Below are positions 1-64,000 of a stretch of DNA of 64,000 nt, piece by piece. This DNA comes from Schmidtea nova (lineage: Eukaryota): assembly GCA_044892505.1 (NCBI GenBank), contig CM097884.1, positions 127,534,001 through 127,598,000 of the forward strand. The letters run 5' to 3'. The notes beneath the pieces are model-generated. The model was not told the DNA's origin and did not search any database. It saw only the letters and a list, made by a program, of their open reading frames with translations. Made by a program: the position numbers and the translations under genes. Each line of letters starts with the position of its first letter. Positions within the stretch are counted from its first letter, which is position 1.

Positions 1-1684
1 TAAATTACTTGAATAATTCCGACTCTGCCGAGAGTTTTCACGTATTAGAATGTCGATAAAGCGGAACAATCTACAAATAAAGATTAAATGTTAATATAAT
101 AGTAAAAATTAAAATTACCGATTCCAATCCATAATGTGAAAAGTCGCCAACAATTACGGTGGGGAAAAAATCAATAAATTTTATTATAGGAAATCAAATT
201 TGTATATCATGAATTAACCAATGAGAACTTACGAAATTTTGCTCGTCGTTTATATAGTGTTCCTTTTCATCGGGGGATCATAGATATTTCTGACGGCGAA
301 GTGACCGGAGTTGGGTTTCTTAAATAAAAATATAATTTGGGATTTAAAAATAACAGTAAAATGCATAATAACCTTGGATAAAATTTAGGAGTAAATAACA
401 AAATAATAGGAGAAATTTTCGTCGTTACTCGTTGCTAGGGCCTCGGTAAATTTTTAAACGACGAAAATATTAAATTTTAATTAAAATTGTAGAGAATTTT
501 TAAATAAATCAAGATAGACATTAAGTAATAACACATAAGCGGAGCTTGATTGAAAATTCACATAAAACTTCGACAATGTAAAAGCTTAAAATTAACAATT
601 AGGTATAATAAAATAACAATAACTGTATATCTCCGAGTTCGAACGTTTTTAAACGAACTTTCAAATCCCGAATTGAGTGGGGATTGCATGAGGAATATAA
701 TAACTAAAATTAAAATTATCTGTATGGCGAAATAAATCCTTTTGTCTAATTGTCAGAGATCTTTGATAATGGAATAAATGTGTTTTGAACGCTATATATT
801 AAATTCTCGAAGAATGAATCAAGACCAGAAATTAGACGACCTGCTGTGTAGAGCTGCTTAAATTTAGAGACACAATCGGCAGGTGGATATCCGTTCAGCC
901 GACCTCTGAAAGTTTAACATAATATATACGTTTCTATTACCAATTGAGTTGCTATTTAAGAGCTTTTAATTCTTTCGACTTCTTAAATGACTTTGCGATT
1001 TCTTTAATAATTAGGTAAAGATGACGTTCTTTGAGCGACGGCGATTTACGAGATGAATGAATATTTTCGATTTTTGTCCAAATTTAATTTAATTTGCTAA
1101 ACTTTTAACTAAAACAATTTTCTTTCATATCTTTATGAATTTTTAAGAAAAAAATCGAAATTTTCATTCTAAAAATATTTTAATTTGTCTTAATTTGTAA
1201 TTTTTTTACATAATTGGTTTTTATGTTATATATGTATTTTTCACTAGTATAGTTGATGCGTTTTTGTTCATTTTAATTTTTAAACGTGTTTGACTGGAAA
1301 CTTTGTAGGCCGGGGTACCATTCCGTATATCACCCATATAATTACCAGAGAGTAATTATAGAAACACGAGTGAGGTAGTTGTATTTTATGAAGATGTCTT
1401 AATTACAGTGAGCCTAACAACCAAAAAAATAAACAATACATAAACCAGCAATGCATAAAAACGACATGAGTGTCAATAAAAAGGAGTTTCAACTTACCTA
1501 GTTGATAAATTAAAATTTTAATTAATTTTTACATTTTCATTTTGGCATTTTGTGTTAAACTTTTTAATTCTGTGGTATAGATTTTTTAAATTTAAAATCG
1601 ATGGTTAAAATAATCACTACGTTAACTAAATAATTTAAAATTTGTTTAAAATCTAAGATTAAATCTAGATAATTTAAATTGGAA

Positions 1685-2160
1685 ATGAATGTAAAAGAAA
1701 TAAATTTGTCTGATATTTCCAATCATGATTCTTCAAGAATTTACAAAACAGTGATTTCTGTTCATCAATTTTTAGAAAGTTTTTAATTTAAATATTTTAT
1801 TTAATTTTAATATTTATCTATATATATTTACAGACGAATTTGATAATATAAAATTATTCCAAATCATAAGCAATGATAGCGATCATTTAATAGATGAAAA
1901 TAGAATTATAATTTCTATATTTTCTTCATGTCGGACATTTATTTATCCTGTTGATTACATGGAACAATTCAATCTTTTTTCTGTTTGTAATTTAGCTAAA
2001 AAATTCTTTGAAAATGTAATTGTTTCATCTAGAGAATCTAAGAGGTCGCTCAATTATTCTTTTTAGTGTGCATATTTTACTGTTCTAGTAGGTTTTGCAT
2101 TGCATCAGTCGACATGCATAAAGATGTTACATTTACAGAAATATTAGATGATACTTTCTG
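1685..2160 (+). pseudogene. Possible spliced gene or pseudogene of unknown function
   Basis: ATG at 1685, 94-nt exon, GT-AG intron 1779-1833 (55 nt) keeps frame, ~70 open codons follow; possible second intron 2045-2088, then in-frame stops. No recognisable domain. Confidence 0.3.
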
Positions 2161-3713
2161 AAATAATTTGCATTATTCTTTTAATGTACAATCTCAATAT
2201 GGAAAATACAGCAATTCATAATAACTTTTTACTCAAATTGATCTATTGAAATTATCTTTTTTTAGCATTTTTATGGAAATAAATCTTAAATTGCCTTTAA
2301 TTTTAATTACATTATATAATCGATTTTTTATTGATTTTATAGTCTGCTAAATATTTATCGTGGCAGAGGAACATTGGTGTCATCTGCTGGGCTGTTAATG
2401 AATTATAAATTTACCAATTAATTCTTGACTCCAAGCGTACTTTATTTGACACATTAACAATTTTCATCCAATATAAACCTTTTTTGATTAACACGTGGCT
2501 ACACAGATTACAATGATACGACAAATTCAATATCACCAGATTACTGTACAGTTCTTATTACGACATTTCGCGAAGAAAAGCACTAGGATATAACGCCTAA
2601 AACTTGGTGGGTTATTGGCAATAACAAAAAACTTATTACCATGGCTCTATTCTCAATAACTTCGCATATAAACATTGAATAACCGTATTGTTTTTCGTTA
2701 CATTGTAACGTTGGTTCTGTAACAGATCTGTGGATATTCACAAAAAGTGAGTGCTGACTAATTCAAAACTAATTAACAGAATGTCTCGGGTGGGTTCAAG
2801 AGCGACTGATAGAAGGTATAATGCCCATTTTCGTCCCTTAACTATTCAAACTAATTACACGTTCCTTATATAATTATCACCGATTTTACCGTAGTGAATC
2901 CCGAGAAATACATGATGGTGCAATCTTAACTCTTGTTGAGGTTCCGAGAATCTGAATTTGATGATTTGTATATAAATAGAAAAAACAGTCTGTTTATTAA
3001 GTTTTATTTATCTATTAAGATATTTTACAATCTGATTAAAAATAAAAAAGTAACTTTCAACGATATATATTCGTGTTTATATGTGTTATGTAAGTTTATG
3101 CAGTCTCCTGAGCTGGGATGTGTAAATTTTGTATGCTCTAATTTATGTTACAAATGTCGTCTACCGAAATTGTAACTCTTCTTAAAATACAAGATTTAGG
3201 GGTGATTTGACTGGAAAATCATTCATTTTATTTGCTAAAATTTAAAGCACTTAATTTCCCAATAATGATTGTTAATTTGCTACTTGAGTTGATTGAAATT
3301 GTTTTCAAAACAGTATTGTGTTTTAACCTTGAAATATTATTTCTTTTTATTGACCTTTGTAGGTCATGAATATAATTTATTTAAACAAACAGTAATATAT
3401 TTATTTTTATTTATTTAAACAATCAGTATTATTTATTTTATTGTATTAAAATATTGTTGGGCCAAAACTGCAAATTGTTTAAATGAAGCGGTAACACAAC
3501 AAGTAGAGATCGCGCAAGATTCTAATTTAACCAAAGCATCAAGTAAAATCGAAGTAGTTAAGTGAAAACACGCCTAAATATTAAAGTGGACCAAAGTGCA
3601 TTAACAAGTCGAGAGCGCGCAAGACTCTAATCTAAAGTCCTTTAATCCAAACATCAAGGAAAAATCAAAATGGTTAAAAGAAGCACGTCTAAAAAGCTAG
3701 AATAGACAAAAAA

Positions 3714-4469
3714 CGGTAGCCGACGAGTTTATCGAAAACGAGTTTATCGAAAACGAGTTTATCGAAAACGAGTTTATCGAAAACGAGTTTATCGAAAGCG
3801 AGTTTATCGAAAACGAGTTTATCGAATGACGAGTTTATCGAAAAATATTTTAAAAATATTATTTTAATAATATTNNNNNNNNNNNNNNNNNNNNNNNNNN
3901 NNNNNNNNNNNNNNNNNNNNNNNNNNNNNNNNNNNNNNNNNNNNNNNNNNNNNNNNNNNNNNNNNNNNNNNNNNNNNNNNNNNNNNNNNNNNNNNNNNNN
4001 NNNNNNNNNNNNNNNNNNNNNNNNNNNNNNNNNNNNNNNNNNNNNNNNNNNNNNNNNNNNNNNNNNNNNNNNNNNNNNNNNNNNNNNNNNNNNNNNNNNN
4101 NNNNNNNNNNNNNNNNNNNNNNNNNNNNNNNNNNNNNNNNNNNNNNNNNNNNNNNNNNNNNNNNNNNNNNNNNNNNNNNNNNNNNNNNNNNNNNNNNNNN
4201 NNNNNNNNNNNNNNNNNNNNNNNNNNNNNNNNNNNNNNNNNNNNNNNNNNNNNNNNNNNNNNNNATTTTGGAGATAAAATCCACAATTCGTAAGTTCCTT
4301 AAAAATAATATTTTTCGATAAACTCGTCATTCGATCAATTAATCATTCGATAAACTCGTTTTCGATAAACTCGCTTTCGATAAACTCGTTTTCGATAAAC
4401 TTACCGGGAATCCAAAAAACACATCGAATATGCACGTGGAGATTATTATTATTATTATTATTATTTTTA

Positions 4470-4504
<35 letters not shown>

Positions 4505-4718
4505 ATTATTATTATTATTATTAACTTTATTATTTTTATTAATTTTGGAGATAAAATCCATAATTCGTAAGTTCCTTAAAAATAATATTTTTCGATAAAC
4601 TCGTCATTCGATCAATTAATCATTCGATAAACTCGTTTTCGATAAACTCGCTTTCGATAAACTCGTTTTCGATAAACTTACCGGGAATCCAAAAAACACA
4701 TCGAATATGCACGTGGAG

Positions 4719-4790
<72 letters not shown>

Positions 4791-5008
4791 ATTATTATTA
4801 TTAACTTTATTATTTTTATTAATTTTGGAGATAAAATCCACAATTCGTAAGTTCCTTAAAAATAATATTTTTCGATAAACTCGTCATTCGATCAATTATT
4901 CATTCGATAAACTCGTTTTCGATAAACTCGCTTTCGATAAACTCGTTTTCGATAAACTCGTTTTCGATAAACTCGTTTTCGATAAACTCGTTTTCGATAA
5001 ACTTACCG
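3714..5008. mobile_element. MITE-like element with inverted arrays of a 15-bp subterminal repeat (GAGTTTATCGAAAAC)
   Basis: Array at 3722-3845 is inverted relative to arrays at 4310-5000; ends CGGTA...TACCG; no TSD found; centre is an N gap. Confidence 0.55.
3875..4264. other. Assembly gap (N run); other gaps at 25990-26251, 30128-30281, 45276-45535, 45555-46324
   Basis: Runs of n in the sequence. Confidence 1.
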
Positions 5009-5045
5009 GGAATCCAAAAAACACATCGAATATGCACGTGGAGAA
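4265..5045. repeat. Three tandem ~278-bp units separated by (TTA)n tracts
   Basis: Unit starts ATTTTGGAGATAAAATCC at 4265, 4543 and 4823; near-identical copies; abuts an N gap. Confidence 0.85.
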
Positions 5046-5059
5046 CGCGTTCATGATAT

Positions 5060-5813
5060 AAAGCCTCGGTTGTGGAAATTTAGCATGGTTGCAGAAGGAA
5101 GATTACGATTTTATCTTAAAAATTTGTAAAAATATAAAAGAAAATGATTTTGATCGAAATTACAACAAATTAAATCAATAATAAACTTTGAAAAGAATAA
5201 TAGAATAATTGAATAGAATAAACTTCAATTCAAAAGTAAAATTTTGGATTAAAAAGAAATTATTTAAAGTTTTATGAAAATTTGATCTAAAATTATTAAT
5301 TTGGTTTTGCGGAAAATTGTTGAAATTAATTTCAAGAAAATTAGAAACTCCTTCTAGAAAGATTTGTTTTAATACCTCAATGGAATTAAAAATGCAGAAA
5401 ATTTTATATAAATACCGCCATCAAAATGGAAAAATTTAATGCTATTTTGCAAAAGATTTGCGGAGGAATTTTGTTGCTAAAGATTTTGAGGTTTTTAGCA
5501 GGGAAATTTTAACAAAGACTCTCTTACTACTGATATACCAGTGTGACTACCAGAATATTACGAAAGAAGATTATTTGTGGTCGTGAATTCGATTTATTCG
5601 TAAGAAACTTGATTTTCTTTTCCTAATTATAAAGGCCCGCGAAATCATGCCCTCGCTACCCAGCCTAGGTATTTTTCCTTATTTTAACCTTATTCAATGT
5701 GTACTATATGATATTTTATGTATTCTTTTATGAAAATTATAATTTTTTATATTCAAACTTTTATTAATTTTCGTCACATTTTCTCAGTTACTAACATCCT
5801 TTTATTGTTATTT

Positions 5814-5876
<63 letters not shown>

Positions 5877-7300
5877 TTTTTATGTATTTTCATTAAAACC
5901 ACTTCCATACCCTCTGACATTCATTCAGGCCTCGTGCCGAACGGATGGAAGTAGCCTGAGCGGATCGCTGGTTCGATTCGTAATTGATCAGTCCATTTTT
6001 CCGACTCAGGTGATACGCCCATACATCCATGATCACTTCATCCTAACTGGAGAACAGTGGCTTGGCCAAGGGCAAGGTTTTTCATATTAATGATCATCGA
6101 TTTATATTAATGTATTTTTATATGAATTATATTTTACAACATACAGTAAATTAAAATTTTATATTTTGATGAATATTAACGTTAATTCATCTAATATTAT
6201 CTTTATTTCCATCAAACTTATAAGTGTAAAACACACAGCTCGTTATTCGCTTTCGCATTCGCAAAAACCTTTTTATCTCCTCAGAACTTATGAGCCAAAC
6301 GGAGGTTGAAATTATGAAAATTGTTAAAAAACAGATGCTCAAAGATCAATATAATCATTTAGATCACGTCCGAAGAAGTGAATAATTATTGATTTATAAA
6401 AAATCAAACCTCATAGAATTATAAACTTACAAAGATTTGTTCGAAACCACAGCTCAGTGATTATTAGAAATGTTTTGAACATGCGAATAAAAATTGATTC
6501 CATCTATTTGAACTTCATTAAACTGAAGACTTTTGAAAAAATTTATAATTTATTTTCAAAGCTAATATATAATTTTTTTTATTACTTAGATTTGTGAAAC
6601 TTGTGAATAAAATTTTATTATTAAATAAATTTTATAAAATTTTTAGATATTGGTTATAAAAATAAAATTTTACTTTTATAGATATTATGTTAAGTAAAAA
6701 TTATAAAAATAAGAAAATTATAAATAAAAACTTTCCTAGAAATTCTTATATCAAACGTGAAAAATTATAAGTAAAAAAATGTACTTATTACTATATTAAA
6801 ATTTTTATCATTTTATAAAATTCCAAATTTGAAATTTCGTAGAAAAATTTACAATTAATATATATGTATATCCTTAAAATATAAAAATCCAAAAATTTAT
6901 TATCGTATTATAAAAAATATAAATTATATTATTATATATTTATTATAAAATTATAAATTTAAACTTTGTAGAAATTATAAAAATTATTATTATTTTAAAA
7001 TTATTTCATATATAAATATATATTATTTTATAAAATACCCCTCACGATATCACAAAATCATAATACATCCATATTTGCAAATCACAACATCTATTTCATT
7101 CATTAGTAACATTCATAGATAATACTATATAAAAATCCATTCATTTCTCAACACACGCAATACATTGTTTCACTCATTAACATCTAGTAACATCACACAT
7201 CCATAAGATACACACCCAAAAAATTCATTTAATAACATGTGTTTGTATCATACATCCAGAAGACCTCACAAGCACTCATCCAATCTCACCCATCAATAAA
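5060..7300 (+). repeat. Diverged dispersed repeat, copy A (inverted relative to copy B at ~10850-13370)
   Basis: Blocks at ~5220 (AACTTCAATTCAAAAGTAAAATTTTGGAT), ~5645 (CATGCCCTCG), 5900-6085 and ~6340 match the reverse complement of blocks at ~13150, ~12615, 12187-12365 and ~11900 in collinear order. Confidence 0.7.
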
Positions 7301-8519
7301 TTATCTGTTTTCATCCAACATTCAAGTCAACATACAGACACATACAATTACATATAATCACATACAATCATCCACATTCATACCGTTACGACAACAAAAC
7401 TCATTATAACCCATTAACGGATCTACTATCACTACTCCTTACATCATTCATGAAACTTCTATATCCATATCGTTTACATCAACTCATCTCATTCAACCCT
7501 CACGTACCACACACTACACTCAGAAGTTTTCATACAAAGTATTATTCTAATTTATTTGAAAGTAAATCATTCACCACGCAACGACCTAAATAAGTTGCAT
7601 CCATCTACCCAATAACCAACCGGCCAACCAGAAAATTTCACCCCAATAACAGCACAAAAAATATATTTAAACTCTTTAATTGCCTTAGATAAAATCCATT
7701 TATTATAGTACATATCTAAATATATTTATTATAAAAAATATTACGTAGGGATTATAGAAAGAAATCAAAAAGAAAACAAATTGAAAATATCCCAAAATGT
7801 ATTAATAAAAATTGTTAGTCTTCATTAACCCGTTTAAAATATGCATAAGTGGTAACTGCGACTGTGGGGCGCGCGAGTGTGAGCACCTCCAACAATGGTT
7901 TCCTCGCGGCCTTGTGATGCCTGATTCCGACACACTTTCTCTTCAAAGTTTTCTAAAATTGAAATTTATTAAATAATTGTTGGATACTTATTAATATTAA
8001 CCTTTTCAGCAAAATTGACAGTTGTATCTTCGTGCGATTGAATTTCGGTCCTTTAATGTGTTTTTACGTCCGTGTGTGGCTTCATATTTGCCGACAGTGC
8101 CGGCTTTTTATTCGTTTAGCCTTTAAAATTGTTATTAAATAAAATAATTTATAACACATAACTTACCTTCGATATTTTATTCGAATTAACTTTGTTTTTT
8201 TAAATATATATATTAGTAAATTCAAACAATGAATTTATTAATTCATAATTTAACAATAAAATAACTATTTATAAAAGAAAGATTAATGTTTTTAAAAGAA
8301 AAAAAAAGTTTAAATGCAGATTGGATTTTTTTAAAATGTTTTATTTATCAATTACCATAAAGTTCAGTATTAGCAACCTTTAGTGTTTTGTTAGTGTTTT
8401 TGATGCTCGGAATGATTTATTTGGATGCAATAATAAATTTAAAGTTACATAGATTATTTATGTTGAAATGCCGATAAAAGTTTGTGGAATGCTTATAGAT
8501 AAATCATTGAGGAAGTGAA

Positions 8520-9326
8520 AAAATGGGCATTAGACCTTCTATCGGTAGCCCTTGGACCCAGGAGATATTCGGTCAATCATAGTTACGAAATTTTGACGCT
8601 CACTGATTGTGAATACCCACCAATTTGTTGCATTACCAACGTAACATTGTGACGGGCAACAAGATGATTATTCTAGTGTTTTATGTGTTTAGTTGTTGAT
8701 GTGAGCCATAGCAACGTCAAGGTCATATTGACGATCAACAACCCACCAATATAAATCAAAATATAAGCCAAAATATTAACCACTTTCCAAATAGTTTAAA
8801 AAAATAATTTACATAAAATATTTTCAAAACAAAATATTCTTTCAAAATTACATAAAATTTTGTCCATCACCATGAAATAAAACGTCAATAAATGTTCGTA
8901 AGATCACAAATTGTAAATTGTTAAATTGTCAAATCATAAATTGTCATGATGATAGATTACAAAAATTAATTGTCAACATAATAAAGAATATTTTTTTATT
9001 TCATTATTCATTATTTTATCTTATCATTGGTCATTTTAACTAATTGAGAATTTTATTATCATTATGTATTGTTATCATCAAAAGTTTTGTATTCGATATG
9101 GTGGGTTGTAGACCGTCAATATGATCTTGACGTTCCTATGGCTCACATCAACAACTCAACACATAAAACATTAAATTAATCATCTTATTGACCGTCACAA
9201 TGTAACGTTGGTAATGCAACAAATGGGTGGGCATTCGCAATCAGTGAGCGTCGGAAAATTAGAAACTATGATTGACCGAATACTTCCTGGGTTTAAGGGC
9301 TACCGATAGAAGGTTTAATGACCATT
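8520..9326. mobile_element. MITE with ~245-bp imperfect terminal inverted repeats; partial third TIR copy at ~13530-13690
   Basis: 8522-8765 is the reverse complement of ~9085-9325; no ORF; TSD not resolved. Confidence 0.8.
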
Positions 9327-10849
9327 TTGTCTTTTATTCAACAATTTATCCCTAGACATTCAATAAAATTTTAATCCTCAACTTTTCCAACCAATTTTCG
9401 TACACTATATCATCTCAAAAACGCAAACATCGTCCAGGTTTTCATTTCAGTTACAGAATTATACTCAAACCTGTTGTTACGACTCAAATTGGTATTAATA
9501 TGTATCATTATCTTAATTTAAATTTAATATAGGGTTAAAATTAGAAAGGATTTTTTTGGGTTCATTTTACGTCGAATTAATACAGGTAATCTCATTAAAT
9601 TTATGTTAAGATTAAATTAACCAAAAACAAAAATTATATTTCAAATTATCGCCGAGGCCTTGACAACAGAATCTAAATGTTTTCCTTAAATTTTATAATT
9701 CTCATCCATTTGAAATTTCCCTTCACTGTCGTTATTAAGACTTAAGGTTTTTCGATTTTTAAAATTATATTATAGCTTTAAATTTAGGCGATCCCCCCCC
9801 TTTATTTATTGACGATAATGGGATTTTAACGGAATCTATATAAGGGAACAGCTAAAAATAACAAGTTGTGATTGGTCAGATTATATTATGGGAATTTAAA
9901 TTTCATCTCATAATTATTGATTTCAAGAAATAAAGAAGATTTCCCCCTAATTAACTTTTCATAGATGGTAAGTTAGGTTCAATTTTATATAACTATATCA
10001 CTTGCTCCCTTTAGTAATTCAGGTTTTCCTGAGATGCTGACCCAGAGAAAAAAGAGAGTTATTTATCCACCAAATTACATTAAGCATCGATACAAATCAC
10101 CATTCCCATCTTCAATATCAAGAAGATTTCCTACAAAAAATAGCAGTGGTTTCCAAATTAAAGTAACTTTAATGTTTCTTAATTTAATGGTGTAACTCTG
10201 AATTTTTAGCTCAAATTGTTATGAAATTCTACAAAGAAAATTTTCTGGATCTCACTTAAGAATTTATCATGGAATTTCTTTTTGGATTTAATTATATCCT
10301 TGCTGTTGGATTTCCTGCACGGTCAGTTATACAATTATTTTAGCAATTCATTCTAAATTCACTTTTACTTTATTTAATATGATTTTTAGTTTTGTGATTT
10401 TTCTATGAAAGTTTCATGTGATTTTCTATAATAAAGTTTTCTTTAATTAGTCTTTTGATTTCGTTTTATTGATATGATGATTGTTACTAGTCTATAATTT
10501 TTTATTTATTGTCGAGGCTAGAGGGGTCGAAGATAAATTTTAAGAATAAAGAGAATTTTGCAAACTAGTAGAAGCGATTGGAGGGAACGCTAAGAGAAAA
10601 CCAAAGGTAGTACTTGAATTTACTAAATCTTCTTGAGCACCAGAAAGGGACATATCCCATTGGGTGTTCTACCCTCACACAGAAGAGTGCATACACTGTT
10701 GGAACTTTCTGTGATTTATATTGTTGTGATATTGTAGAAAATAAAGATTACTGTGTTGGGTCTAATTTATTTTGTGAACGAAAGAACACCGGAGTCAGAT
10801 ACCAACCGACTTCTCATTAATAACTCAACATATATATACTTTAATAGAT

Positions 10850-11128
10850 TTGTTATGAATTTTCATTGTGGTGATTGTATGTTGAATAAAATAAGCAATT
10901 CATTGATAAATGAGATTGGGTGAGTGCCTGTGTGAATTTTCTGGATGTATCATGCTGATGGGTAGTATTAAATGAAATGATGGGGTGTGTGTATTGGTAA
11001 ATGAATAGATTGTCAAGTGTGGTGTTAAGTATAGATAGTTCTAATGAATGATATGAATGTAATATATTGCAAAAAGGGGTTTTATAGATTGTTTTGAGTT
11101 TTTATTTAGGGTGATTTATTAAATGATG

Positions 11129-11177
<49 letters not shown>

Positions 11178-13370
11178 ATTTTCCTAATTTTCTGAAATAA
11201 TAATTTAATTTTAACATTTATAAAATTTTATAAATAACTAAATTGGGAATTTTATGAAATGATATATATTTATAAAATGACTTTTACAATTTTATGAAAT
11301 AATAATTTGATTTTAATATTTATAAATTTTCCTAAAAATAATTAAATTCGGAATTTTATAAATTCATACTATGATAAAATTTTCGATTTATTATTTTTTT
11401 ATGTAAATTAGGAGATATTTAAATTTAAATTTTTATAAAATTCATAAAATAATAAAATTCTAAATATAATAAATTTTTATGCATTATAATTCAAATTTTC
11501 CGAAATAAATCAAAAATAAATCCAATTCAGATTAATATAAATTTTACGATAAAATTTATAATTTCCAATTTTTTCTCAAGAATTCGAATGTATTTCACTA
11601 AAGATTTTTATAAGATTTATGAAATAATAGAAGTTTAGGTTCAGGATTTTCATACAATTTATCATTAAATTCAAACTTTTCAGCTCATAGTGCTTTTCAT
11701 GATAGTTTGGAGAATTCCAATTCCGAACGCATGTGAATTTTTCAAGCAAAGTGCGCACGAATTTTTCGATACACTTCACCCGAAAACTTCAGATACCCAA
11801 AATTAGAGTTCAACTTAAGTAAATCTTATAAATAATTTTTCGATTGAGCAAAGTTCAAAATAATAAAATCAATTATAGTTCACATATTCATATATGATCT
11901 AAACATTTCTATCAATCGTTGAGCATTTATTTTTAACGATTTTCATAATCTCGATTTTCGAATGACTTTGTAATTTCTTTCACGATGAGACGTATAAGAT
12001 GTTCAAGAGGGTGAAGGTGAGTTTCGAGCTGGATATATTTGTACTGTCAAATTTTATTGTAGTAGAGATCTTGATGAATGGATGAACATTGTTTTTTTAT
12101 TGAAATATTAGTTTTCATTTTCTATGTGTAATGTAAAATATAATTTGGATAAAAATACACTATTATAAATTGATTAGCATTAGTATAAAAAACCTTGCCC
12201 TTGGCCAAGCCACTGTTCCCCGAGATAGGATGAAGTGATCATGGATTTTTGGGCTTCAACTATGGCGCAAATATGGGCTGGTCAGTAAGTAACTGAACAG
12301 CGATCCATTTAGACAACTTCCATCAGTACAGCGCGAGGTCGGACTGATGTCAGAATGTATGGAGGATAATAAAAAAAATATTTAATAGTCATAGTATTCA
12401 TAAAATAGATTTTAGTCCACTATGGGAACTTGTGACACTATTTTTCTTCTTTTAGAATATTTAAAAGAATTAAAAATAAAAATAAAGTTAATGTATTAAC
12501 AGTAATATTTATAATATAATATTAACATAATTCATAATAATTAATAAAATATGGATCAAATTTATTCCAAAATAATAAAAATAAAAATAAAATACTCAGG
12601 TGGGATAACGAGGGCATGACTCACCATCCCTAATTGGAACAAAATCATCATCCTTACAATAATGTTCTCCGAAATCAATAAAGTTGAAGGGTTTTCTTTT
12701 CTGATCGAGTGTGAGGCTCTATGGATTGTGCGGCTTTATCCTGTTTGTGGTTTCTCTGAATCCTTTTGCGATGAGCTGTTTTCGAGCTCTTAGCAGTTGT
12801 TAAAATTTTTTCTAAGAAGAAGTTCTTTTGTCGAGGTTACTATTTAAACAAGATTCTTTTATTACAAAAAGTTTTAGCGAATTCTAAAAAAAAATTTCGC
12901 AAAAAAGAATTTGTTTTCGAGAAAAAAATGTTTTTTAGCCAATTCTTAGCCAATTCTGACGATTTCGATTCTGATGACAGTATATATATATATATAAGAT
13001 GTTCTGTGTGTTGTAATCATTGATGTAATATAACAAATGTTTCTAGGAGGAATTTTTGATTCTTTCAAAATTAAATTTAACAATTTTAAGCAAGATCGAA
13101 TTAATATTTTTGCATAAAATTTTAATTAAACTTTAAACAATTTTTTTTTGATCCAAAATTTTACTTTTGAATCAAAGTTTTTTCTAATTTAATTTAATTT
13201 GTTAATTTTTGACTAAAACAATTTTCTTTTATATTTTTATGAATTTTTAAGAAAAAAATCAAAATTTTTCTTCTAAAAATATTTTATTTTTTCCTAATTT
13301 GTGATTTTATTACATAATTGATTTTCACGTGTTTACTTAATGCGTTTTTGTTCATTTTAATTTTTAAACG
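10850..13370 (-). repeat. Diverged dispersed repeat, copy B; a related fragment lies at ~950-1290
   Basis: See copy A; 13190-13370 also matches 1080-1290 directly. Confidence 0.65.
12165..12301 (-). ncRNA. Candidate HDV-like ribozyme or other structured RNA (second copy at 5967-6100, +)
   Basis: Minus strand has GCUGUUC (12301-12295) complementary to GAACAGU (12218-12212) with G-U at the first pair, followed by GG, a UCC-containing loop and a CUUG/CAAG hairpin. P2 and J4/2 could not be assigned cleanly. Confidence 0.3.
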
Positions 13371-14072
13371 TGTTTTATTTAATTATCTCGTTGTTTTGTA
13401 ATTGTTTTGTTTTACTTGGTGTTTTGGCTCAGAGAATTTTAATTTAACTTCTTGCGCGCACTCTACGTGCTGTGTTACTGCTTCATTCAAACAACTCTTA
13501 GTTTTTGCCCAACACAATCATAATTTGGATTTTTCGACGCTCACTGTTTGCGAGCATCCATCCATTTGTTACATTACCAACGTTACATTATGACTGGCAA
13601 CAAGATGGGTTTGACTTAATTTTATGTGTTGAGTTGTTGATGTGATTCCTAGCAACGTCAAGGTCATATTGACTATCAACAAACAACCATTATGAAAAAC
13701 TGTTCTAATGCCTACTATTTGGGCTTGTCAAGCTTTAATATTAAATGTTTTGGGTTATATTGCTTCTTGAGCTTTGAATTCACCTCTTTTTGTATGTACT
13801 TTTTTTTTGATGTATTAAAACAAAATTTAATTTCACTCCTACTAGATAAAAACTTAGATCGGGTAGTTTAAAATTATGGGCTCCTAGTCATTAAATTAGT
13901 TTATGGATGTTGAGGCATCTACTTAAATATCAGCAAAATAAATAAAGACGATACCAACAATTTCTGTTAAATAGAAAACATTGATCTAGAAAAGTAAATA
14001 AAATTCTAATAGTAAATCGATCAAAAATGAACAAAAAATTTTACTGATGACTTCATATCATTTTCAATTTTT

Positions 14073-15216
14073 ATGGAAGTTTTAAAAATATTTTAAACCA
14101 TCGTTTTAACACAAATCGAACAGAATGTTGATATAAATAAACGTTGTTTTAATGATTCATACAGAAGGTCGCATTCGGAGGTGATGAATGCATGATTATA
14201 TAAAACTTTGTTCACATCCACCTTATAGCATTTTAACACAATGGATTCATCTCCTAGAAAGGTATTTATCGATTTAATGCATGATCTTCACGATCTGAGC
14301 TTGGTGTTTGATGGTAAAATTGACAGTAAATGTTTGTGTAACTCAGAAATTGAAATTTTAAAATCATTTTATAATAACTTATCGTTGACAATCAAAGTAA
14401 TTTTTTTAATTTTGTGATAAAAATTATATCATATAATTTCAGTTGGGTTATTCCATTGATAATTTATCATCTACAAAATTACATTCTCATTTGTCATTGT
14501 TGTTAGAATTATCAGTTGAATTGTTGTCAAGAACTATGGAAAACAAAGACGAAATTCTTTTGGAAGATTTTCTAATTCATGTTTTAAATATTTTCCGTTT
14601 CTTATTTCAAGTTGGTTTCTATGGGAACCACTCTTATAACAAAGATATTTCAAAAATAAGAAATCTATTATTGAATTCAATTGAAATAAATGTTTCTGTG
14701 AAATTCTATCAACATTTATATAGCAAATATATACTTCCGATTTTGTTTAATTTTGTCTTTTATACAAATGAATGGATTAAAACTCTAAACCACATTTTAT
14801 CCGAATCTTGTTTTAATCACAGCAATCAATCGGAAATTGGCGAAAACAAATTGGAGAGTAATAAAATTGTCTGTGAATTGCCAGAAGCAAATGTTTTAGA
14901 ATTACCGCTACCACAAGAATCTCCAGTTGTAAATGAAATCGAAAGTCAATCTATTTTATTTATGCCATTTCAATTAAAATCTATTGCATTGAGAACTGCG
15001 AGGAATTATCTAATTGGTAATTTAGACGATCGGAAATTTTTTCTCGATTCTTTTCAGGTGCCTTTACAAATATATACTGATATCAGTTTTGTTGAGCTAC
15101 AGAGAACTGCGATCTACTGTAATTATCTGTGTAACATTCTCGAATTTTGTCCTCGCAAATTAAAGGAGGTTATTTCTCAACAGTTTTGCATTTCAAACGA
15201 TGACAACCAAATATAA
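14073..15216 (+). CDS. Four-exon host gene (~334 aa) with a C-terminal SOCS-box-like motif; exons 14073-14078, 14124-14180, 14229-14396, 14443-15216
   Basis: Three phase-0 GT-AG introns of 45, 48 and 46 nt join into the 257-codon ORF; PFQLKSIALRTARNYL...LDSFQVPLQIY resembles a BC-box plus cullin-box. Confidence 0.6.
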
Positions 15217-17014
15217 AAAGAAAATATTATCAAATTTTATTGTGAATTTTATTAAAAATATAAAAATACATTTTCATTTTTTTGTTGCATAGAACTATTA
15301 TAATTAATATTTTTTAAGAGAAAAAATACTTTTAATAAAGCTGTTTCAAAATAAAATATAGATTATTTGATATCATAATAATATCAATTAATTAATGGAA
15401 GTAATTTGTCAACAGTTTTGTATTTCAAATGATCATAACCAAATATAAGATAAAGAAAATTCCTCAAAGTAAATCGTTTAGTTTGTTACTAAAAATAGAA
15501 ATTTTAATTGACGAATAGAAATAAGTTGTTATTTTTGACTGACATTCAACTCCGTCGTTTTACTTTCATATCGTCACATTTGTTATCTGATTTCACATGT
15601 ATGCTGTTTTATTTTATAAGTGTTTCACTAATTTTATATTTTCATTTTTCAGTATAATAATTTTCTTTTTTATCATACTATGTACACGCAATCAATGTAT
15701 GATTGAAAATGAAAACATGTTTAAAATTGTAAATATTTATATTAGTACAGAAGATAATTATACTTATATTTAAAACAATGGAAGGCAATACATTATTACT
15801 AATTTTATTATTATTTATTATTTTATAAAAAATATTGAAAATGCGATTTATTTTAATTTTGAGTTTGTTTATTTTTAGTTGTTTATTTGCTTGACTAGAG
15901 AATTTATCTTATAAAATCACTTGAATGTTAAGTTTTGAACAATTGATAATTTACAGTTTCCATGCTGGTTAGCTCAATAAAAATCAACGTTTTTATTATG
16001 TTAACTGCTTCTGACCAAAAAAAAAGTTCAATTGGACACACCTTGGTTTGCACTTATCCTTAATTAATGGTTCTTTTTGACAGCTCGTACAAAGAATTCC
16101 AAGAGAACGTGTACTAAAATTAACGAAAAAAGTGTATTCTATTATACGCTTCGGTCTACGAATACAAAAAAATATACTAAGATCGATAATATTTTACAAA
16201 TGGTAAAAAGGCAATGTAGGAAATTTGTGTTAAAGAAAATTCGAAAAAATTAAAGAAAATGAAATCCGAAATGTTAGAAGCAGATAAAAAAATGAACAAA
16301 AATACAATTATACTAAAAATTTACTACATATACAATTATTATTTTACATGAAAAATTACTAAATATTAAAATCAGTAATTTAAAATTATTTATTTTTAAA
16401 ATTATATTCTTATTTTTACTATAAAATTTATTATTTTAATTATATTAATTAATTATTTGAGGCCAAGGCGTATCCTTTACAATATCTTTTACAAATTTTA
16501 TTTTAATAAAAAATTAATTTTCCAAGTTGATTATTGGTTAATTCCTAAATTGAATTACAGTAGGGTAATATGATGAGTCTAGATCAGATGAATTATCGTG
16601 CGTTTTTGGTGGGATTTTTGAAGTGTGTTTTGTTTAAATATTTGGAAATTAAAAAAGCTTTTAGCTTAATTTTTAAATTGTGTTTTGTTTTACTGTTTGG
16701 ATTTTTTTAAAAATTTATTTACTTTATTTATTTATTAATTTAATAATTTATAAATAATGAATTAATTTTTTATTAATAATTTTTTATTTATTTGTTCATT
16801 TTAATTATAATATTTATTATTTTACTTATTTATTCACTTTATTTACTAATTTTTAATTTAATTTGTATTTATTTTTAATTTTAATTGTATTTATTTATTT
16901 TAATACTATTATTTGTTACTATTATTATATATTATTATATACTATTATTATTTTATTTATTTATTATTTTATTTTAATATTATTATTTATTTTATTTATT
17001 TATTAAATATTTAT

Positions 17015-17172
17015 TATTATTATCAATAATTCCTATAATGGTAAGACTATAATACACATTATAATACACACTAATAATACACACTTGATAAAGGCTGTGC
17101 CGAAATATTGTGTACTTATTTAAAGAAATTTTGATCTATAGTCTTACCATTATGGGAATTATTGATAATAAA
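17015..17172. repeat. ~35-bp inverted repeat enclosing a degenerate hammerhead-like motif (17081-17113)
   Basis: ATTATCAATAATTCCTATAATGGTAAGACTATA and its near-complement flank ACAC-UUGAUAA-A-GGC-UGU-GCC-GAAA-UAUU-GUGU. Confidence 0.5.
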
Positions 17173-17524
17173 ATTAAAAAAGATCAAAGGTGAAATAAAA
17201 AGATAATTATGATAAATATTTATTATTTATTATTATTTATTTTATTTATCTTTCATAAAATAATAATTATTATTAGTAAGTAGTATTATTTTATTTATTT
17301 ATTATTATATAATTTTATTTATTTATTCACTTTGTTTAATTTTAATTGTGTTTATTATTTTATTTTATTTATTATTTTATTTTATTTATTATTTTTATTT
17401 TATTTATAATTTATATTTATTTTTTTAATTTGGTTCATTTTATTTTTTAAGAAAATATTATTTTATTATTTTATTTGTTTTTTTTTGTTAAATATATTTT
17501 TATATATCATACTAATTTCATTTT

Positions 17525-18372
17525 ATTTAACTATCTTATCAATTACATAATTTTTTTGTTTCCTCTTAGTATTTTCTGTTATTATTTTTATATTCTTTTA
17601 TTCAAGTAGTATTTTATTTAGTTATCTATTAAAATTATAATTAATAATATTATTCATTTTATTATTTGTTATTATCTTTCATTCTATTTTTTATTTTTTT
17701 CTAAAGATTATTAATATAGTAATAAATATAATATTAATTATAACAAAAATCACAATTATAATGAATAAATTTACAATGCACTTGCCACATCAATTGAGTT
17801 TTTAATAATGAAATGTACTTGATTATTTTTAAATTTATATTCGGTAAAATATTATTTATACTTGTTCATCAGGTCGTTGAATGATGATAATATAATTATA
17901 TGCTACAATAAAGCCTATATAAACAAGACAGACATTGTAATATTTGTTTTTAAACGTCTTTTCCAATGACATCTCATTTTGACATTAAATGATAAACAAT
18001 TTAATATACTCTTTTATTGAATAAACGAACGTCATAGATGACAATATTTTCATTGTCGCCCTCTTGCGCTGTTATGGTCCGTGATTCACATGCCCACAGT
18101 TTTGTTTCATATTTATCAATTCATATAATTCACTCGGCTGACATAATAAACAAAAAATAACAGTTAAAATGTTGAAATTGAATTATTTTATTTTAAAACT
18201 AATTTCAAAGAGTTAAATTTTTTTATCAATGATATTATGCAGGCGATTGAATGTGCAAACCTAATGGTGATTGGCATTTATTCATAGGGGAATGAGCGGG
18301 GGTCAATGAGCATAGCATTTCTCTAATCCATTTAGAATGTAATTTAATCAACTCTTGGAAATCAAATGGTCA
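17525..18372 (+). repeat. ~850-bp dispersed repeat; inverted copy at ~43319-44210
   Basis: Near-identical reverse-complement match; in this copy it leads directly into the Penelope-like ORF. Confidence 0.85.
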
Positions 18373-18438
18373 AAATATCAGGTTAATTGGTAAGATTCTT
18401 TTCAATATTGTATCTAATGGTGTATAAATAATTCTGAG

Positions 18439-19981
18439 GTGCAATTAAAGCATAAATATGATTCCAATATTAAGAAGTTGAATAATTTAAGGAGATTGTT
18501 CGGTATTTATAAATTTGATGTTAAGGATACTTTTTTAAATCTGAGCAAAGTTGTTTTGATTGATGACGAGGAACCTATTTTAAAATATGATCTCAATCAG
18601 GGTAGTAAAAGTCGAAAAGAAAAAACTAAATTTTGCGCAAAAATTGAATGATTGTACTATGTGAGTACGACTGATTATATTAATAAAAATAAAAAAACAG
18701 GATATAAAGGATTTTTTGATCTTGAAAGATTTGGCTAAAAAGATATAAATGTTTATAAATATGATAAAGGCAATGGGTTGGTGATCTTGGACCACGATGT
18801 GTATGTGAACAAATTGAATGATGTTTTGTTATCTCCACAGTTTGTAAAAGTAGGCATTAGCCGTAAAAATGGGAAGTTACCTCCTCTGAAAGATAAACTA
18901 ACGTTTCAGAATTGTTGAAAAAATTGTCTGATAATAAAAATATTGATGTAGATTTGGTGAGATTCATATATCCGAAAGGATCCCAACCAGCAAACCCTTA
19001 TGGACTTGCAAAAGTGCATAAAGAATGTATGTCTATGAGACCAGTGTTATCGACTGTAAGAACTGCTCAATACAAAATAGCCAAAATTTTGGATGGGTTA
19101 TTAAAATCTTTAATAATTAAGTTTGAATGTAGGGATAGCTTTGAGTTTGTTTGGTTTGTTGCTCAGTTGAACAAAAACACTGAGAATGAAATTATGGTTT
19201 CTTTTGATGTTTGTAGTCTTTTCACTAATGTTCCATTGGCGGAAACTATTGATTTATGTTGCAACATATGGAATGAAAATGAGTTTGAACATGCAAATAT
19301 GTATAAAATAGCTTTTTTTAGGTTACTCGAATTTGCATTGTCGAATGTTAATTTTCTGTTTAAGAATAAATGGTACAGACAATGGTATGGTGTCGCTATG
19401 GGTTATCCATTAGCTCCAACAATGGCTTCTATCTATATGTCTAGTTTGGAAATGAAAATCTCTTTCTACAATCTTATTAAACCAGCTGTGTACAAACGTT
19501 ATAAGGATGATATTTCTTTGGTCTTTGAAAGTCGTAAACATGTAAAGCCTTTTTTGAAGTACATGAATGGTTTGTATACGAACATTAAATTCATTTGTGA
19601 GGAAGAAAAAATGCCATCGATTGCGTTTTTAGATTTACTCATTCAACGCAAGACGAAACATTATAAGACTAAATATATAGAAAATCGACTGATACTGGTC
19701 TGTATACTACGTCTGAGAATGTTTGTGAATTTAAATATAAGACGAATATGGTGAGAGGATTGGTGTTTAGTGCTTGGTCACTATCTTCTACGTTTGTTAA
19801 TTCAGTAAAAAGTATCGAGGATATGGTTGAGTTGTTACTTAAAAATGGCTATTCTAAATCTTTTCTTGAGAAAATGACAAAAGTGACTGTCGGTAAGTTA
19901 ATGTTGAATGCTAAAGATCTTTGTATGGGTGTCTCTGAATCTAAGGTGCCTCTATTGATTCTGATGAAAGTACTTTGTTAA
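18439..19981 (+). pseudogene. Penelope-like element reverse transcriptase, frameshifted; GIY-YIG domain not seen
   Basis: Motifs DKGNGLVILD, YGLAKVHKE..MRPVLS, SFDVCSLFTNVP, YGVAMGYPLAPTMA, YKRYKDD, IAFLDL, NGYSKSF in consecutive frames. Confidence 0.9.
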
Positions 19982-20008
19982 TTTCGGAAAGTGACAAAAA
20001 TTGATGCT

Positions 20009-20047
20009 TGCCTGAAGATGACTGCTATTTAGTCGAAATTAATCGCA
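20009..20047 (+). ncRNA. Minimal type I hammerhead ribozyme at the 3' end of the Penelope-like element
   Basis: UGC-CUGAAGA-U-GACU(gcuauuu)AGUC-GAA-AUUAAU-C|GCA: intact core, palindromic stem III, AUC cleavage triplet. Confidence 0.8.
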
Positions 20048-20139
20048 TTTATTTACAATATAATCAGTTGGCGTTTATTTATTATTAAATCATTGTCATC
20101 AGAGGCGCGCCAAGCTGTTAGGACTCCTGCGTGCAAAAT

Positions 20140-20520
20140 TTTAAACAATAAAAATATTTTTAATTTAAATAAATTAATCTTAAAAATATAATATTCTCTT
20201 TTTATAAAATAATATTTTTTTAAAGAATATTTTATAAATATTTTTATATTTATAAACAACAGAATGATTGAAAACAAAATCCATAATCCCCAATTGAAAA
20301 TGCTCTAATACTCGAGTACAGAAAAGACGGTGGCATTTCGCCAATGACATTTGAAAAATTAAACGAGTATAGAACACAAATCAAAAGAAAAAAAATAAAC
20401 ATCATCAACAATCACATCAGTTAATTTACTTAAACCGCAAAAAATGAGGCAAACACACACACTCAAAACTCTCACACTCACATATTCACAAACATCGATA
20501 TGACTGAAAACAACGCTAAA
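20140..20520 (-). mobile_element. Inverted partial copy of the hammerhead-ORF monomer
   Basis: Matches ~60650-61030 in the same orientation; directly abuts the plus-strand copy starting ~20525. Confidence 0.85.
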
Positions 20521-20524
20521 TCCC

Positions 20525-23500
20525 TAATATTATATTTTTAAGATAAATTAATTTAAATTAAAAACTTTTTTATCGTTTTAAATTCTTTGGCTATTTTATA
20601 GAATTTATAATATGCATTTTATTTTAAAAATTATTATTAACCCTCAAAAGCACAACAGAGCCTGTTAGTCTCTAATTGAATTCAATTTACTGATAACTTT
20701 ATTGATATTTATTAAATTTTTCTAAAATGTCTTGTATTCGTCTATTTTCAATATTTAAGTATAAAAAATCAAAGCAGGCCAAAAAATTTTGCTTGATAAT
20801 GTAATATAATTAAATTTCATAAAAAAATCGCACAAACGCACAACAGTGCTTATGGAGCTCTGCATATTGACAGTGTGAATCACTATATAGATAATTGCAC
20901 ACCAACGCTATCGCTTGAATCATAGAAGACTGAGCAGTCAATCGGCGCATCAATTGGCGCATTTGCAAGTAAAAATATTCAAAAGGTTTTTTGAATAAAG
21001 TTGATAGTGTATAAGTTGTATAAGTTTGTTTGAATAGCCGATTGGAATTTCGGTATCCTGTTTTATTGATAAAATTGGTAAGTTAGTTTTTATTTTCTAA
21101 GTTTACATTTTTATATACAATTAGAAAACATTTAGAAAAGTAAAAATATGGCCAACGTCCCATTGAGTAAAATGCAACTAGAAGAGATTTTAGAGAATTG
21201 GACCGACGATGAAATTGACTTACTTGAAGATGAAGCTAATCAAGCATCAGATTCTGAAATTAAACTTGTGATGGAGATGTCAAATGAAGAAGATGAAATA
21301 TCGTAAGATGAAAACGAACAGTTTGATATACCTGTAAATAACCAAAAATATAACGGTAAAGATGGAACTGAGTGGATGGCCAACCCATATGGGAGTTCCC
21401 GCTCAAAATCGTGCAATATCATAAAAGGGAAACTTGATACAGTTTTTTGTATGTTTATTGATGAGACAGTCTGTGAATTGATTTTAAAATATACGAACAA
21501 AGAAGCAGTAACAATGTATGGTCAATCAAGAAAGTGGAAACCAATAGGCAGTAATTTTTTTGTCAACAATGCACTATGACGACAAGATGACCGAAAAAAA
21601 AGATAAAGTTATGTCGGAAATAAATAAATATTATGACTTAACCAAAGGAGGTGTTGATACTTTTGATCAACTTATTCACGAATATATGATAAAGAGAAAA
21701 ACTAATCGTTGGCCATTAGCTTTTTTTTATGAATATACTAGATGCCGCTGGAATAGCTGCATATGTTCTGTGGATTAAAAAATTTCCGTATTGGAACCAA
21801 AGGAAACCCAACATACGAAATTTATTCCTGCGAGAATTGGGCGAATCTCTAGTTGAACCTTACATAAGAAAGAGGAAAAATAACAAAAACTTGCACTAAT
21901 CGTCTCAAAGTGCAATAAAAACCTATCTTGGAGCTTTGCCTACTGAAAGTTCTTCTAGCAGACCTTCAACTTCCACTTCAGATGAAAGCATCCGAAAAAG
22001 GAAACGGTGTCATTTGTGTCCATACGCAAAATCCAAAATGCTGACACATTTTAAATGCGATAATTGCCAAAAAAATGTGTGTAATGAACATTCAATAAAA
22101 GCAATAAGTTGTTCGTCATGCCAAAATAATTAGTTATTATTTTGTTAAATTATATATTTAATTATGTTTATATATATTTTTTGAATTATGTTTTTTATTT
22201 TTTTTATATGTATATTTTTTTGAATTATTTTTTTTATTTTTATGTAAATAAAGTAATTTTTGTTCTTTAATAAATTATTTGAGTCTAATTATTATCAAAA
22301 TACAAAGAAATATGTAATAGAGACTCAGAGGCACTGTTGTTTCTAACGCTTGTAAAATAGTTGTGTTTTTTAGGGTTAATTGGTTTGGAAAATCATTTTA
22401 TTTGATTTATATTTGAATGGAAGATTAAGTAGCACCTGATAAAGAGAATTAAGTTCTCGAAATATATTGTAAAGAATATATATTTGGATTGGCGTTTGTT
22501 TTTAATTGTTTTAGTGCTGTGTTTGTTTGTTATGTATTAAAGAAAAATAATTATCCTTCAGTTGTTCCGGTATTCTTTGAAAGTCTGTGTAGGAAAAAAA
22601 TTTTATTTTAAGTGATTGAAGATGTTCGATTCATTGATCAAAGAATTTGGATTGACATTCTAGAATTGAAGATTGAAAGGCGTAATCACCTAGTCTTTGT
22701 ATTGCCTCTGATTGGATTACTAATGTGTAGAATGAAAGATAATTTTTTTCATTCTAAATGTATAGAGTTTTATATTGCCAAATTAGTATTTTGATTTAAT
22801 GATGAGTTTTACAATCGTGCTGATTATTTCTCTTATTCTATTATTTATGAATTAATTGGTGTGATTGTTGGCGATTCTAAGTTTTCTGTATTGCTCTTTG
22901 TTCTGTTCTCGTTTATTTTTTCAAACGTCATGGGTGAAATACCACATACATTGGAAAAGACTGCCCGTCTTCTCTGTATTCGAGTTTCAGAGCGGAGTCA
23001 ATTAATGGGATTTAGCGTTGTTTCCAATCATATCAATGTTTGTGAATATGTGAGTGTGAGAGTTTTGAGTGTGTGTGTTTGCCTCATTTTTTTGCGGTTT
23101 AAGTAAATTAACTGATGTGATTGTTGATGATGTTTATTTTTTTCTTTTGATTTGTGTTCTATACTCGTTTAATATTTCAAATGTCATGGGCAAAACGCTA
23201 CATACTTTGGAGAAGACTGACAGTCTTTTCTGTACTCGAGTATTAGAGCATTTTCAATTGTGGATTATGGATTTTGTTTTCAATCATTCTGTTGTTTATA
23301 AATATAAAAATATTTATAAAATATTCTTTAAAAAATATTTTTTTTATAAAAAAAGAGAATATTATATTTTTAAGATTAATTAATTAAAATTAAAATTTTT
23401 TTTATCGTTTTAAATTCTTTGGCTATTTTATAGAATTTATAATATGCATTTTACTTTTAAAATATTTATTACTTTGTTTGGAAAATCATTTTGTTTGATT

Positions 23501-23600
23501 TATATTTGGATGTAAGATTGAGTAACACCTGATGAAGAGAATTAAGTTCTCGAAATATATTGGGCAGAATATATATTTGTATTGGCGTTTGTTTTTAATT
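20525..23600 (+). mobile_element. Older, decayed copy of the hammerhead-ORF tandem element (monomer ~1093 bp), interrupted by piggyBac
   Basis: Hammerhead-like cores at 22436 (CUGAUAA, mutated) and 23529 (CUGAUGA); ORFs 22861-23106 and 23069-23383 are frameshifted homologs of 61593-62429. Confidence 0.85.
20641..22375 (+). mobile_element. Internally deleted piggyBac transposon with transposase remnants (21148-22133)
   Basis: TTAA TSDs, TIRs CCCTCAAAAGCACAAC / CCCTAAAAAACACAAC, YDLTKGGVDTFDQ..KRKTNRWPLAFFY motif and Cys-rich C-terminus CHLC..CDNCQKNVCNEH. Confidence 0.92.
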
Positions 23601-23681
23601 TTAATTAAAGTAAAAATTAAACTAACAACGGAATAACACATATATCATATGCAATAGTTTATGAAATTAATAGTTTACTAC

Positions 23682-24440
23682 TCACAAAAAAGAGACATTT
23701 CTTGCTTTGTTCAAAGCAAATTGTGAAATTAAGTCATGTATATCTAAATTATCTAGGATTTCATGTTCAATTGAAATTATTGATATATTACTTAGACGTT
23801 CCTGGAGAATAGTTGATCTTAAATAATTTTTAATTATCTTTAATTTTGGAAACGATCTTTCACCTGTTCCAACTGAGGTTGGTAATGTTAATAAAATTCT
23901 GGTCACAATAAATATATTTGAGAATATTGCCTGAAGATAATTTTGTAAAAATATATAATAATATAGATTGAGGTCTAATATCTTCTTCTTTTAAAAATGC
24001 CTTTATAGTTTTTATCTCTTCGAATAACTCAATTCCATTAATATCGGACTCATTTCTTTGTTCGTCAGTTAATTTCAAATGCAAATCTTTGCAGCTTTGC
24101 AAAAGTATTTCTTCCGTTTCATCTTTAATATTATACATAAATCCAAATATATCATTATTCAATTTTAGCGCTTCGAAATTTGTTGTAATTGATGCAAATG
24201 CTTGGTCTATAATGCAGAAATAAAAGTTAATTGTAAAATTTGCTTTTGGATCTAATATTGGTTCATCCTTGCATTCATAATCAAAATTTGTTGGTTTTTT
24301 TCTTATTCTTAAACTGGTAACTTCTAGAAATTCAGGTTCTTTGTGTAATTTTTGGGCTAATTCACTAGCTGATGTAAGTATTTTTTCAAATTTATTATCA
24401 TTACGACAATTTTTAAAAAACTTTTGCAAATGCACGCGTT
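23682..24440 (-). pseudogene. hAT transposase C-terminal part, including the dimerisation domain, frameshifted
   Basis: LLTLPTSVGTGERSFPKLKIIKNYLRSTILQERLSNISIISIEHE. Confidence 0.9.
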
Positions 24441-24503
24441 GCACGCCCTCTTGGAGCGCCCTGATTGTCATGTTTTTTTGATGAATTATAATAATAATTA
24501 TTA

Positions 24504-24568
<65 letters not shown>

Positions 24569-24852
24569 ATTTTTATTATAATAACTAATAATCTGTACTA
24601 GATTCTTGATATCATATAAACAATAATGATAAGAATATTAATTTTAAGATATCATTTTAGAATACAACTATATATTTATTTTTTTTATTTGAACATAGCC
24701 CTCTAATACAAACCTTCAAAAGTCTTTTTCGACTCGATTAAGTTTTCAATGAAACCATAGATATGCAGATTTTTGTTGTTTACAAGATGGCTTGGTGTTT
24801 GATCCAGGCCAGTTGATCAAGGCTTGAGAGAAAAGATAAGCCAAACCCAATG

Positions 24853-25129
24853 TTAAAATTTAATTAGCGGACTACTTCCAACGAAAAACCCAACCATATA
24901 TGCCATAATATCATTACATAAATTCATAGAAACTGTCATTAAGACCCACATAATTCCATTGAATAAATTATCAATCATCAAATGCAAAGAATCGCCTAAT
25001 ATTAGTAGTGTCACATGAGTCCATTCAAACAATGTAAATAGTTGCAGATAATGCTTCTTCACCAAGATGAGAACGAGCCACCTAATGCCACAACTTTATA
25101 TATAGAACGATATAAATTGATGGTGAGAA
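24853..25129 (-). pseudogene. CDS2: CDP-diacylglycerol synthase fragment (3' part); 5' part at ~28376-28440, split by a Polinton-derived insertion
   Basis: LVKKHYLQLF..WTHVTLL..NLFNG..NDIMAYMVGFFVGSSPLIK matches CDS1/2; removing 25130-28375 restores LRSLFSHHQFISFY, with one in-frame stop. Confidence 0.85.
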
Positions 25130-25219
25130 AGTAGGTAGATGTGTGGAGCCGGGAACAAAGACATTATGACTCATTGCGTGGGCGGGAAAAAAGAACAAAG
25201 ACCCCCTCCCCCTCATCAA

Positions 25220-25480
25220 ATGGAATTTCGACTTGGAAAATATCGTACTATTATTCGAACTTTCATGCTGAATGTGGATATTTTAGAGGTAAATGTAACC
25301 AAGAAATTGGAAGAAATCAAACAAAGATTTCTCACATGTTCAATATGTAATATAAATAGAGTTGGCATTTTATATTTACCTTGTGGACATGTCATTATTT
25401 GTTCAAAATGTTTAAAAAATATTGATAAGTGTGAGTCTTGTGGTATTAATATTGATGAATATTATGTGATATACATATAA
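25220..25480 (+). CDS. Small IAP-type C3HC4 RING-finger protein (~86 aa from ATG 25220)
   Basis: CSIC..YLPCGHVIICSKC..IDKCESC..YVIYI at the extreme C-terminus, as in IAP/MDM2-type RINGs. Confidence 0.7.
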   Translation: MEFRLGKYRTIIRTFMLNVDILEVNVTKKLEEIKQRFLTCSICNINRVGILYLPCGHVIICSKCLKNIDKCESCGINIDEYYVIYI

Positions 25481-25569
25481 TGTCATACAAAATATATGTA
25501 TTTTCATTTAATTTATTTTTATCATTGGCTAAGAGAATGCACTTTGTGATTAATAATTAGTCTTTTTTG

Positions 25570-27467
25570 ACATCTTGTCTTTGTTAACTTGGCTTGCAAC
25601 TGCAATGTCTTTGTTAACTTGCATCTGTTTTGCAATGTCTTTGTTAATATTGCACATGAATTGCAGCGTCAAAATGGGTAGGAAAATAAATATATATTAC
25701 GTTGTGGTAGTTTAATTATTTTATTTTGACATCTTGAAGGTTTGAAAATATACACACACACATCTCAAATATCTTTTGCATGATATTTATATAGTTTTAA
25801 AAAATTTTGAACCCTTGAATATTTTTGAATATTTTTGAATATTTTTTATTAACTTGCATGTATGTCTTTGTTAACTTGTATCCACATTGCAATGTCTTTG
25901 TTAACTTGCATATGTATTGCAATGTCTTTGTTAACTTGCATATGTATTGCAATGTCTTTGTTAACTTGCATATGTATTGTTTTGGCATTNNNNNNNNNNN
26001 NNNNNNNNNNNNNNNNNNNNNNNNNNNNNNNNNNNNNNNNNNNNNNNNNNNNNNNNNNNNNNNNNNNNNNNNNNNNNNNNNNNNNNNNNNNNNNNNNNNN
26101 NNNNNNNNNNNNNNNNNNNNNNNNNNNNNNNNNNNNNNNNNNNNNNNNNNNNNNNNNNNNNNNNNNNNNNNNNNNNNNNNNNNNNNNNNNNNNNNNNNNN
26201 NNNNNNNNNNNNNNNNNNNNNNNNNNNNNNNNNNNNNNNNNNNNNNNNNNNGCATTACAATGTCTTTGTTAACTTGCATATGTATTGCAATGTCTTTGTT
26301 TAGTTATTTTGGCATTGAAATGTCTTTGTTAAGGTGTTTTTGGTAATGAAATGTCTTTGTTTAGATGTTTTGGCAATGATATGTCTTTGTTATGAATAAA
26401 TTCTATGTTTAAGAGTACATATATAATCTTTGAATTGTAATAAAAGTTCGAGTAATAAGCTTTGGCAGATAAAAACCATCACAAAAGATGTTCTGATTGT
26501 AAATGTTCTGCTAGTAAATGTTCGTGTCTCTGTTTAGTTATTTTGGCATTGATATGTCTTTGTTTAGGTGTTTTTGCAATGAAATATCTTTGTTTAATTA
26601 TTTTGGCATTGAAATGTCTTTGTTATGAAATTTGGCATTGAAATGTCTTTGTTATCAAATTTGGTAATGAAATGTCTTTGTTATGAAATTTGGCATTGAA
26701 ATGTCTTTGATAAGGAATTTGGCAATGAAATGTCTTTGTTTAGTTTTTTGGTATTGAAATGTCTTTGTTATGAAATTTGGCAATGAAATGTCTTTGTTTA
26801 GTTTTTTTGGCAATGAAATGTCTTTGTTTAGTTTTTGGCATTGAAATGTCTTTGTTTAGTTTTTGGCATTGAAATGTCTTTGTTTTGAAATTTGGCAATG
26901 AAATGCCTTTGTTTAGTTTTTTGGCAATGAATTGTCATTGTTTAGTTTTTGGCATTGAAATGTCTTTGTTATGAAATTTGGCAATGAAATGTCTTTGTTT
27001 AGTTTTTTGGCAATGAAATGTCTTTGTTTAGTTTTTTGGCAATGAATTGTCTTTGTTATGAAATTTGGCAATGAATTGTCTTTGTTATGAAATTTGGCAA
27101 TGAAATGTCTTTGTTTAGTTTTTTGGCATTGAAATGTCTTTGTTATGAAATTTGGCAATGAAATGTCTTTGTTTAGTTTTTTGGCATTGAAATGTCTTTG
27201 TTAATATTGCACATGGTTTTGCAATGTTTCTTGATGACTCATATTTGTGTTAAAAAATTTGTGTTAAAAAAATTTGTGTTAAAAAAATTTGTGTTAAAAA
27301 AATTTGTGTTAAAAAAAAATTTGAACACATACACATATGAATATGACCATCATACTCAACTTTCAATTACCTTTTGTTTGATACATATATTACATAGTTT
27401 TTAAAATTTTGAACCTTGGACCCTTCGAGGGTTGACCATCATACTCAACTCTCAATTACCTTTTGTT

Positions 27468-27515
<48 letters not shown>

Positions 27516-27744
27516 TATAAGGTTTGAAAGAATTTGAAGGTTTTTGACCCCTTGAAGGTTTAGCACCCACCATAGACCATCGAAGGTATGACCATTATGT
27601 GCACATCTCAATTACCTTTTGTTTGATATATATATATTATAAGTTTGAAAAAGGTTAAAGGTTTTTTACCCTTTGAAGGTTGAGCACACACCATACACCT
27701 TCGAGGGTATAACCATTGTGTGAACATCTCAATTACCTTTCAAA

Positions 27745-27795
<51 letters not shown>

Positions 27796-28140
27796 ATTTA
27801 AAAGAAATTTGAAGGTTTTGGATCCTTTGAAGGTTAAGCACCCACCATAAACCTTCGAGGGTATGACCAGCATACCTACCTCTCAAATACCTTTCGAATG
27901 ATATATATATATTATAAGGTTTGAAAAAGGTTGAAGGTTTTGCACCCTTTGAAGGTTGAGCACCCACCATAGACCTTCGAGGGTATGACCAGCATACCTA
28001 CCTCTAAAATACCTTTCGAATGATATATATATATTATAAGGTTTGAAAAAGGTTGAAGGTTTTGGACCCTTTGAAGGTTGAGCACCCACCATAGACCTTC
28101 GAGGGTATGACCATTGTATAGACCTCTCCAAGACCTTTCG
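25570..28140. repeat. Subterminal tandem arrays of the Polinton-like element (~30 bp, ~31-33 bp, 16 bp and ~120 bp units)
   Basis: Units AATGTCTTTGTTAACTTGCATATGTATTGC, GAAATGTCTTTGTTATGAAATTTGGCA-type, AAAAAATTTGTGTTAA, and GACCTTCGAGGGTATGACC units with (AT)n. Confidence 0.9.
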
Positions 28141-30281
28141 AATGATACCCTTGTTTGAAGGTTTGACCTTATTTAACCTTTAAAAATTCAAATTTAAAAT
28201 TTGAATTTGAAATGAGTCATCGATGACGTCATAAAATTCAAATTTGAAATGAGTCATCGATGAGTCATAAAAATTTTTCTACCCCCTCCCCCGGGAGGAG
28301 GGGGTCTTTGTTCTTTTTCCCGCCCACGCAATGAGTCATAATGTCTTTGTTCCCGGCTCCACACATCTACCTACTTCAGAAAATAGGGATCGCAGTAGAT
28401 TTTCTTTTGCCAATAATCTACGGAAATTTTCATTTAGATATACTTTGAAGCGATCTTTATGTGGATTATCGTCAGAGACACGCGAAAACATTAACACAAT
28501 TGTCTTATTTAAGTCACGAAGATAATGAGGATATTCTTTTGAATTGAAATAATTCCCATGGCATCTACGAATGAAACTTGCGGTGGGTTTTTTCATATTG
28601 TCATAATCCGTCATTTGATAAATAATTTCCCATTGAACCATAACAGATCCCATTGAACCATAACACATCCTTGCAATCAATTGTTTCCATCTTTTTCCAA
28701 TTCAAATTCAAAATTTTTAAAATTCCCGAAAAAAACCAATTTTCCAAATTACTCGATTAATTAAACAAAAACGTTCTAGAAAAAAATCCAAAGCATTAAA
28801 GCAAAGTTCGAAAAAATCCAAATCCAAATTTACCCAATTGGATTAATAAAACAAAACTAGATTTTAGAATAATCCATTAATTCTAAATCTCAAATAAAAC
28901 CGGCAACAAAAACGCGCACACAGACGCGTATCATAAATAGCAAAAAAATAAGCGCACACAGACGCTGATAATTAAAAAAAGCAATGCGCACACAGACGCT
29001 GACATCCAGAAATCACCAGCTTGGTTTGAAATTCAAAATGTTGTGTATCTTGTTGTGCACACGTGTTTTGTTATTAATATGTAAATTTTAACTATTTAAA
29101 ATAAATTTTTTTGAGTTTTCATTGTTATAATCTGTAAATAAAATTGAAATTCCTCCAAAATGGCTAAATTCAAAATTTCAAAAATCTTACAAAAATAACG
29201 CGCGACATGTAATATCTTACTACTTTCCAGACTCATAGTAATCGCTTAATTAACTACTTTCATCTAAATTCTGAAATTATCTATACCTTCTGGCTATCAT
29301 CAAAATATAATTAATTATTTATTCTGCTCTTTAACTACCAATAATCATGTTGTCTTGATATGGATACATTGTGACTTTTCTAATTGTTTACCCAACTTGA
29401 TTTTTTTTGTTTTTCTTAACTAATTAATTAACTAATTTAAAATTTCATATTTTACTCACATTTTTCGGTTTTTGAACCTTTTTGAACGTTTTATGATAAA
29501 TCATTTTACATGTTGTAACTCCTCTATCACTTGTCCATTTCTAGATTTTAAATTGCCTGATTAATAATTTGGGTTTTTCCCAGTCTATGTTGTCATAATA
29601 TTTCCCTTTGCAATCTGTTTATTCTTGATTATGATTATACATCTCTATTTAGCTTCTTTTCAATTTTACAAAATAATTTTAGTCTTTACAACCTCAACAA
29701 TATTATATATTGAAACCTTTCTATGACGTAAAGTTCCATTTTTTGTATAAACGAAAATACTCGACGATTCTGATGAGTTAAATTTTTTCAATAAAAATAG
29801 ATACAATAAAATTATTTTTTAATAAAATTATTTTCTATTTATCATTATTTTATTATGAATCACATTTTTAAGGGGAAAGTTCTAAATTCTTGATTTAGAC
29901 TAAAATCATTTTTAATTGCAAATATTTTTTTTTAATATTAAAGGAAAGTAAAAAAATGATTTAACAAACATTTGTTAAACTAAAACTATTGAATCAATTA
30001 TAATAAAATTTATTTTTCTCATTTCAAATAAAAAAGTAATAAAACAACATGAGTATGTAGTTGTATTCTAAAATGATATCATAAAATTAATATTCTTATC
30101 ATTATTATTTTAATGATATCAAAAATCNNNNNNNNNNNNNNNNNNNNNNNNNNNNNNNNNNNNNNNNNNNNNNNNNNNNNNNNNNNNNNNNNNNNNNNNN
30201 NNNNNNNNNNNNNNNNNNNNNNNNNNNNNNNNNNNNNNNNNNNNNNNNNNNNNNNNNNNNNNNNNNNNNNNNNNNNNNNNN

Positions 30282-30660
30282 GCAAATAAGATTTTATTAA
30301 TAGAAATTGATCTCCAATTGACAAGTTGGTCTTTGGCAACCGGAAATCCTGACCTATGATAACAAGAGTTGAAATGAGCAAGCTCCATGACAGTCCGTAT
30401 TGATTGATTTCTGGTGATGGCGAATAATCGTTTAATCGAGATTGATTGTGATCCAATGTATTGATTTGTAGATTTTTTGAGTTATACATTTCAGATTTGT
30501 CTGGATAGTATATTAATATTGATTCAGTTAATGACAAGCATCTTCCAGTTTGTACGGCTTCTTTACGCATTCCAGCAACGAAACATTTCTGCAATCTACG
30601 GAACTGGCAATTGTTTCTTCTTTGAATATCGACTACGCAATCTCCACTAGAGTAGAACTG
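30282..30660 (-). pseudogene. Nuclear receptor fragment (second zinc finger plus start of LBD, NR2-like), degenerate
   Basis: DCVVDIQRRNNCQFRRLQKCFVAGMRKEAVQTGR with two expected Cys lost; downstream LSIGDQFLLIKS resembles the LBD signature. Confidence 0.75.
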
Positions 30661-30665
30661 ATAAT

Positions 30666-32559
30666 TGTTGTCATTTGATGAAAACGAGTCGCTGTGAATG
30701 TCTTGAGTGAATTGGCATATCAAATCATTGTTAACAGCTTGCATTTTTTTTGATCAGCGTGAAAAAGTGAAAATTATGTAAATATTAAAACAACATCCAA
30801 TTTAATCCATTTAATAATTAATTAATTTAAAAGATTGAAAATTTAATCTAAGGCACTACAATAGCCCCCGCCGAAGTACGCGGAGCGTCTCTAAGCTAGA
30901 AAATGGATTTGGGTGTTGGGTGAGTCACTGAAGGTGATAATCGGAGAGATATTGAGGGAGTTTACGTGTTCGCCTAGAAGAGAATGGCGGGTTGTCTTGA
31001 GAAAGTTGGGTATTTGTCGTTTCTGTAAGGGTCTTCAGTTGTTCCGTGTCTTCTTGAATGTCTTCATCTATAGGATCTTCTTTCATGATATGGTAATTTG
31101 GTCGTTCATCATACTCAAGTGTGCAAAAGGATGGTTTTAATCTTGATAGGTTGACCATAATGTGATTGTTATCAATTTCTAGTTTCGCTGTGTTTTTGTA
31201 TAGTTCGATGATGCGGAATGGGCCTTTGTATCTAGGTTTGAGGTTTGATGAATCAATTGTCTTTATCCATGCGTGGGTGGCAGATGAAAGTGATTGTGGT
31301 ATATACGGTTTGTATGATGTAGAATATGTGAAAGATGGATTTGTATCAAGACTCAAAAAATGATTGCGAGTGAGGTTGATTTCCTCTAGTGACGATTCGT
31401 TCTGTAGATCTATGAGTTCGTTGGGCATGGATGTGTTGGAACCGAACAAAAGTTGTGAAGGTGACACGCCACTTGAGCGGTTGGGAGTGTTGTGCCACCC
31501 GAGCAAGACGAATGGTAATGCTTTGGTCCACGAAGTTGTCGTTGAGAGTATTCTGAGGGATGCTTTCAAAGTCCGGTGGGCGCGTTCCACAAGACCGTTT
31601 GTTTGTGGGTGATATGAGCTGGTACGTAAATGACTGATGCCGAGGCTGGTGGTCAGATGATCGAAAAGGTCTGATTCAAATTGTGTTCCTTGGTCTGTGA
31701 TTATGGCGGTTGGGATTCCATAACGCGAAAACCAAGTGGATATTAAGGCGTGTGCAACCGTTTTTGCGGTGATGTCAGAAACTGGAATAGCCTCGAACCA
31801 GCGTGTTTTCCTATCGATCATTGTCAGTATATAGCAGAATCCGTCGTCTGCGGGGAGTTTGCCTACTAAGTCGATGTGGAGTATGTCGAATCTTGAACCA
31901 GTCGGGAATGGTGTGATTGGTGGTTTAGTATGTTTGTTCACTTTGTGTTGTTGGCAGCCTTTACATTCAGAGACCCACTGTTTAACGTCTTTAAATAATG
32001 AGAACCAAGTGACCTTTTGTCGTATGAGATGGTATGTGGACTTAATTCCTGGATGGTGTAGATTATGAATCGCGAAGAATGCTTCTTTCCTGAGTAACGA
32101 GTGCAAAATTGGTCTAAGAGTGTTTTTATACGTTGTGTCATAATGTATACCGTCTATTATCTCAAGCGAGTCTTTGAAGCGGGCGAGGTCAGCTGTCGTT
32201 GGTGGAGTCGAACGGAGAATTTGTTGGGTGAAAACTGGTGTAGAGGTAATTGATGCAGCAATGTTTCTAGAAAGATAATCGGCGACCACATTATCTTTGC
32301 CCGAAACGTGAACAAATTTAATGTCAAAAGTTGATAGGTATGTTATCTGACGATGTACTCTGTTCGATGGGTCTTTCATGGTAAGGCAGTGGATGAATGT
32401 CTTGAGTGAATTGGCATATCAAATCATTGTTAACAGCTTGCATTTTTTTTGATAAGCGTGAAAAAGTGAAAATTATGTAAATATTAAAACAACATCCAAT
32501 TTAATCCATTTAATAATTAATTAATTTAAAAGATTGAAAATTTAATCTAAGGCACTACA
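30666..32559 (-). mobile_element. Deleted Ty3/Gypsy element with short LTRs (3' LTR 30666-30860; 5' LTR ~32394-32559, truncated)
   Basis: ~165-bp direct repeat starting TGTAGTG on minus; purine-rich GGCGGGGGC before the 3' LTR; flanks ATAAT/ATCAT may be a TSD. Confidence 0.7.
30925..32379 (-). CDS. Gypsy pol C-terminus: end of RNase H and complete integrase
   Basis: HVSGKDNVVADYLSR; HHCC (HNLHHPG..CKGC); DLVG, TDQGTQFES, YHPQTNGLVERAH; LKPRYKGPFRI (GPY/F); NLSRLKP. Confidence 0.95.
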   Translation of the reverse strand: MKDPSNRVHRQITYLSTFDIKFVHVSGKDNVVADYLSRNIAASITSTPVFTQQILRSTPPTTADLARFKDSLEIIDGIHYDTTYKNTLRPILHSLLRKEAFFAIHNLHHPGIKSTYHLIRQKVTWFSLFKDVKQWVSECKGCQQHKVNKHTKPPITPFPTGSRFDILHIDLVGKLPADDGFCYILTMIDRKTRWFEAIPVSDITAKTVAHALISTWFSRYGIPTAIITDQGTQFESDLFDHLTTSLGISHLRTSSYHPQTNGLVERAHRTLKASLRILSTTTSWTKALPFVLLGWHNTPNRSSGVSPSQLLFGSNTSMPNELIDLQNESSLEEINLTRNHFLSLDTNPSFTYSTSYKPYIPQSLSSATHAWIKTIDSSNLKPRYKGPFRIIELYKNTAKLEIDNNHIMVNLSRLKPSFCTLEYDERPNYHIMKEDPIDEDIQEDTEQLKTLTETTNTQLSQDNPPFSSRRTRKLPQYLSDYHLQ

Positions 32560-32562
32560 ATC

Positions 32563-32637
<75 letters not shown>

Positions 32638-32646
32638 TAATAATAA

Positions 32647-33357
32647 GGTAACAATAGTAAGCCTTCTCCGCAATGTTTATTTAAATGAAATATTTCGATC
32701 TTTAAAAGATCCTGATCACTCAATGCGAAATTCTTTCCAATTGATATTCCACTTCTTTCTGGATGTTTTCCTTCTCCTGAATTCTGATTTAATGTTAATT
32801 ATTTAAACAAATTAAGATTTATTTATGAGATATATTAAATAAAATTTTTTATTCAAAATTAAATTCAAAAATATTTTATTTAATTATTTTCATTAATTAT
32901 AGCATCCTTTTTTTTAAAAAAATTTTAAAAAATCATATAGAGAGTCAAAGTCTTTTAATTAATAAAATGTTATTTTTTTAAATAAAAACATTTTAAACAA
33001 TCAAAAGAAAATCACTTCAATATACAAAATTAGAATAATTCTTTCATAAAAATCCTCTTTTAATGAATTCTCAAGAATAAATCTCACTTTGAAATTTTAA
33101 TTTTTTATTAAAATCTTGTCTTTAGCTATTTCGAAGACGACGTTAATCTGGCTCAGAATAATATAAATCTTAATTTCATAAATAAATCTTAATTTGTTTA
33201 AATAATTAACATTAAATCAGAATTCAGGAGAAGGAAAACATCCAGAAAGAAGTGGAATATCAATTGGAAAGAATTTCGCATTGAGTGATCAGGATCTTTT
33301 AAAGATCGAAATATTTCATTTAAATAAACATTGCGGAGAAGGCTTACTATTGTTACC
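32647..33357. mobile_element. Foldback/MITE with ~185-bp perfect inverted arms, embedded in (AAT)n/(TTA)n
   Basis: 32647-32825 is the reverse complement of ~33181-33357; ends GG...CC flanked by TAA/TTA. Confidence 0.85.
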
Positions 33358-33405
33358 TTATTATTATATTTTAATAAACTCTGCTAAACGACAAACCAAT
33401 TTTGT

Positions 33406-33442
<37 letters not shown>

Positions 33443-33506
33443 CTATTTATCCAATATACACTTATCCGATATACATTTACTCTATATACATTTATAGAAT
33501 AGAAAC

Positions 33507-35679
33507 CCCCTGCTAATCCCAAAGGATCAAAGATTCTAGCTAAACAACTAAGAAATCCTCGTTTCGAGAGACATTGTTGACTTGGTGGCTTGACATCGTA
33601 ACCAAACTTATCCTCTGCCGCCACCCAAACTAGTCCCAGGGTTTTTACTGCCACCTTGTTCTCCTCGTTCAAACTTAATAACTTTGATATCCTCTCTAAA
33701 GGGATAGTTTCTAATACCTTTTTGTCATTAGTGAGCCATTTGTTCGTAACCATTCCTGCCTTCTCCCAAATACCAATAATCTCATCCTTGATCCTAACCG
33801 CCTCCTCGACCGATTGAAAAGAGTCCATCGTGTCATCCATGTACGTGGATTCTATTATTGTTTCTGCCGCCCTCGGAAACCTTTCTCGAAATCTCTCCGC
33901 ATTTCGTCTGGTGACTAGCTGTGCTAGAAACGGAGATATGTTTAGTCCGAAGACTAGCCGTTCGAATTCAAAACCCTCAGTTTTTCCATCTTCCTTCCAA
34001 ATGAATCTTAAGTATTTTCTATCCTCTGGATTTACCTTTATCTGGAGGTACATTTCTTGTATATCACAAGCAATCGCCACTGAATGTTTTCTGAATCGTA
34101 ATAGTATCTCAAACAAATCATTTTGTAGCTTTGGTCCTTGCTCAATAGTATCATTTAAATTAATACCGTTACTTTTCGCTGCTGCATCAAAGACTATTCT
34201 CATCTTGGTTGTCTCCTTGTCCATTTTTATCACCGGAAAATGTGGCAACCACCATCTTGTCTCACGAAATTCGCTCTCTGCCAACACCCTAATATACTTT
34301 TTTCGCACGTAGTCATTGATTACCTCTTTGTAGCTTTCTTTTAACCTACTGTCTTTCGCCAACCGATTGCCTAGACTCCTCAGACGCGTCTCCGCCATTT
34401 TCATATTCTCTTGAAGTTGATACTTGTTCTCCCTCCATAACAAGCTAACCGTGAACCTTCCATCCTCGCACGACATACCTTCGATCGCCTTTTGCATTAA
34501 TATTCCTTCACTCTGACTGAACTGATTCTTTTCAATGTGAGTTTCCTCAATTTCCCAAAATTGCCGCATCTGGTTCTCCAATCTCTCTGTTTTAGAAAAA
34601 TAGCTCTGGACAAAATGAGAGTGTTGCGGAGCTTGATCTCCATTGATCTTGCCCAGACATGTCCATCCGAGAGGCGTCAGTCTGGCAACCGGCTCATCCA
34701 TCATCCTTCCTACTTCTCGAATAGATCTGTGCAAATGGGGATAGTCGGCCCCAACTAAAACATCTATCTGCGGTCTTTTCCCAAGAACCGGGAATCGAAT
34801 ATCCTTTAGGTGCTCCCAGTTATACGCCAGCTTTTGCCAATTGCATGCTCTTAAGTCCCCCGTGACGCTTTTGACGACCAGAGCCTTAAAGTTGACTTTC
34901 ACCTTGTTATTATTGCTTGCCAACATCACCTCTATCGGCCTCGTTTCCAACATTTCCGATTTCCCCCCAATCACGCCAACTGGAATATTTTCCCATTGTC
35001 CCCCAACGCCTAATTTCTGAGCAACCCAATCACTAATGTAACTCACATTACTTGCATCGTCAAGTAATGCATTTACTCGGAATTCCTTCCCTTTATTAAT
35101 TAATTTGATCGGAATCGTTCTCAATGGCACATACATGTTCTGACTTTGTTCTGCGTGACAGGTCACCATTGACGTATTTTTATTCTCATCTTTCTTTTGA
35201 CCGTCATTTATTTTGACCCCTGGGCTATGCAGTAAGAAATGATGTTTTAACTTACAGTTTTCATTTTTACATTGACTGGGTTTCCCACAGTTCCTAACCA
35301 TGTGACCTGCCGACAGACAATTAAAACATAACCCGTTATTTTTCACAAACTCATGACGCTCTTTCGCATCATACCTTAAAAAGTCTGGGCATCGGTTTAA
35401 ATAATGTTCTCCTCTGCATTTCTTACATTTTAGTGTCGTTTTTCGTTCTCCACCAGCTTCTACCTTCGGATTGTTATCCACGAAATTTGTAACCCTCTTC
35501 TTATTTTCAATCTCCTTTCTATTTCCTGGCTTTCGCTCTCCAAACAATATATTCAAAGCTTTGCGATGCCTGTCAGCTTCTCTTTTTACCCATTCTGCCA
35601 AGGTTTGTACATTTGCCTCCTTCCCTGACTCACAATTGCGTGCCCACTGTATCAGCATGGTTTCCGGTAACTTTTTCAA
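33507..35679 (-). pseudogene. BEL/Pao gag C-terminus, protease and RT, 3'-truncated at the start of RNase H
   Basis: Three Cys motifs (CKKCRGEH..C, CFNCLSAGH..C, C..C..HHFLLH), ALLDDASNVSYI, WWLPHFPV, RIVFDAAAK, DIQEMYLQI, YMDD, RIFDPLG; codons after ~33507 run into unrelated repeat. Confidence 0.93.
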
Positions 35680-60659: not shown

Positions 60660-61466
60660 TTAAAAATATAATATTCTTTTATTTTTATACAAAAAAAATA
60701 TTTTTTTTAAGAATATATTATAAATATTTTCATATTTATAAACAACAGAATGATTGTAAACGAAATCCATAATCCCCAATTGAAAATGCTCTAAAACTCG
60801 AGTACAGAAAAGACGGTCAGTCTTGTCCAAAGTATGTGGCATTACACCCATGACATTTGAAAAATTAAACGAGTATAGAACACAAATCAAAAGAAGAAAA
60901 TAAACATCATCAACAACCACATCAGTTAATTTACTTAAACCGCAAAAAATGAGGCAAACACACGGACTCAAAACTCTCATACTCACATATTCACAAACAA
61001 CGATATGACTGAAAACAACGCTAAATCCCATTAATTGACTCCGCTCTGAAACTCGAATACAGAGAAGACGGGCAGTCTTTTCCAATGTATGTGGCATTTC
61101 ACCCATGACGTTTGAAAATATAAACGAGAACAGAGCAAAGAGCAATACAGAAAACTTAGAATCGCCAACAATCACATCAATTAATTCATAAACAATAGAA
61201 TAAGAGAAGGAATCAGCACAAGTGTAAACCTCATCATTAAATCGAAATACTAATTTGACAATATAAAACTCTATACATTTAGAATTATAAAAATTAAATA
61301 CAAACATTTTCCTAGACAAACTTTCACAGAATACCGGAACAACTGACGGATTATTATCTTTCTTTAATACATAACACAACCAGCATGGCACTAATATAAT
61401 TAACAACAAATGACAATCCAAATATATATTTTGCACAATATATTTCGAGAACTTAATTCTCTTCAT
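60660..61466 (-). CDS. Second copy of the monomer ORF (268 aa; extra base in an A-run shifts the C-terminus)
   Basis: Identical to 61593-62429 up to KKIFF. Confidence 0.55.
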   Translation of the reverse strand: MKRIKFSKYIVQNIYLDCHLLLIILVPCWLCYVLKKDNNPSVVPVFCESLSRKMFVFNFYNSKCIEFYIVKLVFRFNDEVYTCADSFSYSIVYELIDVIVGDSKFSVLLFALFSFIFSNVMGEMPHTLEKTARLLCIRVSERSQLMGFSVVFSHIVVCEYVSMRVLSPCVCLIFCGLSKLTDVVVDDVYFLLLICVLYSFNFSNVMGVMPHTLDKTDRLFCTRVLEHFQLGIMDFVYNHSVVYKYENIYNIFLKKIFFLYKNKRILYF

Positions 61467-61592
61467 CAGGTGCTACCCAATCTTACATCGAAATATAAAT
61501 CACTTAAATCGATTTATTCGAACAAATTAGTATTAATTTTTAAAATAAAATATATATTTTAAATTCTATTATAGTCAAAAAATTTATATCGT

Positions 61593-62429
61593 TTAAAAAT
61601 TTAAAAATTTAAATAAATCAATCTTAAAAATATAATATTCTTTTATTTTTATACAAAAAAATATTTTTTTTAAGAATATATTATAAATATTTTCATATTT
61701 ATAAACAACAGAATGATTGTAAACGAAATCCATAATCCCCAATTGAAAATGCTCTAAAACTCGAGTACAGAAAAGACGGTCAGTCTTGTCCAAAGTATGT
61801 GGCATTACACCCATGACATTTGAAAAATTAAACGAGTATAGAACACAAATCAAAAGAAGAAAATAAACATCATCAACAACCACATCAGTTAATTTACTTA
61901 AACCGCAAAAAATGAGGCAAACACACGGACTCAAAACTCTCATACTCACATATTCACAAACAACGATATGACTGAAAACAACGCTAAATCCCATTAATTG
62001 ACTCCGCTCTGAAACTCGAATACAGAGAAGACGGGCAGTCTTTTCCAATGTATGTGGCATTTCACCCATGACGTTTGAAAATATAAACGAGAACAGAGCA
62101 AAGAGCAATACAGAAAACTTAGAATCGCCAACAATCACATCAATTAATTCATAAACAATAGAATAAGAGAAGGAATCAGCACAAGTGTAAACCTCATCAT
62201 TAAATCGAAATACTAATTTGACAATATAAAACTCTATACATTTAGAATTATAAAAATTAAATACAAACATTTTCCTAGACAAACTTTCACAGAATACCGG
62301 AACAACTGACGGATTATTATCTTTCTTTAATACATAACACAACCAGCATGGCACTAATATAATTAACAACAAATGACAATCCAAATATATATTTTGCACA
62401 ATATATTTCGAGAACTTAATTCTCTTCAT
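61593..62429 (-). CDS. 278-aa hydrophobic protein of unknown function encoded by the monomer
   Basis: 837-nt ORF covering ~87% of the monomer; internal duplication SNVMG(E/V)MPHTL(E/D)KT; several hydrophobic segments. Confidence 0.6.
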   Translation of the reverse strand: MKRIKFSKYIVQNIYLDCHLLLIILVPCWLCYVLKKDNNPSVVPVFCESLSRKMFVFNFYNSKCIEFYIVKLVFRFNDEVYTCADSFSYSIVYELIDVIVGDSKFSVLLFALFSFIFSNVMGEMPHTLEKTARLLCIRVSERSQLMGFSVVFSHIVVCEYVSMRVLSPCVCLIFCGLSKLTDVVVDDVYFLLLICVLYSFNFSNVMGVMPHTLDKTDRLFCTRVLEHFQLGIMDFVYNHSVVYKYENIYNIFLKKIFFCIKIKEYYIFKIDLFKFLNF

Positions 62430-62436
62430 CAGGTGC
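62396..62436 (-). ncRNA. Minimal type I hammerhead ribozyme; identical copies at 61433-61473 and 60469-60509
   Basis: GCAC-CUGAUGA-A-GAGAA(uuaag)UUCUC-GAA-AUAUAU-U|GUGC; 4-bp stem I, 5-bp stem II, palindromic stem III, AUU triplet. Confidence 0.78.
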
Positions 62437-63122
62437 TACCCAATCTTACATCGAAATATAAATCACTTAAATCGATTTATTCGAACAAATTAGTATTAAT
62501 TTTTAAAATAAAATATATATTTTAAATTCTATTATAGTCAAAAAATTTATATCGTTTAAAAATTTAAAAATTTAAATAAATCAATCTTAAAAATATAATA
62601 TTCTTTTATTTTTATACAAAAAAATATTTTTTTTAAGAATATATTATAAATATTTTCATATTTATAAACAACAGAATGATTGTAAACGAAATCCATAATC
62701 TCCAATTGAATTTTACTGTTGAGGCCTCCGGCGATCCGCTTAGATTTATTAATATTTTGTAAATTATTCATATTTAGATAATTAATTTAAATATAATTGA
62801 TGAAAAATTTTGTGAGTAAAAAGTGACGAAATATTTCAAGTATATACTATATAAAGGTGAATTTTATTAACCGACCAATCAGAATCGAGATAGGATAGGC
62901 AAATACATGCACACATACTGCACACATAATATACCTTTGTTTATGTGTGTTTGACGTCACGATATTGCTTTGTATCGTGACAAAGACATGACATGTGCTT
63001 ATCATGCATTGATCACGCACTGGTCATGCCTTTGTGATGAAAATAATAATATTTATAATTAATAATAATATTTATAATTAATAATAATAAAAATAAAAAT
63101 TAATAAAAATAATAAAATACAT

Positions 63123-63524
63123 TTATTGCTTTAAATAATCGACAACAGCAGACAAGCACCCTTTATAGGCACACATACAATGATCTTTATAGGGACATGA
63201 AATGTTTTCAGGAACATATTCAACTTCTTTAAAATTATATTTAATTAATCTTAATTTGGGGAAATACTTCTTCAAAACATACATATTTTCATTATCGGTA
63301 ACATAGAAAATAGCTCCTTTATCTGTGATATCATCCATTATACATTTTGGGCAAAAATAATCTTGTCCTTCAAACGATTCTATACGATCAGGCCATAAAG
63401 ATAAATCACTGTATATATAATACTGAGGTGTGAAAATATTATTGACATTCATAATACATAATTCCTTAATTGTTGTTCCACCCATTTCATTATATCCATA
63501 AAAATCGATAAAATAACAAGACAT
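63123..63524 (-). CDS. 133-aa Polinton-associated protein; N-terminal IDFYG..IKEL and C-terminal Cys/His cluster
   Basis: Intact ORF adjacent to and co-oriented with the adenain-like protease; function not recognised with certainty. Confidence 0.6.
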   Translation of the reverse strand: MSCYFIDFYGYNEMGGTTIKELCIMNVNNIFTPQYYIYSDLSLWPDRIESFEGQDYFCPKCIMDDITDKGAIFYVTDNENMYVLKKYFPKLRLIKYNFKEVEYVPENISCPYKDHCMCAYKGCLSAVVDYLKQ

Positions 63525-63556
63525 TTTTTCAAATAAAGTTTATTAAAATAAATTGT

Positions 63557-63935
63557 TTATAACATTGATTTCAACCATGCAAGGCAATGTTCACCACAAG
63601 TGATTGTTAAAGGATGCTGATACCGAATTCTATTATACACAATAGGTTTACCGATAGTTTGTAGTTTTCGAACAAGTAAATTCGGATAATAATATCCAAA
63701 GGGATCAAATACATGTATTCGATCTGGTTTCACATAAACTGCAATCCAATGTTCACCGCCCAATGTAGATGTCTGAGTATTTACAATGATGGCTTGATTC
63801 ATTTTCAAATAAGGTATTTCATCTAGTGGAAATACTCCAATAAATTGATTTCCCAATAGTTTTTTACCTTGTTGTAATACCTGAAAAGAACTATTTAAAA
63901 ATAAATTAACTAATCAATTAAAAATCTTACTCCAT
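63557..63935 (-). CDS. Adenain-like Polinton/Maverick cysteine protease with a predicted 40-nt intron (63930-63891)
   Basis: FIGVFPLD, VNT..GGEHW, FDPFG, YQ..TCGEHC (His/Asp/Gln/Cys); splicing gives MDSFQVLQQGKKLLGNQF. Confidence 0.85.
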
Positions 63936-64000
63936 AATAAGAATAATAAAAATAATAACTTTGATCATTTATACTGTTTGATCTCTGCTAAAACTAGTAA

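Follow-up and report, generated by a model that had tools for sequence, protein, structure and literature searches.

The window, that is, the whole 64,000-nucleotide stretch of Schmidtea nova DNA that was analysed, contains two loci that share a short motif. At the locus considered first (locus 2), positions 28376-29018 and 24796-25129 are the two parts of an old solo long terminal repeat (LTR), dead and split by a later insert. It belongs to a Bel/Pao subfamily whose LTRs carry part of a CDP-DAG synthase (CDS) gene as cargo. The features are, in the reading direction of the LTR:

29019..29024 (5′ copy) and 24790-24795, no strand: 6-bp target-site duplication
28376..29018, minus strand: 5′ part of the solo LTR, CDS-cargo Bel/Pao subfamily, begins with TG, 84-92% identity to unsplit copies
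28914..28999, minus strand: three copies of the 14-bp LTR motif (word match in window and genome), likely putative promoter or enhancer repeats
28691..28913, minus strand: T/G-rich linker with a shared box at 28835-28853 (sequence comparison), likely a 5′ UTR
28649..28720, minus strand: mosaic block 1 (start block), common to LTRs with other cargo (L109, L110, L133, L141, L266)
28505..28648, minus strand: mosaic block 2, confined to the CDS-cargo subfamily
28437..28504, minus strand: mosaic block 3, common to a CDS-bearing repeat type (L116, L118-L124)
28376..28436, minus strand: start of the CDS cargo, spanning the first exon junction with its 7.5-kb intron gone (host gene alignment)
25130..28375, no strand: later insert of 3,246 bp with 84-bp inverted ends, AGTAG termini and a 6-bp near-duplication (1 mismatch)
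25139-25480: RING-finger open reading frame (ORF) inside the insert, the sole insert ORF scanned (Pfam)
24796..25129, minus strand: 3′ part of the solo LTR, ends with CA (alignment with unsplit copies)
24601-24689 and 30038-30127: inverted-repeat pair around the solo LTR

The motif GCGCACACAGACGC starts at 28914, 28952, 28986, 38726 and 38754. These five copies in the 64-kb window lie exactly where the first-pass annotation had placed them (three times at 28914-28999, twice at 38726-38767), and no further copy was found in the window with up to 2 mismatches allowed; the shuffled window yields a mean of 0.03 copies. The similar linkers that had been described were recovered as well, one word at 28835 and 38508 and a second at 28885 and 38577, but a spacing of 216-234 bp common to both loci was not: motif and ATG are 287 nt apart at locus 1 and 223-245 nt apart at locus 2. 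An antisense poly(A)-like hexamer is present in 43 of 43 LTR linkers (e.g. at 28835-28853), compared with 12 of 43 for the sense form, which may be explained by T-rich composition.

The 1.25-Gb genome contains 10,873 exact copies of the motif and none of the reversed control. The first 100 matches on C1 fall into 63 clusters, some elements being represented by both of their LTRs. In 42 of the 63 clusters the motif is followed by an ORF of 150 aa or more, compared with 6 of the 47 clusters whose opposite side offers 1 kb or more of flank and with 11% of 300 random windows, so that the motif is not the common dispersed repeat or core promoter lacking ORF enrichment that the annotation had held possible. 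The ORF was shorter than 100 aa in 9/63 clusters; host families in Pfam were matched by 32/63. We conclude that the motif is an LTR marker of a Bel/Pao clade, although it lies upstream of only 43 of the 70 primer-binding sites (PBS) described below.

For the 343-bp cargo region there are 619 candidate relatives in the genome, of which 40 were scored and 30 fetched. Nearly all of the fetched relatives are unsplit, matching 28378-28720 and then directly 25134-24796, and form units of ~0.8-1.1 kb that start with TG and end with CA. The CDS cargo reaches ~24813, ~17 nt short of the LTR end, whose terminal word has 317 genomic matches with at most one mismatch. Target duplications of the relatives are mostly 5 bp long; among 17 copies scored at both ends, 9 were exact and 2 further ones exact with a one-base offset. 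Twelve genomic copies of the CDS LTR are followed by the PBS, with a second LTR of 95-96.6% identity in three of them. The internal parts encode ubiquitin and a Gag of lineage B, and two elements keep pieces of the Bel/Pao protease, RT, RNase H and integrase. The CDP-DAG synthase fragment is genuine (PF01148), and its in-frame fusion to the preceding segment, which had been read directly from the window, exists naturally in unsplit copies such as L094, L097, L149 and L161, with the frame open through the PBS in L094 and L097. The window copy itself is broken by a frame disruption in its 5′ part, by the insert and by in-frame stops in the right-hand piece (24796..25129). Recombination between LTRs would have left the solo copy at locus 2, the insert arriving later.

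Polinton/Maverick elements have termini of AG repeats, long terminal inverted repeats (TIRs) and a 6-bp duplication. That a Polinton derivative split the locus holds to the extent that the insert is real and its ends are Polinton-like, the assignment being one made from these ends; no pPolB, integrase or capsid ORF is evident in the 3.2-kb sequence, part of which is N and for which the domain scan covered the RING ORF. The terminal repeat of the insert recurs at 44210-44378 and in another element of the CDS family (L100). The surrounding inverted pair (24601-24689 and 30038-30127) is probably a non-autonomous DNA transposon that received the solo LTR. An origin of the locus from this pair by Pack-type TIR capture was rejected, as a target duplication belonging to the LTR lies inside the pair, which makes the pair the host site. 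Next to it, 30282-32561 contains a Gypsy-type integrase ORF, flanked by 168-bp direct repeats (30695-30862 and 32394-32561) and followed by a nuclear-receptor C4 zinc-finger fragment.

The second element of the window (locus 1) retains more of its interior:

37868..38810, minus strand: 5′ LTR with two motif copies and TCP1 and HECT cargo (motif and Pfam)
37846..37863, minus strand: 18-nt PBS, complementary to the 3′ end of the host initiator tRNA-Met, in frame
36465..36692, minus strand: ubiquitin, its Gly-Gly end abutting Gag (Pfam and comparison)
33445..36464, minus strand: Bel/Pao Gag-protease-RT remnant, lineage C, frameshifted and 3′-truncated (Pfam and comparison)

Fragments of HSP70 and others lie upstream of this ubiquitin in the same frame. 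The Gag/Pol of locus 1 is 38-44% identical to that of lineage B, the carrier of the CDS LTR. The proposal of an LTR unit loaded with different host fragments is supported, with the refinement that the two loci do not share one identical unit; they carry LTRs of one Bel/Pao clade, with different host cargo, in front of two Gag lineages. The lineages were taken from a quick internal Gag tree, in which the mis-parsed L276, L280, L289, L290 and L293 were ignored. A short leader peptide motif (window 37592-37636) is in frame in lineages A, B and C as well as in the CDS family, and the outside protein P0124 has a similar word ahead of its ubiquitin; the motif may represent an RNA signal or else an ancestral N-terminus.

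In full elements of the clade, the order LTR cargo, initiator tRNA-Met (iMet) PBS, leader, ubiquitin and Gag-Pol occupies a single frame, and a polypurine tract precedes the 3′ LTR. The exact 21-nt PBS word occurs at 1,467 sites in the genome and matches 18 nt of a host tRNA-Met(CAT) with initiator features. Initiator tRNA-Met genes form a 458-bp tandem array at C1:510.09-510.13 Mb (L314); the 3′ word of this tRNA, the primer of the clade, has 1,034 genomic matches. From the first 77 PBS sites we kept 70 loci, the other 7 being close or tandem neighbours. In one fixed frame, 57/70 loci have 100 or more open codons upstream of the PBS, compared with 0 and 2 for the other frames, and at 42/70 the frame, as a reading frame, remains open from the PBS to the end of ubiquitin. 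Sixty-two LTR ORFs qualified, of which 50 were scanned, the other 12 being repeats of earlier loci. Host Pfam families were matched by 29 of the 50. As a control, less sensitive because its pieces are shorter, 115 off-frame or antisense pieces no shorter than 45 aa were scanned, and only two repeat artefacts matched Pfam. All identified cargo is in its native sense and frame. Twenty host families were recognized in LTR or leader, named from Pfam families and our own reading: EF2, SAMDC, ABCD, HECT, HSP70, HSP90, TCP1, PP1, eIF3L, FKBP, proteasome alpha, UBA1, CDC14, FHA, enolase, TPR, APC2, DCC1, CDS and ubiquitin. Matches that came from repeats or lay above 1e-3 (MutS_I, MCM_C, IpaB, HALZ) were excluded. 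Further pieces we take to be calmodulin and glutathione reductase. As the copies are related, copy counts do not equal independent events.

The host CDS gene was located at C1:279.308-279.325 Mb. The cargo in the window corresponds to four of its exons at 80-89% identity and lacks the introns of 7.5 kb, 2.7 kb and ~43 nt; because it crosses three host introns, it derives from spliced mRNA. The second of these introns (C1:279.318-279.321 Mb) reads GC-AG. DCC1 cargo matches its host gene at 97-99% identity across a 6.5-kb intron and UBA1 cargo at 98% across a 45-nt intron. Coverage of the introns in four read runs is even, so these runs behave as DNA. The DCC1 LTR is layered, leading from a UBA1-type start through ~1 kb of nearly full-length DCC1 into an FKBP-type LTR tail, with an overlap of 15 nt at the 3′ switch; the other junctions were viewed by eye only. 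Cargo dN/dS values, which come from small counts, are 0.23 for DCC1 (6 N, 6 S), 1.84 for UBA1 (7 N, 1 S) and 0.41-0.64 for CDS. More intron-less CDS copies exist (L114, L115, L116-L124), some of them far longer, and five that were checked had no motif or PBS within 1.5 kb.

The segment in front of the CDS cargo, MTDYDNMKKPT...DRFKVY, was previously taken as one piece awaiting identification. It is a mosaic of the three blocks listed above, and the repeats sharing block 3 (L116, L118-L124) have a different block upstream. Searches of protein, genome and structure databases did not find its parent. There was no Pfam match; phmmer against 1.84 billion proteins gave one match, to a repetitive protein and judged spurious; atlas matches stayed under 0.9 and were unnamed; no longer homologue turned up; and the peptide matched only element copies among the 150 scored of 432 genomic candidates. 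RPN5, a weak lead from the PDB (E 0.5), was rejected because the host RPN5 gene gave no match.

The cargo is exchanged among closely related elements. A Ub-Gag query of lineage B has 2,446 candidates in the genome. Thirty copies identical over 125 Ub-Gag residues bear three cargo types, and in 27 of the 30 the frame is open starting within the LTR. Between locus 1 and the lineage-A element L061, identity is 93.6% over the stretch that begins with the LTR cargo and closes with ubiquitin, after which a different Gag follows; this abrupt end of the identity indicates that the whole 5′ module was exchanged between Gag lineages. Among the length variants of one subfamily, 18 of 19 differ by multiples of 36 nt, and in some copies the cargo is overwritten or replaced by runs of 36-nt repeats. 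Ten copies, chosen because their ORFs are long, encode 2,220-2,333 aa. Three of them were scanned and read cargo, HSP90 piece, Ub, DUF1759, protease, RT, Peptidase_A17 and DUF5641, with no separate rve match, the integrase region being seen in separate comparisons. Since the LTR pairs are 100% identical in 5 of these 10 cargo-bearing copies, the clade was recently active with cargo aboard. The element L064 has a different cargo tail at the end of each of its two LTRs, a recombination within one insertion. Deleted derivatives (L061-L065, L067-L070) keep cargo, Ub and Gag, some also the protease, and have RT/IN replaced by a long acidic, coiled-coil-like open frame. Many of the young copies (L061-L070, L216-L224) are found in (AAT)n microsatellites, a possible sign of target preference; this is not so for most of the older CDS solo LTRs.

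Ubiquitin was found at 63/70 PBS loci, with a Gly-Gly end in 55 of the 56 whose end was parsed. The residue before Gly-Gly is Cys in 24/56 and Asn in 3/56, and Arg72 is replaced in 7. Deubiquitinases prefer LRLRGG, so that with Cys or Asn tails cleavage may be slow or absent. The CDS lineage has lost the surface around Ile44 and kept Gly-Gly. In one lineage Met directly follows Gly-Gly, and the leaders contain in-frame Met codons; Gag could therefore start downstream of the LTR. Within lineages, dN/dS is 0.26-0.53 for ubiquitin (small counts), 0.59-0.69 for upstream codons and 0.13-0.40 for Gag, which as a codon-based estimate points to moderate constraint on ubiquitin. Outside homologues were sought with Gag alone, as a Ub+Gag query was swamped by polyubiquitins. 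PF05380 is present in all of the closest outside proteins. Among the top four in the set of 15, the three that were read (P0122, P0124, P0125; 32-40% Gag identity) place a ubiquitin, or its tail, with Gly-Gly in front of Gag, preceded in P0124 by fragments of kinesin and Sec24; a ubiquitin domain is not listed for the other 12.

We are nearly certain of the basic anatomy, that is, of LTRs that carry cargo captured through RNA. How the parts work together is a reading of sequence, which we favour with some reserve: the LTR would contain a swappable in-frame slot for spliced host mRNA, filled by template switching of RT, with Gag freed by deubiquitinases. Translation would begin inside the LTR and pass through the PBS. 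Minus-strand strong-stop synthesis from the PBS would cross the cargo region first, where RT could switch to co-packaged host or element RNA and back, and the new cargo would be copied into both LTRs. Captures that break the frame would lose Gag-Pol; as translation of Gag-Pol would run through the captured sequence, only captures that keep the frame would persist. The cargo would then mostly be a passenger, rendered harmless by ubiquitin, as host deubiquitinases cutting after ubiquitin would give Gag a constant N-terminus whatever cargo lies upstream. The broader notion of a standing exon-shuffling cassette, in which the variable LTR slot is insulated from Gag-Pol by a host-cleaved ubiquitin that also serves as the exchange point between lineages, is put forward tentatively, with slightly less than even confidence.

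One alternative takes the motif for a dispersed repeat or core promoter beside unrelated retrocopies, or the cargo for DNA acquired in Pack-type fashion. The 9 motif clusters without an ORF of at least 100 aa and the inverted repeats around locus 2 would suit it, but paired LTRs, PBS, polypurine tract and Gag-Pol are present, introns are removed exactly, and at locus 2 a separate target duplication flanks the LTR within the bracketing element. This alternative is already refuted, and we give it practically no weight. Two others accept the capture and differ on its consequences. The cargo might be adaptive, either as a shield against small-RNA silencing or because E1, HECT, proteasome, chaperonin and FKBP fragments act as proteostasis decoys. 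All identified cargo being native in sense and frame speaks for this, yet a filter for open frames in AT-rich DNA also selects native-frame pieces; many sources are ubiquitin, proteasome and chaperone genes, but these are likely just abundant mRNAs. The nearly full-length DCC1 with its dN/dS of 0.23 counts in favour and, as judged from codon changes, does not fit a pure passenger. The 7 N to 1 S of UBA1 and the overwriting of cargo by 36-nt repeats count against, and we regard adaptive cargo as unlikely.

A little less probable still is that ubiquitin stays on Gag as a budding/ESCRT or degradation signal, the cargo being tolerated or removed by the protease of the element. About half of the copies have a non-canonical tail, which agrees with attached ubiquitin, and budding of HIV is reportedly aided by ubiquitin on Gag. 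However, the CDS lineage loses the Ile44 surface and keeps Gly-Gly, and Gly-Gly adjoins Gag even in the relatives with 32-40% Gag identity.

The usual description of gene capture by LTR elements is that of a rare mishap which leaves the element crippled. In this clade, complete and recently active elements carry cargo routinely, and the cargo changes faster than Gag. Because it lies within the LTR, each solo LTR likely combines a promoter with a chimeric host ORF. The genome has over 10,000 copies of the motif and 1,467 exact PBS sites, and cargos match their parents at 98-99% identity; it holds a record of template switching at scale, with which one can test which mRNAs enter retrotransposon particles and how a retroelement comes to tolerate sequence that it has transduced. 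The many pseudo-copies of housekeeping genes will also complicate annotation, the mapping of reads and the design of RNAi. If the cassette notion is true, the clade continually produces thousands of promoter-equipped chimeric host-gene ORFs, most left as solo LTRs, and they would be a built-in source of new genes and possibly camouflage against silencing.

Several known systems share parts of this arrangement. According to its ICTV profile (PMC8742986), the family Belpaoviridae has LTRs of 0.2-1.2 kb, genomes of 4.2-10 kb, an 18-nt PBS for tRNA-Arg or tRNA-Gly and a non-coding leader. The elements described here agree in LTRs of 0.8-1.1 kb, a genome of ~7 kb, target duplication, polypurine tract, a single Gag-Pol in the order PR-RT-RH-IN and the domains DUF1759, Peptidase_A17 and DUF5641. 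They differ in an iMet PBS, which we read as a variant, in an LTR and leader that are open in frame and thus coding by sequence, and in the ubiquitin before Gag; the word ubiquitin is absent from the Bel/Pao survey that includes the Flow superfamily (PMC3118150). An iMet primer and a PBS within the reading frame are shared with yeast Ty1, where the PBS lies inside the GAG frame (PMC4974528); Ty1 has the Ty1/copia order, and neither host cargo nor ubiquitin is reported in the portion of that paper considered. Host-derived ubiquitin upstream of an element protein has a parallel in cytopathic pestiviruses, in which captured host ubiquitin lets cellular hydrolases create the authentic NS3 N-terminus (PMC8310069), and by analogy cleavage may occur here. 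As far as that account extends, the pestivirus cases are sporadic insertions in an RNA virus, whereas here ubiquitin is fixed across lineages behind a variable cargo slot. The giant Gypsy element Burro (~30 kb; PMC6431247) encodes polyproteins with host-like extra domains, including ubiquitin/SUMO-like ones; in the part of the paper used here, these are stable internal accessory domains, in contrast to the swappable LTR slot for recent mRNA fragments. The available text of the planarian genome papers (PMC11410931; bioRxiv 10.64898/2025.12.11.693146) mentions only Gypsy and DNA expansions. In the openly accessible article texts that were searched, no account of LTR-borne cargo or Ub-Gag in Bel/Pao was found.

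For animals, Tan et al. (2016, PMC5131818) describe LTR-mediated retroposition, which in the accessible part of the study involves spliced partial mRNA, microsimilarity at the switches, multi-gene chimeras (one in a Pao element) and re-amplification, with 15 events in fly. The intron-less partial host mRNAs found here (CDS, DCC1, UBA1) are alike. The retrocopies described there replace internal ORF parts, are rare and leave the element non-autonomous; here the cargo sits in both LTRs, in frame with a complete Gag-Pol, and is normal in thousands of copies. On this comparison, which goes as far as those excerpts, the Bel/Pao clade shows gene capture by LTRs in a new form, and the template-switch chemistry that would underlie it has already been described.

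What the first reader, a model, noticed from the sequence alone, without database searches (positions are those of the whole stretch)
62396..62436. The ORF start codon lies inside the hammerhead catalytic core, upstream of the cleavage site
Seen: the AUG (62429-62427) is A6-U7-G8 of CUGAUGA, and codons MKRIKFSKYI run through stem II and stem III, with the predicted cut right after codon 10. Inference: a cleaved linear monomer would carry the ORF body at its 5' end and the start codon at its 3' end, so full translation would need uncleaved multimer or the ligated circle. This would couple translation to RNA topology. In the decayed copy at 22436 a single G-to-A change destroys both core and start codon. 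The monomer length 963 is a multiple of 3.
Basis: partly seen in the sequence, partly recalled or inferred. Interest (0 to 1): 0.88.

Follow-up and report, generated by a model that had tools for sequence, protein, structure and literature searches.

The report
Hammerhead ribozyme overlapping an ORF start
A roughly 1-kb mobile repeat in an AT-rich, probably flatworm, genome carries a Penelope-type hammerhead ribozyme whose core contains the start codon of a 278-codon orphan reading frame; this layout is already published for one Penelope-like element, so it is a new variant, not a new principle.

Summary
ATG 62429-62427 is A6-U7-G8 of a hammerhead core. Ten codons cross helices II and III, and the predicted cut falls after codon 10.

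The motif is a Penelope-like-element (PLE) minimal type-I hammerhead. It has a bulged base after A9, a G10.1-C11.1 pair, a 6-bp helix II, a 4-bp helix I and a palindromic helix III. Rfam models miss it.

It marks the unit junctions of a 963/964-bp repeat inserted in the PLE manner: variable 5' truncation, an inverted 5'-truncated copy, and 3' ends 32-42 nt past the cut.

A second hammerhead of the same geometry lies next to a PLE reverse-transcriptase remnant. It shows compensatory changes and shares a downstream motif.

The sense RNA folds into two homologous rods (z about -7 to -9), and substitutions spare the pairing.

The ORF is far too open for chance. However, it has no homologue, no confident predicted fold and no codon-level selection signal.

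A start codon inside the hammerhead, upstream of the cut, is already reported for the Anolis Poseidon PLE. The "multiple of three" point is irrelevant, because there are 9 in-frame stops and the neighbouring unit is 964 nt.

Translation coupled to RNA topology is geometrically valid but untested.

The parts
60441..62710 (-). Young array of the element: 5'-truncated unit (unit positions 686-963), two full units (963 and 964 nt, 99.9% identical) and a 65-nt 3' 'tail' that ends in a (TTA)n-like AT-rich tract
   Evidence: blastn of one unit against the window; sequence of both ends
62396..62436 (-). Hammerhead copy 1 (the finding): helix I GCAC/GUGC, core CUGAUGA, bulged A, helix II 6 bp, GAAA, palindromic helix III, U17 at 62400
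61433..61473 (-). Hammerhead copy 2, identical to copy 1
60469..60509 (-). Hammerhead copy 3, identical; followed only by the 32-nt tail beyond the cut
61593..62429 (-). ORF of unit 1, 278 codons plus stop; the start codon is A6-U7-G8 of hammerhead copy 1
   Evidence: Within the ORF span there are 0 in-frame stops against 21 and 30 in the other sense frames, and the maximum open run is 155 in 20000 shuffles. In 5000 structure-preserving shuffles the maximum is 152
60660..61466 (-). ORF of unit 2, 268 aa; it differs from unit 1 by one frameshift that changes the C-terminus
61911..62198 (-). Rod-like RNA hairpin domain D1 (288 nt), lying inside the ORF
   Evidence: MFE -96.9 kcal/mol against -62.8 +/- 4.4 in 200 shuffles, z = -7.7
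61606..61904 (-). Rod-like RNA hairpin domain D2 (299 nt), homologous to D1 (offset 255 nt = 85 codons, 76% identity)
   Evidence: z = -8.7; internal repeat; pair-sparing substitutions
61470..61592 (-). AT-rich spacer (81% A+T) between the ORF stop and the next hammerhead; it has 9 stops in the ORF frame
22376..23603 (+). Older array, right part: end of one unit, one full unit with a broken ORF copy, two hammerhead cores, and a 75-nt tail
   Evidence: 88-90% identity to the young unit. Breaks in the ORF copy: about 5 frameshifting indels, 3 in-frame indels (2 of at least 30 nt), 3 stops, and a lost start codon
20149..20640 (.). Older array, left part: an inverted 5'-truncated piece (unit 441-839, minus strand) abutting a 5'-truncated piece (unit 794-906, plus strand)
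   Evidence: A piggyBac-like insertion at 20641-22375 with TTAA duplications separates it from the right part
20009..20047 (+). Second hammerhead family with the same geometry (1-nt bulge, 15-nt stem-loop II, 4-nt palindromic loop III, C17) but a different sequence; position 7 is A
18912..19754 (+). Reverse-transcriptase remnant of a Penelope-like element, directly upstream of the second hammerhead
   Evidence: Pfam RVT_1; relatives P0031 and P0043 carry RT followed by GIY-YIG

Best explanation
The motif is a genuine minimal type-I hammerhead of the kind carried by Penelope-like elements (PLEs). It sits at each unit junction of a ~963-bp non-autonomous, retrozyme-like retroelement that is copied into the genome by a PLE-type reverse transcriptase supplied in trans. 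The start codon inside the ribozyme core is the PLE layout, in which the ORF begins within the hammerhead and the cut falls a few codons in. Here it is shifted by one codon and fused to an orphan 278-codon frame in place of RT-endonuclease.

Shown:
- the hammerhead core and its helices;
- the tandem insertion signature;
- the strongly structured sense RNA with pair-sparing substitutions;
- the statistically open ORF.

Inferred:
- Transcripts that span several units are the working RNA.
- The weak ribozyme, active only as a dimer, cuts a fraction of them.
- Cutting and translation of the same molecule are alternative fates, because the cut separates the AUG from the ORF body.
- The reverse-transcription template crossed the cut site, so it was an uncut multimer or a religated circle.
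- Initiation occurred near a short motif 26-29 nt past GAAA.

Whether the ORF product has a function is open. I put translation of a functional protein at about one in three.
For: Hammerhead:
- All conserved core positions are present, plus the four PLE-specific traits listed in PMC4209133: a base between positions 9 and 10.1, a G10.1-C11.1 pair, long helix II with short helix I, and a palindromic helix III.
- The full descriptor gives 4 hits in the window and 0 in 200 null sequences.
- The local 63-nt MFE forms helices I and II.
- A second family at 20012 has the same geometry, with 4 compensatory pairs in helices I and II.
- That second family lies beside an RT whose relatives carry RT plus GIY-YIG.

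PLE-type insertion:
- 5' truncation is variable (unit positions 686, 794, 441).
- An inverted 5'-truncated copy is present.
- 3' ends lie 32 and 42 nt past the cut. This matches the partial tandems, inverted copies and 30-40 bp tails described in PMC8557442 and the internal initiation described in PMC11167929.
- Both hammerhead families share a 13-nt motif in the tail region, and the arrays end at or just after it.

RNA fold:
- The monomer has z = -7.0 and the antisense only -2.7.
- The two rods have z = -7.7 and -8.7.
- Changed pairs are kept more often than expected: D1 vs D2 gives 16 kept and 11 broken, against 11.7 and 21.8 expected (0 of 2000 permutations). Young vs old copy gives 29 kept and 28 broken, against 22.5 and 43.4 expected (0 of 2000).

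ORF openness.
Against: - No Rfam hammerhead model matches, even at E<=10 on 141 nt.
- Helix I is only 4 bp and helix III is A-U only.
- A competing 7-bp hairpin sequesters the cut site in longer folds.
- PLE minimal hammerheads are reported to cleave poorly in vitro.
- Helix I is not kept in the two old copies.
- The unit has no RT or endonuclease, and its ORF has no similarity to the neighbouring PLE remnant. The PLE link therefore rests on architecture, the hammerhead class and a short shared motif.
- Only three loci from one 64-kb window were available, and no copy was found in the public collections.
- Four related PLE loci fetched from elsewhere gave no hammerhead hit, so the start-codon-in-ribozyme layout could not be re-tested independently.
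Confidence: 0.55

Rival explanations
1. The unit is cut out by the hammerheads and ligated to a ~963-nt circle, and only the circle (or an uncut multimer) restores the AUG to the ORF. Protein output would then report RNA topology.
For: - The geometry holds.
- The ORF is far more open than composition or structure predicts and shows modest 3-nt periodicity.
- The monomer ends are held together by a hairpin across the junction.
- The highly paired RNA resembles retrozyme circles (PMC7229834).
- Coding circular RNAs with hammerheads that overlap start and stop codons exist.
- Genomic copies prove that an RNA continuous across the cut site existed.
Against: - There are no expression data.
- The ORF has no homologue among 5.8 and 1.84 billion proteins or in the PDB.
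- AlphaFold gives pLDDT 39.
- No purifying selection is seen at codon level, even at unpaired sites.
- The core AUG necessarily has C at -3 and A at +4, a weak context by general knowledge of scanning.
- An uncut linear transcript explains the same geometry without any circle, as assumed for PAc.
Confidence: 0.15
2. A non-coding structured RNA element. The element works purely as RNA (rods, hammerhead and tail motif), like known retrozymes. The frame is open for a reason other than its product, or only transiently, and the core AUG is just the AUG that every CUGAUGA core contains.
For: - The selection that can be seen acts on pairing, not on codons (against 26, 80).
- The ORF is an orphan with no confident fold.
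- The two units of one array already differ by a frameshift in the ORF tail.
- Known metazoan retrozymes are described without ORFs.
- The divergence of D1 from D2 without a stop is not significant by itself (P = 0.19).
Against: - There are zero in-frame stops against 51 in the other two sense frames.
- No shuffle of 20000 (composition) or 5000 (structure-preserving) comes near 278 codons.
- The internal duplication kept the frame (255 nt).
- The ORF is intact in the young copy and broken many times in the old ones.
Confidence: 0.25
3. Not a ribozyme at all: an ordinary AT-rich tandem repeat in which a hammerhead-like string occurs by chance.
For: There is no Rfam hit, and the 91-nt fold is no more stable than shuffles (z = -0.29).
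Against: - The full descriptor never occurs in 200 null sequences.
- An independent second family has the same geometry and compensatory pairs, next to a PLE RT.
- The motif matches every published PLE-specific trait.
Confidence: 0.04

Closest known systems
Minimal type-I hammerheads of Penelope-like elements (Cervera & de la Pena 2014, PMC4209133; Lunse, Weinberg & Breaker 2017, seen only as a reference title in PMC8490949)
   Same: Both have a bulged base between positions 9 and 10.1, a G10.1-C11.1 pair, a long helix II (6 bp), a short helix I (4 bp) and a small palindromic helix III that implies action as a dimer. Both sit in the repeated junction of tandem or partial-tandem insertions and are abundant in flatworms.
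   Different: Here the repeat unit is only 963 bp and carries no RT-endonuclease ORF.
Poseidon PLE of Anolis carolinensis, PAc (Frangieh et al. 2024, PMC11167929)
   Same: The start codon lies inside the hammerhead, upstream of the cut (reported as ORF start at stem II with the cut 26 bp downstream). Both form tandem loci, and their insertions end in a tail inside the next unit's ORF.
   Different: In PAc, C3 and G8 precede the start codon. Here the AUG is A6-U7-G8, one codon further upstream in the same frame. The PAc ORF is RT-endonuclease, whereas this one is an orphan. No sequence comparison with PAc was made.
Metazoan non-LTR retrozymes (Cervera & de la Pena 2020, PMC7229834)
   Same: Both are tandem genomic repeats with type-I hammerheads, have AT-rich and highly self-paired sense RNA, co-occur with PLEs, and are presumed to be mobilised in trans.
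   Different: Known units are 170-400 nt, are described without ORFs, and mostly carry canonical hammerheads with loop-loop contacts. This unit is 963 nt, 87% of it is one ORF, and its hammerhead is the PLE minimal type.
Zeta viruses and betaviroid-like coding circular RNAs (bioRxiv 10.64898/2026.09.16.752053)
   Same: Both are compact, highly paired RNAs in which ORFs run through hammerheads and start or stop codons can overlap the ribozyme. In both, a complete ORF needs a circle or a multimer. The zeta-virus polymorphisms reported there change amino acids non-conservatively without creating stops.
   Different: Those RNAs have no DNA stage, carry ribozymes in both polarities, and have ORFs with no stop or longer than the genome. 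This element is genomic DNA, has a ribozyme on one strand only, and has a normal stop followed by 9 further in-frame stops.

Membership tests
Hammerhead ribozyme (PLE-type minimal type I) | Conserved core C3-U4-G5-A6-N7-G8-A9, G12-A13-A14, A15.1-U16.1, and H17 not G | tested here: met
   All positions are present in three identical copies.
Hammerhead ribozyme (PLE-type minimal type I) | Helices I and II flank the core and are supported by covariation | tested here: met
   Helix II has 6 bp and helix I 4 bp. Four pairs change on both sides between the two families in the window. Only two families were available.
Hammerhead ribozyme (PLE-type minimal type I) | PLE-specific traits: unpaired base between 9 and 10.1, G10.1-C11.1, palindromic positions 15.2-16.2 / loop 3 | tested here: met
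   The young copies have a bulged A, a G-C closing pair and a UAUA loop. The second family has a bulged U, a G-C closing pair and a UUAA loop. The criteria come from PMC4209133.
Hammerhead ribozyme (PLE-type minimal type I) | Match to a curated covariance model | tested here: not met
   No Rfam hammerhead family matched at the gathering score or at E<=10. According to PMC4209133 these variants also escaped earlier descriptors.
Hammerhead ribozyme (PLE-type minimal type I) | Self-cleavage at the predicted site | not testable with these tools
   No transcript data were available.
Penelope-like element (autonomous) | Single ORF with a telomerase-like RT, and usually a GIY-YIG endonuclease | tested here: not met
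   The 278-aa ORF has no Pfam domain and no homologue. The unit is therefore at most a non-autonomous relative.
Penelope-like element (autonomous) | Partial-tandem insertion with pseudo-LTRs, an inverted 5'-truncated copy, and a 30-40 bp tail | tested here: met
   The array structures and 3' ends lie 32 and 42 nt past the cut. The criteria come from PMC8557442.
Metazoan non-LTR retrozyme | Short tandem repeats (about 170-400 nt) with a type-I hammerhead and highly self-paired RNA | tested here: inconclusive
   The tandem arrangement, the hammerhead and the self-pairing (z = -7) are met. The size (963 nt) and the hammerhead subtype are not.
Metazoan non-LTR retrozyme | Expressed as circular RNA | not testable with these tools
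   No RNA data were available.
Zeta-virus-like coding circular RNA | Length a multiple of three with a stop-free ORF, and ribozymes in both polarities | tested here: not met
   There are 9 in-frame stops in the spacer. The units are 963 and 964 nt. No hammerhead was found on the opposite strand of the unit.

The most novel reading that the evidence does not exclude
This would be the first protein-coding retrozyme. It would be a DNA-encoded, PLE-mobilised, hammerhead-processed ~1-kb rod-like RNA whose orphan ORF is complete only on the religated circle or the uncut multimer. That would link genomic retrozymes to the coding viroid-like RNAs (zeta-, delta- and obelisk-like) and make ribozyme cleavage a switch between a translatable and a non-translatable state.
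Probability: 0.15. Interest if true: 0.8.

Novelty: new variant of a known kind. Interest (0 to 1): 0.55.

Why it matters
What the hammerheads of Penelope-like elements and retrozymes do is still unclear. This locus shows, from sequence alone, an element in which three constraints overlap: a ribozyme core, a strongly selected rod-like RNA fold, and a long frame that is kept open.

The ribozyme's cut site lies inside the frame. If the frame is translated, cleavage and translation exclude each other on one molecule. Retrozyme-like elements would then not be uniformly non-coding.

If the frame is not translated, this is an unusually large PLE-dependent structured-RNA parasite, and a useful example of how far an ORF can look real without being a gene.

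Tried and rejected
- **Rfam:** searches at gathering score and at E<=10 on 64 kb, 2.5 kb and 141 nt found no hammerhead.
- **ORF homology:** Pfam, 5.8 billion clustered proteins, 1.84 billion representatives and PDB sequences gave nothing. The single hit, P0001, is a translated tandem repeat matched 13 times over about 27 residues, and I rejected it.
- **Structure prediction:** AlphaFold2 on the single sequence gave pLDDT 39, so no fold search was attempted.
- **Public collections:** exact-pattern scans of the viral, metagenome and prokaryote-genome collections, using the 27-nt core and a degenerate 35-nt conserved ORF block, gave 0 hits.
- **Related PLE loci:** four loci were fetched through RT homologues. 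My descriptor found no hammerhead in them, so the start-codon layout could not be checked in relatives.
- **Codon-level selection:** no signal appeared between the young copy and either old copy, between the internal repeats, or at unpaired sites only.
- **Neutral-divergence simulation:** for the internal repeat it was not significant (P = 0.19).
- **Double-hammerhead energy:** it could not be evaluated because the dimer is pseudoknotted in nested notation.
- **Alternative cut site:** I considered a cut after a 7-bp helix III and rejected it, because no helix I can then form.
- **Unit ORF against the PLE remnant:** I looked for similarity between the unit's ORF and the neighbouring PLE remnant and found none.

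Full report
**1. The observation**

Read on the minus strand, 62432-62426 is CUGAUGA, so ATG 62429-62427 is A6-U7-G8 of a hammerhead core. After the core come:
- one unpaired A;
- a 15-nt stem-loop (6 bp, triloop);
- GAAA, with its last A as 15.1;
- the palindromic loop UAUA;
- U16.1 and U17 (62400).

GUGC (62399-62396) then pairs with GCAC (62436-62433).

The ORF runs 61593-62429(-) and is 278 aa. An in-frame UAG lies three codons upstream, so the core AUG is the first usable start.

The 27-nt core pattern occurs five times in the window, against none in shuffles. Three copies lie on the minus strand at 963/964-nt spacing and two lie on the plus strand in an older array.

**2. Is it a hammerhead?**

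Rfam finds nothing at the gathering score or at E<=10, even on 141 nt. The motif nevertheless shows every trait that Cervera and de la Pena list for the minimal hammerheads of Penelope-like elements (PMC4209133):
- a G10.1-C11.1 pair;
- a long helix II and a short helix I;
- a small palindromic helix III, which implies action as a dimer.

A descriptor with all these features hits four sites in the window (three here, one at 20012). It hits none in 200 first-order Markov sequences of the same length.

The site at 20012 is an independent family with identical geometry but a different sequence. Helices I and II carry four pairs changed on both sides between the two families. That site lies directly after a reverse-transcriptase remnant (18912-19754). 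Relatives of that remnant carry RT followed by GIY-YIG, the PLE architecture.

A 63-nt local fold forms helices I and II. In longer folds a 7-bp A-U hairpin competes and buries the cut site. This fits the low, dimer-dependent activity reported for this class.

I conclude the motif is a real PLE-type hammerhead (about 0.9). Self-cleavage itself could not be tested.

**3. The element**

One unit blasted against the window gives a young array at 60441-62710. It consists of unit positions 686-963, two full units (99.9% identical) and positions 1-65.

An older array (88-90% identical) has four parts:
- an inverted piece, unit positions 441-839;
- positions 794-906;
- the remainder of that unit and one full unit;
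- positions 1-75.

A piggyBac-like insertion at 20641-22375, with TTAA duplications and CCC...GGG ends, splits the older array.

Three features match the published PLE insertion signature (PMC8557442; PMC11167929):
- variable 5' truncation;
- an inverted 5'-truncated copy;
- 3' ends 32 and 42 nt beyond the cut site.

Both hammerhead families share a 13-nt motif 26-29 nt after GAAA, and the arrays end at or just after it.

Because the inserts run through the cut site, the reverse-transcription template was continuous across it. It was therefore an uncut multimer or a religated circle.

The unit has no RT and no similarity to the neighbouring PLE remnant outside the hammerhead/tail module. I read it as a non-autonomous, PLE-dependent element.

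**4. The RNA**

- The cut-to-cut monomer (61437-62399, minus strand) folds at -249.5 kcal/mol, against -190.5 +/- 8.5 for shuffles (z = -7.0).
- The antisense strand reaches only -134 kcal/mol (z = -2.7). The sense fold uses 62 G-U pairs, so the structure is strand-specific.
- The fold resolves into two homologous rods: D1 at 61911-62198 (z = -7.7) and D2 at 61606-61904 (z = -8.7).

Substitutions spare the pairing in both available comparisons:

| Comparison | Changed pairs kept / broken (observed) | Kept / broken (permutation mean) | Permutations with as few broken pairs |
|---|---|---|---|
| D1 vs D2 | 16 / 11 | 11.7 / 21.8 | 0 of 2000 |
| Young vs old copy | 29 / 28 | 22.5 / 43.4 | 0 of 2000 |

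The ORF/rod region is also less diverged than the AT-rich spacer (66 of 800 sites against 27 of 158).

**5. The ORF**

Evidence that the frame is kept open:
- Inside its span the ORF frame has 0 stops, against 21 and 30 in the other sense frames.
- In 20000 composition shuffles the longest open run is 155 codons.
- In 5000 shuffles that keep the predicted base pairs it is 152 codons.
- The internal duplication is offset by exactly 85 codons.
- There is modest 3-nt periodicity (p = 0.0045), about what the PLE RT remnant of similar length shows.
- The young copy is intact. In the old full unit the ORF copy has about five frameshifting indels, three in-frame indels, three stops and no start codon. 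The old inverted piece has four frameshifts.

Evidence against a functional protein:
- There is no homologue in any protein resource searched.
- AlphaFold gives pLDDT 39.
- Differences fall evenly on the three codon positions:

| Comparison | Differences at codon positions 1 / 2 / 3 |
|---|---|
| Young vs old full unit | 17 / 17 / 9 |
| Young vs old inverted piece | 7 / 6 / 8 |
| Internal repeats | 12 / 19 / 12 |
| Unpaired sites only | 9 / 8 / 10 |

- Between the young copy and the old full unit, 5 changes are synonymous and 38 non-synonymous.
- The two units of the young array already differ by one frameshift, giving 268 against 278 aa. That also makes the second unit 964 nt.

The frame is therefore kept open, but no constraint on the encoded residues is visible.

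**6. Interpretation**

It is not new in kind, however. For the Anolis Poseidon PLE the ORF is reported to start at stem II with the cut 26 bp downstream (PMC11167929). That study also found that the ribozyme needs protein assistance and found no RNA-seq read ends at the cut.

In the present element the AUG sits one codon further 5', in the only frame of the ribozyme that has no stop.

The divisibility by three is irrelevant. There are nine in-frame stops in the spacer and the second unit is 964 nt, so the zeta-virus analogy fails on its defining points.

Known metazoan retrozymes are 170-400 nt and are described without ORFs (PMC7229834). A 963-nt unit that is 87% ORF is therefore a new variant.

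My best explanation is a PLE-dependent, retrozyme-like element that inherited the PLE hammerhead/ORF-start junction. Cleavage and translation would be alternative fates of one transcript. A circle-dependent coding retrozyme remains possible (about 0.15).

**7. Host**

The window has about 27% G+C. It holds a PLE, LTR-element, piggyBac-like and hAT-like pieces, and an adenain-like protease ORF. A captured mortalin fragment is 78% identical to Dugesia japonica, and other flatworms come next at 67-70%. A planarian-like flatworm is likely, but this is an inference.

The consensus lines printed by the alignment tool were not used.
- While reasoning I briefly recalled approximate RT motif strings of PLEs from memory.
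- Two notebook entries refer coarsely to where one copy differs. This report gives counts only.
- The N runs lie far from the element and were not touched.

Noticed in passing
window 35676-38510 (-), with 33364-35679 (-) and 30925-32379 (-): A 944-aa ORF is a mosaic of Cpn60/TCP-1, HECT, HSP70 (mortalin-like) and ubiquitin fragments. It lies directly upstream, on the same strand, of an RT ORF and an integrase ORF. This looks like a large LTR-type retroelement that has captured pieces of host genes.
   Followed up: partly
window 63557-63856 (-) and 63123-63524 (-): An adenain-like cysteine protease ORF (Peptidase_C5, E = 3.9e-6) and an adjacent unassigned 133-aa ORF lie just upstream of the young array. 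They may be a Polinton/Maverick-like remnant. The window ends at 64000.
   Followed up: no
window 20641-22375 (+): A piggyBac-like transposon with CCC...GGG ends and TTAA target duplications (20637-20640 and 22376-22379) is inserted into the older array of the element. Its transposase ORF is in pieces.
   Followed up: partly
window 62451-62446 (-) and 62481-62476 (-): A one-codon upstream ORF (AUG-UAA) lies 22 nt before the core AUG, in another frame. An AAUAAA hexamer lies about 44 nt before the ribozyme core. Both recur in each unit, and either could be chance in 81% A+T sequence.
   Followed up: no
window 53584-55391: A 56-bp tandem repeat is present in 32 copies at 98% identity.
   Followed up: no
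window 49616-52474 (-): A 952-aa ORF carries a retrotransposon gag domain and two CCHC zinc knuckles, in a region of strong negative AT skew.
   Followed up: no
window 23682-24471 (-): ORFs that look like the C-terminal part of a hAT-type transposase abut the 3' end of the older array. This is judged by eye only and was not searched.
   Followed up: no
window 45258-46346, 30079-30744, 25797-26346: Three of the long ORFs listed mechanically overlap N runs (45276-45535, 45555-46324, 30128-30281, 25990-26251). They are therefore partly artefacts of masking. The N runs were left untouched.
   Followed up: yes
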